DNA of 64,000 nucleotides from Candidatus Doudnabacteria bacterium. GTDB taxonomy: Bacteria > Patescibacteriota > Doudnabacteria > UBA920. Shown here piece by piece: positions 1 to 64,000 of this stretch. Position numbers and translations under genes: made by a program. The number at the start of each line of letters is the position of its first letter. Within the stretch, counting starts at the first letter, position 1. The DNA lies in the NCBI GenBank assembly GCA_963837465.1, contig CAWINB010000004.1, forward strand, positions 394,853 to 458,852, given 5' to 3'. The notes under the pieces are model-generated. The model saw only the letters and a program-made list of their open reading frames with translations, had not been told where the DNA came from and did not search any database.

Positions 1-274
1 CTTTTATTTTAGCTTCCCTGTTGTTTTCCTGGATATTAATGGCCTCGGCAGCCTTGGCGGTTAAGCATACCGACTTTGCCCCGCAGTATAATTAGAACCT
101 GACTTAAACAGGACTTACGCTTTTGGCATTATTGACCTGGATATTGTCCGACCAGCTTTTAAAAATGCCGCAATATGGACCCCAAAGACGGCAAAAATTC
201 TGGGATTGTTTGCCGGGGGAGGGTATGCTCCTGGCATGACGGCCTTAAGTATTTTTGGATAGGCTCGGGGGAAA

Positions 275-283
275 GTGCTATAA
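275..283 (+). promoter_or_regulatory. extended -10 element (TGcTATAAT) upstream of first ORF
   Basis: The sequence gtgctataat lies about 50 nt upstream of the ATG at 332. Confidence 0.3.
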
Positions 284-331
284 TTAAAATAATTAAAATT
301 AACCCTTTAAAAATAAAAAATTTATAATTTT

Positions 332-1942
332 ATGAAAATCGCTAAAATTACAACTTTTATTTTAAGTATTGTTTTATTTTTAGGATCCGCTTCAGCACTG
401 CCCGCCGCCGCCCTTACCTACTCGGAAATAAGCGGCCAGGGAACAGTTTTGGGAGCCAGCGTTAATGTTTCTTACCCCTATCCTTCCGGCAGTTTGGTCA
501 ATGACAGCGGCACCATTTACTTTATCAGCGGCGCCACCAAGATCCCCTTTACCAACTGGCAGGCCTTTGTGGGTTTGGGATATTCCCCAAGCAATGTGGT
601 TAAGGGCGATGTCTCCGATTATACCCCGGCTCAAAGTTATACCATCAACACAGCCAATGCCGCTCATCCCTGGGGTCAGTGGCTTTCTTACCGCGGCACG
701 GTTTACTATTCAACCCAGGCCGGCATGATAGCTGTTCCTTCCGCCGCCGTATTTTTAAATAACGGCGGTCAGTGGAATTTGCTGGTTAAGGCCAACAAGT
801 ATGATTTAACCGCCCTCGCTGCCAACCCTGGTTTGCCTTTGCTTGCCAGCAATGATCCCCGGATTATCGGCCTTCCGGATTTTGGATTTGGCGGTACTGC
901 CGGAGGGCCTTCCGTACCCGCGGCTCCGGTTAGTCCAGGCCTGCCTGCCGAATCTTCTTCTTTGTCCGTTCCTTCCGCTTCCGCCGCAAGCGGCATTGCC
1001 GGCAGTTTAAACACGGCGACTTTAAGCGTTTCTTCGCCCGCCGGCCAATTTGTGTTGTCCGGAGCCCAAAGCCAAACCGCGGCAGTATTTAATTTTACGG
1101 CTTCCGGCAGTCCGGTTACCATTGAGGAGCTGGATTTTATGGTACAAAACAGCGGCGCTTCCGGAATTACCCCGCCGGTTTCCTGGATTTACGTAGACGG
1201 CAATCCCGCGCCGGTATTGACCGGAGCCACCTCGTCGGTAAGCGGCTTAAATATTGTCGTGCCAAATAATGCCGCCGGAGTAAACGTGCCGGTCACAGCT
1301 TCTTACGCCAATATTAATCCTCCCAACAGCCCGTCCAACCAAATTTTTACCATCAACCTTGTTGGCGTTAAATATGTTACAGCCGGACAAACTATGACCC
1401 TTGCCCAAAGCTTGGTTTCCAATCCCATGGATTTGGTCAGCGTTATTCCCAGCGTTACCTTTAGCGGGCCGACCGGCATAATAACGGACGGACTGGTGCT
1501 GCTGGGCCAGGTTACTGTCAGCGCCACCGGAGGCGGAGGAATGCTTCTTGACCAGCTGCCGATTTCAGTCACCTCCTCGGGTAATGCCATTGCCAGCAGC
1601 GTTCCAAATAACCTAGTAGTTGACGATGACGGTTATGCCGTAAATACTTCCAACAGCGCGGTGACTTTCGCCCCCGGCGGCAACAGCAGCGCGGATATTG
1701 TTTTCAGCAGTGACAATACAATCGAGCCCGGCTTGTATAAAACTTATTCTATTTATTTGCCGGTGGAAGGCGCGGTGGGCGAAAGCGCGGGATCTTCCAC
1801 CATTACTACAACCCTGGGAAGCCCGGCCGGATTTATTTTTAATGACATTGACGGCAACACCAGCGGCTTAAATATTTCCGGCAGCAGCAACGGAGTCAGC
1901 ATTGCCAATTATTCAGCCAATTCGGTTACGGCCCACAATTAG
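332..1942 (+). CDS. secreted or cell-surface protein rich in Ser/Gly/Ala/Pro, function unknown
   Basis: The N-terminus (MKIAKITTFILSIVLFLGSASALPAAA) reads as a signal peptide. Composition is low-complexity with long S/A/G/P tracts and no recognisable catalytic motif. Confidence 0.5.
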   Translation: MKIAKITTFILSIVLFLGSASALPAAALTYSEISGQGTVLGASVNVSYPYPSGSLVNDSGTIYFISGATKIPFTNWQAFVGLGYSPSNVVKGDVSDYTPAQSYTINTANAAHPWGQWLSYRGTVYYSTQAGMIAVPSAAVFLNNGGQWNLLVKANKYDLTALAANPGLPLLASNDPRIIGLPDFGFGGTAGGPSVPAAPVSPGLPAESSSLSVPSASAASGIAGSLNTATLSVSSPAGQFVLSGAQSQTAAVFNFTASGSPVTIEELDFMVQNSGASGITPPVSWIYVDGNPAPVLTGATSSVSGLNIVVPNNAAGVNVPVTASYANINPPNSPSNQIFTINLVGVKYVTAGQTMTLAQSLVSNPMDLVSVIPSVTFSGPTGIITDGLVLLGQVTVSATGGGGMLLDQLPISVTSSGNAIASSVPNNLVVDDDGYAVNTSNSAVTFAPGGNSSADIVFSSDNTIEPGLYKTYSIYLPVEGAVGESAGSSTITTTLGSPAGFIFNDIDGNTSGLNISGSSNGVSIANYSANSVTAHN

Positions 1943-1968
1943 GGCGCCTTTTTTAACCAGGAATTTTT

Positions 1969-2634
1969 ATGAAAATTTTAGTGGCGGAAGATGAAAAGGA
2001 CATAAGAGACTTCCTGAAAAAAAATCTGGAAGCGGAGTGTTTCGCGGTTGACGCGGCGGCGGACGGAGAAACCGCAGTGTCCATGGCCAAACTTAACGAT
2101 TATGACATTATAATTTTGGACAACATCCTGCCCAAAAAACAGGGCGCCGATGTCTGCCGCGAAATCAGGGCCGCGGGCAAAAGCTTGCCCATACTTATGT
2201 TATCCGTAAAAACCGAAGCTTCGGCCAAGGTGGAGTTGCTCAACGCGGGGGCTGATGACTACCTGGGCAAACCTTTTTCCTTTGAGGAGCTGCTGGCCAG
2301 GCTGCACGCTTTGCTGCGCAGACCCAGGCCAATCCAAAATCAGCTCTTGGAAATTGAAGATTTAAAATTGGACTGCCGCAACCATTTGGCCCATCGCGGA
2401 GACAAAGGCATTTACCTTAGCCGCAAGGAGTTTATGCTGCTGGAGTATTTTATGAAAAACCGGGACAACGTTTTGTCGCGCGGCATGATTATGGAGCATG
2501 TCTGGGATATGAACGCCGATCCGTTTTCCAACACCATTGAATCGCACGTGCTGTCCCTGCGTAAAAAAATTGACGTGCCGGGAAGAAGGAAGCTTATCCA
2601 TACCGTTTCCGGCAGGGGTTACAAAATATCTTAA
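1969..2634 (+). CDS. two-component response regulator, OmpR/PhoB family
   Basis: A receiver domain (VAEDE, phospho-acceptor Asp in IIILDNILP, conserved K in LGKPF) is followed by a winged-helix C-terminus ending GRGYKI. Confidence 0.85.
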   Translation: MKILVAEDEKDIRDFLKKNLEAECFAVDAAADGETAVSMAKLNDYDIIILDNILPKKQGADVCREIRAAGKSLPILMLSVKTEASAKVELLNAGADDYLGKPFSFEELLARLHALLRRPRPIQNQLLEIEDLKLDCRNHLAHRGDKGIYLSRKEFMLLEYFMKNRDNVLSRGMIMEHVWDMNADPFSNTIESHVLSLRKKIDVPGRRKLIHTVSGRGYKIS

Positions 2635-2644
2635 AATGGGTTTA

Positions 2645-2676
2645 AGGCTCCGGCATCAAGCCGGAGCCTTTATTTT
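2645..2676 (+). terminator. rho-independent terminator after the response regulator
   Basis: A hairpin (aggctccggc atcaa gccggagcct) is followed by ttattttaa. Confidence 0.55.
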
Positions 2677-2896
2677 AAGTTCAGTAAAATTTTATATTTA
2701 TTTGAACAAGCTTTCAAAGGTTTTTCATGTAACCTTCGCTATTGTTTTAATGGATGGCCTGAAGCTATTTTTAAAAACAGCTTCAGGTAAAAAGTTCGCC
2801 AAGAACCTGTCCTAAAACAAATCGGAGGATTGAAGCCCCCGGGGCCTAAAGTTCTTTGACAACCCGCAACGTCGTTCAGAACAAAAAAAGGAAAAT

Positions 2897-3571
2897 ATGT
2901 TAACGAAAAATCAGACGCTTGTCGCGACCCGCGCCAGCCGCCAAAAAATCGGTTTCCCGGCGGATATTTCGCAGTGGCGCCACAGCCCCGCTGTCTACTC
3001 CGCCGGCAGCCTGTCCATTTGCGGCCATCCGGTCATGGAAAATTGGGAAACTCCCTATATGAAGGTTTTATCCGAAATCGCCTGCCAAAATGGCGGCGCG
3101 GTTTTGGAAGTTGGTTTTGGCATGGGTATAGCCTCCGGTTTTATCCAGGCCGCGGAGATTTTTTCCCATACGGTCATTGAGGCCAACGCAGGAGTGTTTA
3201 TACGGCTGCTGGAGTTTGCCAAAAATGCTTCCAGGCCGGTTAGTCCGACCTTGGGTTTTTGGGAAGAAATTTGTCCGGGTTTGCCTTCCGGCGGTTTTTC
3301 CGGAATTTTGTTTGACACCTATCCGCTATCCGAAGGCGATATCCACCAAAACCATTACGCCTTTTTTAGGGAGGCTTACCGGCTGCTTTGCCGGGGCGGA
3401 GCGCTGACTTACTATTCGGATGAAGCGCGGGATTTTTCCCCCGAACATCTGGAGTTATTGCGGACAGCCGGTTTTACGGATATCGGCGGCATAGTCTGTC
3501 CGGTCCGTCCGCCGCCGGACTGCCAATACTGGCAGCAGGGTAGTTTTTTGGCGCCGATCATCAGGAAATAA
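2897..3571 (+). CDS. guanidinoacetate N-methyltransferase (GAMT/RMT2)-family SAM-dependent methyltransferase
   Basis: Several blocks recalled from vertebrate GAMT are present: HPVMENWETPYM, VLEVGFGMGIAS (class I MT motif I), GILFDTYPLSE, and the C-terminal PPPDCQYW. Confidence 0.7.
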   Translation: MLTKNQTLVATRASRQKIGFPADISQWRHSPAVYSAGSLSICGHPVMENWETPYMKVLSEIACQNGGAVLEVGFGMGIASGFIQAAEIFSHTVIEANAGVFIRLLEFAKNASRPVSPTLGFWEEICPGLPSGGFSGILFDTYPLSEGDIHQNHYAFFREAYRLLCRGGALTYYSDEARDFSPEHLELLRTAGFTDIGGIVCPVRPPPDCQYWQQGSFLAPIIRK

Positions 3572-3592
3572 AAACAGGGAGCTATATATAAA

Positions 3593-3994
3593 ATGACGAA
3601 CATTTACGGACAACACCTTACATTGGACGGTTACGGAGCCAGCCCGGCCGCTCTTTCGGACCTGGCGCTGATTTACGATTTTTTGGACCGTTTACCGTTG
3701 CTGATCAACATGGAAAAAATAGGGCCGCCGCAGCTGGCAGTGTTTAAAAATGCCGGCAACGCGGGCATTACAGGGGCTATCCTGATTGTCACCTCGCATA
3801 TTTCCATCCATACTTATTCGCTTAAAGGCTGCCTGTTCCTTGACGTTTTTTCATGCCGGCGGTTCAGCGCGGAACTGGTTGTAAAAACGGTGACGGAAAC
3901 ATTCGGCATTGAGCGTTCGGAAATTTCAGTCATGGACAGAGGCAGGGAGTTTCCCGCCCGCAACCTTTATGGGCCGGAGATAAAAGCGTTATGA
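3593..3994 (+). CDS. S-adenosylmethionine decarboxylase-fold (class 1b SpeH/SpeD-like) pyruvoyl-dependent decarboxylase proenzyme, substrate uncertain
   Basis: The block GITGAILIVTSHISIHTY and the C-terminal LFLDVFSC match the SpeH self-cleavage and active-site region (ESHISIHTWPE ... DVFTCG). Here the canonical Glu-Ser and WPE residues are replaced by Thr-Ser and YSL. Confidence 0.65.
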   Translation: MTNIYGQHLTLDGYGASPAALSDLALIYDFLDRLPLLINMEKIGPPQLAVFKNAGNAGITGAILIVTSHISIHTYSLKGCLFLDVFSCRRFSAELVVKTVTETFGIERSEISVMDRGREFPARNLYGPEIKAL

Positions 3995-4710
3995 AGCGCC
4001 TGGATTTGATGGTGCGTCCGGCTAAGGAGCGGGACTGGCCGGCAATTTTAGAAATCGAACAGCGCTGGCAGCGGGACAATGTGGAGCCATTGTCGGAAAA
4101 AATTTTTCGGCTGTGGATGCGGACTCATCCGGAAGGTTTTTTGGTCGCGGTGGACGGCAGGGGGGAAGTTTGCGCCCATGCTTACGTTGAATGCGTCAGT
4201 TTCAGCTACGGACAGTTTAAAGCAGGGGAGAGCCGGGAAATTTTTACCCGTCCTTACGGCTCCCCCCGGCATAATCCGGACGGCAATTCCGTGCTGGTGC
4301 TGAACATTGCCGCCGTATCGGGAAGCGGCGGCGGAGTGGCGGCGTTGTCGGGGGTTACGGAGCTGGCTCGCGCCTGGGGCAAACAGAGGGTTTTTTACAT
4401 TCCCCGCATGCCCGGACTTTCCGCTTATCTGCAAGCCTGCCGGTCCTGGACACAGGCGGCGCTGCCGGACAAAAAAAGCATCGCCGCTTACTACGCGGTT
4501 AATTCCATGCGCGCGGTGGGCGCGGCAGTGGACACCGCGATTGCCGCGCGGGTGAAAGATCTGGAATTGCCCCCGGTGGAGAAACCCGACCAGGTACTGG
4601 CCCGTTTTATAGGCAGGGAACTGGGCGGCGAGTTGTGGGAAATTATTGACAGCGGCTACTCCGATCCGCTGAGTCTGGATTTGGCAGCGTTGTGCGTTAA
4701 GACTTTATGA
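3991..4710 (+). CDS. GNAT-family acetyltransferase-like protein
   Basis: The start overlaps the previous gene's stop (ATGA), so the two are translationally coupled. A motif-A-like Gly-rich segment (VSGSGGGVAAL) follows a beta-strand core (FLVAVDGRGEV). Confidence 0.45.
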   Translation: MKRLDLMVRPAKERDWPAILEIEQRWQRDNVEPLSEKIFRLWMRTHPEGFLVAVDGRGEVCAHAYVECVSFSYGQFKAGESREIFTRPYGSPRHNPDGNSVLVLNIAAVSGSGGGVAALSGVTELARAWGKQRVFYIPRMPGLSAYLQACRSWTQAALPDKKSIAAYYAVNSMRAVGAAVDTAIAARVKDLELPPVEKPDQVLARFIGRELGGELWEIIDSGYSDPLSLDLAALCVKTL

Positions 4711-4804
4711 CTTGGGGAACTATGCATTTTGGGGTGCCGGGCCAAGCCCGACACCCCTATTTTAAAACATAGCGTTTAATCACCGATAATGCTAAAATTA
4801 CCCT

Positions 4805-6796
4805 ATGATAAGCCCGTTTTTATTTACTTATATTTCCGGTATTTTTTCGGTAATTTGCTGGGTCTACGCCGGGGCGATAATCCGCAAGCGCCGCCAGAAG
4901 CCCCAGGTCCGTTATTTGGCCATGCTGATTGCCTTTGCCGGTTTGTGGGCTTTCAGTAATTCCTGGGCCGATGTCAGCGGAAGCAATGATCAGATACTTT
5001 TTTGGAGCGGCATGGCCATGTTAACCTACGCGTTTTTTACAGCCGGATTTTTTCATTTTACTTACCATTTTGTCGCGGAGTACCAGAAGCCCGCCAAGTG
5101 GATGCTGTGGTTGGTTTACGGGTTGACCATCATATTTTCGGTTTCAGGTTTTACTTCCTTAAGCTATTACAATCCCGTGGTGCTATATACCGGTCCAACC
5201 CTGGTTTCGGTTGGCTTTATGGCCGTAGCCGGCAACGCTTTTTTCTATCTGGTTTTTTTGGCCGCTTATTTTTTGCTCTGGAAAAATTACAAAAAAATGC
5301 CCCCGCGGCAGCGCTACCAGAGTATCTATATTGTAATCGGCAGCCTTGGGACAGTTATCGGCTGCGTGGTTTTTACCGTAATTTTACCGCTGTTCGGCAA
5401 CGCTAATTTTTACAGCACCGGACCGGTGTTTGACGCTTTTTTGATAGTCGGCATTTCTTACGCTATTTTTAAACATAACTTGCTGGACGTTAAATTTGTC
5501 ATCCAGAAATCCATCATTTACCTTTTTTTGCTGGGAATTATCGTGGTTTTTTATTTGACCCTGCTCTATGCCGCCCCCTACTTTCTGGACAACTCAGGCA
5601 GTCACGCCGTCTACCTGATTGACTCTTTGCTTACGGCCATAGCCGGCATTTTTGGTGTGCCTCCCCTGGAGCGCCGCTTCCGCAAAATCACCGACCGCTG
5701 GTTTTACCGCGACGCTTACGATTACGCCCAGGCTCTGCACGAACTCAGCGAGGTGCTGAAGCAGAATCTGGAACTGGAGCCGCTGAAACGGCGGACCGCG
5801 GAGACGCTTAAAAATTTTTTAAAGAGCGGTTATGTTGATTTGAGGCTGCTTGAGGAACCGGCGGGAACCGGCTTTATCGGTTTTGGCGTGGAGATTAAAT
5901 CATCCGGCAGGCAGATAGCCGAACTGCGGCTCGGTGAAAAACTTTCCGGCGACCCCTATTCCCAAAAGGATTTACAGCTCCTGAAAACTTTCGCCAATCA
6001 GGCCGCTGTAGCTCTGGAAAAAACCAGGCTGTTTGAACAGGTCAGGGCGCACTCGGTAATGCTGGAGGAGCAGGTTAACAGCCGCGCCGTCCAGTTGCGC
6101 GGGGCGCGGGAAGCCCAGAAGCAAATGATGATAGATATTTCCCATTCCCTGCAAACTCCGCTGACTGTAATGAAAGGACGCCTGGATTATCTGAAAAACC
6201 GCATCCCCGGAAATGAAGAGGTAAAAATTTTGGAAAAAACCGTGGACGAGATATCCAAGCGGGTTTATGATTTATTGCGTCTGGCCCGTTTGGAGGCCAG
6301 GGAAGAAATTTTTGATTTCCGGCCCATGAACTTAAGCGGCCTCGCCGGAGAAATGGTGGAATATCTCCAGGTTTTATGCGAAGCGCAAAATATTGCTTTG
6401 CGTTCCGCTATAGAGCCGGAAATTTTTGTACAGGGGGACAGGCAAAGGCTGGAAGAGATGATAAATAATATCGTCAGCAACGCCATTAAGTACACCGGTA
6501 ATGAACGTGTGATTTGGGTTTCGCTTCGCCGTAACGGCATTTCGGCCGAGCTTATTATACAAGACAGCGGCGTGGGTATAAATCCGGAGTCTTTGCCCTA
6601 TGTTTTTGACAGATTTTACAGAGAGCCCAATTCCAGCAACGCCGGCGGCATGGGTGTGGGCCTGGCCATAGCCAAAAAAATTGCCGAACAGCATAAAGGC
6701 AATATAAGCGCGGCAAGCGTTGTAGGCAAAGGTTCAACTTTTACTGTCAGCCTGCCGCCGTTGGTTGATGCGTTAAAAACCGGAATACCGGGTTAA
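4805..6796 (+). CDS. membrane sensor histidine kinase
   Basis: About six N-terminal TM helices are followed by a central GAF-like linker, a HisKA H-box (HSLQTPLTVMKGRLDYL) and HATPase_c N/G boxes (NAIKYT, GVGLAIAKKIAEQHKG). Confidence 0.85.
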   Translation: MISPFLFTYISGIFSVICWVYAGAIIRKRRQKPQVRYLAMLIAFAGLWAFSNSWADVSGSNDQILFWSGMAMLTYAFFTAGFFHFTYHFVAEYQKPAKWMLWLVYGLTIIFSVSGFTSLSYYNPVVLYTGPTLVSVGFMAVAGNAFFYLVFLAAYFLLWKNYKKMPPRQRYQSIYIVIGSLGTVIGCVVFTVILPLFGNANFYSTGPVFDAFLIVGISYAIFKHNLLDVKFVIQKSIIYLFLLGIIVVFYLTLLYAAPYFLDNSGSHAVYLIDSLLTAIAGIFGVPPLERRFRKITDRWFYRDAYDYAQALHELSEVLKQNLELEPLKRRTAETLKNFLKSGYVDLRLLEEPAGTGFIGFGVEIKSSGRQIAELRLGEKLSGDPYSQKDLQLLKTFANQAAVALEKTRLFEQVRAHSVMLEEQVNSRAVQLRGAREAQKQMMIDISHSLQTPLTVMKGRLDYLKNRIPGNEEVKILEKTVDEISKRVYDLLRLARLEAREEIFDFRPMNLSGLAGEMVEYLQVLCEAQNIALRSAIEPEIFVQGDRQRLEEMINNIVSNAIKYTGNERVIWVSLRRNGISAELIIQDSGVGINPESLPYVFDRFYREPNSSNAGGMGVGLAIAKKIAEQHKGNISAASVVGKGSTFTVSLPPLVDALKTGIPG

Positions 6797-6837
6797 GAGT
6801 AATATAAATAGTCATAAAGAAGCCTCTTTTTGACTTT

Positions 6838-7605
6838 ATGTGGTATAATACCAATATGAATTTACAGACTACATTAGTCTACAATTTACCCGCCAGCGAT
6901 TTATTGCTTACCGATAATGAGCGGCCTTATGTTTTGCGGGTTCGTGATTTTCCCGCGGAAGAAAAACCCCGCCAAAAGCTTATGCGTTACGGTCCCGGCG
7001 CTTTAAGCTTAAGCGAACTTTTGGCCGTGGTCTTTGGCGATGGCGGCGAAAAAGAAAAGGTCTTGGCCATGTCGGGACGGCTGTTAAAAGAGTACGGCGA
7101 AAAGGCCATAAGCGACCAGCGCGACGCCAAAATGCTGGCCAGGAAGTTGGATATTCCTTTGGCCAAAGCCTGTCAGTTGGTGGCCTGTTTTGAACTCGGA
7201 CGCAGGTTTTTTGCCAAGCCCAAAGGACGGCCGGAATTTTTACGCACCGCCCGCCAGGTTTTTGATTACGCCCGGGACATGCGCCTTCTGCCCAAAGAGC
7301 ATTTGCGCGGCATTTATTTAAACAACCATTACCGCCTGGTCCATGACGAGGTTATTTCCATCGGCACGCTTGACGCCAGCATCATCCACCCGCGCGAAGT
7401 TTTTAAGCCGGCTTTGGAACATTCCGCGTCCGCCGTTATTTTAGTTCATAATCACCCTTCCGGTGTCGTAGCTCCCAGCAAAAGCGATATTGATATTACC
7501 AGGCAAATGGTGGAAGCCGGCAAGCTGCTCGGAATTTTTTTGCTGGATCATATTATTGTCACCGACCAAAAATTTATAAGCATCCCCGCCGATTATGCCC
7601 ATTAA
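6838..7605 (+). CDS. radC: RadC/JAB (MPN)-domain protein, UPF0758 family
   Basis: The C-terminal JAMM-like motif HNHPSG and ...DHII, with SDIDITRQMVEAGKLLGIFLLDHIIV, is typical of RadC. Confidence 0.8.
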   Translation: MWYNTNMNLQTTLVYNLPASDLLLTDNERPYVLRVRDFPAEEKPRQKLMRYGPGALSLSELLAVVFGDGGEKEKVLAMSGRLLKEYGEKAISDQRDAKMLARKLDIPLAKACQLVACFELGRRFFAKPKGRPEFLRTARQVFDYARDMRLLPKEHLRGIYLNNHYRLVHDEVISIGTLDASIIHPREVFKPALEHSASAVILVHNHPSGVVAPSKSDIDITRQMVEAGKLLGIFLLDHIIVTDQKFISIPADYAH

Positions 7606-7921
7606 TTTTACATTTACAGCCCGAGATTTTATCGCCAGTTCGGGTTTCGCCATGAGTCCGTCATACTTTGTGCTGCGCGACAGGCCGTGGGAAAAATTCG
7701 GCCGGCAGGATATGGACGGCTATTTCAAAGACGGCTATAAAATATTCCAGCGCCGCCTCAGGGAATTTAACAAGCTTAAGCGGCCGCTGACATTAAAGGA
7801 AGAATACGAACTGGAGTTTATGCTTTCTTCGCTCGCGCACGCCAAAAAAGTTTTATACGAAGGTGTAGTGAAAATGCCCGAGTATGAGCCGGCACACAAT
7901 TTAGTTAGCTCAAAAAAATAG
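7595..7921 (+). CDS. hypothetical protein
   Basis: The ORF overlaps the radC stop and has no recognisable motif. Confidence 0.3.
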   Translation: MPINFTFTARDFIASSGFAMSPSYFVLRDRPWEKFGRQDMDGYFKDGYKIFQRRLREFNKLKRPLTLKEEYELEFMLSSLAHAKKVLYEGVVKMPEYEPAHNLVSSKK

Positions 7922-7942
7922 CAAAGTTATATAGCGGTCCGC

Positions 7943-7971
7943 GCCCCATCAAGGCCAGGGGCAGCCGGAAA
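7943..7971. repeat. copy of a roughly 30-bp repeat (gccccatcaaggccagRggcagccggaaa), family 5
   Basis: A near-identical copy lies at 61104-61133; both sit just downstream of plus-strand gene ends. Confidence 0.5.
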
Positions 7972-8008
7972 CTCTGTAACTTTTTAGTATTAAGCCCCTA
8001 AGAAGATC

Positions 8009-8854
8009 ATGACTTACCTTCAGGCTATCATCCTTGGCTTGGTCCAGGGAATTTCTGAATTATTTCCAATATCGAGCCTGGGGCACAGCGTGATTTTGCC
8101 CCGGCTTTTGGGCTGGAGTATCAACCAGAGTGCTCCGTTTTTTTTAAGTTTTTTGGTGGCTACGCATTTGGCCACGGCTGTGGTTTTATTCTGCTTTTTT
8201 TGGCGGGACTGGATGAATATTATAAAAGCCCTGGGCCGTTCTTTAGTCCGGAGGGAAATTAAAGTTGATGATTATTACGCCAAGCTTGGCTGGCTGCTGG
8301 TTTTAGGTACCATCCCGGCCGGAATTTTAGGCTTGCTGTTTCAGGATAAGCTGCAAACTCTGTTTGCTTCGGCTCGGGCCGCGGCCGGGTTTTTAATCCT
8401 AAACGGAGTACTTTTATACGGCGCGGAATTGCTCCGGCGGCGGTCGGACGCCGCGCGACAAGGGCAACCCTCGTATGAGCGTATTGCAAAGTTAACCTGG
8501 CGGCAGGGTTTTTTTATTGGCGTATCCCAAACTATTGCCCTAATTCCGGGCTTTTCCCGCTCAGGTTCCACTATGGCCGGCGGTCTTTTGGCCGGGCTTT
8601 CCCACGAAGACGCGGCGCGCTTCAGTTTTTTACTGGCCACGCCCATTATCGCGGCCGCGGCCGTACTGAAACTGCCGTCCCTAAACGGTTCCCAGTTTGG
8701 CATCACAATTGCCGGAGCGGCCTGCGCCGCCCTGGCCGCCTATTTCTCCGTAACCTTCCTGCTAAAATTTTTCAAAACCAACAAAATCACCCCCCTGGCA
8801 GCCTACTGTTTTTTCGCCGGGATAATTTATTCGGTGATTTTATATTTGAGATAG
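8009..8854 (+). CDS. uppP: undecaprenyl-diphosphatase
   Basis: The N-terminus MTYLQAIILGLVQGISELFPISSLGHSVI carries the BacA/UppP signature, and the protein has multiple TM segments. Confidence 0.85.
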   Translation: MTYLQAIILGLVQGISELFPISSLGHSVILPRLLGWSINQSAPFFLSFLVATHLATAVVLFCFFWRDWMNIIKALGRSLVRREIKVDDYYAKLGWLLVLGTIPAGILGLLFQDKLQTLFASARAAAGFLILNGVLLYGAELLRRRSDAARQGQPSYERIAKLTWRQGFFIGVSQTIALIPGFSRSGSTMAGGLLAGLSHEDAARFSFLLATPIIAAAAVLKLPSLNGSQFGITIAGAACAALAAYFSVTFLLKFFKTNKITPLAAYCFFAGIIYSVILYLR

Positions 8855-8933
8855 TTTTTTATATATAGGAACAGGAAACGGCAGCGGTGGCTAAAAAAGG
8901 TGTATAATATATTGAATTATTAAAAAGATCAAT

Positions 8934-9539
8934 ATGAAAATATTCAATCAAGACCAAAATAAAATGACTCTCAAAGACGGGAATGCTTCGGGATTAATAA
9001 TTGGAGTGGTTCTTATAATTGTCGGAGCTTATGGCGCTTATTATCTTCGTTCTACCGACGGATCCTCCAGCGCTGTGTGGGTTGCCGCGGCTGTCCTGTT
9101 ATTTGGGTTGATTACGATATTTGCCAGCTCTGCCATTATTGTCAATATCGACAAAAGCCAAAATCAGATCGCGTTTCAGAGAAAACGCTTACTGGGAAGC
9201 AAATCGCAAAACTATAATATTCCGGATGCCCTGCGGGTAGAATTGCGTAAGTCCTACCATATGCAATCGGCTAACCGTTCCTCAAACGGCGCAATGTCCA
9301 TGCCCCAGGAAGTCCTTAGTTACCAGTCCGTAATTATTTTTAAAGATGGCGCCGAATTGCCTTTGGATAATGTAAAGAATTCCAGCGGCACATCTATAGG
9401 CTCCGCTGTCTTAATGGGAGGCGCTGGAAAAGAACTGTCTATCGCCAGCCAAGTCGCCACTTTTTTAAATATCCCGTTTCAGGAGGTCGGACCGGGCTCC
9501 GCTCCAACGGTTATGGGTATGGGCGGTATAAATTTGTAA
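8934..9539 (+). CDS. hypothetical membrane protein
   Basis: Two TM helices are present; an extended -10 (ggtgtataat) lies upstream. Confidence 0.35.
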   Translation: MKIFNQDQNKMTLKDGNASGLIIGVVLIIVGAYGAYYLRSTDGSSSAVWVAAAVLLFGLITIFASSAIIVNIDKSQNQIAFQRKRLLGSKSQNYNIPDALRVELRKSYHMQSANRSSNGAMSMPQEVLSYQSVIIFKDGAELPLDNVKNSSGTSIGSAVLMGGAGKELSIASQVATFLNIPFQEVGPGSAPTVMGMGGINL

Positions 9540-9618
9540 ACCAAGAAGCAGGTTGCAGAAAAAACTTTAAAGTATGATAATGGCTCCTGACCCCGTTTTT
9601 TACGCAGTGGGAATTTGT

Positions 9619-9846
9619 TTAAGCGGTTTGTTTTTTTCCGCTGGCGAACCAGGAGTAAATGAACAGGGCCGCAGCTACAATTACGGCGGCCAGGCCGTGT
9701 TTGCGGTGGACGGTGTTTGAGCCGGTTTGGTGGCCGGGAAAAAACGTCGGCAGAGAGCCGGCGGTGCGGGCAAAGTAAAACCCGGCTATGATTAAAAAGA
9801 TAATACCCAAAATTACGGACGCGCCGACAAGGAATTTTTTGCTCAT
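9619..9846 (-). CDS. small two-TM membrane protein, hypothetical
   Basis: It has 75 aa and two hydrophobic helices. Confidence 0.3.
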   Translation of the reverse strand: MSKKFLVGASVILGIIFLIIAGFYFARTAGSLPTFFPGHQTGSNTVHRKHGLAAVIVAAALFIYSWFASGKKQTA

Positions 9847-9900
9847 AAAACAATCTATTTTTAATAGTTTAATTTATTATAGAGGATTTTAAGCGAGGGG

Positions 9901-9960
9901 GCTAGCTAATCAGCATATCAGATGATCAGCTAATTAGCTGGCGCACCTGATTGGCTGGCC
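9901..9960. promoter_or_regulatory. cluster of palindromes (agctaattagct perfect 12-mer; gctagctaatcag / ctgattggctggc) upstream of the His-rich membrane protein gene
   Basis: A perfect 12-bp palindrome with flanking inverted repeats lies 60-120 bp upstream of the ATG at 10020. Confidence 0.3.
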
Positions 9961-10019
9961 AAAATTGGCGTATAATTTAAAAAAGTGTATACTAAAGAGA
10001 ACTTAAAATTAATCAAAAA

Positions 10020-10688
10020 ATGATGATAATGAACAGTAAAAATAATTTCAAGAATACTGTTATCCTATGGCTGCCTTTTGCGGCCATGATAGTAATTTTT
10101 TCCGGGTTGGTTTACGGCGCTGCGCAGCAAAATTACAGACAATCGGCCAATGACCCGCAAATCCAGATTGCCGAAGACGTGGCCTCGGCCATTTCCGCCG
10201 GCACTACGGCTCCGGACGCCATTGTGCCACCCAACCCGACCACGGATATGTCGCCGAGTCTGGCAACTTTTTTAATAGTTTACAGCGCCACCGGCACTCC
10301 GATTGGTTCTTCCGTGGAATTGGACGGTAAAATTCCGTCTTTGCCGGCCGGTGTTACAGACTCCACCCTGCTCCACGGCGAAGACCGTTTTACCTGGCAG
10401 CCCCAGCCGGGCGTAAGGATTGCGGCGGTTGTTACCCATTACACTGGGCAGGTTTCCGGTTTTGTGTTGGCCGGCCGCTCTATAAGGGAAGTGGAGCTGC
10501 GTGAAAAGCAACTGGAAATTATGACCGGCATAGCCGCGCTGGCCGCTTTAATCGTAACTTTTTTACTGCTGCTTTGGGTGGTATGGATGGGCCGCTCAGC
10601 CTCTGAACACGAAGGTCATAGCCATATGGACGGCCATGATGATGAGCGCCATCACCAGCATCACGAACATAAAGAAGACAAGGAATAG
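10020..10688 (+). CDS. membrane protein with His-rich C-terminal tail (possible metal binding), hypothetical
   Basis: It has N- and C-terminal TM helices, and the tail reads SEHEGHSHMDGHDDERHHQHHEHKEDKE. Confidence 0.4.
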   Translation: MMIMNSKNNFKNTVILWLPFAAMIVIFSGLVYGAAQQNYRQSANDPQIQIAEDVASAISAGTTAPDAIVPPNPTTDMSPSLATFLIVYSATGTPIGSSVELDGKIPSLPAGVTDSTLLHGEDRFTWQPQPGVRIAAVVTHYTGQVSGFVLAGRSIREVELREKQLEIMTGIAALAALIVTFLLLLWVVWMGRSASEHEGHSHMDGHDDERHHQHHEHKEDKE

Positions 10689-10705
10689 CAGAAGTCCTCA
10701 AATTA

Positions 10706-12200
10706 AAGGCAAATAAAAAGCAAGCGCACTGTTTCCAGCGGCGCAGTAGTTTCTAATCAAGACATGGCCCCTATCCGCCAGCGGCCATTTTTTGATGTTC
10801 CTTAAGTTTAATGTTTTTAAATACTGCTGACTTTGCTTCCTGCATAAGTTTTGCCCATCCGTTATGGCTGTGGCCGGTGCTGATGTCATCCAGTTGTTTT
10901 TCCGTCCGTCCTGGGGCAAGGTAGCGTGTCCAATTATCCAGAGTCTTCAGTTTGGCATAGGGAGTTAAGTAAATATCATATTTTTTCTTTTCCTTGCCCT
11001 TATGGTCAACCGTGGTGGTGGCAAAGCCGCAGGGTCTGTGGAAGTTCAGGTAAGGGTTAAAAAACTTCTGGTAAAATTCGTTAATCTCCTGCGCGTAGGT
11101 TTTCGGGATATGAGTGTAGCCCATATACTTTCTGATGACACTGCCGTTCTTGCTTTCCACTAAGGCATTGTCATTGCAGTGCCTGCTTCGTGATTTTGTC
11201 TGTTTAATAACTAACCTTCTAAGAATATCAGCTACCGTGTAATTAATGTTCTCGCTACCGTTGTCAGAGTGGAAGTTAATTACTGTAAAGGGAAACATTT
11301 GCTGCAACTGTTCAAATATGGGTTTTAAATGCAGCTCGGAAATCGTTTCCACACAGAAGACCATTTCCCATTGGGTGACTTCATCCACCAGGTTTAAGTG
11401 GTAAATACCTTTCTCATACTTGCCCAAAGCCAGCTTACGGTCGCCCTGATGCACGGTATCCACCCGCAGATAGCCCGGAATGCCCATATTGTCGGGTCTT
11501 CTTCTAATACCAATCGGGGTGCTTACTGGATCGGTTATGGTAAAGGTGGTGGAGTGGCTGGTGTAAATTCTTTTAACTCGCAGATTGTAGATATGGGAAA
11601 CGGAAATATCTTTTAGTCTTTTAAACCGTTCGTCACCGAATATTTCATATTCAGCCATTAGGATCTGTTTGGTGGCATGGGCATTCATTCGTTGGTGCAG
11701 ATTATCGGTTTCAGCCAGCAATAGTATTTCTGCCGGGCCATAAACAGTAACAAACCGGTTTTTCTTGCCCCAATTCGGGGACAAGGCCACTAACCCACTT
11801 CCTCTCTTGTTGGTAATCAGTCGTTTTAGCTGTCTGCCCGACATGCCGGTCATCCGTTGGATATATTCCTTAATCTGCCCCTTGTCTTTTTTGCCTTTAA
11901 GCCGGACATAGCCAAACTTGTTTAAGACGTTGTTAATCCATTCATATTTCTCCTTTCTGGAAACTGAGGTAAAATTAATTGCTGTATTGACCTTTAGAAA
12001 TTCCTTGATTTGAGCTATGCTCGTAACGCTTAAGTCTGTCATATCGATTGTCATCAAGTCAGTGTGGCAGGCTTATGCTCTTTGTACAGCTTCCGGGCAA
12101 CCCTCCGGTTTCAGCAATTGGGGTACCGTCCTCCTTTAGAGGCTGTCTCAAAGATAGGGGCCATGTTCCATTGTATAAGACTGGCGCTTGCTTTTTTGGC
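10706..12200 (-). mobile_element. IS element carrying an rve (integrase-core) DDE transposase, with imperfect terminal inverted repeats
   Basis: Left end ...aaaaagcaagcgc...acatggccc (10706-10770) and right end gggccatgt...gcgcttgctttttt (12150-12200) form inverted repeats. Confidence 0.45.
10771..12057 (-). CDS. DDE transposase, integrase-core (rve) superfamily
   Basis: The N-terminus is HTH-like, and the catalytic region has DTVHQ ... HSDNGSE ... LVESKNG (a D, D, E arrangement typical of the rve fold). Confidence 0.75.
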   Translation of the reverse strand: MMTIDMTDLSVTSIAQIKEFLKVNTAINFTSVSRKEKYEWINNVLNKFGYVRLKGKKDKGQIKEYIQRMTGMSGRQLKRLITNKRGSGLVALSPNWGKKNRFVTVYGPAEILLLAETDNLHQRMNAHATKQILMAEYEIFGDERFKRLKDISVSHIYNLRVKRIYTSHSTTFTITDPVSTPIGIRRRPDNMGIPGYLRVDTVHQGDRKLALGKYEKGIYHLNLVDEVTQWEMVFCVETISELHLKPIFEQLQQMFPFTVINFHSDNGSENINYTVADILRRLVIKQTKSRSRHCNDNALVESKNGSVIRKYMGYTHIPKTYAQEINEFYQKFFNPYLNFHRPCGFATTTVDHKGKEKKKYDIYLTPYAKLKTLDNWTRYLAPGRTEKQLDDISTGHSHNGWAKLMQEAKSAVFKNIKLKEHQKMAAGG

Positions 12201-12349
12201 CAATATCGGCTATAATGAGTTTATCATCTTCGATTAAGTGTTTTAGGAACTTAGGCTTTTAGTTCATCTAGAGTTTAATCCAAGCATCAATCGTTTATAA
12301 TATTTAGTTAAGAGTGTAAGGTGAGCTCTTAGATGAAAGCCTAATGTAA

Positions 12350-12727
12350 ATGGCTAAGAAATTATTTGTCGGCGGAATCCCGTGGGCGACCACTTCCGAC
12401 GATTTGCAGGCTCTGTTCAGCCAGCACGGTAATATTACGTCCGCTACCGTTATTAGCGACAAAATGACCGGCAGAAGCCGCGGTTTTGGTTTCGTTGAAT
12501 TTGAAAACGACGCCGAAGCGGACGCAGCTGTTGCGGCCTTAAACAATTCCGACTACAACGGACGCACCTTGGTAGTTAAGGAAGCTCGTCCTTTGGAAGA
12601 CAGACCAAAACGCAGTTTTGGCGGCGGCAGTGGCGGCGGCTACGGCGGCGGTTCCCGCGGTGGTAATGGCGGAGGCTACGGTGGTGGCAATTCCGGCGGA
12701 GGCTACGGCCGACGCGACCAGTACTAA
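12350..12727 (+). CDS. RRM-type glycine-rich RNA-binding protein
   Basis: RNP2 (LFVGGI) and RNP1 (RGFGFVEF) motifs are present, followed by a C-terminal GGGYGGG repeat tail. Confidence 0.85.
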   Translation: MAKKLFVGGIPWATTSDDLQALFSQHGNITSATVISDKMTGRSRGFGFVEFENDAEADAAVAALNNSDYNGRTLVVKEARPLEDRPKRSFGGGSGGGYGGGSRGGNGGGYGGGNSGGGYGRRDQY

Positions 12728-12788
12728 AGATTTGTTTTTATTACAAATTTTATAGATCGCTAATTCCCTAAACTTTGGGAATTAATTA

Positions 12789-12818
12789 AAACTCCCCGAA
12801 AGGGGAGTTTTAATTTTG
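12789..12818 (+). terminator. rho-independent terminator
   Basis: A perfect hairpin (aaaactcccc gaaa ggggagtttt) is followed by aatttt. Confidence 0.7.
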
Positions 12819-13046
12819 CTCTGTCAATTAGTCTGGGCAGGCGGCTCTTGTTTTTATACAGGATTGACGGACAAATTGCCTTTGTGCTATAAAGACTATC
12901 AGCCTTGTCCTTTAAAAATAAGCTAATTTAGCAGGCATTAACTTGTTAGGGATGTAGTTTTTTCGCGATGGATTTCCGCGGGCGCGACTCGCTAACAAGT
13001 GTCCGCCCGCTAAACCAATTTTGTCTAACAGAGAGGAAGAGGGAAA

Positions 13047-13436
13047 ATGGTACGTTTTATAATCTTGCTTGTTGCAGTAACATTGATAGTTGCCTTTGTC
13101 GGCTACTACGAATTGCGTCCCGCCGCTTTGATGGCTGTCACCATCGATAGCCACGACCCTATACTGAAACATGCGGTTGTCGTTGAGACTCAAAAGTCGC
13201 ACACCACGACTTTTGAGCCGGGTAAAGCTACAGCGCGCGCCGACGATCAGCTAATAGTTGTCGTAAAGTACAAAAAAGACGACCCGTCACATGACGGGGT
13301 AGGTGCTTACGAAGTATCGTTTATTTGTGATACTCAAGAGGGCAGATTTCTCAAGGTCGCCAGTCAAGGGGATGCCTTGTTCGCAAGCCTGGACGGAGAG
13401 GCTTGCGGAGTAAGCTCCCAATACATAAAGTGGTAA
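13047..13436 (+). CDS. hypothetical exported protein with N-terminal TM anchor
   Basis: A hydrophobic N-terminus is present and no motif is recognisable. Confidence 0.35.
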   Translation: MVRFIILLVAVTLIVAFVGYYELRPAALMAVTIDSHDPILKHAVVVETQKSHTTTFEPGKATARADDQLIVVVKYKKDDPSHDGVGAYEVSFICDTQEGRFLKVASQGDALFASLDGEACGVSSQYIKW

Positions 13437-13577
13437 CAGCGGCGGCAGCGGGGGAAGACGAACTGCAAACAGTATTAATGTTTGCCCGATCTTCTCCCAG
13501 CCCTTTTAAGTTCATCGATAAGTGATGGATTTGGAAGGGTTTTTTTATTTTTTTTTAGAATATGCTAATATATTTGT

Positions 13578-13991
13578 ATGAATACCAAACATAAATACGA
13601 TGTGATTGTGCTTTTTGGGCTTTTGGGTTTTGCTGTGAGTTTGTATTTGTCGATTACTCATTATTTGGGCTTTACGGTGCCTTGTAATGTTACGCACGGT
13701 TGTGAAATTGTTTTAACCAGCAAGTATTCGGTTTTTTTGGGGTTGCCTGTGGCTGTGTGGGGGGCTGGCTATTTTACGGCCGTTATTTTTTCCGCGCTTT
13801 TGGCCAATCACTATCTGTTTTGGAGGAGGGTAGTGACTGTGCTTTTGTCGGTTGGGGCGCTGGTTTCTTTAGGGCTATTGAGCATCCAATTTTTTGTCTT
13901 AAAAAAGGTTTGCCAGTACTGTTTTACTACAGATTTAACCACCCTACTTCTGTTCTTTTGGGATTTGAATGTTAATTTTAGCAAACCTTAA
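13578..13991 (+). CDS. vitamin K epoxide reductase (VKOR)/DsbB-like membrane thiol-oxidoreductase family protein
   Basis: It has four TM helices, a CxxC (KVCQYC) within a TM segment, and a Cys pair (CNVTHGC) in the first loop. Confidence 0.6.
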   Translation: MNTKHKYDVIVLFGLLGFAVSLYLSITHYLGFTVPCNVTHGCEIVLTSKYSVFLGLPVAVWGAGYFTAVIFSALLANHYLFWRRVVTVLLSVGALVSLGLLSIQFFVLKKVCQYCFTTDLTTLLLFFWDLNVNFSKP

Positions 13992-14211
13992 ATTTAGCCT
14001 TGTTTAAGGCATATTTTGTATTAGCTAAAAGAGCAATTTTCTGAAATTTGCCCTTTTCTTTTTGCCCAAAAACGGTTATAATTTAAGGGTAGACTTTATT
14101 AGAAATAGCTGTTAAAAACAGCCCAATGAATTGGGCGCGCTACATTTATACTCTCTTGCTAAATTAATTCCGAAATGTTAGAATAAGGCCAAGAGCCTTA
14201 ACCCTAACAAA

Positions 14212-14631
14212 ATGTACCAAATAAAACTGTCCGTCAGTGAGCTTAAAAAGATTAAACAACTTCAGGAACAGGAAAAAAATGTCAGAGTTCTGCGCCGTCT
14301 GGAGGCCATAAAGTTACTGAACCAGGGGCAAAACCATCAGGAGATCGCGGAAGCGTTTAATGTCTGCGTGGATACGATTACAGACTGGATAAAAATCTAT
14401 CAATCCGAGAAACTACAGGGACTACGCAAGCTACAATTTAAAGATAAACGGAAGTCAAAAATTAATGATTATGTAGACCAAATCAAACAAGATGTAAAAG
14501 ACAACACTATTACGACTTTAGCTGAAATGCAGGCCTGGATTAAGGAAAAATATTCAATTGAGATGGAACAAAGCTGGCTGTTTCGCTGCTGTAAAAAAAA
14601 CTCAATTTATCTTACAAAAAAACCCATATAG
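14212..14631 (+). CDS. IS630 transposase N-terminal (HTH) portion, orfA
   Basis: An HTH-like segment (QNHQEIAEAFNVCVDTITDWI) is present; the reading frame is split from the downstream DDE portion. Confidence 0.7.
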   Translation: MYQIKLSVSELKKIKQLQEQEKNVRVLRRLEAIKLLNQGQNHQEIAEAFNVCVDTITDWIKIYQSEKLQGLRKLQFKDKRKSKINDYVDQIKQDVKDNTITTLAEMQAWIKEKYSIEMEQSWLFRCCKKNSIYLTKKPI

Positions 14632-14672
14632 TTCCCAGCGGCGCGCCTGACAGAGAGACCCAGGAAGATTTT

Positions 14673-15248
14673 GTGAAATTAATCTTTAAAACCATAAAGA
14701 AAGCTGATAAAGACAAAGGCATCGTGCTGTTTTTAGACCCCGCTCACCTGGTCCATAATGCTGACAATAGCTACTGCTGGCAACTTAAAGGTAAAAGTGA
14801 AACTAAAAAGGTTCCTTCAAACAGCGGCCGGGAAAGATTAACTGTTATTGGCGCTATCAACCCCGTAGCTTTTAAACCCACTATTTTGACGACCGAAGAT
14901 AACTGTGACGGGCAAATGATGACAATATTCTTAGGGGAAGTCAGAAAAGATTATCCTAAAGCTAAAACCATATACATTTTCCTGGATAACGCCAAGTACA
15001 ACCATAGCAAGCAGGCCAACGAGGAAGCGAAACATCTGGGCATTGAGCTGTTGTTCCTGCCGCCGTATTCTCCCAACTTAAACTTGATTGAACGCCTCTG
15101 GAAATTCATGAAAAAGAAAGTTAAAGCCAACAAGTACTACAAAACCTTTCAGGAGTTTACAATCGCCATACATGATTTCTTTAAAAACATATCTCAGTAC
15201 AAAGCGGAGCTTAAAACACTATTAACTCTTAATTTTGAAATTATATAA
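14673..15248 (+). CDS. IS630 transposase DDE catalytic portion, orfB (split or frameshifted from orfA)
   Basis: Catalytic motifs VLFLDPAH, IFLDNAKYNHSK and LPPYSPNLNLIE match the IS630 D, D(34)E arrangement. Confidence 0.75.
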   Translation: MKLIFKTIKKADKDKGIVLFLDPAHLVHNADNSYCWQLKGKSETKKVPSNSGRERLTVIGAINPVAFKPTILTTEDNCDGQMMTIFLGEVRKDYPKAKTIYIFLDNAKYNHSKQANEEAKHLGIELLFLPPYSPNLNLIERLWKFMKKKVKANKYYKTFQEFTIAIHDFFKNISQYKAELKTLLTLNFEII

Positions 15249-15293
15249 TCGGAATTAATTTAGCAAGAGAGTATACATCAATATTATCTTTGG

Positions 15294-15354
15294 ATCTGGA
15301 TCCCGGATATTTTTTACAGCTTGCGATAACCATCAAGGTAAAAAATTCCGGGAT
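15294..15354 (+). repeat. palindromic repeat family 1, copy A (ggatcccggatatttttt-N23-aaaaaattccgggatg)
   Basis: The inverted arms cccggatatttttt / aaaaaattccggg are shared with copies at 22349-22410 and 23723-23783; the internal 23-mer is about 85% identical to the copy B reverse complement. Confidence 0.8.
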
Positions 15355-15376
15355 GACACAACGGAGTTTCAGCGTT

Positions 15377-16003
15377 ATGCAAATACAATACTTCGGTTTA
15401 TCCTCATTTAAAATCACCACCAAAGAAGCCACAATTATTACCGACCCGTTCCATAAAGATTCCGGGCTTACCCCACCACGGGGAGCGACGGAAGTTTTAA
15501 TTTTGGCTGAAAAAAACAGCAAGCTTTATTCCGCCACTTCCGGAATTTCCGGCGAGCATTTTGATATTACCGATCCCGGCGAATACGACGTCAAAGGCGT
15601 AACCGTAACCGGCATCCCGTTAAAACAGGAAGGCAAATACGTTACAATCTTTTTAATAGAAAGCGAAGACATCAGGATTTTAAACCTGACCCACATTAAG
15701 GAGTTTAATATTAAGGAAGATGAGCTGGAAGAGCTGGGCGATATAGACATCTTGATTTTGCCGGTCGGCGGCAACACCGTAATGTCGGCTTCGGCGGCAT
15801 CCAAAGCCGTTGCCGAAGTTGAGCCTAAGCTGGTTATTCCGTCGCACTATAAAATGGCAGATTTAATTTTAGACCTGGACCCGTTGGAAAAATTTATAAA
15901 AGAGATGGGCGGCAAAAAAGAAGAAATGGAAAAACTCACGGTAAAGAAAAAAGATTTGCAGGAAGAGGGAATAAAGGTAGTGGTGCTGGAGCCGTTAAGG
16001 TAG
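15377..16003 (+). CDS. metallo-beta-lactamase-fold metal-dependent hydrolase (UPF0173-like)
   Basis: The likely true start is MQIQYFGLSSFKI at 15377 (the ORF track starts at 15290, inside the repeat). Typical ...ILILPVGG and VIPSHY segments are present. Confidence 0.65.
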   Translation: MQIQYFGLSSFKITTKEATIITDPFHKDSGLTPPRGATEVLILAEKNSKLYSATSGISGEHFDITDPGEYDVKGVTVTGIPLKQEGKYVTIFLIESEDIRILNLTHIKEFNIKEDELEELGDIDILILPVGGNTVMSASAASKAVAEVEPKLVIPSHYKMADLILDLDPLEKFIKEMGGKKEEMEKLTVKKKDLQEEGIKVVVLEPLR

Positions 16004-16004
16004 A

Positions 16005-16086
16005 CAGCGTATAGCGGTTAGGGTATAGCGTTTAGTGCCGACCCTTGACCGCCCTATACGCTAAACGCTAACCCCTATAGGCTAAA
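16005..16086. repeat. palindromic repeat family 2, copy E (ttagcgtttag ... ctaaacgctaa)
   Basis: Arms cggttagggtatagcgtttag and ctaaacgctaacccctatagg are inverted; a related copy lies at 38511-38584. Confidence 0.7.
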
Positions 16087-16289
16087 TGTCCCTAATTCAA
16101 AACATCCAAAAAAAATCCCAAAGTCAAAAACTGGCAATTATGTGGGCCGTGGCCGGAATTGTAGCGGTGTTGCTGGTGGCTGTTTGGGTTATCAGCTCCC
16201 ACTTCCACAAAAACGTACCCGAAGACACAACATTATTCCAAACTATAGGTAAGGGGATTGAGGGTGTGAGAGATAATTATAAGAAATAA
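16086..16289 (+). CDS. small membrane protein, hypothetical
   Basis: A single TM helix is present. Confidence 0.25.
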   Translation: MSLIQNIQKKSQSQKLAIMWAVAGIVAVLLVAVWVISSHFHKNVPEDTTLFQTIGKGIEGVRDNYKK

Positions 16290-16294
16290 TACAA

Positions 16295-16600
16295 ATGATA
16301 CCGGAAGGAAAATATGTTAACAGGGCTTCTCTGGAAGTTATTAAGCCTGTATTATCAGAAATACAAAAAGATAATTTACGTCTGCTAAGCGGTGAGTTAG
16401 ACGAATTAGTTAAATCCTTATATGGCAAAGGAGATGTCAATTCTATAAACCATATTACCGGCGAAATACTGCGACAACAAAAACGGGATATACCTAATGC
16501 GGCTTTAATTGACGGCCTCAATTTGCAGCTAATGGCAGCTTATGCCCCCATTATAATAAACTTGGTTATTTTGTTCGAAACGATTTGCCACAAGCCCTAA
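16295..16600 (+). CDS. hypothetical protein
   Basis: The ORF is in line with neighbours upstream of gyrA and has no motif. Confidence 0.2.
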   Translation: MIPEGKYVNRASLEVIKPVLSEIQKDNLRLLSGELDELVKSLYGKGDVNSINHITGEILRQQKRDIPNAALIDGLNLQLMAAYAPIIINLVILFETICHKP

Positions 16601-16788
16601 TTGATTATCTTAGTAGTCAGGAAATTGATTTAAAAACTTTTCCATCCGATATGTTAAAATCAGTCGCGGGATTAATCTCCCAAGATTTAACGGCAAGTAA
16701 GGAGTCAGAGAATAATAAGTTTAGGTTGCCCGTATGGATAGAGAAAGTCCAAAAAATTCAATTAGCAGTTAAACAATTATTTTAAAAA

Positions 16789-19257
16789 ATGCCCAAAGAT
16801 TCAAAAGCGGAATTATCGGCTGATATCGGGGAGATAAAACCCCGCGATATCCAGACGGAAATGCAGGAGTCGTATTTGGATTACGCGATGAGCGTAATTG
16901 TTAGTCGCGCGTTGCCGGATGTGCGCGACGGGCTTAAGCCCGTGCACCGCCGAATTTTGTATGTCATGCACGAACTGGGACTTCGGCACAATGTTAAATT
17001 CCGCAAAAGCGCGGCGGTAGTTGGTGATGTTTTAGGTAAGTATCATCCTCACGGCGACATTTCCGTGTACGACGCCATGGTCCATATGGCCCAGTTGTTT
17101 GCCATGCGCTATCCATTAATAGACGGCCAGGGAAACTTTGGCAGTATGGACGGCGATGGTCCGGCCGCTATGAGATACACCGAGGCGCGTATGTCGGCGC
17201 TGGCCGAAGAATTGCTGACGGATTTGGACAAAGAAACCGTAGCCTGGCGCGACAACTACGATGCCACCAGAAAAGAGCCGGTCGTACTGCCTGGCAAAGT
17301 CCCCAACCTGTTGCTTAACGGCACACTCGGGATTGCCGTAGGCATGGCCACGGACATTCCGCCCCACAATTTAACTGAAATTTGCGACGCTATTGTTAAA
17401 CTTATAGAAGATCCCGAAGCCACCACCGAAGACCTGATGGAATTCGTTAAAGGCCCGGATTTTCCCACCGGCGGCATTATTTACGATGTCGCCGCCATAA
17501 AAAACGCCTACGCCACCGGCAAGGGCGGCATTGTCATGCGCGGCAAAACGGAAATTGTGGAAAGTAAAAGCGGCGCTTACCAGATTTTGGTGCACGAAAT
17601 CCCCTATCGCGTCAACAAAGCCACGCTGCTGGAAAAAATTGCCGAACTGGTGCGCGACAAAAAAATTGAGGGCATCCGCGACGTGCGCGATGAAAGCGAC
17701 AAAGACGGCGTGCGTATTGTGGTGGACGTAAAAAAGGACGGCCTGCCCAATAAAATTTTAAACCAGCTGTTTTCCTACACCCAGCTGCAGGAAACTTTTC
17801 ATTTAAATATGCTGGCTTTGGTGGATGGTATTGAACCGCACGTTTTAAATTTAAAGACAGTGCTGGAAAAATTCCTGGAACACCGCCAGATTGTGGTAAA
17901 ACGCAGGACGGCTTATGAACTTAAAAAAGCCAAGGAGCGCGCCCATATTTTGGAGGGTTTAAAAAAGGCCCTGGACCATATTGACGAGGTCATCAGCATT
18001 ATCCGCAAAAGCCCGACCAAGGAAGAGGCCAAAGTTAACCTGATGGCCAAGTTTAAGCTGACGGAAATCCAGACCGACGCGATTTTGGAAATGCGTTTGC
18101 AAACTTTGGCCGGCTTGGAACGCAAAAAAATTGAAGATGAGCTAAATGAAAAAAAACTGTTGATTGAAGAACTGGAAGGGATTTTGCAGTCAGCCAAAAA
18201 AATACTGGGAATTATAAAAAAAGAAGTGCTGGAATTGAAGGATAAATACGGCGACGAGCGACGCACCCAGGTTATAAAAAACGCCATCGGTTCTTTTTCG
18301 GCCGAAGATTTAATCCCGGACAGCGATGTCATAATTACCGTAACCAAATCCGGCTATGTTAAACGTCTGGCGCCGGACACCTACAAACAGCAGGCGCGCG
18401 GCGGCAAGGGCGTTATCGGCCAGAGTTTAAAGGAAGAAGATGTCGTGGATAAACTTATTTCTTCCAACACCCACGATGACATTTTATTTTTCACCAACAA
18501 GGGCAGGGTGTTCCAGACCAAAGTTTACGAACTGCCGGAAGGTTCGCGCACGGCCAAGGGCCAGGCTTTGGTTAATTTTTTGCAGCTGCAGAACAACGAA
18601 ACCGCCCAGGCCATTTTAACTTTTTCCAAAAAAGACCAGGCCAAATTTTTGGTCATGGCCACCAAAAAAGGTTTGATAAAAAAAGTGGCGCGCGAGGAAT
18701 TCGCCAAAGTTCGCAAAAGCGGCATGATTGCCCTTAATCTTAAAGGCGATGACGAATTAAAATGGGTTCAAACTTCCTCCGGCGAAGACCAGATTATGCT
18801 GTCCACGGAAAACGGCCAGGCCATCCGCTTTAACGAAAAAGACGTGCGCGCCATGGGCAGAAACGCCAGTGGCGTTGGCGGCATGCGCATAAAAAAAGAC
18901 GACAATATCATAAGCATGGATGTAATCCGCAAGTCCGTGGATGTTAAAACTCTGGAAGTTTTGGTGGTTACGGAAAACGGCTTGGGCAAAAAAACCGAAG
19001 CTTCTTATTATAAAACCCAAAACCGCGGCGGCAGCGGCATAAAAACTTTAAAAGTTACTCCCAAAACCGGCAAGATCGTGGCTATGTACATTTTAAACAA
19101 CAGCGAAGAGCATGACTTGGTTATAATTTCCAAAATGGGCCAAACCATCCGCACATCCCTTAACTCCGTCTCCACTCTGGGCCGCGCCACCCAGGGCGTC
19201 AGGCTGATGAGGCTGGATGAGGGTGATAAAGTGGCAAGCGCTACTATTATAAATTAA
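16789..19257 (+). CDS. gyrA: DNA gyrase subunit A
   Basis: The N-terminal region has [26 protein letters not shown] and the active-site Tyr region. A GyrA-box-like QQARGGKG is present with C-terminal beta-pinwheel repeats. Confidence 0.9.
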
Positions 19258-19269
19258 GTATAAATTAAG

Positions 19270-19297
19270 CCGGCGCGTGTTGTGAGCGCCGGCTCCT
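19270..19297. terminator. hairpin between convergent gyrA and receiver gene (bidirectional terminator candidate)
   Basis: The hairpin agccggcgc gtgttgtga gcgccggct is flanked by A/T-rich sequence. Confidence 0.45.
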
Positions 19298-19300
19298 TCA

Positions 19301-19720
19301 TTACGCCGCGGTTTCTACGATTGTAATCGACCTGAGGGCTTCGATGACATGTTCTAGAAAAGCCTGGAGCGCAAAAGGTTTTCTTAGAACCACTGCCCCT
19401 GCGGGAAGGGTGGTGTCCGGCCATCCCGTGATGAAAATTGTTTTACCATTAGGGAAGTGCTCCCCAAATTTTTTAGCTACTTGGATTCCGTCCAGTCCAG
19501 GCAAAACTACATCTACAATGAGCAGGTGAATCGGTTTTTTGTGTTCACTGATAAATTGCGCGGCTTCCTGACCATTTCCGGCAACAACCGCACGAAGGCA
19601 ATTTAATTCTAGCACTAGAGCTATAAAGCCAGAAATTGCAGAATCGTCTTCGACGACCAGAACAGTAAGTACTTCCCTGTTTCTACGAAAGTAGCCAGTA
19701 TCTAAGCTATTATCCCCCAT
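19301..19720 (-). CDS. single-domain response regulator receiver (CheY-like)
   Basis: It has the VEDD acidic pocket, the phospho-acceptor in LLIVDVVLPG, and a conserved K in RKPF. Confidence 0.75.
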   Translation of the reverse strand: MGDNSLDTGYFRRNREVLTVLVVEDDSAISGFIALVLELNCLRAVVAGNGQEAAQFISEHKKPIHLLIVDVVLPGLDGIQVAKKFGEHFPNGKTIFITGWPDTTLPAGAVVLRKPFALQAFLEHVIEALRSITIVETAA

Positions 19721-19787
19721 AAGACTTTCTCCTTATAGGAGGTATATTCCACAAAACAACTACTGTCAAGTATAAAAAACCCCGGAT

Positions 19788-22124
19788 TTATTCCGAGGTT
19801 TTTTTCTTGCCGAATTTCTTTTTCGGCTTGGGCGGGTTTTCCTTCCAGTTTTTATAAGCTTCGTCCAACTGGGCTTGGCTTTCGGGTTTTATGTTCATTA
19901 CAAAGGTGCAATCCGGAAAGCGGGTACAGGCAAAAAACGGTTTGCCGCGGCCGCGGGATTTTTTTTCCACGACATCGCCGGGTTTATCGCGCCGATTATC
20001 ATCGGCCAGGCACGCCGGGCATTTAAATCCTGTCTTGTTCCATATTTTGGATATGCCTTTGCATTTTGGGTAATCCACGCAGCCCAGGAAAAAGCCGAAG
20101 CGTCCGCGTTTTACTTCCATTGGTTTGCCGCAAATGGGGCACATTTCACCTTTGGTCTTATCCTGTAAGGCCTTAATCTGGGCCGCCTCTTCCGGCATCG
20201 GCAAAGTTACTTTGCTGCCTTCTTCCGGACAGGCCAAAAATTTTCCCATCCGGCCGTATTTTATGAGCATCATTTTGCCGCAGTGCGGGCAGGGGTGGGT
20301 GGAAATTTCAATCTGTTTTTGCACGCTTTTTTCTTTTTCTATCAGGTGCTTTTTGAACGGGCCGTAAAATTCGCGCATTACCTCCACCCACTTAATGGCG
20401 CCGGCGGCAATATCATCCAATTCTTCTTCAATGTGGGAAGTAAAATTAATATCCACTATTTCCGGAAAATTTTCCACCAGCATGTCATTGACCAAAAAAC
20501 CTTCCTCGGTGGGTTTGTACTTTTTGTCTTCTTTGGTGGCGTAGCCGCGGTCCTGGATGGTGGATAGCGTAGGCGCGTAGGTGGATGGCCGGCCCACGCC
20601 GTGGGCTTCCAATGCTTTAATTAAAGTCGCGTCGGTATAGCGCGGAGGCGGCTCGGTAAAATGCTGCAGCGGCAACAGTTCATGTAATTTTAGTATTTCT
20701 TCCGCCGCAACTTCCGGCAGTACGCCCTCTATTTCGTCTTCGGCTTTTTCGTCCTGGCCTTCGGTATAGGCGCGGATAAAGCCGTCAAACTTAACGACTT
20801 GGCCGTTGGCGCGGAAGGTGTAGCTGACTGCTGACTGCTGACTGCTGTTAGTTTGTATATCCACCACCGTTTGCTCCAAAACGGCCTGGGCCATTTGGCA
20901 GGCTATGGCGCGTTTCCATATAAGATCATAAATTTTATACTGGCCGTTATCCAGATACGCTTTAATGTCCGCGGGCTTGCGCGTTACATCGGTCGGGCGG
21001 ATAGCCTCATGCGCTTCCTGCGCGCCTTTGCTTTTATTGGTAAAGTGGCGCGGCTCGCTTAGGGAATATTGTTGCCCAAAATTTTCATCCACAACTTGTT
21101 TTATGGCAAGCAACGCGCTTTGCGCCAGGTTTAAGCTGTCGGTGCGCATATAGGTAATCAACCCCTGGTGGCCTTCGGCTCCAAGCGCTACGCCTTCGTA
21201 CAGTTGCTGCGCAATAACCATGGTTTGCTTGGCGGACATGCCGAACTTGCGCGCGGCTTCCTGCTGCAGCGTGGACGTGATAAACGGCGGCGACGGGTTG
21301 CGCTTAACTTCTTTTTGGAAAATTTCCAAAACTTTATATTCCGCGCCGTTTAAATCGCCGACGATTTTTTGCGCGTCCGCTTGTTTGGCAATACCCATTT
21401 TGCCAATGGCTTTGTCGCCGATTTTGTGGAGTTTGGCGGTGAAGGTTTTATCATCGTTGGACGGCACGCCGCCTGGCGCGGCCGCTACATTATCCATTTT
21501 CGATAATTTCGCTTCAATAGACCAATACTCTTCTTTATTAAATTTCTGGATTTCCCGTTCGCGCTCCACCACCAAACGCACGGCAACCGATTGCACGCGG
21601 CCGGCCGAAAGTCCGTATCTAATTTTTCGCCACAAAAACGGCGACAGTTCATAACCAACCAGCCGGTCCAAAACCCGCCTGGCCTGCTGGGCATCCACCA
21701 GATTTAAGTCCAAATCCCGCGGGTTTTTCATGGCTTCCTCTATGGCCGATTTGGTAATTTCGTGGAAAACAATCCGCTTAATCCTGCCGTCTTCCCTGCC
21801 TTTGGCAATTTCCGCTTCATCACCCAAACCCAAAGCCTGGATAAGATGCCAGGAAATAGCCTCGCCTTCGCGGTCTTCATCAGTCGCCAATATAATAGAG
21901 GGCGCGGTTTTGGCGTCCTTTTTTAACCTGGCCACGACTTCCCTGGCTTTGGGGGGAATAATATAGACAGGTTCAAAGTTGTGTTCAACGTCTATGGACA
22001 GTTTGCTTTTCGGCAAATCGCGCACGTGGCCCATACTGGCCTCCACCTGATATTGCCCGGCCAAAAAACGCGAAATTGTTTTCGCTTTGGTGGGGGATTC
22101 GACGATGATTAAGGGTTTGGACAT
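19788..22124 (-). CDS. topA: DNA topoisomerase I with C-terminal zinc-ribbon domains
   Basis: The TOPRIM N-terminus is MSKPLIIVESPTKAKTI, the active-site Tyr region is LITYMRTDS, and there are several C-terminal C4 ribbons. Confidence 0.9.
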   Translation of the reverse strand: MSKPLIIVESPTKAKTISRFLAGQYQVEASMGHVRDLPKSKLSIDVEHNFEPVYIIPPKAREVVARLKKDAKTAPSIILATDEDREGEAISWHLIQALGLGDEAEIAKGREDGRIKRIVFHEITKSAIEEAMKNPRDLDLNLVDAQQARRVLDRLVGYELSPFLWRKIRYGLSAGRVQSVAVRLVVEREREIQKFNKEEYWSIEAKLSKMDNVAAAPGGVPSNDDKTFTAKLHKIGDKAIGKMGIAKQADAQKIVGDLNGAEYKVLEIFQKEVKRNPSPPFITSTLQQEAARKFGMSAKQTMVIAQQLYEGVALGAEGHQGLITYMRTDSLNLAQSALLAIKQVVDENFGQQYSLSEPRHFTNKSKGAQEAHEAIRPTDVTRKPADIKAYLDNGQYKIYDLIWKRAIACQMAQAVLEQTVVDIQTNSSQQSAVSYTFRANGQVVKFDGFIRAYTEGQDEKAEDEIEGVLPEVAAEEILKLHELLPLQHFTEPPPRYTDATLIKALEAHGVGRPSTYAPTLSTIQDRGYATKEDKKYKPTEEGFLVNDMLVENFPEIVDINFTSHIEEELDDIAAGAIKWVEVMREFYGPFKKHLIEKEKSVQKQIEISTHPCPHCGKMMLIKYGRMGKFLACPEEGSKVTLPMPEEAAQIKALQDKTKGEMCPICGKPMEVKRGRFGFFLGCVDYPKCKGISKIWNKTGFKCPACLADDNRRDKPGDVVEKKSRGRGKPFFACTRFPDCTFVMNIKPESQAQLDEAYKNWKENPPKPKKKFGKKKTSE

Positions 22125-22348
22125 AAAAAAAGTGATTAGTGGCTAGCGGTTAGTGGATAGAAAACGCAGATTGCTTATTGATACAAAAGTGAGTTTAGCC
22201 ATAAAAAAAAAGTTTGTCAAACGACGCAACAGTAACATATATAAAAAATGGCGTCGTCCTGAGCGAGCCGTTAGGCGAGTCGAAGGATCTATGGTCGCTG
22301 ATTTATCGCGGATAAGGACGCTGAACTGGCGCTGAATTTAGGCTTTGT

Positions 22349-22410
22349 CCATCCCGGAATTTTTTACGTTGACGGTTATCGTAAGCTGTAAAAAATATCC
22401 GGGATCCAGA
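22349..22410 (-). repeat. palindromic repeat family 1, copy B (inverted relative to copies A and C), at the capA 3' end
   Basis: The reverse complement reads ggatcccggatatttttt acagcttacgataaccgtcaacg taaaaaattccgggatgg. Confidence 0.8.
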
Positions 22411-22428
22411 ACAGGTAGTAGTGTTAAT

Positions 22429-23607
22429 TTATGGGTAAAGAACGTTTTGGTCTTGTCCTATTTTATTTAAAATAGTTTTTGTTTCCTCGGCCGTGGCCGG
22501 GCGGGGTTGGGCGGTTTGGATTATGACTGGGATGAGCTCAATGGAATCCAATGTCGCGGGCTGGCGCTGGCCTTGGATATCTGACAGGTTTGCCGCGCCA
22601 GGTGTTTGGGCGTTTTGAAATTTGAAATTTGAAATTTGGATTTTCAACGCCAACCCCTCCATCGTATCCTCACTAAATTCCTGGTCAAACACAAAATTGC
22701 CCAAACTGTAAAAAATGTATTTTCCTTTATATTTTTCAACTGGCTGCTCCCAATGCGGGTGCGCGCCTATGACAATATCCGCGCCGTCATCTATGGCTGT
22801 GTGGGCAAAATTAATTTGCGCCTGGTTGGGCGTGCGGGTGTATTCAATTCCGGCGTGCATTGTGGCGACTACAAAATCACATTCTTGTCTTGCCGTTGTA
22901 ATGGCGGATTTTAGCATGACAGTATTTTCTATGCGCGCCACATAATTGTTGGTGACTTTCCCGCCGTCATTTAAGGAAGAAAACGACGCGCCCACAAAAC
23001 AAATTTTTATGCCGTTGGATGTTACTACTGCCGGAGTCCAGGCTTGATCCAAATTGTCCCCGGTGCCTTCGCGCGCTATGCCCAAACCATCAAGAGTTTT
23101 TATCGTGGCGTCCACGCCCGCAAGTCCCTGGTCAAAAGCGTGGTTGTTGGCCAGGTTAATGATCTGGAAATTGTAATCCTTAAGTCCTGTCAGGTTTTGC
23201 GGAGGGTCGCCAAAAACCAGGGAGTTTCCCCCAATGACTTCGTCCTTGGCTGCCGGCGCCACCGGCCCCTCCAGGTTGGCAAAATTAAAATCCGTGGAAC
23301 GTAAGACACCGGCCATGCCAAGAAACGGGTAATCAACATTGCCGGATTTTTGTATGTCCACGGCCGCGTAGCGCGAAAGCATAATATCGCCGACGGCTAA
23401 AAAGGTTGTGGTCGCGGCGGCAGGAGTTGTCTGATTTTGTGATGATAATTGCCGACTCTCCTGGTAAAAATCGTTTAATGACCCCGATGAAGCCGGTAGT
23501 TTGGAAATGGTGGTACGGGAACCAAAAATATCATGGCGCCAAACTAAAAAACCGCCAATAAGCAGGAGGATAAAAACAGGGATAGTAATTTTCCGGATGA
23601 TTTTCAT
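22429..23607 (-). CDS. CapA/PgsA-family metallophosphatase-like protein (poly-gamma-glutamate synthesis family)
   Basis: An N-terminal signal/TM segment is followed by FLAVGDIMLSRY, a CapA-type calcineurin-like fold. Confidence 0.7.
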   Translation of the reverse strand: MKIIRKITIPVFILLLIGGFLVWRHDIFGSRTTISKLPASSGSLNDFYQESRQLSSQNQTTPAAATTTFLAVGDIMLSRYAAVDIQKSGNVDYPFLGMAGVLRSTDFNFANLEGPVAPAAKDEVIGGNSLVFGDPPQNLTGLKDYNFQIINLANNHAFDQGLAGVDATIKTLDGLGIAREGTGDNLDQAWTPAVVTSNGIKICFVGASFSSLNDGGKVTNNYVARIENTVMLKSAITTARQECDFVVATMHAGIEYTRTPNQAQINFAHTAIDDGADIVIGAHPHWEQPVEKYKGKYIFYSLGNFVFDQEFSEDTMEGLALKIQISNFKFQNAQTPGAANLSDIQGQRQPATLDSIELIPVIIQTAQPRPATAEETKTILNKIGQDQNVLYP

Positions 23608-23722
23608 TTATAGGAGTTTACACCCCGGAATTTTTCACTTCAGCGCCTATTATCAGGTGAAAAATATCCGGCTGGTCCGACAAAGCTTTAGCGACGGCGG
23701 AGGTCCAGGATTAAGCTTGTGT

Positions 23723-23783
23723 CCGGATCCCGGATATTTTTTGCGGCTTATGAATTACCATCGGCGCAAAAAATTCCGGGATG
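23723..23783 (+). repeat. palindromic repeat family 1, copy C, at the capA 5' side
   Basis: The sequence is ggatcccggatatttttt gcggcttatgaattaccatcggcgc aaaaaattccgggatgg. Confidence 0.8.
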
Positions 23784-23833
23784 GACGATTATAGTTGCTA
23801 AAATGTTCTAATGCTTACATGCTCTATGAACTA

Positions 23834-24931
23834 CTACCTAGCCAGCACATACTGCTGTCCGCCCAAATTTTTAACCCGGCCTTTCATTTCCAAAAAAGTC
23901 AGGGCCGAGGTTACGGCCGAAGCTTCCAGTCCGGAAGTTTTTATAAGCTGGTTAATTACCACAGGATCAAAACCAATTAATCTTAGCAAAACCGTTTCTT
24001 CCCTGCTGTCGCCCAAAAGGTTTCGCGCGGCTTGTTGCTGGGGCAGGGTCTTTAAGTTTAAATCTTCCAAAATATCATTGGCCGAGGTTACGGGTTTAGC
24101 GCCCATTTTCAGCAAGTTGTTCGGTCCCTGGCTTTGCGGGCTGTAAATTGGTCCGGGCACGGCGTAGAGCTGACGGTTTTGGTCCAGCGCGTGTTTGGCT
24201 GTTATGAGCGTGCCGCTTTGCAAATCGCATTCTATTACCAAAGTCGCCGGGCAAAGTCCGGAAATAATCCGGTTGCGGGCCACGAAGTTTTGTTTAAAGT
24301 TGGGAGTGCCGATGGGATATTCGGCAAGCAACGCTGCCCCGGCATCCACAATTCGCTTGGCCAATAACGCGTGGTGTTTGGGATAAAGGCTTTTTTCATC
24401 CAGGCCGCCGCCCAGCACCGCTATGGTGCGTCGGCCTTTTTTTATGGCGATTTCGTGGGCCGCGCTGTCCACGCCAAAGGCCATTCCCGAAACCACTACC
24501 ACACCCGCGTCCACCAACGGCTCCGTTAATTGGGAAACCGCTACCCGGCCGTAAGCGGTTATTTGCCGCGTGCCGACCACGGCCACGCACAGCTCGTCAG
24601 GCTGGTCCATTGTTCCTTTGTAATACAAAATTACAGGCAGTTTGGGGATTTCCAACAGCAGCCTCGGATAGTTGGCGCTGTTGTAAGCAAGAATTTTAAT
24701 CCCTTCCCTCTCCAGCTTTTCCTGTTCCTGCTCCAGGTTAATTTCGTCCCTCAAAGCCAAAAATTTTTCCGCGACCTCCGGTTCTATGCCCGCGTTTACC
24801 AGCAGACTCTTTTTAGCTTCAAAAGCCTGCTTGTAATTTTCAAAACCGTTGGCCATTCGCATAAGACGGCCGGGTCCGAACTGGGGCAGCAGGTTAAGGC
24901 CGTGCAAATATAAGGAATCATCAAAAACCAT
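23834..24931 (-). CDS. dprA: DNA processing protein DprA (Smf)
   Basis: The Rossmann-like DprA core has GVDSAAHEIAIKKGRRTIAVLGGGLD and a C-terminal winged-helix. Confidence 0.85.
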   Translation of the reverse strand: MVFDDSLYLHGLNLLPQFGPGRLMRMANGFENYKQAFEAKKSLLVNAGIEPEVAEKFLALRDEINLEQEQEKLEREGIKILAYNSANYPRLLLEIPKLPVILYYKGTMDQPDELCVAVVGTRQITAYGRVAVSQLTEPLVDAGVVVVSGMAFGVDSAAHEIAIKKGRRTIAVLGGGLDEKSLYPKHHALLAKRIVDAGAALLAEYPIGTPNFKQNFVARNRIISGLCPATLVIECDLQSGTLITAKHALDQNRQLYAVPGPIYSPQSQGPNNLLKMGAKPVTSANDILEDLNLKTLPQQQAARNLLGDSREETVLLRLIGFDPVVINQLIKTSGLEASAVTSALTFLEMKGRVKNLGGQQYVLAR

Positions 24932-24961
24932 AATAAAACAAGGATTTTATTAACAAACGGC

Positions 24962-24990
24962 TTGACAAAATTGCCGAATGGGAGTATAAT
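24962..24990 (+). promoter_or_regulatory. perfect-consensus sigma70 promoter (TTGACA-N17-TATAAT)
   Basis: The sequence is ttgaca aaattgccgaatgggag tataat. Confidence 0.55.
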
Positions 24991-24997
24991 AACATAT

Positions 24998-25140
24998 CAA
25001 GTACGCTTTTGTGTCCGCTACCCTATCTGCAAGTCGTAAGAGCCGATATCATCCCTCCTATTATCGGCTTGAGCATCAAGCAAAGGTTCGTAGACGATTG
25101 TTTGCGGCCTTTCACTTGCAGGTGGGGTAGTGGGTATAAA
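24998..25140 (+). ncRNA. candidate structured small RNA (unclassified)
   Basis: A 17-bp long-range helix (cuacccuaucugcaagu / acuugcaggugggguag, including two GU wobbles) encloses an 8-bp hairpin (agccgaua/uaucggcu) with a C-rich loop. It is preceded by the consensus promoter and followed by a palindromic element. Confidence 0.3.
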
Positions 25141-25223
25141 TTTACGAAGTACGAACAGGTGCGAACTTACGAACCAACAAGCGTATCGATTCGTACGTTC
25201 GTAAACTTAGTACTTCGTAAACT
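25141..25223. repeat. solo palindrome of repeat family 3 (tttacgaagtacgaa ... ttcgtacttcgtaaa), the cargo-less form of the GxxExxY mini-element TIRs
   Basis: The two arms match the TIRs flanking the GxxExxY gene at 59828-60316. Confidence 0.7.
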
Positions 25224-25226
25224 CCG

Positions 25227-25775
25227 CTAAGATATTATAAATGTTTGAATCTCTTCTTTAATTTTAGGAAATACTTCTTCCCGAAGTTTTTTTATTTCTT
25301 CATCGCTAAAATTTTCTAGCACAAACACGTCGGTCGGCATGTCCAGCCGGGAGGCGCGGGTGTCCACGCCAATTCTGATTCTGTGAAAATCCTGCGTGCC
25401 CAGGTTATCAATAATGCTTTGCACGCCGTTGTGGCCGGCGGCGGAAGATGACTCCGTGGAGCGCGTAACGCCAAATGGCAGGTCAACCTCGTCGTGGACG
25501 ACCAAAAGGTCTTTGGACAAATCCATTTTATAAAAATTACAGATTACTTTTAAAGCCTGGCCGCTGTCGTTCATATAAGTTTGCGGTTTTAAAAAAATAA
25601 CTTTATCCGGCCCGTTCTGCCAGGTGTAAATTTCGGACTTAAATTCACGGCCCGGTTTGGCCGTCATGAATCCATCGCCGTCATTTAAAATAAAATCCAA
25701 AGCCAAAAAACCCACATTATGGCGCGTAGTCTTATATTTCTCCCCCGGATTTCCCAAACCAACAATAAGTTTCAT
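25227..25775 (-). CDS. pth: peptidyl-tRNA hydrolase
   Basis: The N-terminus MKLIVGLGNPGEKY...RHNVGF is the Pth signature. Confidence 0.9.
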   Translation of the reverse strand: MKLIVGLGNPGEKYKTTRHNVGFLALDFILNDGDGFMTAKPGREFKSEIYTWQNGPDKVIFLKPQTYMNDSGQALKVICNFYKMDLSKDLLVVHDEVDLPFGVTRSTESSSAAGHNGVQSIIDNLGTQDFHRIRIGVDTRASRLDMPTDVFVLENFSDEEIKKLREEVFPKIKEEIQTFIIS

Positions 25776-25892
25776 TGGTGCATTCTAGCAAATATTCCTT
25801 TACTTGACAAAAGCGACGGTTTTGCTAATATATAAATACAAACGCCCCGTCCAGCCGTAAGGTCCGACGGGGTTTTGTGTTATAATTAAGCC

Positions 25893-26483
25893 ATGAAGAC
25901 AATACTTTACATTGACGGCAGAAACACGCTCGGAAAAATGGCCTCTATTTTGACGTCCGAAGGCCAGCCTGTTCCCGCTTGGGACACTTACAACTTTAAG
26001 GGGCTATTGGCCAAAGTTTTGGAAGGAATTGCCATTGACGAAATGGTATTTTATTTTGCCAAAATTAAAGAACATCCCGATACTAAAGACAAATCCCAAG
26101 CCTTAATTCAGGCTCGTCGGTTGCTTAAAACCGCACTGGAAAAACAGGGTTTCAAAGTTATTTTGGCTGGCGTAGTCCGTGGCAACATTGCCAAAGATCT
26201 CAGAGGTAAAGAAATTTTAGTCTTTAAGGAAAAAGGTGTTGACGTTAGTATCGCCGTGGATATGGTAGCAGCTGCCTGCGATGGCAATGTAAAAACCGCA
26301 ATCCTTGCCAGTTCCGATTCTGATTTACAGCCGGCCATTCGGGAAATAACAAAACGAAATGTGGAAAGTATCTACCTTGGCTTTGAGCTACAGCCAAACA
26401 AGGGACTGACCGCTACTACCAAACGAACAATTTTAATACGTAATTCCGAAGTCTTGGCTTATACCAAAGCAAAGCCGCTTTAA
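25893..26483 (+). CDS. NYN-domain (LabA/DUF88-like) putative ribonuclease
   Basis: The segment EKGVDVSIAVDMV ... ILASSDSDLQPAI matches the NYN/PIN-like acidic residue pattern. Confidence 0.6.
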   Translation: MKTILYIDGRNTLGKMASILTSEGQPVPAWDTYNFKGLLAKVLEGIAIDEMVFYFAKIKEHPDTKDKSQALIQARRLLKTALEKQGFKVILAGVVRGNIAKDLRGKEILVFKEKGVDVSIAVDMVAAACDGNVKTAILASSDSDLQPAIREITKRNVESIYLGFELQPNKGLTATTKRTILIRNSEVLAYTKAKPL

Positions 26484-26520
26484 TAAAAAGGTGCTATAAT
26501 ATGTCCGTAAGTTTAACTTT

Positions 26521-27108
26521 ATGAACAAAGTTTACGCATTTAAAACTGAACAACGAACCAGCGTAGCTATCACTGTAATTGTCGGCTTGATAATTGTTAT
26601 TTTATCAATTGGTTTATTTTTTATCACTGCTCGTCCCATAGGCAACCCTTCCGGTACCCCAGGATATTTTTTGACACAACTTATATATACATATCCCGTA
26701 TTGGGTTTAGTTATCGGCGGCTGTTTAATTTTTTTCAGTATGCGCCCATTCTTAATTAAGTTAAAAATTGCTGATGGCATTTTGCGAATAAGAAATTTTT
26801 TAAATTTAAATCAAATCGAAATTGAAAAGATAACTGAAATTGGGAATAGATACGAAATAAAGAAACCCAGTTGGCGTGGACTTCTACCCTCATCCGTTAG
26901 GCAATGCGGTTTGTTGATAAAAGAACAAAGCGGCAAAATATATGAAATTCCAAGAGATATTCAAAAACCTCAACAATTTATTTCAGATTTGCAAAAAATT
27001 AATCCCCACATTGTTTATAACGAAGGTTTAAGCCAACAATCTAAAGCCCAAATCGAAAAAGAAATTAGTGAAACTTCCGACACTAAAAGGGGTAGTCTTT
27101 TTAAATAG
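26521..27108 (+). CDS. hypothetical membrane protein
   Basis: It has two TM helices and no motif. Confidence 0.35.
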   Translation: MNKVYAFKTEQRTSVAITVIVGLIIVILSIGLFFITARPIGNPSGTPGYFLTQLIYTYPVLGLVIGGCLIFFSMRPFLIKLKIADGILRIRNFLNLNQIEIEKITEIGNRYEIKKPSWRGLLPSSVRQCGLLIKEQSGKIYEIPRDIQKPQQFISDLQKINPHIVYNEGLSQQSKAQIEKEISETSDTKRGSLFK

Positions 27109-27232
27109 TTTTTCATTTCAAGAACTTACAAAATAAGTTCCTACTTGGTCAAAAACAGTAATAAGCCCAATTTATAATTTTATAACAATACGCAGTTCTG
27201 AATGCATCCAACGATGGGAGGGAATAAAATAA

Positions 27233-27268
27233 CAGAAACTTACCTAAGGTAAGTTTCTGTTATTTTTG
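27233..27268. terminator. bidirectional rho-independent terminator between convergent genes
   Basis: The hairpin acagaaacttacc taa ggtaagtttctgt is followed by tattttt. Confidence 0.6.
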
Positions 27269-27275
27269 GATACGG

Positions 27276-28730
27276 TTAACTTTTATCCTTCCCCTGCAAC
27301 CGTAAAGTAATGGGGGTGCCCCAGAAGCCGAGTTCTTTAATGAGGGAGTTTTCCAGGAATTTACGGAATTGTTGGGAGATGGCTGCGGGGTGGTTGACCA
27401 GGAGTTCAAATTTTGGCGGGTTGGTTTCCGTTTGGCGGAGGGAAAAAACTTTGGGTTTTTTTTGGTCGCGCAACAGTTTGGGCGGATTTTTTTTCATAAC
27501 TTTGGCCAAAAATTCTTTTAAGACATCGGCGTCAATTATTTTGTGCCTGGTTTCGTAAATGGGTTTTATGGCCGAAAGAGCCTCCTGCAAACCTTTGCCC
27601 GTAACCGCCGAGACAAAAAACATCGGGCACATCCAAAAAAACGGGAAGTGGGTGGAAATGTAATCGCGGATGCTGTTGTAGTCGTCATCTTTTCTGCCGG
27701 AAAGCGACCGTGGTTTTGGTTTATTACCCTTTTTCTCTAAAGCTGCCTCGGGCGCCAAATCTATCTTGTTGGCTAAAATTACGCAGCCCTTTTGCATATT
27801 TAAAATTTCTCCGGCAATATGCTGGTCCTGTTTGGTAATTTCTTCGGTGGCGTCAATAACCAAAAAGCAGACGTCGCTGCGCCTGATGGACTTAAAGCTC
27901 TGGAAGCCGGAAAAAACATCAGGCTCGGCCTGGCGGTGATCTTTTCTTTTTAGGCCCGCGGTGTCGATAAAAGTATAATCCGTGCCATCCATCGTTATAT
28001 TTTCGTCTATGGCCGCGCGCGTGGTGCCGGGCACCGGCGAAACAACGACCCGTTCTTTTTTCAGGATGGCGTTAAACAGGCTGGACTTGCCGACGTTGGG
28101 TTTGCCGACAATGGATACGGCGATTGTATCGGGGTTTTGTAGGGGCAGAGCTTGCTTGTCCGCCGTAGCTTTAGCGTAGGAGGGCTCGCCCGGTTGATCG
28201 GATAGCGGGCGGCCAAGGCCAGCCCCTACACCCAGTTTAGCAGCCACCGCGTCCAGCATATCGCCTATGCCGCGTCCGGAAACCGCCGAGACGCCGAAGG
28301 AAGGCTTTACGCCCAGGCGGGAAAATTCACCGAGCGTTTCGGCCCAGGTTTTCGGCGAGTCCAGTTTGTTGACGCAGAGCATGACAGGTTTTTTGGCGGC
28401 GCGGATTTTTTTTAACACTGTTTTGTCGACGGCCATAACTCCTTCTTTGCCGTCGGCTACAAAAATAATTACATCGGCTTCGGTTAAAGCAACATCAATT
28501 TGTTTGCCGACATTTTTTTCCAAATCCCCGCCGTGGTCAAAACCCAGGCCCGCGGTATCCACCAAAGTAAAAGCCGCGCCGTTCCAGGCAGTGTCAATGT
28601 ACTGGCGGTCGCGGGTCGTTCCGGCGACTGCTGAGGTTACAGCCAGGGAACGGCCGGTTATTTTGTTTAGCAATGTGGATTTGCCGGCGTTGGGCTGGCC
28701 GACGAGGGCGACTATGGGAAGAGGTTTCAT
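27276..28730 (-). CDS. der: ribosome-associated GTPase Der (EngA)
   Basis: Two tandem GTPase domains (GQPNAGKSTL and GKPNVGKSSL P-loops) are followed by a C-terminal KH-like domain. Confidence 0.85.
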   Translation of the reverse strand: MKPLPIVALVGQPNAGKSTLLNKITGRSLAVTSAVAGTTRDRQYIDTAWNGAAFTLVDTAGLGFDHGGDLEKNVGKQIDVALTEADVIIFVADGKEGVMAVDKTVLKKIRAAKKPVMLCVNKLDSPKTWAETLGEFSRLGVKPSFGVSAVSGRGIGDMLDAVAAKLGVGAGLGRPLSDQPGEPSYAKATADKQALPLQNPDTIAVSIVGKPNVGKSSLFNAILKKERVVVSPVPGTTRAAIDENITMDGTDYTFIDTAGLKRKDHRQAEPDVFSGFQSFKSIRRSDVCFLVIDATEEITKQDQHIAGEILNMQKGCVILANKIDLAPEAALEKKGNKPKPRSLSGRKDDDYNSIRDYISTHFPFFWMCPMFFVSAVTGKGLQEALSAIKPIYETRHKIIDADVLKEFLAKVMKKNPPKLLRDQKKPKVFSLRQTETNPPKFELLVNHPAAISQQFRKFLENSLIKELGFWGTPITLRLQGKDKS

Positions 28731-28798
28731 CCAGGCATTTTAGCATTTAAACATAGAAGCATACAAGCACGGGGTCATTGGATCATGTGAGCATTAAA

Positions 28799-30331
28799 TC
28801 AACTGCTTGTCGCTGCCGTTGTCGTAGATGTCTGCGGTATGGCGCCGGCCGGTTGCTGCGCCGGAGGCGCTACGTAAGGCGTAGGCGGCGGTTCCGTAGG
28901 CGCGTTTTGTCCCAGCACTACAATTACGTCAACTTTATTTTTATCCGGAGTCACGCCAGGCGGCGGCAAAGTTACGGCCGTGGCGTTAAGCTCGTTGCCG
29001 ATAAATTCCGCCGTGGCCGGCTTGGGATTGACCTGGTAATAAATAGTTTGCGGCAGCTTGTCCAAGCTGTAATTTAGTTGATAGACAGTCAGTCCGGCAT
29101 CGGTTAGATCCCTAAAAGCCGTATTGTAAGCTTGCGTATCTCCGGTGGAGCTGGCCAGCCAGACTGTCGCGTTTTCGTCTTTAAGCTTGGCTATGGCAAA
29201 ACTGTTCTTAAAAAAGTTTTGGATGTCGGCGTCGCTTTTGCCCGGGCAGGGAGTTAAAATATAAGCGCCGTCCGAAGCCAGGATTTCCGGACAAATTAAA
29301 TAGGTGTCGGGATCCAGGCTTAATGACAGGATGTTCATGTTGTTGTTTTTTGTCAGGTTGTAAAGCTGCAGCATTTCGGCCGGGCTGATGTTAGTATGGA
29401 AATGGTCGGCTACAATATTAAGCAGGTTATTGACCGTGGAAATCCCGCTGACCAGATTTTCCGACAAAACTTTTTGCTTAAAGGCGTCTATGATTTTTTG
29501 CTGGCGCTGGGAGCGGGCAAAGTCAGAGCCTTCCACGCCGGCGGCGTGGCGCGAGCGGGCAAAAATCAGGGCCCTGGCCCCGTCCATATGCTGCGGGCCG
29601 GCAATAAAAGTTTGCGGCGGCAGGTAGCCGTTGTCGGCGCCGTCGTCCGGATAGGCGTAATCGGTAAAAGTCCGGTCCACCGTAACGTCCACGCCGCCTA
29701 CGGAGTCTATGGCTTTTTCAAAGCCGGAAAAATCCAGAACCGCGAAATAGGGGATTTGCAGGCCGGTTAGGTTTTGTACCGCAGTGATGGCCGATTGCCC
29801 GGCCTCGTTCCAGTCGTAATTTTTTATGTAGCCGTCGGAAAAAGCTTCGTTAATTTTGCCCATGCCGCCGTCAGGCAGGGTTACCCAGTAATCGCGCGGT
29901 ATGGAAGTCAGCGTCACTTCGCCTATGTCCGGGCGGATTTGGGCCAAAATCATGGTGTCGGTCAGGTAGGGGCCGTCGTGACCCTCGCCGCCTATGCCCA
30001 AAATCAAAATATTAATCTGGCTGAGGTTTTCCCCCGATAAGGTCTGATTCCCCCCCATGCCCATAACCTGGGCGATCTTTTCCAGAAATGTGGTTTTTTG
30101 TCCGACAAAGATTTTTTGCGACAAATTATCGGCGCGAATAGCCGCGGCGCCTATAAGTATTATTACCGACGCTGTTAGCAGGGTTAAAAACCATTTTAAA
30201 ATTTTCCCGCCCCGGCCTTTGTTTTTGGCTTTGGGCAAATTTGTCGGCGCGACCGGCGCCGGCCGGTTAAAGGCCGGCGTTTTAGGCGCCGGGCTATTGA
30301 TTTTTGGATTTATGGAGTCTAAATTTTTCAT
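28799..30331 (-). CDS. LytR-CpsA-Psr (LCP) family protein
   Basis: An N-terminal TM segment is followed by the LCP core ILILGIGGEGHDGPYLTDTMILAQIRPD...TSIPRD. Confidence 0.8.
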   Translation of the reverse strand: MKNLDSINPKINSPAPKTPAFNRPAPVAPTNLPKAKNKGRGGKILKWFLTLLTASVIILIGAAAIRADNLSQKIFVGQKTTFLEKIAQVMGMGGNQTLSGENLSQINILILGIGGEGHDGPYLTDTMILAQIRPDIGEVTLTSIPRDYWVTLPDGGMGKINEAFSDGYIKNYDWNEAGQSAITAVQNLTGLQIPYFAVLDFSGFEKAIDSVGGVDVTVDRTFTDYAYPDDGADNGYLPPQTFIAGPQHMDGARALIFARSRHAAGVEGSDFARSQRQQKIIDAFKQKVLSENLVSGISTVNNLLNIVADHFHTNISPAEMLQLYNLTKNNNMNILSLSLDPDTYLICPEILASDGAYILTPCPGKSDADIQNFFKNSFAIAKLKDENATVWLASSTGDTQAYNTAFRDLTDAGLTVYQLNYSLDKLPQTIYYQVNPKPATAEFIGNELNATAVTLPPPGVTPDKNKVDVIVVLGQNAPTEPPPTPYVAPPAQQPAGAIPQTSTTTAATSS

Positions 30332-30481
30332 AACGCCTCTTAACTGCCTCTTGATTATAGTTCAAAATTCCTGAATCGTTAAGAGCCTTGCGTGAATTCT
30401 TTAAACAATGTTATATTTTAGCCACATGTAGTGTTGTTTTTTGGGTGATGCCAAGTTGCGGCGGCGGTTTACGCAAATTTT

Positions 30482-30558
30482 GGTCGTATAGCTCAGTTGG
30501 TTAGAGCGTTCCGTTCACATCGGAAAGGTCTCTGGTTCGAGTCCAGATACGACCACCA
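30482..30558 (+). tRNA. tRNA-Val (anticodon CAC), CCA encoded
   Basis: The cloverleaf has acceptor ggtcgta/tacgacc, a D-arm, anticodon stem ttccg/cggaa with loop ttCACat, T-arm tctgg ttcgagt ccaga, discriminator A, and CCA. Confidence 0.9.
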
Positions 30559-30698
30559 CTTTGAGCGCCTTAATTCAGACCGAGGTATTCAAAGTTTGTA
30601 GCAAAAGATAAAACACGGTTAATCCGTGTTTTTAGTTTCCCCACCTCCGTGTCGTTGCGAGGAGTGCAGCCGACGAAGCAATCTTTCCATTGTGGTGT

Positions 30699-30738
30699 CC
30701 ATCCCGGCCGAGTGCAACCGAGAGCCGGGATCCAGAAC
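30699..30738. repeat. short variant of repeat family 1 (catcccgg ccgagtgcaaccgagag ccgggatccagaac) between tRNA-Val and the recombinase gene
   Basis: It shares the terminal gtccatcccgg ... ccgggatccagaac with copy B but lacks the A/T arms. Confidence 0.5.
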
Positions 30739-30743
30739 CAAGA

Positions 30744-32126
30744 TTATTCCAACGTTAAAATTTTGTTTGTTAGTATAAGTTTGCTTTTCAAGCACCCCAG
30801 CAGTTCCCGCTTGTCTTGGATGCTGCCTTCCTTGAGAATATATTTTGCGTAATTTCGGGTGGTAATATTTTTGTGTTTAATTTTAGCCTCCGCAGTTAAA
30901 TCCAAAACCATGGATTGGAATTTACTGTAACGGTCCATCTCCTGGGTAATTTTGTCCTTAATGCCCAACTCGTCCAAGTCAATCCGGTCTATAATATTAA
31001 ACAGTTGGCTGATGAGCAGTTCTTCCCGAACGTAACCGCTCTTGCATTGGTAATCTTTGCTCTTGTTACAGCCGTAATAAACATAGCGGTTTATACTGCC
31101 GTCTTTAAGTTTTTTAAATTTTTCATCAGCACACACGCCCGAGCCGCATAGCCCGCAAGTGACCAGTTTTGTAAAAGCAAACTCCTTGCCGTAGGTTTTA
31201 GTGGAAGTACTGATTTCTTGATTAAGTTTTTCCTGCACCTTGGCAAAAAGTTCCTGGGTAATTATCGGCGTATGCTTGCCGGTGTACCATTTGCCGGACT
31301 TTCTTGGGTATTCGTAAGTGCCGTAGTAAAAGGAATTTCTTAGCATGAGGTAAATATTACTCAGCGATAAAATTTTTCCGGTTTTGGTCACAAATCTTAA
31401 ATCGTTTTTCAGCCAGTTGTGAATCTTGCGGCCACTCCAGCCATTGTCGGCCACTTTTTCAAACATTTGTTTTACGACTGGCGCTCTCATTGGGTCGGGA
31501 ATAACCGAGCAGGGCTTGTCCGTCCGTTTTTCGTTGAGGTACCCGGTCGGCGCAACTCCCGGCCAAAGACCCATCTCCACCCGAGTCCGCATTCCGCGCT
31601 TGATGTTTATGCTGCGGTTGTCATTTTCCAGCTTGGCTTGACTGCCCAAAATCATAAGCAAAAATTTTTCGTTAGGAGAGTCTGTAAAAGCTTGGCTGTA
31701 AGTCCTAATCTGAATCAACAGCTTTTGATCCATCAAATCTATGATGGAGCCGAGGTCTCCTGCGTTCCTACTTAACCTATCTGGTGCCCATGTTAAAATG
31801 CAGTTGAATTTACCCGAGCGAATGTCTGTAATTAGCTCGTTAAAAACCTCGCGCTGGCCCGAAGACTTGGCGCTGTGGCTTTCCCGTTTTACGTCAACTA
31901 CATGAAGCCCCTCCCGTTGGGCAATCTGCGCCATTTCTTTAATTTGGCTATCAATGCTTAAAATTTGTTTTTCCTCTTGCTCCGTGGACTTACGGGCATA
32001 GAGGCAATACTTTAGCGGTGGCGGGACCACAGCAGTAGAAGGGCTACCTACTGCCTGCCTTAAATTCCTCAAAAATCTTGCGTTTTCCATATGCGTTGTA
32101 GGGTTGGTTAATAATCTATACAACAC
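30744..32126 (-). CDS. large serine recombinase (resolvase/invertase N-terminal domain with recombinase and Zn-ribbon extension)
   Basis: The catalytic Ser region is YCLYARKSTEQEE..LSIDSQ, with VFNELITDIRSGKFNCILTWAPDRLSRN and C-terminal Cys-rich and coiled-coil regions. Confidence 0.85.
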   Translation of the reverse strand: MLYRLLTNPTTHMENARFLRNLRQAVGSPSTAVVPPPLKYCLYARKSTEQEEKQILSIDSQIKEMAQIAQREGLHVVDVKRESHSAKSSGQREVFNELITDIRSGKFNCILTWAPDRLSRNAGDLGSIIDLMDQKLLIQIRTYSQAFTDSPNEKFLLMILGSQAKLENDNRSINIKRGMRTRVEMGLWPGVAPTGYLNEKRTDKPCSVIPDPMRAPVVKQMFEKVADNGWSGRKIHNWLKNDLRFVTKTGKILSLSNIYLMLRNSFYYGTYEYPRKSGKWYTGKHTPIITQELFAKVQEKLNQEISTSTKTYGKEFAFTKLVTCGLCGSGVCADEKFKKLKDGSINRYVYYGCNKSKDYQCKSGYVREELLISQLFNIIDRIDLDELGIKDKITQEMDRYSKFQSMVLDLTAEAKIKHKNITTRNYAKYILKEGSIQDKRELLGCLKSKLILTNKILTLE

Positions 32127-32252
32127 ATTGATGACGCAGGCTGGGCAGTAAGTCCAGGCGACCAGAGTTGATAAGAAGTAGGTAACTTATTTTCTTTAAA
32201 TCTTAGAAAATGCTATTATTAAGGCATAATTAATGGTTTATTTATTCGCTAT

Positions 32253-33272
32253 ATGAAAAAATTATTATTTTTGTTTCCAATTGTAACGTTGTTGGCCGTC
32301 AGTTGTAATTCCGCCCCTCAGGCCAGCAATCCATCTGCCACACCAAGTATACAAACAACGCCGTCAACGACGAACACCACCCAAATTAATACCTCCAACT
32401 GGAAAACTTACACTAACACATCGGATAAGAGCACTTTGTACCCCAATGGTTATGCGATAAATTACCCTGCAGATGTTACCATTAAAATGCAGGAAAATTT
32501 TATAGCCGACCCTTATTTTTATTTTCCGAGCAGTTATTTCGGCGGGGCCAATATAACCCAGGCTACTTTTGCTATTAACGAAACCCCTTGCCACGCCGAA
32601 CTCCCGCCGTCCCAACAAGTAATTTTAGGAGGCAGCACTTATTCTAAGAGCAGTTGGGTAATAAATCAGAATATGGCCACACTTAGCTACTGGCAAAACT
32701 GTTTTACCATTTTAAATTTGACTTTGACCTCAAATGGCGGAGCGATAGCAAAATCAGTGGAAAATCAATTTGAGTTAATCACAGACCAAATGGTGGCCAC
32801 GCTACATGGTTTAAAATCAAATGGCCCTGACACATCAAAATGGTCCACGTTCAACAGTTCGCAGTTGGGTTTCCAAATTAAATATCCAACTGGCTGGACT
32901 TATGATGTTTTGACAGATAAGTCAGAGAATATCCCTGTCACGAGCGTCCATTTCTATCCACCAGGAAAAACTGCTGGCTATGAGTATCAAGGGGATATTA
33001 TTATCGACACCGTTGCCAATCCCAGACAGTTAGATTTAAAAACATTTTATAGTGATCCACAAAATAATCTGGTGGACGGTGGCACCTTAACCACCCTGAC
33101 AAATCTTTTTGGCTACCCTGAAATAAAATTTACGAACATTCCGGCCATGGTTCCCAGCGATCAGGTCTCCGTAAATTTAGGCAAAACCATAGTTGAGCTT
33201 GTAGATGTCGGTCAGCAACACAGCGATGACGGAATCACTAATGCTATGGCGAATTCTATAAACAAATACTAA
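32253..33272 (+). CDS. lipoprotein, hypothetical
   Basis: A lipobox is present (LLAVSC at MKKLLFLFPIVTLLAVSCNS). Confidence 0.4.
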   Translation: MKKLLFLFPIVTLLAVSCNSAPQASNPSATPSIQTTPSTTNTTQINTSNWKTYTNTSDKSTLYPNGYAINYPADVTIKMQENFIADPYFYFPSSYFGGANITQATFAINETPCHAELPPSQQVILGGSTYSKSSWVINQNMATLSYWQNCFTILNLTLTSNGGAIAKSVENQFELITDQMVATLHGLKSNGPDTSKWSTFNSSQLGFQIKYPTGWTYDVLTDKSENIPVTSVHFYPPGKTAGYEYQGDIIIDTVANPRQLDLKTFYSDPQNNLVDGGTLTTLTNLFGYPEIKFTNIPAMVPSDQVSVNLGKTIVELVDVGQQHSDDGITNAMANSINKY

Positions 33273-33345
33273 GCTGCATCTCGCCTATTTTTACGTCGGC
33301 TAGCTCTTACGGATTAGTTGTATTTTAATTATCTGGAACACACGT

Positions 33346-33640
33346 TTTGGAACACGAAACACACCCTTAAGGCGTGTTCCAAGTGTTCCAAAATCCGACA
33401 AAATGGGACATTGTCCTAATACCCCCTACACTGGCTTCTGGCCTGTAACATTCCAGATTCGGCCATAGCTATGGGCTTGAAAGGTAAAAATTTTACACTT
33501 TCTAATACCCCCTACAGCGTAACATTTGTAACATTCGGGACACTTTCTACTGACATTAAGGACTGTCCCAAACTGTCCCATTTTGTAAAAATTGGAACAC
33601 GGAACACAGGCTTAAGGCGTGTCCCAAGTGTTCCAAAATT
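33346..33640. repeat. complex repeat region: two roughly 45-bp direct repeats about 250 bp apart, each containing a hairpin (ggaacacg...cgtgttcc), enclosing inverted aaaatgggaca/tgtcccatttt and duplicated taataccccctaca
   Basis: DR1 at 33346-33390 and DR2 at 33596-33640 are about 90% identical. Confidence 0.6.
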
Positions 33641-33764
33641 AGGCAACTTCCCAAAATCCAGACCCGACCGAGAGGGCTGATTTTGGCGACTTTGCAAAAC
33701 TCTCAGAAACCCTTACAATACTCCAAGACGGCCGCTTCGCGAGCGGAGTACTCCACCAGGAATT

Positions 33765-34649
33765 ATGGGAAAAAAGTCATTAATAAATAAAATACGCCGC
33801 GAATTTCCGGACCTAAAATGGCAGCACGCCCAGCATATTGTCGAAGGTTGGGATCATTATGTTTTGAAGTTGGACGACAAATATATCTTTCGTTTTCCGC
33901 GCAAAGTAAATTATGCCAAAAGGTTGTATGGCGAAGTATTGCTTTTAAAATACCTGTCGGCGAAGAAGCTTCCTATTCCGGTACCGCGGTATGAATTCGT
34001 GGCAAAAGATAAAAGTTTCGCCGGATATTCAATTCTGGAGGGCGACCAGATGAGAAAGGTAATTTTTGACGAGCTGACTAATAGTGCCAAAATTACTATT
34101 GCCAAACAAATAGGCTCCTTTCTCTCAATTTTGCACACAACGCCATTATCCATCGGTAAAAAATTTGGAGCTCGGCAGGTTGATTCTCGCAAGCAGTACA
34201 AAGACTTGGTTAAAAATACTAAAAAATATATTAAGCCGCGTCTGTCTAAAAAAGATAATGCTTTAGTTGATGAATTTTTAAAAGACTTTGGCGAATATCA
34301 GGGTTACCCACATAAGTGCTTGACTCATAGTGATATTTATCGGGACCACCTAATTGTAGATAAGAGCAAAAAGAGGCTTTCCGGCATTATAGATTTTGCG
34401 GACAGAAGCATCGCGGATCCAGCTTGGGATTTTTCTGAACTATGGACATATGGTAAAAAGTTTGTGGAAGAAGTTTATAAGAATTACACTGGCCCGAAAG
34501 ATAAAGATTTTTTACATCGGTCCCAACTCTACTGTAAACGAGTCCCTCTATGGGTTATGATATCTCCTTTTTTGGGAACGAGAGGAACTTTCGCTCTTGG
34601 GCGTAAATTATTCAAAGAGATATATTTGGGAAACTTATTTGATGAATAA
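33765..34649 (+). CDS. aminoglycoside phosphotransferase (APH)/choline-kinase-like phosphotransferase family protein
   Basis: The catalytic loop is HSDIYRDHLIV and the DFG-like region is IIDFADRSIADPAWDF. Confidence 0.7.
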   Translation: MGKKSLINKIRREFPDLKWQHAQHIVEGWDHYVLKLDDKYIFRFPRKVNYAKRLYGEVLLLKYLSAKKLPIPVPRYEFVAKDKSFAGYSILEGDQMRKVIFDELTNSAKITIAKQIGSFLSILHTTPLSIGKKFGARQVDSRKQYKDLVKNTKKYIKPRLSKKDNALVDEFLKDFGEYQGYPHKCLTHSDIYRDHLIVDKSKKRLSGIIDFADRSIADPAWDFSELWTYGKKFVEEVYKNYTGPKDKDFLHRSQLYCKRVPLWVMISPFLGTRGTFALGRKLFKEIYLGNLFDE

Positions 34650-34726
34650 ACTATAGTTAAACCCATAGCTTGACCAAAGCCCAAATCCCGGTAGAATGAC
34701 AATATCAATCTAAATTAAATTATTTT

Positions 34727-35341
34727 ATGGAAACCCCGGAAAATCAAAACCAACCTGCCCCAGTCAATCCCGGCAATCCCAACGGCGCTTTACAGTCAGT
34801 TGGGGCTTTTATTTGGGATTTGGTCAAAATTTTAATCATTGCCCTTATTATAATTGTGCCGTTTAGGATGTTTGTGGCCGAGCCTTTTGTGGTTTCGGGT
34901 TCGTCCATGCTGCCCAATTTCCAAAACCATAATTATTTAATAGTAGACAGGCTGTCTTACATAACCGGCGCTCCAAAGCGCGGCGACGTTATTGTTTTGC
35001 TTTATCCCAAAGATACTTCGCAATTTTTTATTAAAAGGATTATCGGGCTGCCCGGCGACACGGTTGAGCTTGAAAACGGCTATGTGGTCATAAAAAACAG
35101 CCAATGGCCCCAGGGACAAAGGCTGGCAGAGCCTTATTTGCCCGACCAATCCGAAACTTTTGGCAGTCCGGATCCCGTGGTTTTGGGCAGCGGCGAATAT
35201 TTTGTTTTGGGTGATAACCGCACCGCCAGTTCAGATTCCCGCGTCTGGGGTATTTTGCCGCGCAACGATATTGTAGGCAGGGTCTGGGTCCGGATTTATC
35301 CCTTCAGCGACGCGGGGTTTATTAAAACTCCGACTTATTAA
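34727..35341 (+). CDS. lepB: signal peptidase I
   Basis: It has an N-terminal TM segment, catalytic Ser in GSSMLPNF, catalytic Lys in FIKRIIGLPGD, and the GDNRTASSDSR box. Confidence 0.85.
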   Translation: METPENQNQPAPVNPGNPNGALQSVGAFIWDLVKILIIALIIIVPFRMFVAEPFVVSGSSMLPNFQNHNYLIVDRLSYITGAPKRGDVIVLLYPKDTSQFFIKRIIGLPGDTVELENGYVVIKNSQWPQGQRLAEPYLPDQSETFGSPDPVVLGSGEYFVLGDNRTASSDSRVWGILPRNDIVGRVWVRIYPFSDAGFIKTPTY

Positions 35342-35485
35342 AATTTTAAATGCTAATTTCTAAACTCTAAACAAATTACAATATTTAAATTTTAAGTACC
35401 AAACCTGAAACACGAACACCCCAGTTTTAAATTTAATGTTTATGAGTTAGGATTTGTTTAGTATTTAGTTTTTAAAATTTAGAAT

Positions 35486-36799
35486 TTGATTTTTATTATG
35501 GGTCGACCAAAGAAAAACCAAACCGCGGCCGCGGGCTCCGCGCCGAAAAAAATCCACAGCCTGCCGGCTTTGGAAGATATTACCGCGGAGACAGACCCTT
35601 TATGGGCCGCGATTTTTAACAAACTGGCCAGGTTTTCCCGGGTTTACGGTTTTGAAAAAATTGAAACCCCGCTTTTGGAAGACAGCAGGCTGTACGAAAA
35701 TTTTTACCAAAGCGACCCAAAAGCCCTGGCCGCGGTTGTCCGCCTGGAGATGCCGGGCAGGCAGGCGGCGCTGCGGGCGGATTTACTGCCGGGCGCGCTC
35801 AGGCCTTACTACCAATATAAAATTTACGAAAAATCCACGCTTTCCAAATGGGCTTACTCCGGTTTTGCCGTAAAATCAGACCAAAAGACCGGGGACTTGC
35901 TCAGTGATTACCAGTTCGGCTTTGAAGTTTTCGGCTTGTTTGGCCACCTGACCGAAGCGCAGACCATAGGAGCGGTCTGGGAATTTTTGCGGAGCCTGGG
36001 ACTCAAAGATTCACTGCTGGAAATCAATCACATCGGGCAGGAGGAGTGCCAGGAAGCCTACAGCCGGACTCTGCAGGAGTATCTGTCCGCAAAAAAGTTT
36101 CAACTGTGCGATAATTGCAACGAGCAGCTTAAAGGCAGGATCTTAAACGTTTTCCGCTGCGATAATCTGGACTGCCAGGCTCTGCTTTCGGAAGCGCCCA
36201 CGGTTTTGGATTTTTTGGACGATGACAGCCGCAAGCATTTTACCAGTATTTTGGAAGCCTTGGATGAATTAAGGGTGCCTTACCAGCTGAATTCGCTTTA
36301 CGCCGGCCCAGCCGGGTACGGCAAAACCAATTTGGTTATCAAGTATAAAACCAAAGACGAGAATGTTGTGATAGGCGAAGGCGGCTACCACGACAGTTTA
36401 ATCCAGAGCCTCAGCGGCAAAAGCTATTGTTGTTTTGGTTTTTCCGGCAGCTTGTCCATGGTCCGCGAGCTTTTGGAATTAAATAAAATTACAGTATCCA
36501 GGGAGCATAAGAGCGATGTATTTTTGGTGCCGCTGGGCGAGCTGGCCGCCAAAAAAGCCCTGCGGCTGTTTAGGGATCTTACGGCTGAAAAAATTTCGGT
36601 GCACGACCATTTTGGCAACAGCGGCGTGAAAAATCAGCTTAAACAGGCGGAAACCCAGGGATCGCCCATAGCTTTGATAATGGGGCAAAAAGAGGCGGTG
36701 GATGAAATGGTAATCCTGCGCGACGTAAAAAGCGGCATGCAGGAAATTATTTCTTATGATAAAATAGTGGCGGAAGTGAAGAAAAGATTGGGGAGATAG
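35486..36799 (+). CDS. hisS: histidyl-tRNA synthetase-like protein (class II aaRS catalytic core with anticodon-binding domain; divergent motif 2; Cys-rich insertion)
   Basis: A motif-3-like GEGGYHDSL and a C-terminal anticodon-binding-domain pattern (VFLVPLGE...IALIMGQKEAVDEMVILRD) are present. Motif 2 is degenerate. An inserted CDNCNEQLKGRILNVFRCDNLDC is present. Confidence 0.6.
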   Translation: MIFIMGRPKKNQTAAAGSAPKKIHSLPALEDITAETDPLWAAIFNKLARFSRVYGFEKIETPLLEDSRLYENFYQSDPKALAAVVRLEMPGRQAALRADLLPGALRPYYQYKIYEKSTLSKWAYSGFAVKSDQKTGDLLSDYQFGFEVFGLFGHLTEAQTIGAVWEFLRSLGLKDSLLEINHIGQEECQEAYSRTLQEYLSAKKFQLCDNCNEQLKGRILNVFRCDNLDCQALLSEAPTVLDFLDDDSRKHFTSILEALDELRVPYQLNSLYAGPAGYGKTNLVIKYKTKDENVVIGEGGYHDSLIQSLSGKSYCCFGFSGSLSMVRELLELNKITVSREHKSDVFLVPLGELAAKKALRLFRDLTAEKISVHDHFGNSGVKNQLKQAETQGSPIALIMGQKEAVDEMVILRDVKSGMQEIISYDKIVAEVKKRLGR

Positions 36800-36802
36800 C
36801 TG

Positions 36803-37274
36803 GGGTAATGACAAAAATGAGCAAAAATAATAAAAATGACAAAAATGGCGGACAGAGATTTAAAACAAAGGACAAAGAAGTTTGGTATTGAAGTAATTAA
36901 GCTAGTTCAGCAAATTAATGAAAAAGGTCCGGTTGCGGCAAAAATAATCGCCAATGGGCAGCTAATAAGGTCGGGTACCGGAGTAGCCGCGAACTACAGA
37001 GCTGCGTGCAGATGTAAGTCCAGAAAAGATTTTATTTCAAAAATTGGTACGGTAATTGAAGAAGCGGACGAAACTCAGTTGTGGCTTGAGTTACTTATTG
37101 AATCAGGACTTATAAAAGCGGAATTAATTAAAGAGCTTTTACAGGAATCAGGAGAGATAACAGCGATCATGACTTCATCAAAAGATTCGGCAATTAGAAA
37201 TCAACAAGGCGCGAAAGAATAGAGCGGTCGTATTTTTGTCATTTTTTTAATTTTTATTATTTTTGTCATTACCC
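36803..37274 (+). mobile_element. mini-element: four-helix-bundle protein gene flanked by roughly 45-bp terminal inverted repeats (gggtaatgacaaaaat ... aaaaatgacaaaaatg)
   Basis: The left TIR (36803-36848) and the reverse complement of the right TIR (37231-37274) are near-identical. The element sits between hisS and the HIT gene. Confidence 0.7.
36836..37222 (+). CDS. four-helix-bundle protein (TIGR02436-like; '23S rRNA intervening-sequence protein' family)
   Basis: The helical pattern and the motifs LIRSGTGVAANYRAACRCKSRKDFISKI and EADETQLWLELL are characteristic. Confidence 0.7.
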   Translation: MTKMADRDLKQRTKKFGIEVIKLVQQINEKGPVAAKIIANGQLIRSGTGVAANYRAACRCKSRKDFISKIGTVIEEADETQLWLELLIESGLIKAELIKELLQESGEITAIMTSSKDSAIRNQQGAKE

Positions 37275-37281
37275 TATCCTT

Positions 37282-37617
37282 ATGGATGATTGCGTATTTT
37301 GTAACATAGTCAGCAAAACCATAGACTCCGAGTTATTTTTTGAAGACCCGGATTTAATAGTTATAAAGGATATTTTGCCCAAAGCGCCCGTGCATCTTTT
37401 GGTTATTCCCAAAAGGCATATTGTCAGCATCGGCGAAATGTCAGACGCTGATCAGACTTTGGCCGGCGATATGATTTTAACGGCCAAAAAAATGGCGGAA
37501 AAATTTAACGTGGCCGAAAGCGGCTATAAGCTGGTTTTTAACGTTGGCACCGATGGCGGCATGGTAGTGCCGCATTTGCATTTGCATTTGCTCGGCGGCA
37601 AGAAATTGCCGGAGTAG
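37282..37617 (+). CDS. HIT (histidine triad) family protein
   Basis: The N-terminus is CVFCNI and the triad is HLHLHLLGG. Confidence 0.85.
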   Translation: MDDCVFCNIVSKTIDSELFFEDPDLIVIKDILPKAPVHLLVIPKRHIVSIGEMSDADQTLAGDMILTAKKMAEKFNVAESGYKLVFNVGTDGGMVVPHLHLHLLGGKKLPE

Positions 37618-37622
37618 GGCGC

Positions 37623-37683
37623 TGGAATTATGAATTAGGAAGTATGAATTAGGGTCATAATTCCTAATTTATACTTCCTAATT
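37623..37683. repeat. palindromic repeat family 4, upstream copy (ggaattatgaattaggaagtat ... tcataattcctaatttatacttcctaat)
   Basis: The interleaved inverted repeats are related to the copy at 37996-38063. Confidence 0.6.
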
Positions 37684-37746
37684 TTTTTATGTTGCCAAAA
37701 TAAGACTATCCTGTTATAATTATTCCATCCTAAATCCGAAAGGAGA

Positions 37747-37995
37747 GTGAGTGTTTTGGTAGAAGTAAAGAAAAAAGACAACGAAAGTTTTGACAGCCTG
37801 CTTAGGCGTTTTAACCGCAAGATCCAGCAAAGCGGCGTGCTTATACGCGCCCGCAGAACCCGATTTTTTGACCCCCCCAAGTCCAGAAACCTGCAAAAAG
37901 TCGCCGCCCGCCGCCGCAGCCAGATAAAAGCGGAAAAAGAAGAGCTGAAAAAAATGGGCAAACCGGTTCCGGTAAGGCGTTTCGGGAGAAGATAA
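37747..37995 (+). CDS. rpsU: 30S ribosomal protein S21
   Basis: The sequence ...SFDSLLRRFNRKIQQSGVLIRARRTRFFDPPKSRN... is S21-like. Confidence 0.85.
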   Translation: MSVLVEVKKKDNESFDSLLRRFNRKIQQSGVLIRARRTRFFDPPKSRNLQKVAARRRSQIKAEKEELKKMGKPVPVRRFGRR

Positions 37996-38063
37996 TCGAA
38001 TTATGAAGCATGAATCAGGAATTTTGAATCGCCATTTCCTAATTCATAATTCCTGATTCCTAA
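37996..38063. repeat. palindromic repeat family 4, downstream copy (gaattatgaagcatgaatcaggaatt ... aattcataattcctgattcc)
   Basis: These inverted repeats flank rpsU on its other side. Confidence 0.6.
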
Positions 38064-38067
38064 TTCA

Positions 38068-38508
38068 ATGCTGAATTTACAACAAATTGAAGCCGACCTG
38101 ACAACAGCCATGAAGGCTAAGGACCGGTTAACTGTAGATACCCTGCGCGGCTTGAAGGTTAGAATTCAGAATGAACAAATCGCCAAAATAAGGGAGTTAA
38201 ACGAAGCGGAGATTGTCACTCTGATAAGATCCGAAGTCAAACGCCGCAAAGAGGCGGCGGAAAGTTTTGCCGTGGGAGGCAGGCCGGAAATGGCCGATAA
38301 AGAAGCCCGGGAAGCTTTGGCGCTGGAAAAATACCTGCCGGCGCAAATTTCCGAAACTGAGCTGGCCGCAATTATAGACGCTGTTATCGTGGAAAACAAT
38401 TTTACAGCCGCGGATTTTGGCAAAGCCATGGGAGCGCTGAAATCCAAAACCGGACAATCGGCCGATGGCGCCATGATGGCGAAATTATTGAAAGAAAAAC
38501 TAAAGTAA
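38068..38508 (+). CDS. yqeY: GatB/YqeY-domain protein
   Basis: The N-terminus reads LQQIEADLTTAMKAKDRLTVDTLRGL; the rpsU-yqeY pair is a conserved arrangement. Confidence 0.8.
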   Translation: MLNLQQIEADLTTAMKAKDRLTVDTLRGLKVRIQNEQIAKIRELNEAEIVTLIRSEVKRRKEAAESFAVGGRPEMADKEAREALALEKYLPAQISETELAAIIDAVIVENNFTAADFGKAMGALKSKTGQSADGAMMAKLLKEKLK

Positions 38509-38510
38509 AA

Positions 38511-38584
38511 TTAGGGTTTAGCGGCTAGGGGTTAGCGTTTAGTGTTCCCGTTAATCCCTAAACGCTAAACGCTAAACGCTAATT
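38511..38584. repeat. palindromic repeat family 2, copy F, with three tandem ctaaacg units
   Basis: The left arm gggtttagcggctaggggttagcgtttag is inverted against ctaaacgctaaacgctaaacgctaa on the right. Confidence 0.7.
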
Positions 38585-38586
38585 TA

Positions 38587-39834
38587 ATGGCTAAAGAAAG
38601 TTACATTGTCGGCGTCGACGTTGGCACATCCAGCGTGCGCGTGGTGCAGGCTAAGCTGGACGGGCAGACCGGCCAGCTTAATATTATCGGCTCAAGCGAA
38701 GTCCCCTCGGCCGGTATGCGCCGCGGCGTAATTGTGGATATAGAAGAAGCGGTTTCCGCCATTTCCAGCGCCCTGGAAAAAGCCGAGCGGATGACCGGCG
38801 TGCCCGTGGCCTCGGCCAACGTGAGCGTGGGCGGCAGCCATATTTCGTCGCTTCAGTCGCACGGCGTTATCGCCGTATCGCGGGCCGACGGCGAAATTAC
38901 GGAAAATGATATTGTGCGCTGCGTGGATGCCAGCCAGGCCATATCCATCCCCCAAAACAAGGAAGTTCTTCACGTTTTTCCCAAAACTTTTACTTTGGAC
39001 GGGCAAAGCGGCATTAAAGACCCTGCCGGAATGAGCGGCATCCGTCTGGAAGTGGATACTATCATAGTCCAGGGCGGGTTGCCGTTCATTAAAAATTTGA
39101 CCCGTGCGGTAACCCAGGCCGGTTTGTCTATAGATGATTTGGTTTTGGCGCCGTGCGCGGCGGCCGAAGCTGTTTTAAGCAAACGACAAAAAGATCTGGG
39201 AGTCTGTCTGGTGGATTTTGGCGCCGGCACAACCAGCCTGGCGGTTTACGAAGAAGGCGATTTAATGCATACCGTGGTTTTACCCATAGGCAGCATGCAT
39301 ATTACCAACGACATTGCCATCGGCCTTCGCTGCAGCATTGAAACCGCGGAAAAAGTTAAACTGCTGTTTGGCCACAGTGACCCCAAAGCCATAGACCAGG
39401 ACGAAGAAATAGATTTATCCAAACTGGACAAAACAGAAGAACATTCCACCGTGCGCGGCTATGTGGCGGAAATTATAGAAGCGCGTCTGGAAGAAATTTT
39501 CAGGATGATAAACAGCGAGCTGAAAAAAATTTCGCGCGACGGCAAACTGCCGGCCGGAATTATTTTAACCGGCGGCGGCGCCAAAATGCCCGGCATAGTG
39601 GAATTTTGCAAAAAACATTTGCGCCTGCCCTCGTCTTTAGGCAAACCTCAAGTCTCCACAGTCATAGACCGCGTGGAAGACCCCAGCTTTGCCACAGCCT
39701 CCGGCCTCGTCCTCTGGGGCAACAAATACACCTCCAGCTCCGGCCAGCAACAACTGGGCAGCATAATCAAAAACCTGCTCAGCAACCAAAGCGTGGCAAA
39801 GCTAAGAAATTGGATGAAGAGCTTTTTGCCGTAG
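38587..39834 (+). CDS. ftsA: cell division protein FtsA
   Basis: The actin-like ATPase N-terminus is YIVGVDVGTSSVRVV, with conserved DFGAGTTSLAV and GGGA motifs. Confidence 0.9.
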   Translation: MAKESYIVGVDVGTSSVRVVQAKLDGQTGQLNIIGSSEVPSAGMRRGVIVDIEEAVSAISSALEKAERMTGVPVASANVSVGGSHISSLQSHGVIAVSRADGEITENDIVRCVDASQAISIPQNKEVLHVFPKTFTLDGQSGIKDPAGMSGIRLEVDTIIVQGGLPFIKNLTRAVTQAGLSIDDLVLAPCAAAEAVLSKRQKDLGVCLVDFGAGTTSLAVYEEGDLMHTVVLPIGSMHITNDIAIGLRCSIETAEKVKLLFGHSDPKAIDQDEEIDLSKLDKTEEHSTVRGYVAEIIEARLEEIFRMINSELKKISRDGKLPAGIILTGGGAKMPGIVEFCKKHLRLPSSLGKPQVSTVIDRVEDPSFATASGLVLWGNKYTSSSGQQQLGSIIKNLLSNQSVAKLRNWMKSFLP

Positions 39835-39860
39835 TTAACTTTTTGTGCTATAATATCAAT

Positions 39861-40067
39861 ATGCGCAATTGGTTTATGAATGATAAACATTTTGCTAATA
39901 ATAATGAAAAAGCTATTTGGCAACTGGAACAAATGGTGAATTTTGGTTTGGCCCGGGGGGAGAAACTTAACAAGAAACAACTGTTAAAATTTTGGGACAA
40001 CCTGAGCCTGGATCCGTCCAAAAAGAAATTTTTACAGGATATAATTCCCGAATTATGGACATCTTAA
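39861..40067 (+). CDS. small hypothetical protein (possible remnant of a partner gene of the adjacent AbiEii-like toxin)
   Basis: It is 68 aa counted from MRNWFMNDKHF; the ORF track entry 39606.. begins inside ftsA. Confidence 0.25.
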   Translation: MRNWFMNDKHFANNNEKAIWQLEQMVNFGLARGEKLNKKQLLKFWDNLSLDPSKKKFLQDIIPELWTS

Positions 40068-40847
40068 GTTCCAGGCAGATTTTACTTTTGGAAAGTTTTG
40101 GCAAAGAAAAATTCCTGAAACAAAACTTTTATCTGACCGGCGGCACTCCCTTGGCCGCTTTTTATTTGCGGCATCGTTATTCCGAAGACCTGGATTTTTT
40201 CAGCGAAACGGAATTTGATGTTTTAGAGCCTGTTTAATAAATTGCTTTTGAAGGCGATCTGCCAGAGGCGGAGGAGCTAAAAAGTTGAAGAAAAATGAGG
40301 CGATACCAGGGATTATCGGTGAATTTTGATGAGACTTTTGCAGCCCAATTCCTGAAATTGCGGCCAAAATGAATTTTTAAACAGGCTCTTAGACATTACT
40401 TCTTATTTCGGTAAAGTTAAGCAGGAAGCGGGCTTTGAAAAAATTGATTTGCAGCAAAGCTTTAACCGCAATCTTTATTTTTTAACTTTTCCGGAGGAAG
40501 TTTTGAAGCTGGAGTTTACCTATTTTCCTTTTCCCCGCATTGAGCGCGGGCCGGAACATTATGGAATTACCACTGACAGCCTTACGGATATAGCGGTCAA
40601 TAAATTATTTTCTGTCTACCAGCGTACCAAGGCCCGCGACTACATAGACTTATATTTTATTTGCAGGCGGGAAAATTTTACAATCCAGGATTTAATCGTC
40701 AAAGCCAGGGCCAAGTTTGATTTCCACATTGACCTGCTGCAGCTGGGGACAAAGTTTTCGCGGGCCGCCCAGGCAACGGATTACCCGCGAATGATAACAA
40801 AAGTTACCGACTCCGAATGGCAAGATTTCTTTAAGGATGAAGGATGA
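40055..40847 (+). pseudogene. AbiEii/AbiGii-family nucleotidyltransferase toxin gene, disrupted (two ORF fragments at 40055-40237 and 40449-40847)
   Basis: The N-terminal fragment has LTGGTPLAAFYLRHRYSEDLDFF (AbiEii/DUF1814 signature) and the C-terminal fragment continues the family. About 210 nt between them lack a continuous frame. Confidence 0.6.
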
Positions 40848-40919
40848 AGCCAAAAAACTCGGCAGTCAAATTTTGGAATAAGCGCGGCTTTCTTTGTCAC
40901 TGTAGGGCAACAAATACCC

Positions 40920-41015
40920 CCCGGCTCAGCCCAACTCGGCAGCATAGTAAAAAATTTAATGAACAACGAAAACGTGGCCAAAATAAGGAAATGGATGAAA
41001 AGCTTTTTGCCGTAA
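40920..41015 (+). other. diverged duplicate of the ftsA 3' end (encodes ...QLGSIVKNLMNNENVAKIRKWMKSFLP*)
   Basis: It is about 75% identical at the nucleotide level to the ftsA terminus at 39744-39834 and ends with the same MKSFLP-stop. Confidence 0.65.
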
Positions 41016-41152
41016 TATTGACGCCATAAGGTATAAAGGTTACTTATATATTATACCCTTAAATAAGGGTTAATTTTGTAATAATATATTAAATATTAAT
41101 GTCGGCTAAACTTGTGTGTATTATAAAAAAGTCTTGACTTTTTTGTAATATC

Positions 41153-41533
41153 GTGTATAGTAGTCATATTTATTTTTTTGACACGGGATTGGTGAATGGG
41201 GATGAGGGTAAAAAGTTTGAAAATTTTATGGCTGTCAGCCTGCTTAAATCGGCATTGGGGGAAACAGACTATAGCGGAAAGGCCCATGAAGTAAACTATG
41301 TGCGCACTAAAGAAGGCAGGGAGGTCGATTTTGCCCTGGTGGAGAACAATAAAATTATCAGCCTGGTTGAAGCCAAACTGGCCGATGGAGAACCGGATAA
41401 AAATCTGAAATATTTTTCAGAAAAATACGGCATTGCCGGAACACAAGCGGTTAAGGAGCTTAAGCGCGAAAAATCTTTGGGCAAAATTGACGTGCTTTCG
41501 GCCGAGAGGTATTTAAAAAGCCTGTTTTTATGA
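41153..41533 (+). pseudogene. C-terminal fragment of an AAA-ATPase/DUF4143-family protein (N-terminal ATPase domain missing)
   Basis: A YFFDTGL motif lies near its start, and no upstream coding region for an ATPase domain is present. Confidence 0.45.
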
Positions 41534-41609
41534 AAACAGTTTCGTAGCGGTCTCTAAAATCTTCTATAACAAACCATAAGTATAAGTAAGGGTAAATTTA
41601 TCCAAGTTC

Positions 41610-42929
41610 TTACTTTTCCTCAAACGCCGCCCATAGGGCGCGGAATTTGTCTACATAAGGCTGAGTTTCTGCTTTCAAATGATGCTGCCAATTGGCGCCA
41701 TAGTCCCGAATGGCGTGAGCTGCTGTAGGGGCGCCGCCATTATAGGCTGCCGCCAAGTACTCTCCCATAAACTTAGAATCCTGGGAAAATACTCTTCTTT
41801 GCTCCGGGCTGGCATTACTTAAATCTGAATCGAAAAGCAACAGGGAAGCCATTGCGCTATTTTGATGGTCGTCCATACCATCTCGAAAGCCTTTAACCAA
41901 CCTGGCTTCGGGATACTTTCGGGCAATCGATTCATAAGTATTAGGAATGAATTGGAACAAACCACCGGCTCCGGCGTTGCTATAGGCATAAATATAGGAG
42001 TATTCCCTATTAGCTCCTACAACGGTTAGCACTCTGTTAGTCAAATCGCCAATAACTTCTCGCTCAGCGTTGGCCTGGGTCAACGTCGGTACATTTGGCG
42101 CGGTTGGATGCTCTAATTTATGAGCCTCACGTTTAAAGACAAAGGGGTCAATATGTTCGCTCATGGAAAGTAGTAATGCTACCTTCATAGGCATGGCATC
42201 GGCCAAAAGTTTGCCTGGGAAAGCTTTGGATACTACCTTCCTCATTCGCAAAGCCTCCTGGGCCGCAATTAGTTGCCCGACTAAATAATCATAACCCTTT
42301 TTTCTTATGACTGGCGTGTCCAGGTCTTCGGTGTAGGGGGTATATATTTCTTCCTCAAAATTATTTTCGATTTGCAGCGCTCTTTTCAGGGCTAAAACTA
42401 CATGATGTTGGGGAGCCGTAATTTCAAACGCTGTGCCAATACCTAACGCCTCTCCTTTTACTACTTTAAAACCCTCCTTGTTAGGGGCGCCGTTTTGATC
42501 TACGTTTATGAACTCAATTTGGTTAGGGTGATTTACGGAATCAGTAGCCGCCAACAGGATATTGTAAGTTTTTAGCTTTTCTTTATGCTTTATAACAGGC
42601 GCCCTTTTTTGTCCTTTTCTTTTCTTCCCGTAAATCGGTACGGACTCAACTGTAAATCCCGCTTTTTCATCTTCTAAGCCAATCCAGGCCTGGTCAATAA
42701 TGCCAAAAATTTCCGGACGGTTAACATAAGCGTCTTCACTGCTTAGAGATTCTCCGCTAATGAATTTGGGCGGCCTCAACTCGCCTTCTTGTTCCTTTTT
42801 CACTTCTTGGGCCACTTTGGCCGAATCAACTTTTGACCCTTCGCGCGGCAGCCGGTTGCGGATAAAATTAGCGGCGGCTCCGGCTCCGGCGGCAATGAAT
42901 AGATCCCTTCTGGAAAATTTTTCCGGCAT
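41610..42929 (-). CDS. secreted lytic transglycosylase (SLT-domain) protein
   Basis: The N-terminus is Tat-like (SRRDLFIAAGAGAAA), and the SLT motif is YSNAGAGGLFQFIPNTY. Confidence 0.65.
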   Translation of the reverse strand: MPEKFSRRDLFIAAGAGAAANFIRNRLPREGSKVDSAKVAQEVKKEQEGELRPPKFISGESLSSEDAYVNRPEIFGIIDQAWIGLEDEKAGFTVESVPIYGKKRKGQKRAPVIKHKEKLKTYNILLAATDSVNHPNQIEFINVDQNGAPNKEGFKVVKGEALGIGTAFEITAPQHHVVLALKRALQIENNFEEEIYTPYTEDLDTPVIRKKGYDYLVGQLIAAQEALRMRKVVSKAFPGKLLADAMPMKVALLLSMSEHIDPFVFKREAHKLEHPTAPNVPTLTQANAEREVIGDLTNRVLTVVGANREYSYIYAYSNAGAGGLFQFIPNTYESIARKYPEARLVKGFRDGMDDHQNSAMASLLLFDSDLSNASPEQRRVFSQDSKFMGEYLAAAYNGGAPTAAHAIRDYGANWQHHLKAETQPYVDKFRALWAAFEEK

Positions 42930-42941
42930 AAAATTTTATAC

Positions 42942-43937
42942 TTAGTAATAAAGATCTTGTTTGTATTTGTTCATCAGGTCGCGGTAGTTTTTTTCAACCA
43001 TGACATGGTAACAAGGCTGGTTGCCTTCTTGTTCCGCTTCAACGATGCCTTTTTCTTTGAGTAAAATCAGACGGCCTTCCAGCCAGCGTTTTTGCTGCGC
43101 AGTTAAAGGCCTGGAGATTTTTTCCAGGGGTGAAACTGCGTTCCCCGCGAGATCTTTTTTAAATTCATCACCCCAGACAATATCAACTGCCGCCCCGGTC
43201 GGGTGCACGGAACGGCTGGAACGGTTTCGGTTCCCCACTCTGGCCAAATCACCCGATTGCACGTCCCAAGGCCGGACAGCCGAGGAAACCATAAGCGGTG
43301 GCGCATCAGGAAACTCCAGAGCGTAGTCGTGGGCCAAATCGGTTAGGAATTCGGCGGTCCATTCCGCGCAATAATCTCGTTTATATTTGCTGCCTTGATG
43401 GACTTCTTTTCGGTGGTGCGGGCCTGTAGTGTAATAGGTGAAGTCTCCATGCAGCGATAAGTAAGGATCAAGAGTTAAAAATTTATTAGTTGGCAATTCC
43501 ACAAGGTAGCCACCATGGGGATTAGGAATCCCTTCGCCTTCTTTGTTCCTCATGTATCCATTATCGTTGACTTCAAACTTCATATGTTGCCACATGGCTT
43601 CTTTGTCTCGCAGACGGCTTAATCCATCTTGATCGGCCATTTCATTTTGCCGGTTCAGCGATTCGCGTCTGCCCAATAATTGAGTGGGGATGGCGTTTTT
43701 TTCATGGCTTAAGTCTGCGACTTTGGCGTGCCCTGGTTGACCTTCTTTAGCTTCATGTTTAGCTTCGGGTTTGGCTGCTTTTTGTGCTTCGGTCGGAAGA
43801 GGTTTGGGTTTGCTGCTCTCCAAAGAAGCCAGTTTTTTTGCAATGCCCTCTCCTGCTTGCTCCAGCATTGCGCCACCCAAAAAAGCGCCGCCAAGCCTAA
43901 GTGCATCCCTTCGATCGTATCCTTCTCTTTTAGCCAT
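42942..43937 (-). CDS. secreted peptidase M15/LAS-family-like cell-wall hydrolase (tentative)
   Basis: An SxHxxGxAxD-like motif (SVHPTGAAVD) and a Tat-like N-terminus (RRDALRLGGAFLGGA) are present. Confidence 0.45.
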   Translation of the reverse strand: MAKREGYDRRDALRLGGAFLGGAMLEQAGEGIAKKLASLESSKPKPLPTEAQKAAKPEAKHEAKEGQPGHAKVADLSHEKNAIPTQLLGRRESLNRQNEMADQDGLSRLRDKEAMWQHMKFEVNDNGYMRNKEGEGIPNPHGGYLVELPTNKFLTLDPYLSLHGDFTYYTTGPHHRKEVHQGSKYKRDYCAEWTAEFLTDLAHDYALEFPDAPPLMVSSAVRPWDVQSGDLARVGNRNRSSRSVHPTGAAVDIVWGDEFKKDLAGNAVSPLEKISRPLTAQQKRWLEGRLILLKEKGIVEAEQEGNQPCYHVMVEKNYRDLMNKYKQDLYY

Positions 43938-44012
43938 AGAGGTTATTTTAAATAATATAAGTAATTATAGCATATTACGGGTAAGAAGCGACAAAAACCT
44001 ACTAAATAAGAC

Positions 44013-44041
44013 GCTTTTGCTATTGACAAAATATGGAAAAA
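44013..44041 (+). promoter_or_regulatory. perfect-consensus sigma70 promoter (TTGACA-N17-TATAAT) followed by a short hairpin with U-run, abutting the IS5 left end
   Basis: The promoter reads ttgaca aaatatggaaaaaatga tataat. Downstream aaaaacatca ttat tggtgttttt forms a hairpin. Confidence 0.4.
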
Positions 44042-44113
44042 ATGATATAATACAAAGTCAATATTATAAAGCGCCAGATAAAAACATCATTATTGGTGTT
44101 TTTAGCCGGCCCT

Positions 44114-45389
44114 TTAAGGGCCTGTTGCCGAATGCTTAAATTGGTAAAAAGATAAGCAAGCTGATTTTAGTCTAACCCTTTTTAGGATTAAGTTTGGTTA
44201 TCTTCGTATCAATTGTTTTGTTTGAGCGGTTTCGGAGGGAAATTTCAGGATACTTTTTCCTCTCCGGACGCGCTCCATCTCAAAGCCCCAATCTAGGGGC
44301 TTGTTTGTATTGGCAGAATGGTTATGGCTTTTTTAAGGTTATGGCAAATGGCTTCAAACGTGACCTGGAAAAATACTTTAGCCCGGCCTCTGAATTTGGC
44401 TCGTTTTCTGCATTTGGAGAAGGTGCCTTCAAAGGGCATTCTCATGGCGGATATCCAGCGATCCAAATCTTTGTTCTTGGTTTTGTTATTGTTCTTTCTG
44501 ATAGTTCCCGCGTGCAGACCGTGAGCTTTTAAAACATTATCGTTTTCTTTGCAGTCAAACAGCTTGTCGGAAAATACCATACCCTGTTTGGGGCAAATAC
44601 TGTCGGTAGTCTTGTAATCAGGTACATTAGCGGCGGTTACGGCCAGTTTGGTAATTAAACCGTATCTCATGTCCACGGCCTCGTGCCGCTTGTAGCCAAA
44701 CCAAATGCTGGTCTTGCTTTTGGCTCCCCAGCGGGCGTCTTTGTCGGTGGCGTAGTTTTTAACGTTTTTGTTGTTAAGTTTTTCCTCTCCGTCGGCTATG
44801 GCTTTGTCCCGTTCATCCCAGAGGGCGGTTTTGGTAATGATACTGGAAGCATCGATGAAGGTAAAAACATTGCCGACTAAGCCAAGTGATTCTAAATGCT
44901 TGTTAATACCGGTAAAAATATCGTAGAGTTTTTGTGCGCCAATTCTCTTTCGTAGCTTGCAAAAGTAGGTATGGTCAGGAGTTTGTTCTAGCAGGCCAAA
45001 GCCAGCAAACCAGCGGACAGCCATATTTTCCTTTACGCACTTTTCCATTTCCCGGTCCGAGTAGTCTTCCCAAAACTGGATAAGCAAAGCCAGAAAGCCT
45101 TTTTCTATGGCTATGCCGGTAGTGCCTAAATCGCTATACAAAGAACGTAAGGGAGAAACAAACTGCTCAAAGTCGATGATTTCCTTAAGTCTCCTAAATG
45201 GATGAGTGGCCTCTATTATTTTGTTAAAGATCTGTTGTTCTGTCTGCAAAAGAAACGGGCTGGTTTTATCATTGGGCTGTAACATTTTTTTATTTTCCTT
45301 AATGTTTACAGCTTAATTATATCATTTTAAAAACTTTTTTACTTGAGGAAAACTTAATATTTTTTGCCATTCGGCAACAGTCCCTTTAA
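44114..45389 (-). mobile_element. IS5-family insertion sequence with roughly 22-bp terminal inverted repeats
   Basis: Left end ttaaagggcctgttgccgaatg (44114-44134) matches the reverse complement of right end cattcggcaacagtccctttaa (45368-45389). Confidence 0.65.
44293..45285 (-). CDS. IS5-family DDE transposase
   Basis: The DDE_Tnp_1-like pattern has FIDASSIITK ... DKLFD ... and a C-terminal basic tail. Confidence 0.75.
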   Translation of the reverse strand: MLQPNDKTSPFLLQTEQQIFNKIIEATHPFRRLKEIIDFEQFVSPLRSLYSDLGTTGIAIEKGFLALLIQFWEDYSDREMEKCVKENMAVRWFAGFGLLEQTPDHTYFCKLRKRIGAQKLYDIFTGINKHLESLGLVGNVFTFIDASSIITKTALWDERDKAIADGEEKLNNKNVKNYATDKDARWGAKSKTSIWFGYKRHEAVDMRYGLITKLAVTAANVPDYKTTDSICPKQGMVFSDKLFDCKENDNVLKAHGLHAGTIRKNNNKTKNKDLDRWISAMRMPFEGTFSKCRKRAKFRGRAKVFFQVTFEAICHNLKKAITILPIQTSP

Positions 45390-45440
45390 CAAAATTTTCG
45401 ATTCACAAGTACCACGAATTTCGTCCAGGAGGACAACCCA

Positions 45441-46610
45441 ATGAAGAAGCAACACATGACGGCGAGCACGCTCGCCATTTTCGCGCTGATGGTTCTGGCC
45501 ACCATGACCGGATGCAGCAAACCCCAACCCGCGCCTGTTCAACAAAAAGCCGCGGAACAGCCCGAGCCGCCGCCGGCGCCCAAGAAGGTGTCCGTCACCT
45601 TTAAATCGTCGGAGGCCCCGTTCTATCTATCGGAGCATTACAGCGCTGGCAGAATCCAGGAGTTTAGGACGCAAAGCAATAAGTCTGACGATGTGTGGAC
45701 GGCTACCTACGACGAGATGAACCTTGGTAATAACAATCAGTACGCGACCCTGGTCCAAGACGGCAATATTGTGCTTACCAAGCGCATTCCGGCAGAGAAG
45801 TTCTCGGGCACCGAAGACAAGAGTATAGACTTAGACGACAGCGAGCTTGAGGCTCTCAGTCCTGACGGCTGGGTCGTGCGCCCGAATGTTCGCGTGCACG
45901 CGTTCAAGAGCGAATTCGCCGATACCAAGACCGTTAAAGTCGGGGGTGACGACAAGACCCTTGACGAACTCGCGAAGAGCCAGTACCCCTGGAGGATTAC
46001 CCGCTTCGGCCAAGGTTTCCAGGCCGAAGTGGATAACGATGTCCTCCTCAATGGCTTCCGTCCGGACGGAGTGCGCCTGTTCCTGCGGCGCCAAGAGGAG
46101 CTTAAGGCCGGCGACGACCTGGTCGAAGCCATTAAGGACGGATCCGTAACCGGTTTGGCCGTTGAGCAGCAGATTGGGAACTTCCATGAGTACGCTGCTC
46201 TGTTCGATTCTATGCCGGATGCCATTAAAGGTCCGGCGATCGATACGCTGGTTACCATCATGATTCCCAAAGTGACGGCCAAGGCTGACGAGCCTTCTGC
46301 TAGAAACGCTGCTGCTCGAGTCCTGCTAGATTTTACTTGGGACATGGTCAAGGCCATGCCGCCAACGATGGACTCAGCATGCAGTAACTGGCCAGATACA
46401 GTCGCAGACAGGCCGGTTCCGAACTATGGCAATCTCACCCAAAAGCAGTGCATGGAGAGGGTGGATATGCTTAAGTTCTGGGCGCGGCGCGGGCAGTTTT
46501 CATTCGAGAGGACCAAGGCCGATGTGGCCAAGGCGCTCGGTTCAGCTCCTGCTCCGGCCACCGGCGGCATTCCGAAAAAAGGTATCCCCAAGAAGGGAGC
46601 TGGTAAGTAG
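45441..46610 (+). CDS. lipoprotein, hypothetical (high-GC gene)
   Basis: A lipobox MTGCS follows a signal peptide, and the C-terminal tail is Gly/Lys-rich. Local GC is clearly above the window average. Confidence 0.5.
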   Translation: MKKQHMTASTLAIFALMVLATMTGCSKPQPAPVQQKAAEQPEPPPAPKKVSVTFKSSEAPFYLSEHYSAGRIQEFRTQSNKSDDVWTATYDEMNLGNNNQYATLVQDGNIVLTKRIPAEKFSGTEDKSIDLDDSELEALSPDGWVVRPNVRVHAFKSEFADTKTVKVGGDDKTLDELAKSQYPWRITRFGQGFQAEVDNDVLLNGFRPDGVRLFLRRQEELKAGDDLVEAIKDGSVTGLAVEQQIGNFHEYAALFDSMPDAIKGPAIDTLVTIMIPKVTAKADEPSARNAAARVLLDFTWDMVKAMPPTMDSACSNWPDTVADRPVPNYGNLTQKQCMERVDMLKFWARRGQFSFERTKADVAKALGSAPAPATGGIPKKGIPKKGAGK

Positions 46611-46776
46611 TAGTTGCTTTACCTCAAAATCCTCACTATAGGATCAGGGCGAGCAGTTTGCATCTAAATGATGTATTCTGCCCGCCCTGTTTTATTAGTT
46701 TAAATAGATATAAAGTTTTAATTATAGGAAAAAATATAATTTTCCTTTTAAATAAGGTACTAGATAATACTTATTC

Positions 46777-46805
46777 TTGACATATAGTTAGAAATAATGT
46801 ATAAT
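46777..46805 (+). promoter_or_regulatory. perfect-consensus sigma70 promoter (TTGACA-N17-TATAAT) with a long structured leader
   Basis: The promoter reads ttgaca tatagttagaaataatg tataat. Three hairpins follow before the ATG at 47082, including gtatcccttgc...gcaagggatac. Confidence 0.5.
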
Positions 46806-47081
46806 AATAAGTCAAAATTAAATTAGTTCTTTATCTTCTGGTTTCATTTTTGCTCTTAAAGAAAAAGCAAAAATGAGTCCAGAATTTCTGGCTCAATTGT
46901 TCTTTAATAAATATCCAGGAGGATAAACGTTACTATTTTAAATTTAAGTATCCCTTGCGAATAAAGCATCCATAAAATGAATGTTTGGATTCTTTCTTAG
47001 CAAGGGATACTCTCAAGTTCCCAAGCGCCCGGCACGTAGTGCCGGTATCCCAGTCAATACACTGTACAACGGAGAAAAAAG

Positions 47082-48584
47082 ATGCGTCAGAATTTTTTCG
47101 TCACTTTACTCGCCGCGATGCTCATTCTCACGGTGGGAAACGTAAACGCCCAACACAAGTTCGTCCCGACAACACCCGCTCCGGCCGTCGCACAGGAAAA
47201 ACCGGTGGCCGCGGAGCCCCCGGCGGAAACTCCGGAACAGGCCGCACCGGCAATAACTGACGACCATATTAAAGAGATCGCAGCAGCGGCGGTAGCAGAT
47301 GCTATTGCCAAACTGCCGGCCCCGCCAAGCAAGACCGCTATCGTGACGGAGGTTGTGAAGCAAATGCCATCCGCCCCCAACTATGACTTTTTCTTCTATA
47401 TCCAGGGTGGGATTGACCTCGTTCTGGCGATCGTTGGGGTTGTGTTTCTGTTGTTGCGCCGTAAGTCCAAGCGAAGAGTGATCTCTGGGGGAGCCGCGGC
47501 AGCCATTTTGTTGGCTTGCTTGATTGCTCTTTCCACGGTTCCTGTTCATGCAGCCGGTCCTACTGCAACTTGCACGCCCTATGTAACCAAGGACGGCACC
47601 CCCGTCGATATTACGTGCAAGGTTAACGGCATTACCAGCGCCGGCACGGTTACGTTTAGTGATACTAATGTGACCGCGACTGACGTCCACCTGACAGGCA
47701 ACACCTTGAAGTTCAAGGCAACGGCGGGCACTGCGGCGACGGCTCCCAACAGCCCCGACATGGCGGTTGATACTACCGCCGTCGGTTCTCCACTTGCGGT
47801 ACTGGACAATAACAGCGCCGCTCTCGCAGATATGGTCGTCAACATCGTCAAAGGATCCCCCGCTCCCACCACGGGCAGCGGCGCTTCCTCGGGAGGCGAC
47901 GACATCCGTTGGCACGCATTGTTTAACAGCGTCTGCGGAGTTGATAAGGCCCATGCCCGCTGCGGAAGGGAATTCGGACCCGCCATTACGGGGGACGAAT
48001 TGTTTGCGAAGCTGAAGGCGGCTCGCAACCAAGCGGAGGAAAACCTGGTGATGGGTATGTTCTCCAATGCTGTGGAGTTTAACTCTACCGACCGGGTTTT
48101 CCAAGACGATCGCTTCAAGGACGCCGCAAAGAAGACCGCGGATGCTCTCGCCGCCCTGAATGGGGCTGTTCAGAGCATCCAAGGCGGCGTAACCGAAACC
48201 CGCGTTCGCGCAATCGCTCGCGAGGAAGTTCAACCGGCCACCACGGCGGCTAATGAGGCTAAGGGCATCGCTGGTCAGGCGCTTGGCGAGGCAACTCGCG
48301 CCAATCTTCGGTTGACCAACATCGAACCCGTCATCAGTGCGAACGTCGAAGCCACGCAAGCGGCTCTCGAACTTGGTGACCATGGCGGTTCCTTCCTCGG
48401 CTTCGGCGGCGGCCCCAAACGGGATGTCAAGGTCGAAGCGAGGGCGGCTGGGTTTAAGCTCTTCTGTGCCCAGACGCTAGCCAAAACCGGCAAACCGGGC
48501 GAAGGTTGCCCGGTTCCGCAGTCCCAAGCTTCGGCCCAAAACGGCACCGCTGGTACAGTGGTGCAGATGCAGCCGAAGAAATAG
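47082..48584 (+). CDS. secreted protein with internal TM/anchor segment, hypothetical (high-GC gene)
   Basis: It has a signal peptide (MRQNFFVTLLAAMLILTVGNVNAQ) and a second hydrophobic segment followed by RRKSKRR. Confidence 0.5.
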   Translation: MRQNFFVTLLAAMLILTVGNVNAQHKFVPTTPAPAVAQEKPVAAEPPAETPEQAAPAITDDHIKEIAAAAVADAIAKLPAPPSKTAIVTEVVKQMPSAPNYDFFFYIQGGIDLVLAIVGVVFLLLRRKSKRRVISGGAAAAILLACLIALSTVPVHAAGPTATCTPYVTKDGTPVDITCKVNGITSAGTVTFSDTNVTATDVHLTGNTLKFKATAGTAATAPNSPDMAVDTTAVGSPLAVLDNNSAALADMVVNIVKGSPAPTTGSGASSGGDDIRWHALFNSVCGVDKAHARCGREFGPAITGDELFAKLKAARNQAEENLVMGMFSNAVEFNSTDRVFQDDRFKDAAKKTADALAALNGAVQSIQGGVTETRVRAIAREEVQPATTAANEAKGIAGQALGEATRANLRLTNIEPVISANVEATQAALELGDHGGSFLGFGGGPKRDVKVEARAAGFKLFCAQTLAKTGKPGEGCPVPQSQASAQNGTAGTVVQMQPKK

Positions 48585-48912
48585 TAACGTAATAAAACTC
48601 TAAGGACAGGCCTCTGCCAACAAACCTACCTTAGAGAGAACACTTAAAGGGGCGCCGTGCTCAGCTTATGCTGACTCCGCGCCCCCTTCACTTTTATATC
48701 ATTAAAATTTGTTAATATGGACAATGGTAAAAAGCCGTTGCGAAGTTGGAGAATTGTGATAAAATGAAAAGTCAAACTTGCCGCGTGGTTAAAAAAGCCA
48801 AATAGTTAGCTTTTTTAATTGCCCGGTAATATTGGGCAGGCTTAAAATATTTCAGGAGGATAAAATTTAATGATGCGTAATTGTCATACCGACAAGCAAA
48901 GTATGGGTTATT

Positions 48913-50103
48913 TTGTTTGTGGGTGTGACGATTATGAAAAATACTATACTACGAATTGCGTTGTTTTGTGCTGTGTTCGCCGCGGCTTCGGTCGCGTCGG
49001 CACAGCAAATGTTTTTTGAAACTCCCGAAGCCTGCACTTCGGCCGCTCCGGGAACATTTTCCGTTTACCAGCCCAAGTACGATACCAAATTGGGGTGGTG
49101 GAAGGAGATGAAATCCTTGGGCAAGGCTGAGCTCGTGGAAAACCACGGCAAGGTCTACTGTGCCGATGAGTTTACGGTTGTCGGCTGGAGAATTATTCAA
49201 TGGCCGGAAAACAACCCGTACTACACTTCGGACGGTAAGATTGCCGATGGTCGGTGTGGCAACGAAGTTCGCCACATTTGGGAAGTTCCTCCGCCTGCAC
49301 CGCCGCCCCAGTTGCCTCCACCGACCGGGAATATTCACGTAGTGAAAAAGACCTTTGATCCCGATTCGGTGCATATGATAATACCTACGGGCGCCGCGCA
49401 GGTGTTCGCGGGTACTACTCAAATACCGTTGAACCGGAATGATAACGGTGATGCCGAAGGCCTTATCGCTCTCCCCGAGGGCGATTACGACATAAGTGAA
49501 CAGTTTGACCCACAAGTCTGGACTCAGATTTGGTTGTCAAACAAGCGTGTTCATGTAGTTGCCGGTCAAACAGTTGAAGTCGAAATCAAGAACCAGCAAC
49601 TGCGCCCTCCGCCTCAACCGGTTGCCCCTCCCCATGTTTGCCCTATTTGCGGGGAAGTCGTCGCTTCGGCGGACTTGTCCCAGGTAGTGCTTACCGCGGA
49701 TCTTCAGCTTTGGGTTCGCGTGAAGTGGGAGGCAGTTCGGGTCATTGGAGTTTTTTGGCAGAATCGAGAGGTTTTTTCCGGACCCAACGGGACTCTCACT
49801 GTCTCCAACTTTAAGGGTGCTGGAATCTATGAGATGGAAGTACACGGAGAAGACAACGAAGGGCATATTCTGATTTGTGCTTTCAACGTTGTAACCGTGC
49901 TGCCCCCACCTCCACCGGCTCCCCATAAGGTAAAGAAAAACCACAAAAAGTTAGTGGTCGGCATAGTAATTGCAGTAGGTGTGGGGGTTTGCATTGCCTC
50001 TGCTGTTGAGGGGTGGCCTGTCCCATGCGGATGGGTGGTGAAGCTTTTTCATAAAGCCGCAGCCGCGCCAATTCAAAAGGCTCCCATTCCTGTAACCCGG
50101 TAG
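48913..50103 (+). CDS. secreted protein with C-terminal TM anchor and Pro-rich linkers, hypothetical (high-GC gene)
   Basis: A signal peptide follows MKNTIL (the probable start is near 48934). PPPAPPPQLPPP tracts are present, and the C-terminus has LVVGIVIAVGVGVCIASAV. Confidence 0.45.
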   Translation: MFVGVTIMKNTILRIALFCAVFAAASVASAQQMFFETPEACTSAAPGTFSVYQPKYDTKLGWWKEMKSLGKAELVENHGKVYCADEFTVVGWRIIQWPENNPYYTSDGKIADGRCGNEVRHIWEVPPPAPPPQLPPPTGNIHVVKKTFDPDSVHMIIPTGAAQVFAGTTQIPLNRNDNGDAEGLIALPEGDYDISEQFDPQVWTQIWLSNKRVHVVAGQTVEVEIKNQQLRPPPQPVAPPHVCPICGEVVASADLSQVVLTADLQLWVRVKWEAVRVIGVFWQNREVFSGPNGTLTVSNFKGAGIYEMEVHGEDNEGHILICAFNVVTVLPPPPPAPHKVKKNHKKLVVGIVIAVGVGVCIASAVEGWPVPCGWVVKLFHKAAAAPIQKAPIPVTR

Positions 50104-50372
50104 TTTTTCAGCCCCGGGCGCCACGGGCAAGCATCATATAAATGGCGCGGTAATCTCTTAAAAAGGCAGTTTGTTGGGAATTTTATTCCTACAACTGCCT
50201 TTTGTTTTTGGTTATAAGGTTAATTTTTTTGTTGCGCTTGACAGAAATACAGTTAATAGGTATAATATAAAGTCATTTTTTATTATTATCAACAAATAAT
50301 ATTTTTTGTGTTATAATTAACCAAGTTTATAAAAGCATTTAGTTTAATCAAATCTAATAATATAGCTAAATT

Positions 50373-51890
50373 ATGGAAAATCCATTTTCAAAAATTGCTA
50401 AAGCATATAAGGATAGTGATTTTGCTTTACGCGGGCAGACCAAAAGAGAAACCAAGGCTTTAGCCAGGGAAGAGGAGTTGACTGACGAGGCTTTGGTAGA
50501 CAAAATCCTCCAAGACCGGGGTTTTGGTAAATTTTTAGTGGACAGCAATCCAAAATACCAGAGCATGAACTTTGACAAGAAAGATTTTAAGGATATTCGG
50601 GAAAAGTATTACGCCTATACGGAATCCAAAAAGGTAGCCACGGAACTTAGGACTGTCTACAGCCAAGAGATAATGCAGGATTTGGATATTGAGCTAACAC
50701 CGGCTGAGCAAGATCAGGTATTTGAGAGCATGGATGTGGCACTAAGCAGCAGACTGCAAAAAGACGGCAGGAATATTGAAATTTCCAGGCTTAAAAATAA
50801 GCTGGAGGAATATAATAAATTAAAAGAACGGATTGAGCAACTTGAAAGCAAATTCCAGCAGGCGGGGGTCAACGAAGCTGTTATTGAGGGAATGTCCAGC
50901 GAAAAGGGAATGGATAAGCTAAGGGATCGCGAGAAGTTGGCAAAAACGGCTAAAAAGATAAAGGTGCCGTTTATGAAAGGCCGTAACCGCGGCATACAGG
51001 AAGCGCGTCAGGATTTAGTGGGTAATTTTGAAATTGAGAGAGAAAATATTAAAGCCCAATTCCAGGAGGTCAAAGCCGGCAGAAAAGAAGCGGAAGGACT
51101 GCGGCGACAACTCGACGAATTGAGGCAATATTTTTTGGTGCAGATTAAGATAGCGGACTCGGTCATAGACCGGGCAAGATTCCGGGCCAACGAAGTCCTT
51201 AAGGCTCGCGTAGAAACTGCCACCATCGAATACCAAAGACATGACCCTGCTTCAACCAAAAAAATGCAGGAGTTAGCTGACCTGCAGGCTTATTCAGAAC
51301 TTATGGACTCCACAGCCAGAAGCAAAACCGATGAAGATTATATGAATGATTTAGACGCGAAGCATCATTTTGGTGGGCGCAGGATTACGACTGCGGAGGC
51401 AGACCAGTTGGAAGCCTGGAGAGACCAGGAAGAGACCCGTGCAGCTTCAACTTTAGACACTACCGATTCAGCCAGTAAATTATTGGGCAAAATGCGTGAA
51501 GGCCGGAAGAAAAAAGGCAAAGGCGGCATTGATTATACAGCTGGCGGCCAGGTTGTTGACTTTTATGACCTTTATGACTTGGACACTGATACAGAGTTGG
51601 TAAAGAATTTGGATAGTATGCTGGAGAAGGAACTGGAGACTGTGATGGAACGAGCGGTTTTCACTTCCCGTACTATTCAGCAGTTTGAAGGCGCCTTGGA
51701 TCCGGTTTTAAAACGCTGGGAAGCCGGTCAGTATAATACCCGTGGCAAGGTCAGGAATTTTATCGCGGACAAGTTAGTTGCTCTTTGCAATACTCCTTCT
51801 ATGGAACCGGTTATGAAGGTGCAGGTTAAAGCTTTGCTGTATAAGCGCGGCATTTTTAAAGGCTTAACGCGCGTAGCGATACCTAAATAA
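50373..51890 (+). CDS. hypothetical coiled-coil protein, first gene of a four-gene operon
   Basis: It is charged and helical (505 aa) with no catalytic motif recognised. Confidence 0.4.
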   Translation: MENPFSKIAKAYKDSDFALRGQTKRETKALAREEELTDEALVDKILQDRGFGKFLVDSNPKYQSMNFDKKDFKDIREKYYAYTESKKVATELRTVYSQEIMQDLDIELTPAEQDQVFESMDVALSSRLQKDGRNIEISRLKNKLEEYNKLKERIEQLESKFQQAGVNEAVIEGMSSEKGMDKLRDREKLAKTAKKIKVPFMKGRNRGIQEARQDLVGNFEIERENIKAQFQEVKAGRKEAEGLRRQLDELRQYFLVQIKIADSVIDRARFRANEVLKARVETATIEYQRHDPASTKKMQELADLQAYSELMDSTARSKTDEDYMNDLDAKHHFGGRRITTAEADQLEAWRDQEETRAASTLDTTDSASKLLGKMREGRKKKGKGGIDYTAGGQVVDFYDLYDLDTDTELVKNLDSMLEKELETVMERAVFTSRTIQQFEGALDPVLKRWEAGQYNTRGKVRNFIADKLVALCNTPSMEPVMKVQVKALLYKRGIFKGLTRVAIPK

Positions 51891-51923
51891 TACCGATTTA
51901 AATTATAAAATAAAATAATATAT

Positions 51924-52214
51924 ATGAGCGTAGACCTATCAAAACTAGAACAGCTAGTTGAAGAAGAAAATTTTGAGCAAGCACAAAGTATGTTGGTGGA
52001 TTATTTTAGCCAACCCTTAACTCCGGAAGAACGCGGGCAGGCTTATATTGAAGTCGCCTCCGTTTATCTGGATATTGCCAATTATTTTAACAAGCAAAAG
52101 GCCGAGCTTCTTGAGGCCGGAATAAAAGCTTTGGCCGAACTGGACAAGCAGAGAAAGCAATTGGATGACTTGATAGATCTGGACAAAGTTCGCAAAGCCA
52201 TTAAAGACTCCTAA
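51924..52214 (+). CDS. small acidic helical protein, hypothetical
   Basis: It is 96 aa and lies 34 nt after the previous gene. Confidence 0.3.
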   Translation: MSVDLSKLEQLVEEENFEQAQSMLVDYFSQPLTPEERGQAYIEVASVYLDIANYFNKQKAELLEAGIKALAELDKQRKQLDDLIDLDKVRKAIKDS

Positions 52215-52230
52215 GAGCCTGTTTAAATTT

Positions 52231-52548
52231 ATGGATTCATTTGATATTCCAATGCCACCAGAAATCCGGCAGTTTTTGGAAGATATGCTCAAAGACGCGG
52301 ATGCTATGCCGGAGGCCGAGGAGCTGAAAGAAATGATGCTGAGCGATTTATACACCCGCTTGCAGGCCAAGCTGTTTTTACTTTTAGCCGACAAGTTGGA
52401 AGAAGACCAACTGGAAACTTACAGCAGGCTATCTACTTTGGATCCAGCCCAGGGAAACGCTTATTTAGATGATGTCCTGCCAAACTATAGGCAATTGTTT
52501 TTGCAAACTCTGGCGGAATTCAGGGGTGTGTTTTTAGGCAAAAAATAA
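52231..52548 (+). CDS. small acidic helical protein, hypothetical
   Basis: It is 105 aa and lies 17 nt after the previous gene. Confidence 0.3.
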   Translation: MDSFDIPMPPEIRQFLEDMLKDADAMPEAEELKEMMLSDLYTRLQAKLFLLLADKLEEDQLETYSRLSTLDPAQGNAYLDDVLPNYRQLFLQTLAEFRGVFLGKK

Positions 52549-52561
52549 GTTAAAACTTTTT

Positions 52562-55500
52562 ATGCCCAGGGAATATCGTCAAGGCACAGTTCTTGACCAA
52601 ATAGACGAGGAAAACAAAAACCGCGATACCGACATTGGCCATATTGAGCAGTCCCACCAGCCGGTTTTTCACAAGTCACAAAAATCCCGCGATGAGATTA
52701 AAATTAAACGCAAGCTGGATCTCGATAAGCCCGAAGTCCAGACTTTTAAGATTACCGCCGCGGCTGTGGACGAAATAATAGATGCGGCCGCTCAGAGAGT
52801 GGGCGAGCAAAAGGCTCAGGAATATTTGGATAAAGCGGGTTGGATAAAGAAATCTTTTGTGCGTCCCAGTGAAAAGGCACTGATAGAAAAGTTTAAAGAA
52901 GAAGTCAAAGCCGAGATTCTGGCCAACCGCAATTTAATGGCCAGCATTGAGGGCAGGGCGCTGCTGAATTCAAAAGTTGAAAAATTGCACGCCGATTCTG
53001 ACAGGGCGACACAGGCTATTTTTGAGGTATTGGTGGAAAGAGCTCATAATTTAGAGCGTAAATCTAATGAAGAATTTTGGGGACTTAGTTCAGGTCCGGA
53101 AGATAAAAAATCAAAACAAAAGAATGAAAAATACGAAACCAGGGAAAAAATCGCGCATACTGCGTCTATGGATGCCGCTGCCGCGGACTTGATCGCCAAA
53201 TGGGCTTTTGAGGAAATTCCTGACCGCAACGCTTTTGACGCCTTAGCTGAAGAGAAAATTTTTCGCAAATTAACCACCAAAGCCAATCTTGGCAAAGCGG
53301 AAACTTTTGCTTCCAATCTGTTTTTTGTCGCCGAGCAATATAAAGAGTCAATAGAAAAAACTTTAAAGAAAGCCGCTAAAGAATTTTCCCCGGCCGAAAA
53401 AACTAAAGTCCGTAATTATTTAAGGGGATCGGTTAGGTTAGATATCAATATGGCCCTGAGTAAGGCGGATATGGCTCGCCGCAAGCCCGAGGGTGTTATG
53501 CGCGCGGTGGAAGCAGTGGTTGATTTTACCCAAATGCCTTATTTGGCAAAACTAGGTAAATTTGCCGGTACTGGATTTGGCAAATTTTTGTCTAAAATTC
53601 CTGGTGGGAATTTTATGAGTAAAACAATTGACCGTCTATGGGGCTTAAGCGTTGGTAACCCTTTAGTTTATGCTTGGGTGGGTAACAGGTTAGCTTACGC
53701 GGCGGCTTCCGGAGTTGGTATTAAAACCGCAATGCTGGCCGGCACAGCTTTAGCCGTGGGTTTGGGGCCCGGCACTATTATGGCTATTGGCGCGGCTCTG
53801 GGCGGCGGCAGTTATTTTGCTTTGAGAAAAGCCGCCGAAATGAGCCGTGATAGGCGCAGGCGTGAAGACAAAGCCATTTTGGGAACAGGCCCTAAAGAAA
53901 GTCTGCAACCTGTAGATACCAGGGAAATTGGCCTGAAGCTTATTTTGCAATTGACTGAAAAAAAGGAGCCATTAACAGAAGAGGAAAAACAAAAAATTGG
54001 CCAATGGGCGGCGGCTTTGCGTTTGCATAATGTCCATAATGTTAATATTTTAGGAGTATCCAGGGAAGAAGGAGAAAGTAATAAAAGTAATATTGTGGCA
54101 GTGGATAATTTGCAAGAGGCTATTTTAAATTTGTTGGAAAAAAAACATGCGGAATTTCAGCATTACGACAGTAGCGCAAATAATTGGGACGCGCAAGCCC
54201 GCGATTTTAGCCGTTATATAGGTGACGCGGAAAGGAAGTTGCTGGAGAAAATCAAACTGGTCGATAAAGAAAAAGCCGCGGAAATTGTGCGGGGTGCTTT
54301 GGTTGCGGGCGTGGTGGGTGGCGCTATCGCGGGCGTCGGTTCTATATTAAGTCCCGAAGTCCTGAAGTTACTTAAAGAGGGGGTAAATGTCGCTTCCCAC
54401 AATCTTGGCGGACATGATGTCTTTGATACCAACTATAATACTTATGCCGAAGCTTTGTGGCATAAGGGGGCTGAAAAGCTTGGCTGGGTTCCTGCTGCCC
54501 CCACTCATTTTAATGGTGAAATGGTGCCAAATGATTTTGCTATTTTTAATGGTCACACTCAAATTAAATTACCGGTAGGGTATGGTAGTTTTCATTTACA
54601 TAATAACAGCGGTGATTTTATTGTCATTACAGATCCGGCACAGCATGTTGTGGGAAACCCCATTCAAGTTGGTGCTGACGGTATAATAAACCCGGCCTCC
54701 TGGAACCATTTTACCCATGACTTAGGGTGGCAAGTTAATCATGCAGACGCAGCCGCGGCCGCTCACGGCGGCATCCCTGGCCATTCCCGCAGCTTTACGG
54801 ACTGGCTGCATGACTTAAGGTCTCATTTGCCCAACGGAGTTAAGATAGAAGAAGCTCATTTTAAGGGAAATTATGACAACTTAACCCCAAATTCAGATTT
54901 AAATGAGCTTAATTTCCATATTAATGTGGCAGGGAATGGTGATGTCCACTGGGATGTGCAGAACTTAATGCAGTATGGCTCATTTCATCAAGTTGGAGGA
55001 ACTTTTATTCCGGGCGCTGCTCCCTATCAGCCTGATATGACGGCATTGCTTCATTCCGGCGACCTTAAATTTGTAATTATTCCCGATGCGGCGCATCCGC
55101 ATGACGCCATATTTTTAAATATGGACTCAACAGGACACGCTATTGTTCCCAAAGATATAGCGCAGTGCCTGTTAAATTCCGCCACCGGCCACCCCAAAGA
55201 AGGTGTGCTTATTGGCTCCGCTCATATTTTAGACAGACCCGGCGGTGGTAAAGATATGATAATGATCAACGCAATTAAGGGTCATGGCGAGGCTGTAAAT
55301 TATGACATGTCTTCGGCCGCTACCCCTACGGGCACTACAGCAGGTCCGGCAATTTGGGATGCCCGCCCTCCGATTGTATACACCAGCGAAGCCCCGTACG
55401 GTCCTGCCGGTTATCGCCGCCAGACGGACGAGGATATAACTACCGCACGGGAAAAACGGGAAACAAAAGAATTGGAACGGCAGTGGAAAGAGCAACTTGC

Positions 55501-56959
55501 TAAAATGTCTCCGGAAGAAAAAATGCTTATGGCGCAGAATGATATGCTGGCTGTTTTAAGCGGATCTGACAAAACGCTGACCGCGATTATTCCGGCTTTT
55601 GATAAAACATCCGCTAGGTACCGATTAGATGAAGCACAGCAGGAAAAATTACTTGTAGATATCTGTAAGGCTAAGGGTATGACTGATGAAGAAGTAAAGA
55701 CCGCGTTGGCTCAACAAGTTCAACAGAACGCCGCGCCTGTAGCAGTTGCTGCGGGCGGGGGTACCCCTGAGGCGCAAGCATCCTCTACTCCTGCGGCCCA
55801 GTCGTTTTCCACTAAAAAAACAGCATTGCTCAATAGTTTGCTGGCAAGAGAAATGGAAGCAAGCAGGAAAGCCGCGTTTCCCGAAGCTGCTCCTGACAGG
55901 CGGTTCCTCAGCGAACTTAATAAAAGAGAATCCAATCGTGCTCCGCATTTGGAATTCAGCGCGGACGATGGTTTATTGAAAAAGAAAACGGATTTAGATT
56001 TTATAAACTCCCTGGCCGAGTCTGTCCATGACTTTTTGGTCGCGGAAGGTCTGGACGCAAATGTTTACAGCCTGGCATCTTATAAAATTAAAATTACGGA
56101 AACCCCTCCTTATGGTTGGAATGAAAAGGATAAGAGCTTGTTGTCTGTGGGAACAACTGAATCTCCAAATAAAATAGCTTTGGATATTTTGGAAAAAATT
56201 AAAACTCCGGATTCGCCCCTTGAATATAGATATAGGGACCTGACGGAAGTTAATAATTCAGCAGATAATAAAGAGCCGACCTTAAAATTTAGCTATGATC
56301 CAGGTGTGTTGATTGGCATTGGTCAAAGTGCCGTTAACAATTATGGCAAACGTTTGCATAGCGAACTACGAAGCCAGATCGGCACTGACCCAAGGTTTGA
56401 AGACGCTCTGTTAAGAATTAATTTTATAAACCCTCGGGATCCAATGCCCGATGTTCCGGATATTGATGCTCATGGGTATACTATTATGACGTTGCCTTTT
56501 GGCGACAATGTTAAAAGAGATGCAGGGATAATTTTAAGGGAAATGAAACGATTGGCACCCGAGACATTGCCGCCGGTTGATAGAGTGTTTTTGAGGGATA
56601 TTAATAATTTGCCCGGAAACCAGAATCCCAATATAGCATTTGATATGCCGGATTCAATAATCAGAGAAATGGGATCACCGGAAGCCAAGATTTATGTGAC
56701 AAGAATAGCGGCAAAAATGGAAGCGAAGCTCAATCAACTGAAAGCGGCTAATGGAGGAAGGGATAGGGCCTTTTTTGAATCTTTGGTTATTTCAGTTGGG
56801 GTTAGCAGGAATGCGGCTGATTTGCACGGCACTCTTGGAGCTGACGGTAGTTTTCAGTTCACTTTTCCCGCTTACAAAGGAACGGTTAATAGGGAGCCGG
56901 ATAATAGAATAGAGGCCAGAATTAATCAGCAGTTTGAAGAAATAAGGAATGCGCCCTAA
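52562..56959 (+). CDS. giant protein (1465 aa) with Gly-rich hydrophobic segments, function unknown
   Basis: It starts 14 nt after the previous gene. It contains putative membrane-inserting Gly/Ala-rich segments (GTALAVGLGPGTIMAIGAALGGGSYFAL; LVAGVVGGAIAGVGSIL). No known catalytic motif was recognised by eye. Confidence 0.5.
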   Translation: MPREYRQGTVLDQIDEENKNRDTDIGHIEQSHQPVFHKSQKSRDEIKIKRKLDLDKPEVQTFKITAAAVDEIIDAAAQRVGEQKAQEYLDKAGWIKKSFVRPSEKALIEKFKEEVKAEILANRNLMASIEGRALLNSKVEKLHADSDRATQAIFEVLVERAHNLERKSNEEFWGLSSGPEDKKSKQKNEKYETREKIAHTASMDAAAADLIAKWAFEEIPDRNAFDALAEEKIFRKLTTKANLGKAETFASNLFFVAEQYKESIEKTLKKAAKEFSPAEKTKVRNYLRGSVRLDINMALSKADMARRKPEGVMRAVEAVVDFTQMPYLAKLGKFAGTGFGKFLSKIPGGNFMSKTIDRLWGLSVGNPLVYAWVGNRLAYAAASGVGIKTAMLAGTALAVGLGPGTIMAIGAALGGGSYFALRKAAEMSRDRRRREDKAILGTGPKESLQPVDTREIGLKLILQLTEKKEPLTEEEKQKIGQWAAALRLHNVHNVNILGVSREEGESNKSNIVAVDNLQEAILNLLEKKHAEFQHYDSSANNWDAQARDFSRYIGDAERKLLEKIKLVDKEKAAEIVRGALVAGVVGGAIAGVGSILSPEVLKLLKEGVNVASHNLGGHDVFDTNYNTYAEALWHKGAEKLGWVPAAPTHFNGEMVPNDFAIFNGHTQIKLPVGYGSFHLHNNSGDFIVITDPAQHVVGNPIQVGADGIINPASWNHFTHDLGWQVNHADAAAAAHGGIPGHSRSFTDWLHDLRSHLPNGVKIEEAHFKGNYDNLTPNSDLNELNFHINVAGNGDVHWDVQNLMQYGSFHQVGGTFIPGAAPYQPDMTALLHSGDLKFVIIPDAAHPHDAIFLNMDSTGHAIVPKDIAQCLLNSATGHPKEGVLIGSAHILDRPGGGKDMIMINAIKGHGEAVNYDMSSAATPTGTTAGPAIWDARPPIVYTSEAPYGPAGYRRQTDEDITTAREKRETKELERQWKEQLAKMSPEEKMLMAQNDMLAVLSGSDKTLTAIIPAFDKTSARYRLDEAQQEKLLVDICKAKGMTDEEVKTALAQQVQQNAAPVAVAAGGGTPEAQASSTPAAQSFSTKKTALLNSLLAREMEASRKAAFPEAAPDRRFLSELNKRESNRAPHLEFSADDGLLKKKTDLDFINSLAESVHDFLVAEGLDANVYSLASYKIKITETPPYGWNEKDKSLLSVGTTESPNKIALDILEKIKTPDSPLEYRYRDLTEVNNSADNKEPTLKFSYDPGVLIGIGQSAVNNYGKRLHSELRSQIGTDPRFEDALLRINFINPRDPMPDVPDIDAHGYTIMTLPFGDNVKRDAGIILREMKRLAPETLPPVDRVFLRDINNLPGNQNPNIAFDMPDSIIREMGSPEAKIYVTRIAAKMEAKLNQLKAANGGRDRAFFESLVISVGVSRNAADLHGTLGADGSFQFTFPAYKGTVNREPDNRIEARINQQFEEIRNAP

Positions 56960-57014
56960 ACAGATTTTGTTTATTTACCAACAGGCTTACTTAGCAGTGT
57001 CGTCTAATAAGATA

Positions 57015-58289
57015 TTATGGTGACTTAGCCGGAGTACTTTGGGTAGTTGTCGGTGTCACAACGGTGGTCGGCTGGATTTGCGCTTGGAGCAAACTTTCCA
57101 CAATCGCGATAATGCTAAAGGACAGGATGGCGACTACAAGGCCCAGGATTGCCCAGGTGATGGTTTTTTTGGCTTTAGTGATAGCTTCTTCGCTGCCGGA
57201 GCCCACAATCATTTGAAAACCTCCCACTATAATAAACACCACGGCCAATACCCCAAGTACGGAAAGCAAACCCTGCGCCACCAGCAAAAACGCGTGCACC
57301 AAATCACTTTCGGGCAAGGGGTCGTAAAGGCATGATGTTGGATCGGTGCAGGGGGTGGTGGAATTTGGTGTGGCGGCGTTAGCACCGCTTGCGGAAGTTA
57401 CTGGCGCCACGCACACACCTTGGGAAACGTTGCAAGTATAGCCAACTTCATCGGCGGCGTTGCAATCTGGGTCACTAGTGCAAGCCCTGCATAAACCGGC
57501 ATTAGTGCAAAGCTGGGAAGCGCATTGGCTAAAGTCAGTACAAGTCGCGCCATTAGGCAAATTTGTTGTTGCGGCTGTTGGCGCAACGCATACGCCTTGG
57601 GAAACGTTGCAAGTATAGCCAACTTCATCAGAGGCGTTACAATCAGCGTTACTTGTGCAAGCCCGGCAAAGGCCTGCATTAGTACAAAGTTGAGAGGCGC
57701 ATTGGCTGAAGTCGGTGCACCCTCCTCCATTTGGGACGTTGCTCGTTGCGGCCTGTGTGAGAGTAATGCCAACTGGAGATGATTCAGTTAAAACTGGCCA
57801 ATTATTTGAGCCATCAGTGACTTTAACCATAGCCGCTACCTGCAAGCTGCTAGGTATGTTCCCATTGTTCCAAGAAGAAGATGGAGTGAAGGTGTTGTTT
57901 GGCAATGAGAATGTCTGGGAAGTTTGAGCCGGTTGTCCGCTCTGGGCATTATAGGTTAATGGGAAAACAATATCAGATAGCAATCTATTGCCAGTAGTTT
58001 TATCATAAACAGTTACATAGACGTTAAGCGCGTTTGTATTGCTGTTCGGAACAGGACAAGTGCCTGTTAAGCTGCCGTTGTCTGTTAGTAGGTTATTCAC
58101 TGTTACAGAACCGGAAATAGTAAATGGCGTATTATTAGCTCCAGATTTTGGATTTACGTCAAAGCTTATTTGCGCGGCGCAACTGGCGGAAGAGGCTGTT
58201 GCAATATTTGGAGTAAGCGAAACCAAGCCAAAAATCTCCACCATCAAAAAGCTTAAGGCAAAGACTATTTTTACTATTTTTTGTTTCAT
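57015..58289 (-). CDS. secreted Cys-rich protein with duplicated module and C-terminal two-helix hydrophobic anchor
   Basis: It has a signal peptide. The module TDFSQCASQLCTNAGLCRACTS..DCNA.DEVGYTCNVSQGVCVAP is duplicated. The C-terminal LSVLGVLAVVFIIVGGFQMIV...ILGLVVAILSFSIIAIV resembles a pilin-like double helix. Confidence 0.45.
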   Translation of the reverse strand: MKQKIVKIVFALSFLMVEIFGLVSLTPNIATASSASCAAQISFDVNPKSGANNTPFTISGSVTVNNLLTDNGSLTGTCPVPNSNTNALNVYVTVYDKTTGNRLLSDIVFPLTYNAQSGQPAQTSQTFSLPNNTFTPSSSWNNGNIPSSLQVAAMVKVTDGSNNWPVLTESSPVGITLTQAATSNVPNGGGCTDFSQCASQLCTNAGLCRACTSNADCNASDEVGYTCNVSQGVCVAPTAATTNLPNGATCTDFSQCASQLCTNAGLCRACTSDPDCNAADEVGYTCNVSQGVCVAPVTSASGANAATPNSTTPCTDPTSCLYDPLPESDLVHAFLLVAQGLLSVLGVLAVVFIIVGGFQMIVGSGSEEAITKAKKTITWAILGLVVAILSFSIIAIVESLLQAQIQPTTVVTPTTTQSTPAKSP

Positions 58290-58367
58290 AAATAAGTTTA
58301 ATTTTATCGTTATTATTATACAATAAATTAATTAAATTGGGAATTTTAGCCTGCCAGACTGAGGTTT

Positions 58368-58396
58368 TTGACAAAGTTTTGCATATAATCCATAAT
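58368..58396 (+). promoter_or_regulatory. sigma70-like promoter (TTGACA-N17-CATAAT) upstream of ftsZ; a second extended -10 (TGTTATAAT) lies at 58482-58490
   Basis: The promoter reads ttgaca aagttttgcatataatc cataat; the second element is tgttataat. Confidence 0.45.
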
Positions 58397-58525
58397 TGGA
58401 TTCATAAAGAACTGTGAAGCCGTTTATTGTTGCCTATAAAATCCCAAGGATTTCAAATATCTGTCAGGTTCCCACTTTTTGTGTTATAATCTTTGCAGTT
58501 AAAAAACAAAAATTTAAAATCAAAA

Positions 58526-58577
58526 ATCAAGACCATCCAGAAAGCTTTCGCTTAAGTCTTGATTTTATTTTTTTTAT
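58526..58577 (+). promoter_or_regulatory. hairpin plus U-run (terminator-like) in the ftsZ leader
   Basis: The pairing caagac ... gtcttg is followed by attttattttttttat, immediately before the ftsZ RBS. Confidence 0.3.
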
Positions 58578-58607
58578 CTATTATTCTGTAACTTAAGGGG
58601 TTCCGTT

Positions 58608-59828
58608 ATGAAAAAAACTATGGAAGTCAAACCAAAAATTGAAGCTTTTGCCAGGATTAAGGTTTTGGGCATTGGAGGGTCGGGGACTAACGCGGTTAAC
58701 CGTATGACCCAGCTGGGCATTAAGGGTGTGGAGTTTATTGCTATTAATACCGACGCGCAGGCTTTGCATAATAACCAGGCCGACCGGAAGGTCCATATTG
58801 GCAAAAGCGCCACCAAGGGCCTTGGCAGCGGTATGAATCCCGATTTGGGCAGGCAGGCGGCCGAAGAAAGCGTGGAAGAACTGGAAGAGGTTATAGACAA
58901 CGCGGATATGGTGTTTATTACCTGCGGTTTAGGAGGCGGCACGGGTAGCGGCGCGGCTCCTATTGTGGCTGAGCTGGCTAAAAACAAAGGCATCTTAACC
59001 GTGGGCGTAGTTACCAAGCCATTTACCTTTGAAGGCAGCAAGCGCAAGGAAGTGGCCGAAACCGCTTACGATAATTTAAAGGATAAAGTAGATGCCATTA
59101 TCTCCATCCACAACGACCGCATCCTCCAAATCATCGACAAAAAAACTTCACTCATCGAAGCTTTTAAAACTGTGGATGAAGTCCTGCGCCAGGGCATTGC
59201 GGGTATTTCCGACCTGATTACCACCCATGGTATTGTTAACGCGGATTTCGCGGACGTAAAAAGCATAATGCAGGACGCGGGCACGGCGCTTATGGGTATT
59301 GGCCGGGCCACGGGCGAAAATCGCGCGGCGGAAGCGGCTAAAGCGGCCATTAATTCTCCTTTGCTGGAAATGACCGTAGACGGAGCCAAAGGCGTGCTGT
59401 TTAATATTACCGGCGGCAGCAGTTTGGGAATGTTTGAAATAGACGAGGCAGCCAAGGTTATTACCAGGAGCATAGACCCGGATGCCAAGGTTAAGTTTGG
59501 CGCGGTTATAGACGAAAATATGGGCGACGAAGTGCGCATTACGGTTATTGCCACGGGTTTTGATGAAAGCAGCAAGCGTACCACCACGGCCCAAATGGTT
59601 TTAAACGAACAACCTAAAACTGTCAGGATGCCCGAACCTAAAATTGTTAACCCGGTTATACCGCCGGTAGAAATCCGCAAGCCGATGTTTAATCCCAAAC
59701 CGGCTCCGGTACCGGAAAATATAGATTTTACCCCGAACGCCGTAAACATCGGCAAGCCGGAACCAAGCGAACCGGTCAACGAAGACGATCTGGAAATCCC
59801 GGCGTTTATTAGAAAGAAGATGAAATAG
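58608..59828 (+). CDS. ftsZ: cell division GTPase FtsZ
   Basis: The tubulin signature GGGTGSG is present, with N-terminal IKVLGIGGSGTNAVNRM and a conserved C-terminal DDLEIPAFIRKK peptide. Confidence 0.9.
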   Translation: MKKTMEVKPKIEAFARIKVLGIGGSGTNAVNRMTQLGIKGVEFIAINTDAQALHNNQADRKVHIGKSATKGLGSGMNPDLGRQAAEESVEELEEVIDNADMVFITCGLGGGTGSGAAPIVAELAKNKGILTVGVVTKPFTFEGSKRKEVAETAYDNLKDKVDAIISIHNDRILQIIDKKTSLIEAFKTVDEVLRQGIAGISDLITTHGIVNADFADVKSIMQDAGTALMGIGRATGENRAAEAAKAAINSPLLEMTVDGAKGVLFNITGGSSLGMFEIDEAAKVITRSIDPDAKVKFGAVIDENMGDEVRITVIATGFDESSKRTTTAQMVLNEQPKTVRMPEPKIVNPVIPPVEIRKPMFNPKPAPVPENIDFTPNAVNIGKPEPSEPVNEDDLEIPAFIRKKMK

Positions 59829-60316
59829 TTTACGAAGTACGAAAATTTACGAACTTACGAACATGACGCCTTCTATTTTGCGGCGACAGGATTTAATTCA
59901 TCCTGAGCTAAGCTATAAAATAGTAGGCGTCCTTTTAAATGTTTATGGTCAGTTAGGCTATGGCTTATATGAGCGCGCTTATCAGAAAGCTGTTGGCGTA
60001 GGTTTTAAAAAGGCAGGCTTATTGTTTGTGGAACAGCTCTACGCTCCGATTGTTTTTGAGGGTACTGTTGTGGCTAAAAATTATCTGGACTTTTTGGTGG
60101 AAGATAAGGTGGCCGTTGAATTAAAACGCGGAGACAAGTTTGTTAAAGCCCATATCGATCAATTGTATAATTATTTAGTGGCTAAAGATTTACGGCTGGG
60201 AATTTTGGTTTATTTTGCTCCTAACAGGTTGCACTACAAAAGAATTGTGAACCTGCCCCAAGATCCAAAGGTCAAATAAGTTTCGTAAGTTCGTACCCTT
60301 TTCGTACTTCGTAAAC
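59828..60316 (+). mobile_element. mini-element: GxxExxY-family gene flanked by roughly 36-bp near-perfect terminal inverted repeats
   Basis: Left TIR gtttacgaagtacgaaaatttacgaacttacgaaca (59828-59862) and the reverse complement of the right TIR (60280-60316), gtttacgaagtacgaaaagggtacgaacttacgaaac, are about 90% identical. Confidence 0.75.
59863..60279 (+). CDS. GxxExxY-family protein (PD-(D/E)XK nuclease-like fold, TIGR04256-like)
   Basis: The sequence YERAYQKAVGVGFKKAGLLFVEQLYAPIVFEGTVVAKNYLDFLVEDKVAVELKRGD has the GxxExxY-like pattern, with an acidic core (D...E.K). Confidence 0.7.
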   Translation: MTPSILRRQDLIHPELSYKIVGVLLNVYGQLGYGLYERAYQKAVGVGFKKAGLLFVEQLYAPIVFEGTVVAKNYLDFLVEDKVAVELKRGDKFVKAHIDQLYNYLVAKDLRLGILVYFAPNRLHYKRIVNLPQDPKVK

Positions 60317-60643
60317 TCATAAAGCTGATCCACTTGCTTTTTCTCTCTCGCTGTGCTATAATAAGTAGGTAATGATATTTCACGGTCGGTTTCCCAAAAA
60401 CAGGGAAGGAATATCTTTAGGACTAATATCAAAGAAACAAAAACAATCCGGATAATTTTCTGGAGAAGTTATCGGGATAAAACCAAAACACAATTAAATA
60501 TTTCCAAAAGCTTTATAATTGGCTCTGTCAATTGGAGAGCGAATTTATATCGCGGATTTATCCAAAAGCATTTAATGTTTTTGGAGTATATCCTGTTTTT
60601 GTGAATAAGAACCTATTTTCTCAAACAGGTTCCAAATAGATAT

Positions 60644-61021
60644 ATGACCAAATTTTTAACCCAGGAAACTCCTGCCAAAGTAATGAGCCTGCTTAGCTTA
60701 TCTTTGGCTTCCATGTTCTTTTTATTCGCTGTTACCTTAAGTAACGCCAGTTTCAGCCAGGTGCAAAACCCGCTACCCGACCCTTTCGCGGCCACAAACA
60801 TTACGCGTGTGTTGGATGTGGCTTCAAACAGCTACAGTAATTTCCTTTACGCCAACTTAATAAATCCCACGCAAGCGGAATACGCTTTTGTGGCCGGCAA
60901 TGTGGCTTATGTGGGGCAAAATGCCGGTTATGAAATTGCCGAACTTAGCAGTCCTATTTATGCTTCGGCTTCCCAGGGTCAGGCGGCTGGCGCTGCCGCT
61001 GAATTGGTTGCCACAAAGTAG
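60644..61021 (+). CDS. small secreted protein, hypothetical
   Basis: An N-terminal hydrophobic signal-like segment is present. Confidence 0.35.
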   Translation: MTKFLTQETPAKVMSLLSLSLASMFFLFAVTLSNASFSQVQNPLPDPFAATNITRVLDVASNSYSNFLYANLINPTQAEYAFVAGNVAYVGQNAGYEIAELSSPIYASASQGQAAGAAAELVATK

Positions 61022-61052
61022 GCCCGGCGACTATCAGTCAAATAAATATAAA

Positions 61053-61090
61053 AACAACCCCGGCTGTGCCCCCGGGGTTGTTTTATTATT
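61053..61090 (+). terminator. rho-independent terminator
   Basis: The hairpin aacaaccccgg ctgtgcc cccggggttgtt is followed by ttattatt. Confidence 0.7.
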
Positions 61091-61103
61091 ATAGGACTTC
61101 CGT

Positions 61104-61133
61104 GCCCCATCAAGGCCAGAGGCAGCCGGAAAA
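61104..61133. repeat. second copy of repeat family 5 (gccccatcaaggccagaggcagccggaaa)
   Basis: It matches the copy at 7943-7971. Confidence 0.5.
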
Positions 61134-61564
61134 TTCTTTTGCCTTCGTCTTGCCTAGTAATAATGTACATATTAGTTAAAACCGCGCGTGGCAAGACGTG
61201 AGTCAAAACAAATTTACCGACTACCCTGGCCTGCAGTCGGGCGGCGCGAGCCTTATATTCGGGTTTACTTTTGTGGATATCTGTCAAAAAAATTACAGGG
61301 TTTTTAAAAAACCCCAATAATTCGCGGTCTTGTAAAAATCTATATCTAGTATTATAATATTTAAGGATGCTACTACATATGGTAGCGACAGGAAAACAGC
61401 GAAATACAAATAAAAAGCAAAAAAGTCCCGGCCGAACCTTAAACGGGACTAAATAATAAGAATTACCAGCAATTCTTGCAAGCAAGGGTTGTTAAATGAC
61501 CTCAAAAACATTATAGAAATAAATTTTTACTCTTATTTAATTACAACCAAAAGATTTTAAAAGT

Positions 61565-62011
61565 ATGCGTTGCCCTAATTGCCAGTTTGAAGACACAAAA
61601 GTGCTGGATAGCCGGCCGGTGGACGAGGGTAGCGCCATAAGGCGCCGCAGGGAGTGTGAAAAATGCGAGTTCCGCTTTAGCACTTACGAAGAAATAGAAA
61701 TTTTGGACTTGGCGGTTGTGAAAAAAGACGGCAGCAAGCAGATATTTTCCAAAGAGAAGCTGGAAACCGGCATACGAAGACCTTTTGAAAAACTCCCGCA
61801 TACCGATGAAACACTCAGAAAGCTGGTTTCGGCCATAGAGATAGAAATCCAAAAAAAAGCAAAGGACGGGCAAATCAGCAGCCTGGAAATCGGCGAGATT
61901 GTGATGAAGAAAATAAAAAAAGTGAACAAAGTCGCCTACATCCGCTTTGCCGCCGTTTACAGGCAATTTGAGGATGTGGATGAGTTTAAGGAAGAACTAC
62001 GCAAACTATAA
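61565..62011 (+). CDS. nrdR: transcriptional repressor NrdR
   Basis: An N-terminal Zn-ribbon (MRCPNCQFEDTKVLDSRPVDEG...RRRECEKCEFRFSTYE) is followed by an ATP-cone. Confidence 0.9.
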   Translation: MRCPNCQFEDTKVLDSRPVDEGSAIRRRRECEKCEFRFSTYEEIEILDLAVVKKDGSKQIFSKEKLETGIRRPFEKLPHTDETLRKLVSAIEIEIQKKAKDGQISSLEIGEIVMKKIKKVNKVAYIRFAAVYRQFEDVDEFKEELRKL

Positions 62012-62021
62012 GTTTGCAATT

Positions 62022-62120
62022 ACAAATTTCCAATTTCAAATGATAAAATAAGTTTCGGTTAGGAAATTTGATGCTTGCGATTTTATTTGAAATTTGAAAT
62101 TTGGCATTTGAAATTTTTAA
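62022..62120. promoter_or_regulatory. repeat array in the nrdR-nrdJ intergenic region (candidate NrdR or other operator sites)
   Basis: Inverted arms caaatttccaatttcaaatg (62022-62041) and tttgaaatttgaaatttgg (62086-62104) are present, with three tttgaaattt direct repeats at about 11-bp spacing. Confidence 0.3.
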
Positions 62121-62188
62121 ACTAATTAACTTGTTTATTCGTCCATCATAATATTGATGTCGTAAACATCACCAGAAAATAAAACAAT

Positions 62189-64000
62189 ATGCAACCCAAA
62201 GTCAATCTCCAGACCAGAACAACCAACGCGCTGTCCGAATTAGGCGAAAAAATATTTTTGGACCGTTACGCGGTTAAGGATATTAAACGCGAAACTTTGG
62301 CCGTGGGCGATACCGTGGTGGTTTTGGTGAATCCCAAAACCGGCCAGCGCGAGATTGGCGTTATTGAAAATATTGACTTTGCCAGCAAAGATGTCAGCGT
62401 GCGTATGCGCGACGGCCAGCTGGAACACCGGACCATTGAGCACGTGGACAAGCCGCTGGAACTGGTGCCGGAGCAGATGTTCGACCGCATTGCCAGGCAT
62501 ATTGCCAGCGTGGAAAAAACCGCTTCCAAGCAGGACGAGTGGCAGGAAAAATTCCGTAAATTAATGGATGACTGGAAGTACGTGCCCGCCGGCCGGATTT
62601 TTACCGGAGCGGGCACCGGACAGAATTTAACTTTTTATAACTGTTATGTTATTCCGCATCCCAAAGATTCCGCGGCGGTATTTTTGAAACCCTGAGCCAA
62701 ATGGCGGAAATTATGTCCAGAGGCGGCGGCGTTGGCATTAATGTCTCATCGCTCCGCCCCCGCTACGCTTACGTTAAAGGTGTAAACGGTCGCTCCTCCG
62801 GCGCGGTCTCCTGGGCATCGCTCTACAGTTTTGTTACAGGTTTAATCGAGCAGGGTGGATCCAGGCGCGGCGCTTTGATGTTAATTTTAAACTGCTGGCA
62901 TCCGGACGTTTTGGATTTTATCAATTCCAAAAAAGAAGCCGGAAAAATCACCAACGCCAACATCAGCGTCGGCATTACCGACGACTTTATGGACGCGGTG
63001 AAAAACGACAAGCCCTGGGACCTGATTTTTCCCGACACTTCGGACCCGCTTTACAAAGACAAATGGGACGGCAATATCAAGCGCTGGCAGGAAACCGGCG
63101 GTAAAATCATAAAGCACAAAACCGTGCGCGCCACCGATATTTGGGACAACATTATTACTTCGGCCTGGCAGTCGGCCGAACCCGGCATGTATTTTATTGA
63201 CCGCGCCAATTACTATTCCAATTCCTGGTACTTTGCCGATTTGCCCTGCACCAACCCCTGCGGCGAACAGCCTCTGCCGGCCTGGGGCGTGTGCAATTTG
63301 GGCCACGTTAATTTGGCCAGGCACATCAACAAAGAAACCGGAGAGGTTTTATGGAACGATTTAAAGCAAACCGTGCAGTACGCCGTGCGTTTTCAGGATA
63401 ATGTTATAGACGCCACGCCCTATTTTTTTGACGAGAACAAAAACCAGCAAATGAGTGAGCGCAGGGTCGGCATGGGCACTATAGGTTTGGCGGAAATGAT
63501 GATTTACAGCGGCGTAAAATACGGCAGTTCCGAGTCCGTGGATTTTATAGACAAACTTTACCAGTTTATAGCGGTTACGGCTTACGAAACTTCCATAGAG
63601 CTGGCGCGCGAAAAAGGCGCGTTCCCGAAATTTGACGCTGAAAAGTTTTTACAGTCGGGTTATATGAAGCAGATGCCCGCCTACATTCGCAACCTGACCG
63701 CCAAGTACGGCATCCGCAACGTCACCATTTTAACCCAGGCGCCAACGGGCACTGTGGGCACTATGGTTGGCACCAGCACCGGCATTGAGCCGTTTTTTTC
63801 CTGGACTTATTTCAGGAAGTCGCGTTTGGGCGTGCACGAGGAAAAAATCAAACTGGCGCAGGATTGGGAGGCCTTGCATCCGGGCCAGGATTTGCCAGAT
63901 TATTTTGCCACGGCCATGGAACTGATGCCGGAAGAACACGTGCGGGTGCAGGCCGCTGTCCAGCGCTGGACAGACTCGGCTATTTCCAAAACCTGCAACG
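62189..64000 (+). CDS. nrdJ: class II (adenosylcobalamin-dependent) ribonucleotide reductase, with apparent +1 frameshift at a T5 run near 62680; continues past the window end
   Basis: The upstream frame ends ...CYVIPHPKDSAAVFLKP*. Another frame continues FETLSQMAEIMSRGGGVGINVSSLRPR...C..NPCGEQPL... (RNR active-site regions). One extra T would join the two frames. Confidence 0.75.

Follow-up and report, generated by a model that had tools for sequence, protein, structure and literature searches.

The region described here is a five-gene module made up of an OmpR-type response regulator (RR), a three-gene biosynthetic operon and a sensor histidine kinase (HK) with 7TM and GAF domains, found in a 64,000-nucleotide stretch of Candidatus Doudnabacteria DNA (the window). 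The operon encodes a homolog of guanidinoacetate N-methyltransferase (MT), a decarboxylase-like pyruvoyl proenzyme (DC) and a GNAT-fold protein (ORF3). Judged by sequence, these genes point to a pathway that would make a methylated amine from arginine and be linked to a sensor, one which is undescribed in the searchable literature. Arginine would be converted to agmatine, the guanidino group of agmatine would be N-methylated and the product possibly N-acylated, with the whole tied to the RR and HK; the chances that this scheme is correct are considered to be about even. From the observations given below we infer which substrates are used, in what order the steps proceed, what the product is and which way the regulatory link runs. 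Literature searches on GAMT with AdoMetDC in bacteria, GAMT in Patescibacteria, SpeD-MT fusions and HisKA_7TM returned nothing relevant, and no description of an MT-DC-ORF3 pathway was found.

Organisation of the locus

The features of the region are collected in Table 1. MT, DC and ORF3 lie on the same strand (2897-4710), with terminator hairpins on both sides. The coordinates which an earlier note on this DNA had given for the three plus-strand genes, the regulator and the kinase were recovered exactly, and all the motifs quoted in it were found. MT and DC, which it had described as translationally coupled, do not overlap: the MT stop codon is separated from the DC gene by a 21-nt spacer containing an AGGGAG ribosome-binding site. 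The sole overlap is that of DC and ORF3, through an ATGA start/stop.

Table 1. Features of the five-gene region, in window coordinates
Feature	Position	Strand	Details
RR, OmpR-type response regulator (receiver and winged-helix Trans_reg_C)	1969-2634	+	Pfam Response_reg 2.9e-27, Trans_reg_C 3.1e-23
Intrinsic-terminator-like hairpin 3' of RR	2644-2670	+	11-bp stem followed by TATTTT; terminator scan; RNA fold -22.4 kcal/mol, z = -5.4
MT, putative GAMT-family SAM-dependent guanidino N-methyltransferase, loop-deleted 'YYSDE' clade	2897-3571	+	224 aa
DC, class-1b AdoMetDC-fold pyruvoyl proenzyme	3593-3994	+	133 aa; Pfam AdoMet_dc (PF02675) 9.8e-21
ORF3, stand-alone GNAT-fold protein, 'GNAT-like decarboxylase' structural subfamily	3991-4710	+	239 aa
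Terminator-like hairpin with T-rich tail, 3' of ORF3	4731-4757	+	RNA fold -21.9 kcal/mol, z = -3.6
Promoter-like site before the HK gene	4761-4790		Sequence scan
HK, sensor histidine kinase: N-terminal HisKA_7TM, weak GAF, HisKA, HATPase_c	4805-6796	+	Pfam

No amidinotransferase gene occurs within positions 1-9500 of the window. Between positions 1800 and 7000, the search for a riboswitch or other RNA 5' of MT gave one sub-threshold chance match only, and a tRNA-Val was the only structured RNA detected across the whole window. The phased TTTATCT repeats of relatives (L005, L006 and L034), examined as an RR-box motif, are not evident upstream of the operon in the window.

The methyltransferase and its decarboxylase partners

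On sequence comparison the MT is a member of the GAMT family. It retrieves human and rat GAMT from the PDB with a phmmer E-value of 3.4e-44, shares 44% identity with the human enzyme and has a precomputed Pfam match to PF27704 (GuanidinoAc_N-MeTrfase), and the close kinship with animal GAMT asserted previously thus passed the grouping check. As in the animal enzyme (EC 2.1.1.2; PDB 3orh, 1xcj), which completes the AGAT-GAMT route to creatine, the SAM-binding motif I reads VLEVGFGMGIAS, and MT residues E51 (in WETPYM) and D140 (in FDTYPLSE) correspond to E45 and D134 of rat GAMT, the latter being the catalytic base (PMC12471008). Motif I and both acidic residues are invariant in the 80 homologs whose loci were fetched, which are the best-scoring of 341 and biased towards relatives of the window MT. 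The family had been called rare in bacteria; it is uncommon, being present in at least 341 of 185,579 species-representative genomes, but with more than 741 clusters at 90% identity it is not very rare.

The MT differs from GAMT in a 13-residue deletion which removes the loop CNLTSWGELMKSK and leaves YYSDE (Y172-Y173-S174-D175-E176) in its place. Among the 80 homologs, the deletion and an invariant YYSDE are common to all MTs with a linked decarboxylase or HK. The animal loop, TYCNLTSWGNL-KSQY, has been kept in three cyanobacterial MTs which adjoin amidinotransferases and provide a natural control; its retention is confined to such amidinotransferase-linked cyanobacterial homologs, and an amidinotransferase adjoins MT in only six of the 80 loci. 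Residues L170 and T171 of rat GAMT, within the loop C168-K180, reportedly bind the carboxylate of guanidinoacetate (Komoto et al. 2004). If the proposed reading is true, GAMT would have a widespread prokaryotic sister clade for non-carboxylated guanidino compounds, and the cyanobacterial AGAT and GAMT pairs would represent the real bacterial counterpart of creatine synthesis.

The partners of the MT are decarboxylases and a sensor kinase rather than an amidinotransferase. The DC carries the motif run T67-S68-H69...H73-T-Y75-S-L-K78...C88, in which S68, H73 and C88 align with S63, H68 and C83 of the Thermotoga maritima enzyme, with cleavage predicted at T67/S68. Where AdoMetDC has HTWPE the DC reads HTYSLK, so that the invariant Pro is absent and the Trp and Glu are replaced, and it scores 58.4 bits against the NCBIfam AdoMetDC equivalog TIGR03330, for which the cut-off is 75.65. 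The absence of the canonical AdoMetDC residues noted before therefore persists on alignment, and the diagnostic residues together with the score led to the rejection of a bona fide AdoMetDC. The altered site had been described as Thr-Ser plus YSL; both occur in the window DC, but Thr-Ser is no hallmark of the family, as it is limited to a small subclade and most MT-linked DCs keep Glu-Ser. The replacement of HTWPE is family-wide, by HTY..K in most members and by HTFPKR, with the Pro retained, in the loci referred to below as architecture C.

Loss of a Pro that is invariant in true AdoMetDC has been reported for the arginine-type homologs, SpeDA, a polyphyletic group which is hence devoid of a positive sequence signature (Li et al., 2023, PMC10407285). 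The DC has the SpeDA profile of an AdoMetDC-like core without Pro, which is a weak and purely negative criterion, and since SpeDA lacks a positive signature it is only context that suggests arginine as the substrate. Furthermore, the family-specific Lys or Arg of HTY..K and HTFPKR would be an odd fit beside a cationic guanidinium, which speaks against arginine. In common with SpeDA and the ornithine-type SpeDC, the DC is a small class-1b pyruvoyl proenzyme with Ser, His and Cys kept and the AdoMetDC Pro lost, and both kinds occur in CPR/DPANN-type genomes (PMC10407285). Cleavage at Thr-Ser is functional in SpeDC enzymes (Fig. S5). Unlike those enzymes, it is accompanied by a GAMT-like MT, to which it is sometimes fused, and a GNAT-like protein rather than by SpeB, AguA, SpeY, HSS or SpeE; clusters of the MT-DC type receive no mention in Li et al. 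(2023, PMC10407285). Were the proposed function correct, one more neofunctionalised clade, associated with a new partner, would be added to the AdoMetDC fold.

Assignment of the DC to SpeDC itself was rejected on its diagnostic residues. From the set of Gln, Thr, Phe and Tyr (context QLIETSLxSGHFAN) the DC has one in four, the Thr before the Ser, which is the only one in common; the Gln, the Phe and the SL..GHF context are absent, SH stands in place of SL, and the protein bears its own HTY..K signature.

Further indications come from the partners of MT in other genomes. MT and DC genes are adjacent in 23 of the 80 loci and the two are fused, with MT at the N-terminus, in P0018, P0052, P0105, L013, L019 and L085. 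In 15 other loci (architecture B) MT is paired with a PLP-dependent decarboxylase of the Orn/Lys/Arg type, closest to the L/ODC 5gjm (1.6e-51), ODC and PBCV arginine decarboxylase; one locus, L084, has an amidinotransferase along with MT, a PLP decarboxylase and a GntF-like amine N-methyltransferase. The loss of the carboxylate loop, together with PLP basic-amino-acid decarboxylases as alternative partners, makes the chemistry of an N-methylagmatine, possibly acylated, a fitting inference. In the proposed pathway, the AdoMetDC-derived DC would form a guanidino-amine, agmatine, by decarboxylation of L-arginine or of a closely similar basic amino acid, and the GAMT-derived MT would then move a methyl group from SAM to its guanidino group. 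By analogy to GAMT it is the substituted nitrogen that would receive the methyl, the product being 1-(4-aminobutyl)-1-methylguanidine.

The replacement of DC by these PLP enzymes is sensible only if DC supplies an amine and not decarboxylated AdoMet (dcSAM), and thus bears on whether the DC could still act on AdoMet. Such an enzyme would provide dcSAM to an aminopropyltransferase of GAMT fold acting on a guanidino compound, or to an enzyme encoded elsewhere, and the AdoMet_dc fold, the intact processing residues and the Pro of the architecture-C enzymes agree with it. Spermidine synthases, too, are class I methyltransferase-fold enzymes. Nonetheless, the sub-threshold equivalog score and the replaced HTWPE residues count against this possibility, as does an MT whose motif I and surroundings are almost identical to those of true methyltransferase GAMTs, and it is deemed very improbable. 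No SpeE aminopropyltransferase was seen among the annotated neighbours in the window locus or related loci.

A diamine product, such as N-methylputrescine, would result if the DC were an ornithine (SpeDC-like) or lysine decarboxylase and the MT acted on an amine in a compound without guanidine, the diamine being methylated and/or acylated. The Thr-Ser site of the window DC is SpeDC-like, and the closest relatives of the architecture-B partner are Lys/Orn decarboxylases. Most DC orthologs have Glu-Ser, however, the poor match to the SpeDC residues speaks against it, the Glu/Asp pair which binds the guanidino group in GAMT is invariant in the MTs, and the amidinotransferase of L084 would turn a diamine into a guanidino-amine, which leaves this option quite improbable.

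The order of the steps could also be reversed. In this case the MT would methylate free L-arginine, as SznE-type enzymes do, and the DC would convert N-methylarginine to N-methylagmatine, reaching the same end product with other specificities. A proposal for saskemycin traces its N-methylagmatine units to omega-N-methylarginine, the product of an arginine methyltransferase (PMC12637814), and saskemycin and SznE are precedents for bacterial N-methylated agmatine units derived from arginine, although there methylarginine is formed first, within large actinomycete BGCs, and another nitrogen is methylated (2-N-methyl). The N-terminal position of MT in the fusions is in line with methylation first, and the unusual HTY..K pocket might suit a modified arginine. 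Against it stands the absence from MT of a loop tied to carboxylate-bearing substrates, which amidinotransferase-linked homologs keep, while the invariant acidic D175/E176 would accommodate an ammonium group more readily than an alpha-amino acid. At the actinomycete MT loci (L028, L042) no SznF-like neighbours were present, the genes found being an amidohydrolase, a canonical GNAT, a WYL regulator and a glyoxalase. Methylation of arginine before decarboxylation is accordingly held to be rather unlikely.

The GNAT-fold protein

ORF3 alone has no sequence match in Pfam, NCBIfam or the PDB. Its AF2 model (pLDDT 96) shows a GNAT fold with the extra elements of the GNAT-like decarboxylase subfamily. 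Its closest counterparts are domains of this subfamily in PKS loading modules, and ORF3 is no ordinary GNAT, which refines the 'GNAT-like' description given earlier. The relatives comprise GphF (6mfc), CurA (2ree/2ref), SxtA (7uci) and malonyl-CoA decarboxylase. Unlike CurA, GphF and SxtA, ORF3 stands alone, with no ACP or KS gene nearby and no PKS context. The catalytic residues of CurA, Thr355 and His389 (PMC3701320; bioRxiv 2025.03.07.642089), map to P138 and F206 through the GphF alignment, a tentative mapping with a weak second segment, and a CurA-type decarboxylase is not supported for the window protein, in which the dyad is absent.

Of 81 ORF3 family members, 50 have S or T at position 138 and 25 have H at position 206, with orthologs varying between T/H, S/Y and P/F; Thr/His are present in L005, L012, L016 and L023. 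Weak matches to Acetyltransf_1 occur in 14 of the 81 (best E 2e-4), the window ORF3 having none, and G113-x-G115 of the (Q/R)xxGxG/A CoA-binding motif is kept in 72 of the 81. No canonical GNAT catalytic pair is recognisable in the window ORF3. As it lacks the CurA dyad and a recognisable GNAT pair and these sites vary among orthologs, the reaction of ORF3 is uncertain; in the proposed pathway it would modify the methylated product, most likely through N-acylation of the free amine with an acyl-CoA donor. The role of third gene and putative amide-forming partner is filled by ORF3 in 15 loci, and by a PurD-like ATP-grasp ligase in architecture C. If this is true, the stand-alone kin of the PKS 'GNAT-like decarboxylase' domain would receive a first physiological context.

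It has also to be considered that ORF3 belongs to the two-component system as an accessory, for example modifying or loading the kinase ligand or acylating a signalling protein, with MT and DC alone as the metabolic unit. In the fetched genome loci the 7TM HK always follows directly on ORF3, and locus L002 has ORF3 between RR and HK without MT or DC. Its GC content of 0.58-0.61 differs from the value of about 0.51 in MT and DC, and the MT-DC-HK loci L017 and L020 have, where ORF3 would stand, another protein of 221-225 aa, for which a relationship to ORF3 was rejected (hhalign probability 0.3, not significant). Conversely, the ATGA overlap with DC makes ORF3 part of one transcription unit between two terminators, and outside L002-L004 all ORF3 homologs of the fetched loci adjoin MT-DC. 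An accessory role of this kind has a low probability. A pattern search of metagenomes (alignment A1) confirmed no further ORF3 loci. In view of L002, the 'three-gene cassette' of the earlier note is better described as an MT-DC pair to which an HK-associated ORF3 is added.

Recurrence and the link to the two-component system

MT-DC-ORF3 followed by the same 7TM HK occurs in 15 of the 80 genome loci, and in 12 of these 15 an orthologous OmpR-type RR lies upstream, giving the order RR-MT-DC-ORF3-HK (architecture A). This five-gene layout was confirmed by independent gene calls and recurs in many tiny-genome bacteria, so that the co-localisation anticipated for relatives was found, at times as MT-DC fusions. 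In about 33 of the 80 loci neither a decarboxylase nor an HK lies within 5 kb of MT; these unclassified loci share no common partner, their neighbours being heterogeneous (Dus, radical SAM, DprA, SDR and others).

The RR consists of a receiver and Trans_reg_C domain, while the HK has HisKA and HATPase_c domains in addition to HisKA_7TM (7e-14). The sensor region of the HK (residues 1-430) is homologous to that of MT-adjacent HKs in 32 of the 80 loci, across three architectures. The recurrence of the gene order, together with an HK sensor domain beside MT in three arrangements, indicates a conserved functional link, which settles in that direction the choice left previously between a cassette regulated by the RR/HK pair and one inserted into it. 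The two-component system may control the operon or sense its product, possibly through the 7TM or GAF domain of the HK. HisKA_7TM sensor kinases would, if the proposed pathway is real, obtain a first candidate ligand or pathway. Regulatory systems are very few in the tiny genomes of CPR bacteria; a dedicated two-component system that is conserved around a putative three-gene amine pathway is therefore likely to matter for their lifestyle.

A broader and unlikely, though not negligible, extension would be a self-contained signalling circuit of CPR/Patescibacteria and a few other lineages, of a quorum-sensing-like or host-epibiont nature. MT, DC and either ORF3 or the ATP-grasp ligase would make a methylated, N-acylated agmatine-type signal, exported by the EamA/DMT exporters which are present in sister architectures, and sensed by the co-inherited 7TM/GAF HK acting through the OmpR-type RR. 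Signal synthases clustered with a sensor kinase and a regulator are exemplified by Vibrio CqsA/CqsS and Legionella lqsA-lqsR-lqsS. The present locus would resemble these in having putative small-molecule biosynthesis genes between or beside a dedicated membrane kinase and RR, but it has no homology to their synthases or sensors. The link to the RR and HK could equally be plain transcriptional control of a metabolic operon.

Organisation of the locus

A three-gene cassette, suggested to make a methylated guanidino or polyamine metabolite, had been placed by the earlier note at 2897-4710, between a response regulator and its likely partner kinase, and the three consecutive plus-strand open reading frames found there match its coordinates exactly. 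They encode a GAMT-family methyltransferase (MT), a pyruvoyl proenzyme of the AdoMetDC fold (DC) and a GNAT-fold protein (ORF3). A 21-nt spacer with an AGGGAG ribosome-binding site lies between MT and DC, while DC and ORF3 share an ATGA overlap. Considering this spacing and overlap, together with the hairpins listed in the table and a promoter-like site 5' of the kinase gene, MT, DC and ORF3 look like a single transcription unit flanked by two signalling genes. A search of the locus for riboswitches found none.

The GC content of ORF3 (0.58-0.61) lies clearly above that of MT and DC (~0.51), the kinase (~0.46) and the surroundings, which could reflect an Ala/Gly/Arg-rich composition or a separate origin. 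Directly 5' of the response regulator, a gene at 332-1942, also called in the source contig annotation, encodes a protein of 536 aa whose N-terminus resembles a signal peptide and whose long, low-complexity body is rich in Ala, Ser, Gly and Pro; it has no Pfam match.

Features of the locus and of related loci compared with it (L-numbers)
Feature	Position	Strand	Length	Remarks
OmpR-type response regulator (RR)	1969-2634			Pfam Response_reg and Trans_reg_C
Terminator-like hairpin 3' of RR	2644-2670			strong; -22.4 kcal/mol, z -5.4
MT	2897-3571	+	224 aa	
DC	3593-3994	+	133 aa	
ORF3	3991-4710	+	239 aa	
Terminator-like hairpin 3' of ORF3	4731-4757			-21.9 kcal/mol, z -3.6
Histidine kinase (HK)	4805-6796		663 aa	Pfam HisKA_7TM (7e-14), HisKA, HATPase_c, weak GAF
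RadC	6838-7605			downstream; in synteny shared with L002
BacA/UppP	8009-8854			downstream; in synteny shared with L002
(C/T)TTTAT(C/A)T repeats	L005:5865-5915, L006:5241-5290, L007:5826-5875, L016:5884-5925, L034:5865-5895, L022:4037-4055			
Amidinotransferase-like gene with loop-keeping GAMT homolog	L062:4512-6645, L067:5956-8786, L071:1-1376			cyanobacteria (Dapis, Okeania, SBLK MAG)

Gene neighbourhoods and the shared sensor kinase

Scanned with a sequence pattern, 341 of 185,579 species-representative genomes proved to have an MT relative. The 80 loci most similar to the window MT were analysed with custom HMMs, by ORF calling and by clustering all against all, the taxon labels being the submitters' own. 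The grouping of the three genes is borne out in relatives, where they occur together with the 7TM sensor kinase, in the order MT-DC-ORF3-HK, in 15 of the 80 loci (architecture A), 12 of them with RR directly upstream, as in the window. These loci are labelled Parcubacteria, Falkowbacteria, Paceibacterota, Yanofskybacteria and Uhrbacteria, as well as small MAGs labelled Gammaproteobacteria; the nearest relatives are CPR bacteria. Independent metagenome gene calls give, in order, RR, PF27704, PF02675, a ~240-aa protein without Pfam match, and HisKA_7TM with a weak GAF. Architecture B, found mainly in Saccharibacteria, combines MT with a PLP-dependent Orn/Lys/Arg-type decarboxylase, closest to the L/ODC 5gjm (1.6e-51), eukaryotic ODC and the PBCV arginine decarboxylase, and with an EamA exporter, a membrane protein and HK. 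Architecture C comprises an EamA/DMT transporter, DC in some cases, a PurD-like ATP-grasp ligase, MT and the 7TM kinase, and architecture D an amidinotransferase and MT, with L084 carrying a DMT transporter, MT, a GntF-like amine N-methyltransferase, a PLP decarboxylase and an amidinotransferase. In 38 of the 80 loci a decarboxylase is encoded no more than 5 kb from MT, and MT-DC fusions also occur (proteins P0018, P0052 and P0105; loci L013, L019 and L085).

The 90%-identity cluster of P0018 includes a 49-aa fragment deposited as an Escherichia coli "hypothetical protein" (WP_250696468.1 / AQZ20322.1), which is probably mis-assigned or due to contamination. At L013:7017-7847 and in L038, L063 and L084 there is a further methyltransferase, belonging to the NNMT/PNMT/TEMT family. 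With 51.9 bits (cut-off 60), GntF, the guanitoxin amine N-methyltransferase, is its best NCBIfam match, so that the amine end may be N-methylated in these variants.

The sensor region of the window HK (non-kinase, residues 1-430) is homologous to that of an MT-adjacent kinase in 32 of the 80 loci, spanning architectures A, B and C. This tight tie to a single family of sensor kinases, independent of architecture, points to a two-component system that would regulate the pathway or sense its product. An exception is the related metagenome contig L002 (7296-11032), in which RR, ORF3, the kinase and RadC follow the gene order of window 1969-7605 without MT and DC, while L004 has the order DC-ORF3-HK. 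In these layouts ORF3 goes with the kinase, and MT-DC forms a pair that can be separated from them. Such an association could mean that ORF3 is a kinase accessory instead of a pathway enzyme, which is considered unlikely.

In several architecture-A loci, the RR-MT intergenic region carries (C/T)TTTAT(C/A)T direct repeats phased by 11 or 22 nt, with TTTATCT enriched ~26-fold over the remainder of the loci; such an arrangement is typical of OmpR-family binding sites. No clear copy of the motif is seen at 2671-2896 of the window. The region upstream of MT there holds a near-perfect palindrome, CCTGAAGCT-N12-AGCTTCAGG (2758-2787), a nearby 9-nt direct repeat with copies at 2738 and 2764 (GCTATTGTT/GCTATTTTT), and an imperfect repeat of 17 nt at 2749 and 2820, and the palindrome and nearby repeats may be regulatory sites.

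Divergence of the methyltransferase and the decarboxylase

MT had no match in the local Pfam and NCBIfam copies; it is assigned to the newer Pfam family PF27704 (GuanidinoAc_N-MeTrfase) and matches the GAMT structures of human and rat (E=3e-44, 44% identity). When compared to GAMT, a 13-residue deletion occurs at CNLTSWGELMKSK, with an invariant YYSDE in its place. The GAMT loop (L170/T171) reportedly binds the carboxylate of guanidinoacetate. Among the 80 homologous genome loci, every decarboxylase- or kinase-linked MT has the deletion, whereas the cyanobacterial MTs beside an amidinotransferase (L062, L067 and L071) keep the animal loop nearly letter for letter, TYCNLTSWGNL-KSQY, as well as the animal GILYDTYP motif. 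The family thereby contains its own control, by which the loop goes with a guanidino-acid pathway and the deletion with something else, and the three cyanobacterial pairs are candidates for a true bacterial AGAT+GAMT (creatine-like) pathway. Motif I is kept in MT as well, and so are the counterparts of rat E45 and D134, of which D134 is the proposed catalytic base (PMC12471008). Loop-deleted homologs are found as well in DPANN-type and Methanosarcinales archaeal MAGs (L025, L053, L058, L064 and L075), with no decarboxylase or kinase recognised within 5 kb.

DC has the AdoMet_dc fold (9.8e-21) and retains H73, C88 and S68, the Ser that forms the pyruvoyl group. With the AdoMetDC equivalog model (cut-off 75.65) its score is 58.4 bits, and the best match to a solved AdoMetDC structure gives just 28 bits. 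True AdoMetDC always has the Pro of HTWPE, which arginine-type SpeDA has lost, and ornithine-type SpeDC is recognised by four residues (Gln, Thr, Phe and Tyr), in the context QLIETSLxSGHFAN in the supplementary alignment (Li et al. 2023, PMC10407285). In an alignment of 24 MT-linked DCs with AdoMetDC and SpeDC references, the window motif is VTSHISIHTYSLK. Thr-Ser is seen just in a few related sequences that form one subclade (that of the window, L007, L018, L032 and L072); in most MT-linked DCs Glu-Ser is kept, the family signature is HTY..K and a sister set has HTFPKR. Given the sub-cut-off score and the missing Pro, Trp and Glu of HTWPE, a bona fide AdoMetDC is rejected, as is SpeDC, with which Thr alone of the four residues is shared; DC thus belongs to a clade of its own that has diverged from both. 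That it still works as an AdoMetDC feeding aminopropyl transfer, its fold and pyruvoyl-forming Ser being retained, is highly improbable. DC could be an arginine-type enzyme, and there is little likelihood of an ornithine- or lysine-derived product, even with the Orn/Lys/Arg-type enzyme of architecture B.

ORF3 and the proposed pathway

A word-indexed search gave only two relatives of ORF3 and an exhaustive profile search 134 clusters. Foldseek agrees with the GNAT-fold assignment, the family profile matches GphF at 2e-10, and Acetyltransf_1 is matched weakly by 14 of 81 family members. CurA and malonyl-CoA decarboxylase share a Thr355/His389 catalytic dyad, canonical GNATs having a general-acid Tyr at the position of the His (PMC3701320; bioRxiv 2025.03.07.642089). 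The dyad is spaced by 34 residues in GphF as in CurA, and maps through the GphF alignment, whose second segment is weak, to ORF3 residues 138 and 206. By this partly weak mapping, Pro and Phe replace Thr/His in the window protein; same-position orthologs carry Thr/His (L005, L012, L016 and L023), Ser/Tyr (L007, L018, L019 and L021) or other pairs. Residues R9, D15, E23, W42, H94, G98, R139, Y168, D200, D225 and S228 are (near-)invariant. ORF3 is thus placed, as a stand-alone protein, in the structural subfamily of GNAT-like decarboxylases, and N-acylation of an amine is favoured as its reaction, with low confidence. In the architecture-A loci L017 and L020, where the order is MT-DC-(other protein)-HK, an unannotated 221-225-aa protein replaces ORF3 (L017:2077-2742 and L020:7082-7759); it has no Pfam match and its hhalign comparison with ORF3 is not significant, the sole hint of a tie being a local resemblance of SWRMLGL to PRMPGL.

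The constant element of these loci is a predicted guanidino-recognising methyltransferase without the carboxylate-associated loop, whereas the partner varies but is in every case a decarboxylase of amino acids, pyruvoyl or PLP. As third enzyme there is one of a type that forms amides (GNAT-fold or ATP-grasp) or else an N-methyltransferase for amines, and the amidinotransferase added in one case would turn a diamine into a guanidino-amine. The simplest fit to this combination is a three-step scheme, in which arginine would be decarboxylated to agmatine, the guanidino group would be methylated, by analogy with GAMT chemistry on the substituted nitrogen, and the free amine would optionally be acylated. 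Methylation of arginine before decarboxylation, for which saskemycin offers a precedent (PMC12637814), seems a doubtful alternative to this agmatine scheme.

In the searchable literature, whose coverage is incomplete, no description was found of GAMT-AdoMetDC operons or fusions, of the YYSDE clade, of stand-alone GNAT_L homologs in an MT-DC context or of a HisKA_7TM kinase ligand. Every component belongs to known families. The exporters of the sister architectures and the GAF domain of the kinase allow a signalling reading, and a new signalling circuit would be the more exciting, less likely possibility.

Follow-up and report, generated by a model that had tools for sequence, protein, structure and literature searches.

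The intergenic region described here lies within a window of 64 kb (the whole stretch of DNA that was analysed) from an uncultivated member of Candidatus Doudnabacteria (CPR/Patescibacteria). It is bordered by dprA and by pth, the latter encoding peptidyl-tRNA hydrolase. The first-pass annotation had placed these two genes in convergent orientation; both are in fact found on the minus strand and stand in tandem, and it is the putative RNA gene between them that diverges from dprA and converges on pth. The start codon of dprA, a gene without a Shine-Dalgarno (SD) sequence, is located 31 nt from the -35 box of the RNA gene. The features of the locus are as follows.

23834-24931, minus strand: dprA (Pfam PF02481 and PF17782; ORF), divergent from the RNA gene
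24962-24990, plus strand: sigma-70 consensus promoter TTGACA-N17-TATAAT, matching at 12 of 12 positions
24997-25007, plus strand: short 5' leader UCAAGUACGCU, predicted by folding to be unpaired
25008-25034, plus strand: 5' strand of P1, a 27-bp closing helix formed with 25114-25140 in the MFE and centroid folds
25036-25037, plus strand: 5' half of P1b, a weakly supported 2-bp junction helix formed with 25073-25074 (RNAalifold)
25040-25048, plus strand: 5' strand of P2 (GAGCCGAUA), a 9-bp hairpin formed with 25062-25070
25049-25061, plus strand: P2 loop, U-CAUCCCUCCUA-U, 13 nt, C-rich, with an invariant motif
25062-25070, plus strand: 3' strand of P2 (UAUCGGCUU), from pairing statistics in homologues
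25073-25081, plus strand: 3' half of P1b and junction J2/3 (GCAUCAAGC), from the consensus of 37 sequences
25082-25112, plus strand: P3, a 13-bp hairpin with one bulge and a GAUU loop, with compensatory changes
25114-25140, plus strand: 3' strand of P1 (ACUUGCAGGUGGGGUAGUGGGUAUAAA), GGGU invariant
25141-25223, no strand assigned: family-3 palindrome with arms TTTACGAAGTACGAA...TTACGAAC, from folding and from repeat arms elsewhere
25227-25775, minus strand: pth (Pfam PF01195; ORF), convergent with the RNA gene

The plus strand at 25008-25140 is predicted to fold as a three-way junction, with the closing helix P1 enclosing hairpins P2 and P3. Its folding energy is -97.4 kcal/mol (z = -9.3), and none of 200 shuffled sequences folded equally well. 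The RNA would be approximately 145 nt in length, or up to approximately 230 nt with the palindrome counted. Much of this architecture had been picked out in the first-pass annotation: the 17-bp long-range helix described there is P1, in fact of 27 bp, the enclosed hairpin with a C-rich loop is P2, having 9 bp where 8 had been given and a loop of 13 nt, and the second enclosed stem is P3. In the inner part of P1 (CCCUAUCUGCAAGU) the sequence itself is conserved. Junction J2/3 contains a C..AAG that is nearly invariant in the 37-sequence consensus, while P1b is paired in 90% of cells. P3 carries a 46-nt insertion in one relative (L032). Among unpaired columns, mutual information examined for tertiary contacts returned clade splits only.

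The promoter boxes are located on the plus strand at 24962-24967 (-35) and 24985-24990 (-10), and the perfect sigma-70 promoter reported earlier stands as described. Such sequences are rare in the window, with four exact matches and six when up to one mismatch is allowed; at the latter stringency 0.4 matches are expected from shuffles. Transcription is predicted to start at approximately 24996-24998, some 7 nt past the promoter. The word AAGUA of the short leader is seen again in relatives whose promoter abuts P1. An equivalent promoter upstream of the RNA and on its strand was identified at 12 of 12 positions in 20 of 34 loci, and at 10 or more of 12 positions in 33 of 34, which points to the RNA gene possessing a promoter of its own.

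The element has counterparts, identically placed and oriented, at 37 related Doudnabacteria loci, although the DprA proteins of these relatives are only 39-74% identical. The order pth - RNA - dprA holds in 37/37 loci, four of which came from a pattern search using the RNA alone and blind to dprA, and it continues into capA (pth - RNA - dprA - capA). Across the 37 sequences 96.7% of cells are paired, compared with 80.1% in shuffles and 38-45% for slid partners. Compensatory (double) changes occur in 40 of the 47 pairs, and none of 500 shuffles matched any of these measures. For P1, 19 of 25 modelled pairs show compensatory changes (97.2% of cells paired); the corresponding figures are 7 of 7 modelled pairs (98%) for P2 and 12 of 13 pairs (96.2%) for P3. 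RNAalifold, applied to 32 sequences, returned 47 pairs of which 34 covary, and the covariation picture was unchanged with a MAFFT-only alignment. The pairs of this structured functional RNA are kept by compensatory substitutions. The plus strand is identified as the RNA strand because G-U cells (265) far outnumber A-C cells (22), with 96.2% pairing in the sense strand and 80.0% in the antisense, and because covariance-model scores are higher for the sense strand (105-153 bits, with the outlier L028 at 74) than for the reverse strand (17-40 bits).

Helix conservation in homologous regions and covariation among relatives were the grounds on which the first-pass annotation had let its candidate stand or fall, and both were found in abundance. 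Its proposal of a stand-alone small RNA with its own promoter is borne out by the covariation, the strand assignment, the conserved promoter and the lack of a conserved ORF. Comparison across Candidatus Doudnabacteria demonstrates at pth - dprA a single-copy, non-coding plus-strand gene whose predicted product is a conserved small RNA, and this RNA is almost certainly real, structured and independently transcribed.

The family-3 palindrome (25141-25223), also reported earlier, is evident in the fold. It is a genome-wide repeat, and its arms recur in the window at 59829-59862 and 60280-60321, on either side of a PDDEXK_3 gene. The RNA region had been described as ending in this element. In most relatives, however, an ordinary intrinsic terminator (hairpin plus U-tract) directly follows P1, and the palindrome occupies the position of that terminator; L014 has both, the same palindrome and then a separate canonical terminator. 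On such comparison the conserved RNA does not include the palindrome. The long, stable hairpin of the palindrome runs into CUCCGCUAAG on the plus strand and into UUUAUA on the minus strand. The palindrome is the only element between the RNA and the convergent pth in the window. A terminator role had been suggested for it, and the position fits that of the terminators of relatives, but there is no U-tract after it on the plus strand and a terminator scan predicts none there. Because the U-tract is missing, such a role in the window is no more than plausible; the palindrome may supply the 3' end for the RNA and pth alike.

No gene on the strand of the RNA lies downstream of it in the window or in the close clade. 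In the distant clade a gene on this strand is found between pth and the RNA. At eight distant-clade loci (L028, L030-L035 and L037), the RNA is followed, at a distance of 21-91 nt, by an SD-led ORF encoding a small hydrophobic protein of 45-118 aa. The products possess one or two predicted transmembrane segments and share no evident mutual similarity. Terminator-like hairpins separate the RNA from the small ORF in L031 and L095, and 1.7 kb lie between the RNA and dprA in L028. A loose pattern used on metagenomes returned mostly chance matches (4 of the 80 loci listed were true) and says little on abundance.

Within the P2 loop, 36 of 38 homologues share an identical 11-mer (25050-25060), which is unchanged in relatives with DprA identity as low as approximately 39%; its core CCCUCCUA is present in all homologues, including the outliers L028 and L032. 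The loop reads AUCAUCCCUCCU in the close clade and GCAUCCCUCC, without the AUCA part, in the distant clade. At each position of the loop the predicted chance of being single-stranded is 0.94 or higher. The core is the complement of the SD-like sequence 5'-UAGGAGGG-3', and the loop is complementary to GGAGG. The RNA is predicted to expose in this way a conserved, unpaired C-rich motif complementary to GGAGG, as in UCCC-type small RNAs. In 321 kb of Doudnabacteria DNA no site with up to one mismatch to the loop complement was found beyond the antisense of the gene itself, and such sites are not enriched within the window; this search covered approximately 6% of one genome together with 7-kb pieces of others. 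A ranking of start regions by duplex energy was set aside, as the start-codon picker preferred internal SD-like sites. By a crude count, an SD-like motif precedes only about 13 of 54 genes of the window, and many of these genes look leaderless, with a -10 box approximately 7 nt ahead of the ATG. Since few window genes possess an SD-like motif, generic targeting of SD sequences would reach few mRNAs. The SD-led small ORF of the distant clade is a plausible local target.

The best reading of the locus is a new family of stand-alone small RNA that would act through an exposed anti-SD-like loop, and regulation of the translation of some messages is the most likely role. The RNA would act in trans as a base-pairing regulator, its loop 5'-CAUCCCUCCUA-3' resembling the anti-SD tail of 16S rRNA. 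The exposed loop would pair with G-rich 5'-(UA)GGAGGG-3', that is, with the ribosome-binding sites of the SD-bearing minority of mRNAs, and this pairing would either block 30S binding or expose the duplex to RNases. P1 and P3 would provide a rigid, nuclease-resistant scaffold, and P1 (25-27 bp) is perhaps also a processing site for RNase III. Drawn from loop conservation, predicted accessibility and analogy with known small RNAs, this seed mechanism is put forward tentatively, being a little more doubtful than probable.

That all 11 positions, and not CCUCC alone, are invariant and that the inner part of P1 is conserved in sequence would be explained no less well by a single, highly conserved partner, whether protein or stable RNA, than by many mRNA sites. 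The RNA could be a protein-binding or decoy RNA whose invariant loop and inner P1 form the binding site of a conserved protein. It might mimic the 3' end of 16S rRNA (AUCA..CCUCC) and titrate Era, an rRNA maturation RNase, bS21 or IF3, or it might be the RNA subunit of an RNP of unknown kind. This appears unlikely, while retaining some weight: the 11 nucleotides of the loop do not vary, CCU/GGGU/GCAAGU in P1 keep their sequence beyond the needs of pairing, the close-clade loop can be set against the AUCACCUCCU of 16S rRNA, the consensus promoter suggests an abundant RNA of housekeeping type, and no mRNA target was found in the 321 kb or the window. Nevertheless, the RNA has only pth, dprA and capA as neighbours and no linked gene that is a candidate partner, and the AUCA part of the resemblance is lost in the distant clade. 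A tie to dprA itself is suggested by the invariable gene order and by the short distance from the -35 box to the dprA start codon; transcription of the RNA, or its pairing with a read-through pth-dprA mRNA, would then set dprA expression as a cis-antisense or locus regulator. Control of competence by small RNAs has a precedent in the pneumococcal csRNAs acting on comC (PMC4507080). This explanation is nonetheless improbable, as simple antisense action has no need of the selection seen on the fold of the RNA (covariation and strand-specific G-U pairs), in the distant clade the gene intervening after pth implies that no pth-dprA read-through transcript exists, and the two are far apart in L028. 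Just as improbable is a cis-acting 5' leader or a module resembling a type I toxin, in which the CCUCC loop would mask the SD sequence of a downstream small hydrophobic gene and the RNA would be, or originally have been, the 5' untranslated region of that gene. The eight distant-clade loci with a same-strand, SD-led transmembrane ORF speak for it, as does the complementarity of the loop to the GGAGG sites of these ORFs. The position expected of a riboswitch or leader, in the 5' UTR of a same-strand gene, is however found in the distant clade only, the RNA being equally conserved in the window and approximately 27 close relatives that have no such gene; the terminator-like hairpins of L031 and L095 and the dissimilarity of the small proteins also argue against it, and a P1 of 25 bp is too stable for switching.

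A highly divergent universal housekeeping RNA (6S, SRP, Y RNA or 5S-like) missed by the Rfam models would account for the consensus promoter, the single copy and the lineage-wide conservation, and genes for 6S, SRP, RNase P and tmRNA were not detected in the 64-kb window. Such an identity is very unlikely. With Rfam 15 (4227 models, among them those for 6S, SRP, RNase P, tmRNA, 5S, Y RNA/YrlA, RsaE, riboswitches and ribozymes) at gathering thresholds, the only match in the window was a tRNA at 30482-30555. At E values up to 10 the region 24850-25320 gave chance-level matches only, the best of them (E = 1.1) being a plastid 3'UTR hairpin model on the palindrome, and 17 relatives gave no match at the RNA at gathering thresholds. 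These searches agree with the earlier impression, formed by eye, that signatures of tmRNA, SRP, RNase P and 6S were lacking, and they carry out the covariance-model check suggested with it. A weak minus-strand match of P2 to a group II intron D5 model (E = 3.9) was rejected, as the loop of P2 has 13 nt and the hairpin shows neither a GNRA tetraloop nor a bulge. Also missing from the fold are the central bubble typical of 6S, SRP helix 8 with its GNRA cap and internal loops, any tRNA-like module, and the loop C and loop E sequences of 5S. From these searches the RNA belongs to no described RNA family. That there might be no RNA gene at all, but a gene for a small protein, or at the DNA level a repeat or MITE bounded by terminal inverted repeats, can scarcely be credited. 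In its favour are a 73-aa ORF at 25009-25230, one frame that is open in many relatives, and the resemblance of P1 to a pair of inverted repeats. The ORF had already been judged of low quality and no plausible protein; in homologues it fails in start, length and replacements, and it was rejected as a gene, being not conserved. Stops interrupt all three frames across the core in 22 of 32 homologues. The sole recurrent frame (..PYLQVAKAGIIPPITG..) has no start codon in 6 of 35, otherwise begins with TTG or GTG and once with ATG, varies from 13 to 97 codons, and is preceded by an SD-like motif only in L003; all wobble positions of the loop are invariant, and the covariation of P2 entails radical amino-acid replacements. 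A minus-strand mini-ORF of nine codons behind an apparent 'AGGAGGGAUG' was likewise dismissed, its SD-AUG spacing of 1 nt being unworkable and the G-U pairs favouring the opposite strand, a strand specificity that also speaks against a DNA-level element. Neither a MITE nor an interspersed repeat fits arms of P1, or a whole model, that occur once in the window and are strictly syntenic at pth-dprA. Among candidates from two scans of viral contigs, the covariance model confirmed none of those tested (80 of at least 120, plus 1).

Taken as a small RNA family, the locus combines a defined promoter and a three-way-junction fold with a single-stranded element of 11 invariant nucleotides, backed by covariation and ready for Rfam. 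CPR organisms are uncultivated, with genomes of approximately 1 Mb and few recognisable regulators, and the family gives a concrete handle on their post-transcriptional control through metatranscriptome searches, target prediction and in vitro tests. No described regulatory RNA from Candidate Phyla Radiation bacteria was found in the literature, nor any work on small RNAs of Doudnabacteria or Patescibacteria; the loop sequence was met there only in unrelated primers. An anti-SD-like loop is intriguing because most genes of the organism seem, by the crude count, to lack an SD sequence. One broader possibility, judged rather unlikely, is a phylum-wide CPR housekeeping RNA displaying an anti-SD mimic that acts globally where most mRNAs look leaderless; it would either sequester the SD-led minority of mRNAs or serve as a decoy for a factor recognising the 3' end of 16S rRNA. 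On this view the RNA may also regulate itself in some species (L003, L004, L007 and L011 among them), through a hairpin with a GGAGG loop that lies between promoter and P1. If true, such a global mimic would represent a new layer of translation control and the first functionally interpretable class of regulatory RNA in the Candidate Phyla Radiation. In practice the gain is modest: a conserved 'empty' intergenic region is accounted for and annotation is improved.

Among known systems, RsaE, other Rsa RNAs and RNAIII of S. aureus bind SD regions through unpaired UCCC or C-rich loops and prevent formation of the initiation complex (PMC2790875), and LhrC is listed among the UCCC-motif small RNAs of Firmicutes (PMC4132741). 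Like RsaE/RoxS, Rsa, RNAIII and LhrC, the Doudnabacteria RNA appears to be a stand-alone gene with its own promoter, followed in relatives by a terminator, and it shares with the UCCC-motif RNAs a conserved, predicted-unpaired C-rich hairpin loop complementary to the SD sequence. It differs from RsaE and the UCCC RNAs in lacking homology of sequence or structure (no Rfam match even at E up to 10), in having one 13-nt loop with 11 invariant nucleotides in place of several short UCCC motifs, in its three-way junction with a closing helix of 25-27 bp, and in its occurrence in a CPR lineage where most genes seem SD-less. The csRNAs of S. pneumoniae (ccn genes) base-pair with comC at its translation-initiation region, the stretch from SD to AUG included, and control competence (PMC4507080). 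A likeness to these lies in the tight linkage of the RNA to dprA, a competence and DNA-processing gene, a link that is positional only. The csRNAs have two stem-loops and an unpaired linker, are multi-copy and are under two-component-system control, in all of which the Doudnabacteria RNA differs, and no homology between them was detected.

The distant-clade arrangement of an anti-SD structured RNA followed by a short hydrophobic ORF recalls type I toxin mRNAs (hok, tisB and aapA1 type). Unlike in these, the ORF is missing in the window and in approximately 27 relatives though the RNA persists, no antisense antitoxin is evident, and the ORFs are mutually dissimilar. The RNA resembles 6S RNA in its long closing helix, its strong promoter and its abundant-looking, single-copy housekeeping character. 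6S RNA folds into a rod of approximately 180 nt whose large central bubble imitates an open promoter. Here, no central bubble lies between two long irregular arms, and the unpaired nucleotides are nearly all on the 5' side of the junction, which includes a full hairpin. An assignment to 6S was rejected on the consensus fold, a three-way junction of approximately 133 nt in which 0-1 nucleotides are left unpaired on the junction's 3' side, and no Rfam 6S match was obtained in the window or in 17 relatives.

The 3' sequence of 16S rRNA reads AUCACCUCCU, and its tail with flanks GAUCACCUCCUUA. Compared with this general 16S sequence, the RNA has CCUCCU in common, and in the close clade only the preceding AUCA too. 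The anti-SD of 16S rRNA is at a free 3' end, whereas the motif here is enclosed in the hairpin loop of a 145-nt RNA, and the flanks differ (CAUCCCUCCUA in the RNA and GAUCACCUCCUUA in 16S rRNA, the general sequence and not that of the organism itself). As a side observation, AAGUCGUAA...AUCAUCCCUCCU recalls helix 45 and the tail of 16S rRNA, and also the 3' strand of helix 34; the words matching helix 45, the tail and helix 34 are not kept in the distant clade.

The first-pass annotation had placed the candidate small RNA between convergent dprA and pth genes. Its coordinates were all correct; however, dprA and pth are each encoded on the minus strand, and are therefore in tandem and not convergent. 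The features of the locus are as follows (helices P1 to P3 from the predicted fold):

23834-24931, minus strand: dprA (Pfam PF02481/PF17782)
24932-25226: intergenic region between dprA and pth, holding the RNA
24962-24990, plus strand: promoter TTGACA-N17-TATAAT, perfect consensus match
25008-25034 with 25114-25140, plus strand: P1, closing helix, 27 bp
25040-25048 with 25062-25070, plus strand: P2, hairpin, 9 bp
25049-25061, plus strand: P2 loop, 13 nt, U-CAUCCCUCCUA-U
between P2 and P3, plus strand: short junction
25082-25112, plus strand: P3, second hairpin
25141-25223: family-3 palindrome (a class of palindromic repeat), 83 nt, directly past P1
25227-25775, minus strand: pth (Pfam PF01195)

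The sigma70-type promoter described earlier as perfect matches the 12-base consensus exactly. Four exact matches occur in the 64-kb window, and six with at most one mismatch, against 0.4 expected from shuffles. Strong folding begins 18 bases past the -10 box, with a plus-strand folding energy of -97.4 kcal/mol (z = -9.3). The long-range helix noticed by eye is real and reaches 27 bp in the fold, beyond the length first given; no further copies of its arms were found elsewhere in the window. Each position of the P2 loop has a predicted unpaired probability of at least 0.94.

An identical copy of the locus is carried by a Logan contig. A DprA scan of species-representative genomes gave 53 loci, the closest 26 with DprA 57-74% identical and a further group at about 40-47%, both groups being labelled Candidatus Doudnabacteria or unclassified Patescibacteria, with a few doubtful bin labels. 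In BLASTN searches with the intergenic region, only the structured part and the promoter matched; the structured part was approximately 69-88% identical and lay upstream of dprA, in the orientation opposite to that gene. Thirty-two loci contain the exact 11-mer CATCCCTCCTA, each as one copy in this orientation. All members share the 11-nt loop sequence unchanged except the outlying loci L028 and L032, where CCCUCCUA is kept.

When 32 sequences were aligned with MAFFT and folded with RNAalifold, the three-way junction was recovered: 47 pairs, of which 34 have compensatory changes. Paired cells amounted to 96.2%, compared with 82.4% in column shuffles (0 of 500 reaching 96.2%) and 37-45% when partners were slid by 1-3 columns. 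The covariance model built from this alignment gave sense-strand scores of 105-153 bits to the homologues, versus 17-40 bits on the reverse strand, found one copy in the window and recovered two divergent non-seed members: L028 (74 bits), whose RNA lies 1.7 kb away from dprA, and L032 (34 bits), with a 46-nt insertion within P3. Helix conservation and covariation, left by the first-pass annotation to be checked, were borne out across 37 sequences, with double substitutions in 40 of the 47 pairs and 96.7% of cells pairing. G-U pairs outnumber A-C pairs (265 versus 22), and the structure therefore functions on the window plus strand only. Judged by sequence comparison, these data show a conserved, strand-specific, independently promoted, non-coding three-way junction with one invariant, predicted single-stranded element; the evidence for its being real is unusually clean.

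A pattern scan of metagenome contigs, made with no selection for dprA and matching mostly by chance, gave four true matches, all between pth and dprA. The RNA was absent from the pth-dprA gap of locus L029, from L038 (Magasanikbacteria; pth and dprA adjacent) and L054 of the same phylum, from all non-CPR loci compared, from L010 (a short scaffold interrupted by an assembly gap) and from the viral contigs examined. Locus L037 (DATJFX010000056.1), a 13-kb contig labelled 'Candidatus Methylomirabilota', has the Doudnabacteria-type order pth - small ORF - RNA - dprA - capA and an RNA score of 120 bits; its bin label is probably wrong. Rfam 15 gave no match at any useful threshold for the window and 17 relatives.

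The view that the region holds no plausible protein was upheld, no ORF being conserved among the homologues. Stops occur in all three frames across the core in 22 of 32 homologues. One frame is often open (..PYLQVAKAGIIPPITG..), ranging from 13 to 97 codons; it has no start codon in 6 of 35 homologues and elsewhere TTG or GTG starts and one ATG, with a Shine-Dalgarno (SD)-like motif in L003 only. Within the loop the wobble positions of this frame never vary, and radical replacements fall exactly at the covarying P2 positions. A protein gene was rejected on the missing start codons, the variable length, the invariant wobble positions and these replacements.

On the RNA strand, an upstream promoter matched all 12 consensus bases in 20 of 34 loci scanned and at least 10 in 33; at L019 the scan window was too short, and a 12/12 promoter was seen further upstream. 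In the window, as in about ten relatives, 16-20 nt separate the -10 box from P1; the other relatives have extra sequence inserted there. In close relatives, textbook terminators directly past P1 (L009: AAAAAACCGCACTAGTGCGGTTTTTT) are followed by convergent pth. The word (AU)CAAGU is found at three places on the sense strand, namely the leader, the P1 5' strand and J2/3.

About a dozen relatives (L003, L004, L007, L011, L014, L015, L017-L020, L023, L033) carry, on the RNA strand, an A-tract/short hairpin/U-tract module located after the consensus promoter and before P1, approximately 20-120 nt upstream of the RNA; that of L003, AAAAAAAAGGGGAGGTTTTTTT, abuts P1. Its loop is G-rich and SD-like in 8 of 12 (GGGGAGG, AGGAGG, AGGGAGG, GGGAGG, GGGGG). 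The module could pair through this loop with the CCUCC loop of the RNA, could attenuate transcription of the RNA, or could terminate opposite-strand transcription.

The palindrome read earlier as a possible terminator at the end of the RNA is real, but it is outside the conserved RNA. The arms TTTACGAAGTACGAA...TTACGAAC are found again at 59829-59862 and 60280-60321, where they bracket to the base a PD-(D/E)XK gene (PDDEXK_3, 'GxxExxY'; 59863-60279); the palindrome is therefore one copy, here without cargo, of a hairpin repeat spread through the genome. It stands where the RNA and pth both need a terminator, and as a long hairpin it may stop or process transcripts. No plus-strand U-tract follows it in the window, and the terminator scan did not report it. 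The RNA 3' end is for this reason placed between 25140 and approximately 25225. One relative, L014, carries this palindrome past the RNA as well, with a distinct canonical terminator after it.

The P2 loop, 5'-CAUCCCUCCUA-3', is complementary to 5'-UAGGAGGGAUG-3', which includes a strong SD sequence, and it is similar to the anti-SD tail of 16S rRNA. The exposed loop would pair in trans with the SD sequences of mRNAs and occlude them. In Firmicutes, small RNAs with C-rich loops bind SD regions through unpaired UCCC motifs and prevent initiation complex formation (PMC2790875). As these are the best-understood class with an SD-complementary loop, the mechanism that we tentatively consider most likely is trans-acting SD occlusion. 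A possible local target exists in the distant clade (L028, L030-L035, L037), where an SD-led small hydrophobic ORF of 45-118 aa starts 21-91 nt past the RNA on the same strand; the proteins have one or two predicted transmembrane segments or a lipoprotein signal, and no obvious mutual similarity. The window's clade has no such ORFs: there a terminator and pth come after the RNA. Against SD occlusion, no target site for the loop was found in the DNA searched (a few percent of any genome), and a crude ORF-based count found SD-like motifs in approximately 13 of 54 window genes. In many window genes a -10-like box precedes the ATG by about 7 nt (pth, TAGAAT-N7-ATG; the NYN gene, TATAAT-N7-ATG; der, TAAAAT-N7-ATG; examples at 25775-25800, 25870-25895 and 28730-28755), which suggests widespread leaderless mRNAs in this organism. 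dprA is without an SD in nearly all relatives.

The invariance of all eleven loop bases and the conserved internal sequence of P1 fit a single conserved partner, such as a protein normally reading the 16S 3' end, at least as well as SD occlusion, though we consider such a partner unlikely. Strict synteny would suit a role in dprA control, whether locus-level or antisense; such a role is improbable given the selected fold, the gene order of the distant clade and L028. An ancestral 5' leader or type-I-toxin-like module is hardly more credible, as the RNA persists without any downstream gene, and a divergent housekeeping RNA seems very improbable indeed. SD occlusion being preferred, the RNA possibly acts like the UCCC-type anti-SD small RNAs; it has no homology to RsaE or other described families, and differs from them in architecture and phylum. 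6S RNA, SRP RNA, a riboswitch leader, a MITE and a protein gene were rejected, their defining features being absent. We rate the RNA as a new family of stand-alone structured regulatory RNA, distinct from RsaE and other described families; no paper describing it was found. We know of no regulatory RNA characterised so far in the Candidate Phyla Radiation, and this one draws its interest from that.

A second 'orphan' perfect promoter, TTGACA-N17-TATAAT (44023-44051, plus strand), precedes approximately 250 nt without a plus-strand gene, the next gene (44293-45285) being on the minus strand. Folding of 44058-44312 gives -92 kcal/mol (z = -6.9), with a terminator-like hairpin, AAAGCCCCAATCTAGGGGCTTGTTTG, at the end of the region. 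Rfam gave nothing at E up to 1. We regard 44023-44312 (plus strand) as a candidate for a second small RNA of unknown type. A third perfect promoter (46777-46805, plus strand) is followed by an approximately 270-nt leader of a 500-aa gene starting at 47082. This leader holds a 26-bp inverted repeat (46947-46972 with 46986-47011), and Rfam matches were at chance level only; 46777-47082 (plus strand) may be a cis-regulatory leader.

Several genes in the window lie between long inverted-repeat arms (22347-23786, 36803-37274, 37625-38066, 59829-60321), among them:

22429-23607: capA/PGA_cap gene, between arms 22347-22410 and 23722-23786
36836-37222: 23S_rRNA_IVP four-helix-bundle gene, inside arms 36803-36835 and 37242-37274
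37747-37995: bS21 gene, between arms 37625-37653 and 38036-38066

The palindromes are composed of repeated 7-8-nt words (TACGAAG, GGAACAC, GAATTAT and others), and equivalent intergenic positions in relatives hold different word families. An IS630-type insertion sequence (14144-15278; HTH ORF 14212-14631, DDE_3 ORF 14673-15248) ends in 30-bp terminal inverted repeats that are 97% complementary.

Follow-up and report, generated by a model that had tools for sequence, protein, structure and literature searches.

What kind of element places a small gene inside a long inverted repeat between two housekeeping genes, and how would it have arrived there? These questions are raised by a 472-bp unit in the spacer between hisS and a HIT-family gene of a Doudnabacteria-like candidate-phyla-radiation (CPR) genome, which we analyzed within a window of 64 kb (the whole stretch of DNA studied, 64,000 nucleotides). 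Our main reading, to which we give a probability of roughly 0.5, is that the unit is a cassette of the rRNA intervening sequence (IVS) type: a functional S23p/Avd-like four-helix-bundle (4HB) gene carried in an A/T-rich hairpin and inserted as a ~464-bp block into the hisS-HIT spacer. A first-pass annotation of the same DNA had proposed a selfish single-gene element bounded by terminal inverted repeats (TIRs). From the likenesses and differences set out below, an ORF-bearing IVS hairpin located outside rRNA is a better comparison than a TIR element.

A gene enclosed by inverted arms in the hisS-HIT spacer

The unit spans window positions 36803 to 37274 and consists of a gene matching TIGR02436 and PF05635 between 44-nt inverted arms. 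The gene lies on the forward strand at 36845-37222, ends with a TAG stop codon (37220-37222), and encodes 125 aa from its conserved ATG. Started at the in-frame ATG at 36836, the ORF (36836-37222) would encode 128 aa; both ATGs fall within the left arm. Since 4HB homologues begin with MAE/DKDLK, position 36845 is probably the true start. The profile matches to TIGR02436 (E value of 1.1e-19, 70.6 bits against a cutoff of 24) and PF05635 (E value of 2e-13, 50.9 bits against a cutoff of 33.8) were the only Pfam and NCBIfam matches of the ORF. An AlphaFold2 monomer model (pLDDT 92.5) predicted helices at 3-30, 33-58, 63-89, and 95-125. Foldseek searches with this model returned 2RLD (TM 0.77-0.88), 2GSC, and, more weakly, Avd, and a phmmer search with the protein returned 2RLD at an E value of 1e-15; both 2RLD and 2GSC were deposited with five chains. 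Relatives of the protein number in the thousands, with only two weak ones in the viral contigs searched.

We then considered whether the gene is functional and at home in this genome. Between copies of the 4HB gene, dN/dS was 0.04 to 0.09, with synonymous sites saturated (third-position identity, 0.37-0.53). Values this low imply that the protein is made and matters, and the ORF is evidently under strong purifying selection. GC content at third codon positions (GC3) was 0.34, whereas 36 long ORFs in the window averaged 0.55 ± 0.07, a difference of ~3 SD. By this measure, the codon composition of the ORF is foreign to the window.

The two arms are inverted copies of each other. The A-rich left arm, GGGTAATGACAAAAATGAGCAAAAATAATAAAAATGACAAAAAT(G), occupies 36803-36846/7, and the right arm, ATTTTTGTCATTTTTTTAATTTTTATTATTTTTGTCATTACCC, occupies 37232-37274; the A-rich segment 36803-36847 reads GGGTAATGACAAAAATGAGCAAAAATAATAAAAATGACAAAAATG and has an imperfect inverted copy at about 37230-37274. 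A repeat search recovered a 33-nt core at 85% complementarity together with overlapping registers. Local alignment of the arms gave 39 Watson-Crick pairs in 43 columns (score of 60, z = 21 relative to shuffled flanks), and in the minimum-free-energy RNA fold of 36795-37285 the arms pair as one long terminal stem (z = −4.6). These results bear out much of the first-pass annotation, which had assigned the gene to a TIGR02436-like 4HB family known from 23S rRNA IVSs (a link also found in the IVS literature) and had described genuine inverted arms; its total of 472 bp, its hisS-HIT location, and its placement of the ATG in the left arm were likewise correct.

To define the boundaries of the unit, we aligned the ends of units from nine contexts. 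Similarity ran from AATGAC (36807) to GTCATT (37270), and the flanks beyond were unrelated, giving a family-conserved part of 464 bp (36807-37270). Within these limits, the left (5') arm (36807-36847, forward strand; boundary from the nine-unit alignment) is A-rich and built of ~9-nt units (AATGACAAA / AATGAGCAA / AAATAATAA / AAATGACAAAAATG). The right (3') arm (37230-37270, forward strand; boundary from an eight-unit alignment) is T-rich and an imperfect complement of the left. At the hisS-HIT locus, pairing reaches outward to 36803 (GGGT) on the left, or 36801 in the RNA fold, and to 37274 (ACCC) on the right. Because only AATGAC...GTCATT is shared across units, these outer GGGT/ACCC pairs are specific to this locus. 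The upstream neighbor, hisS (35486-36799, forward strand), has its stop codon 7 nt 5' of the unit, and the ATG of the HIT-family gene (37282-37617, forward strand) lies 11 nt 3' of it. The surrounding gene order is LepB, hisS, HIT, S21, YqeY, and FtsA, all of them housekeeping genes.

Each arm opens and closes with the 12-mer AATGACAAAAAT, the two 12-mers lying 27 to 28 nt apart: an outer copy at 36807-36818 and an inner copy at 36835-36846, both on the forward strand, with inverted copies at 37232-37243 and 37259-37270. These four exact copies, two per arm, are the only ones in the 64-kb window. Allowing one mismatch, the window holds 5 matches against 1.2 expected, and none of 100 shuffles reached 5. 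Outer and inner 12-mers showed no variation among the aligned units (9 left and 8 right arms). Given this invariance at a divergence that saturates synonymous sites, the arm sequence itself is constrained, beyond its ability to pair.

Several simpler roles for the arms were rejected. Promoter-like matches were no more common than in shuffled sequence, and a scan of 36600-37500 for terminator-like sites (a short G+C-rich stem followed by a T-run) found none, which leaves the arms without a case as promoter or terminator. An uptake-signal-like motif was also set aside, since AATGACAAAAAT is confined to the hisS-HIT unit within the 64 kb. PADLOC and PHROGs searches gave no match.

Gain and loss of the unit among relatives

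Copies of the 4HB gene occur at the same position and at other positions in relatives. On two metagenome contigs (L002 and L003), an 88%-identical copy sits at hisS-HIT between nearly the same arms, and in L001 an 86%-identical copy with the same arms lies between TraC-like and VirB4-like (VirB4/TraG-like) genes. One relative, L058, keeps the LepB-hisS-HIT-S21-YqeY-FtsA synteny (hisS 59% identical) and carries the 4HB gene with AATGAC arms in the LepB-hisS gap, the next one upstream; the hisS-HIT gap of L058 holds a gene-less hairpin of other sequence. A 66%-identical copy with a variant arm vocabulary (AATTGACAT/AATTGTCAA) was found between PilB and PilC in L202-204, and the exact PilB-PilC slot of L074 (PilB 80% identical) contains a gene-less AATGAC hairpin. 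A second such pair, occupied in L006 and gene-less in L023, lies downstream of orthologous genes. All 4HB units share the orientation of both neighbors, whose stop and start codons they abut. The middle of the arm is only partly complementary in some copies, such as that of L103.

At hisS-HIT itself, both the 4HB gene and the AATGAC arms are missing from seven syntenic relatives (L058, L195, L196, L197, L199, L200, and L201). In those other than L058, hisS is 62 to 70% or HIT 67 to 68% identical, and the hisS-HIT spacers measure 38 to 106 nt. The spacers of these unoccupied junctions are mostly unrelated and are not AATGAC hairpins, the exception being L200, with TGACA-type units; a resident target hairpin is therefore not evident at hisS-HIT. 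On the checks proposed by the first-pass annotation, the insert is absent from this junction in relatives, and further 4HB copies with inverted arms exist (LepB-hisS, TraC-like-VirB4-like, and PilB-PilC). Judged by synteny, gene and arms are a discrete block, gained or lost whole among these relatives.

The same comparisons bear on a more conservative explanation: that an ordinary resident gene lies between the two halves of a spacer hairpin (a terminator or processing site), with old vertical inheritance and repeated loss producing the pattern seen today. Most spacers of the gene cluster in the Doudnabacteria-like lineage (window and relatives) do contain unit-built hairpins, of varied vocabularies. 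Strong purifying selection on the protein and the conservation of the unit at hisS-HIT in L002 and L003 would also be expected of a resident gene. However, seven relatives lack the unit at this slot, L058 carries it with the same arms in the next gap upstream, and other copies with these arms lie in unrelated operons. The low GC3 of the gene relative to its window also argues against long residence, and we consider this explanation very improbable.

Repeat vocabularies beyond the locus

The inverted-repeat architecture extends well beyond Doudnabacteria. We surveyed 76 metagenomic relatives of the 4HB gene (45-80% identity, mostly non-CPR), scoring a flanking inverted repeat at a z of at least 6. 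Such flanks accompanied 80% of the 76 4HB genes and 0 of 54 other small ORFs at the same loci. The flanks were composed of short tandem units, including (ATTGCGG)n/(CCGCAAT)n, (AGTGCGG)n, (AATGCGG)n, (ATTTCGG)n, and (ATTGCAAATTTCAA)n, and a distant CPR 4HB paralogue had yet another arm vocabulary. Arms of short tandem units are, on this survey, a family-wide hallmark of 4HB genes. A shared vocabulary was seen in >50% of 4HB pairs with at least 70% identity and in at most 6% of pairs below 60%; by these counts, arm vocabulary tracks 4HB protein relatedness. At soil-type 4HB loci, the vocabulary recurred nearby in 3 of 60 cases. That arms are gene-specific in soil-type genomes, and that control small ORFs are never so flanked, counts further against an ordinary resident gene. 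Relative to the ORF, the arms also show strand asymmetry: purines predominate in the 5' arm of 57 of 65 units, and G exceeds C there in 54 of 59; the units are phylogenetically related, so nominal p-values for this asymmetry overstate independence.

Arm units were also found without a gene. We scanned species-representative genomes for pairs of AATGACAAAAAT motifs 10 to 25 nt apart and obtained 109 stretches, from which the non-CPR ones were discarded as tandem minisatellites (period of 9-33) unrelated to the element. About 46 gene-less hairpins of 62 to 130 bp were identified in Doudnabacteria, "Saccharibacteria"-labelled, and other Patescibacteria genomes. Each consists of an A-rich arm, a loop of 10 to 40 nt, and a T-rich arm, built from the limited set of ~9-nt units used in the occupied arms (AATGACAAA, AATGAGCAA/AATGAACAA, AATTAAAAA, AATAATAAA, and AACGACGRA), and sits flush between genes. 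Several occupy orthologous slots, even though the flanking proteins are only 45 to 85% identical, and there the vocabulary is kept while the order of units is scrambled. Single genomes may hold one occupied unit together with several gene-less hairpins. The arms are evidently not private to the 4HB gene.

With both kinds of copy in hand, the transposon reading can be weighed. Under this reading, the unit is a conventional non-autonomous TIR transposon (a MITE with a passenger gene) that is mobilized by a trans-acting DDE transposase encoded elsewhere in the genome. Its terminal inverted repeats and sharp ends, small size, presence/absence polymorphism at orthologous positions, several insertion contexts, and shorter gene-less derivatives are all features that such an element would share, and the window itself holds two insertion sequences, an IS630-family element (14144-15278) and an IS5-like element (44113-45389). 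However, the ends of both insertion sequences, including their TIRs, are unrelated to the arms, and no cognate transposase for the unit was found in the window. No target-site duplication is visible at any unit, and across 9 occupied and about 46 gene-less units the flanks gave no consistent duplication, a TA target included. Unlike transposon ends, the arms are modular arrays of tandem units, and their sequence varies according to the lineage of the cargo protein; that 80% of the family across lineages share the architecture with completely different arm sequences is something a trans-acting transposase fails to explain. The strand asymmetry of the arms and the retention of gene-less hairpins at diverged orthologous slots point the same way. 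We therefore regard a TIR transposon as unlikely, and a conventional transposase as the less likely route of movement.

These observations qualify how the unit was first labelled. "TIR-bounded" is apt for the inverted ends and the discrete insertion but not in the transposon sense, since no target-site duplication was found, nor a matching transposase in the window. As for "TIR," the arms are modular arrays of ~9-nt units, occur some 46 times without a gene, and are strand-asymmetric relative to the ORF; the term is better taken to mean a hairpin arm of an IVS-like cassette. "Selfish" single-gene element remains plausible, and the proposal of a common class is largely right, but the strong purifying selection on the protein sits poorly with the term.

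The first-pass annotation had also noted two unrelated small-protein families sharing one architecture, and this claim held up. Its other unit of ~480 bp is almost certainly the one at 59829-60316 (forward strand), directly after ftsZ, which has the same anatomy. Here ACGAA-unit arms (z = 19.7) enclose a gene at 59863-60279 for a TIGR04256 GxxExxY / PF13366 PD-(D/E)XK protein (PDDEXK_3). No other unit in the window matches the hisS-HIT one in size and anatomy. Between pth and dprA, at 25141-25226, lies a hairpin of the sister vocabulary (ACGAAGT units) that contains no gene. A GxxExxY homologue of 79% identity occupies the same ftsZ slot with TACGAA-unit flanks, and one of 59% identity, also with TACGAA-unit flanks, lies in a methylmalonyl-CoA mutase-CoA transferase gap. 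In a Bacteroidota genome, TACGAA repeats are visible beside a homologue of 52% identity, where the local alignment is weak (z = 2.2). From these flanks, the repeat sequence is seen to follow the GxxExxY protein across phyla.

The correspondence between repeats and proteins raises the possibility of a cargo-driven repeat system following RAYT/REPIN-like logic, in which the encoded protein binds the flanking units and helps the hairpin family to be copied or maintained. The arms would then be protein-recognition arrays first and an RNA stem second, bound by a 4HB pentamer or, in the sister unit, by the GxxExxY nuclease. Conservation of arm units despite saturated synonymous sites, with two invariant 12-mers per arm at a spacing of 27 to 28 nt, is what such recognition would predict. 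So are the covariation of vocabulary with 4HB protein identity and the TACGAA-unit flanks of all GxxExxY homologues (52-79% identity; CPR bacteria, another organism, and Bacteroidota). The occurrence of one occupied unit beside several gene-less hairpins per genome, and the retention of vocabulary with scrambled unit order at orthologous slots, would fit as well. On the other side, neither catalysis nor sequence-specific binding of nucleic acids is known for the 4HB fold, covariation of vocabulary and protein could reflect coinheritance or a host-lineage effect, and the arm vocabulary recurs near only 3 of 60 soil-type loci. We therefore treat a cargo-driven system as doubtful, though worth keeping in mind.

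REP/REPIN sequences with their RAYT genes are similar in that a single gene is inversely flanked by dispersed short repeats that also exist in many gene-less copies. In contrast to RAYTs, the 4HB cargo is not a Y1/HUH transposase, and its flanks are the arms of one large hairpin rather than self-folding palindromes.

Relation to rRNA intervening sequences and a candidate route of spread

The closest likeness to the unit is found in rRNA. The 23S IVS of Coxiella measures 428 to 444 nt and is closed by a 28-bp terminal stem, with an S23p ORF in the loop; tandem heptamers (three copies of GACAGAT) lie immediately upstream of the ATG, and RNase III excises the IVS, cutting at the first repeat (PMC4990558). 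The Coxiella ORF is decaying and probably untranslated, and short IVS versions without the ORF exist (PMC4990558). Like the 23S IVSs of Coxiella and Leptospira, the hisS-HIT unit has a member of the same protein family in the loop of a long inverted-repeat stem, and at 464 to 472 nt its size is similar. It likewise has short tandem repeats 5' of the ATG (AATGACAAA-type units in place of the heptamers), a start codon at the inner edge of the stem, and ORF-less counterparts. In contrast, IVSs lie in rRNA helix 25 or 45 and the hisS-HIT unit lies between protein-coding genes, a location that by definition makes it not an IVS; and its ORF is intact and strongly constrained, whereas that of Coxiella is decaying. 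23S_rRNA_IVP ORFs have also been found in 16S and 23S rRNA insertions of CPR bacteria (PMC11270868). An Rfam search of the window detected only a tRNA and no rRNA around the unit. Neither the unit nor 36 related loci matched an Rfam family, and none of those hairpins lies inside an rRNA.

The other relative suggested by the fold is Avd, and Avd-like proteins fall into Pfam family PF05635 (PMC10053308). The protein shares the 4HB fold with Avd of the diversity-generating retroelement (DGR) of Bordetella phage BPP-1 (target-normalised Foldseek TM of 0.76-0.78 to 4DWL and 8UB7_E). However, sequence identity is only about 14%, there is no reverse transcriptase, template, or variable repeat near the unit, and no ORF in the 64-kb window has a YxDD motif. 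Given that no reverse transcriptase lies nearby, the unit is not a DGR component. TIGR-Tas arrays were rejected because they require Tas proteins and box C/D motifs. Our literature searches returned no description of a gene-in-hairpin architecture outside rRNA; their coverage was incomplete, so a prior description is possible. Taken as a whole, the 4HB unit looks like a portable cassette of a widespread but barely described kind.

How might an IVS-type cassette persist between housekeeping genes? The unit leaves no room for a promoter or terminator of its own, so it would be transcribed with the host operon. In the cotranscript, the 5' arm, rich in purines, could pair with the pyrimidine-rich 3' arm to form an A·U helix of ~45 bp, a presumptive RNase III substrate by analogy with the Coxiella 23S IVS. 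Cleavage would free a 4HB mRNA, with the start codon at the stem's inner end, and detach the cistrons on either side from each other, in which case the insertion should do the host little harm. Spread would most likely proceed via the arms, which could recombine or undergo gene conversion with hairpins of the same vocabulary already in place, and the cargo protein may recognize, or act on, its own repeat units. Several results temper this scheme. No RNase III gene signature was found within the 64-kb window, and a comparison of G·U with A·C wobbles in 58 stems (45 versus 54, p = 0.42) gave no sense-strand signature of RNA pairing. The incomplete mid-arm pairing of copies such as L103, the lack of an evident target hairpin at hisS-HIT, and the failure of gene-less loops to resemble the 5' end of the ORF (see below) also count against it. 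In addition, the arm units are conserved more strongly than RNase III would require, meaning that something recognizes the sequence itself, and this counts against a purely RNA-level reading.

A broader proposition follows from placing S23p/Avd-like and GxxExxY genes in an IVS-like hairpin architecture outside rRNA. The TIGR02436 4HB and TIGR04256 GxxExxY genes may be cargoes of one unrecognized mobile class, defined by a single gene in a hairpin and by tandem-unit arms recognized by the protein which that gene encodes, that spreads without a transposase into operon gaps and rRNA helices; rRNA IVSs and many intergenic hairpins would be its occupied or decayed copies. We advance this only tentatively, as a possibility with the odds against it. 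TIGR02436 and TIGR04256 genes are among the commonest multicopy small genes annotated as "hypothetical" in bacteria; S23p/Avd-like and GxxExxY proteins form very large families with no assigned function, and rRNA IVSs have remained an unexplained curiosity for over 30 years. With the architecture now placed outside rRNA, the nature and movement of IVSs become testable questions. If true, the proposition would account for a large fraction of the long AT-rich hairpins found between genes in CPR genomes and provide better annotation for thousands of small ORFs.

Two further candidates were examined and rejected. The loops of gene-less hairpins did not behave as relics of the 5' end of the ORF: their mean score was 11.9, compared with 12.2 for shuffled sequence, and orientation concordance was 18:15, with GATCTTAA kept in the loop of L084 only. 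The S21 gene (37747-37995) at first resembled a similar unit, but its "inverted repeat" resolved into two hairpins of one vocabulary, each folding on itself. S21 belongs to the syntenic core, and the hairpins on its two sides differ from each other in relatives.

A second single-gene unit and related hairpins

Immediately 3' of ftsZ, a second hairpin-nested single-gene unit was found at window positions 59829-60316, with arms composed of ACGAA units. Its cargo (59863-60279) encodes a TIGR04256 GxxExxY / PF13366 PD-(D/E)XK protein, and TACGAA-unit flanks were also observed around GxxExxY homologues in three other contexts, Bacteroidota among them. The arm vocabulary of this unit, ACGAAGT, is shared with a gene-less hairpin (25141-25226) located between dprA (23834-24931) and pth (25227-25775), both on the minus strand. 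Four more long hairpins, at 35342-35485, 38518-38582, 16016-16100, and 62012-62125, lie between genes and are likewise assembled from short tandem units, namely CTAAAC, CTAAACG/TTAGCG, and AAATTTC/ATTGCAA. The last of these vocabularies also flanks four-helix-bundle genes in soil metagenome loci L118-L151.

Spacer hairpins, loops, and the S21 segment

In this lineage, almost every spacer of the LepB-FtsA cluster (LepB-hisS-HIT-S21-YqeY-FtsA) carries a unit-built hairpin, and the vocabulary of these hairpins turns over rapidly from genome to genome. In the orthologous hisS|HIT slot of two syntenic relatives, L058 (4850-4870) and L200, the loop GGCTGCATTTAARTCA is common to both hairpins despite differing arm units. 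Either (A)CTGCRG or GGCTGCAT is found in the loop of many hairpins that lack a gene (loci L019, L032, L037, L049, L054, L066, L074, L078, L088, and L091). Matches to the two-motif arm pattern used to scan species-representative genomes also included tandem minisatellites with AATGACAAAAAT in their sequence. They occur in Bacteroidales, Ignavibacteria, Flavobacterium, Parashewanella, Cohnella, and others and have periods of 33 (L013, L027, L085, L100, L110, and L112), 24-25 (L010, L012, and L056), or 9-13 (L017, L026, and L034); these minisatellites appear to have no relation to the hairpins.

The ribosomal protein S21 gene (37747-37995) lies between two hairpins (37621-37685 and 38004-38067), each of which folds on itself and both of which draw on one vocabulary of GAATTAGGAA units. 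Gene and hairpins together resemble a 450-bp TIR-bounded unit. The S21 segment was nevertheless rejected as a mobile unit because its two flanking hairpins differ from one another in relatives. The first hairpin is followed on its 3' side by a T-run and then by a promoter-like TTGCCA-17-TATAAT site.

Other repeats and insertion sequences

Inverted repeats of ∼64 nt (22347-22410 / 23722-23786), built on CCGGAATTTTTT/CCGGATATTTTTT motifs, lie on both sides of a minus-strand PGA_cap (capsule synthesis) gene (22429-23607). A third copy of this arm type, 95% identical, is present at 15295-15355, adjoining an IS630-family element (14144-15278; 30-nt TIR, 97% identity) whose separate HTH and DDE_3 ORFs likely reflect a frameshift. 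This element and an IS5-like element (44113-45389; DUF772 and DDE_Tnp_1, 22-nt TIR) are conventional insertion sequences, and the TIRs of neither resembled the hairpin arms.

Fragments of an AbiEii-type nucleotidyltransferase toxin gene were detected within 39992-40847 (40449-40847, possibly also 39992-40237). The region that interrupts them carries an imperfect inverted repeat of 42 nt (40199-40240 / 40374-40415), and the stretch as a whole looks like a disrupted toxin-antitoxin gene.
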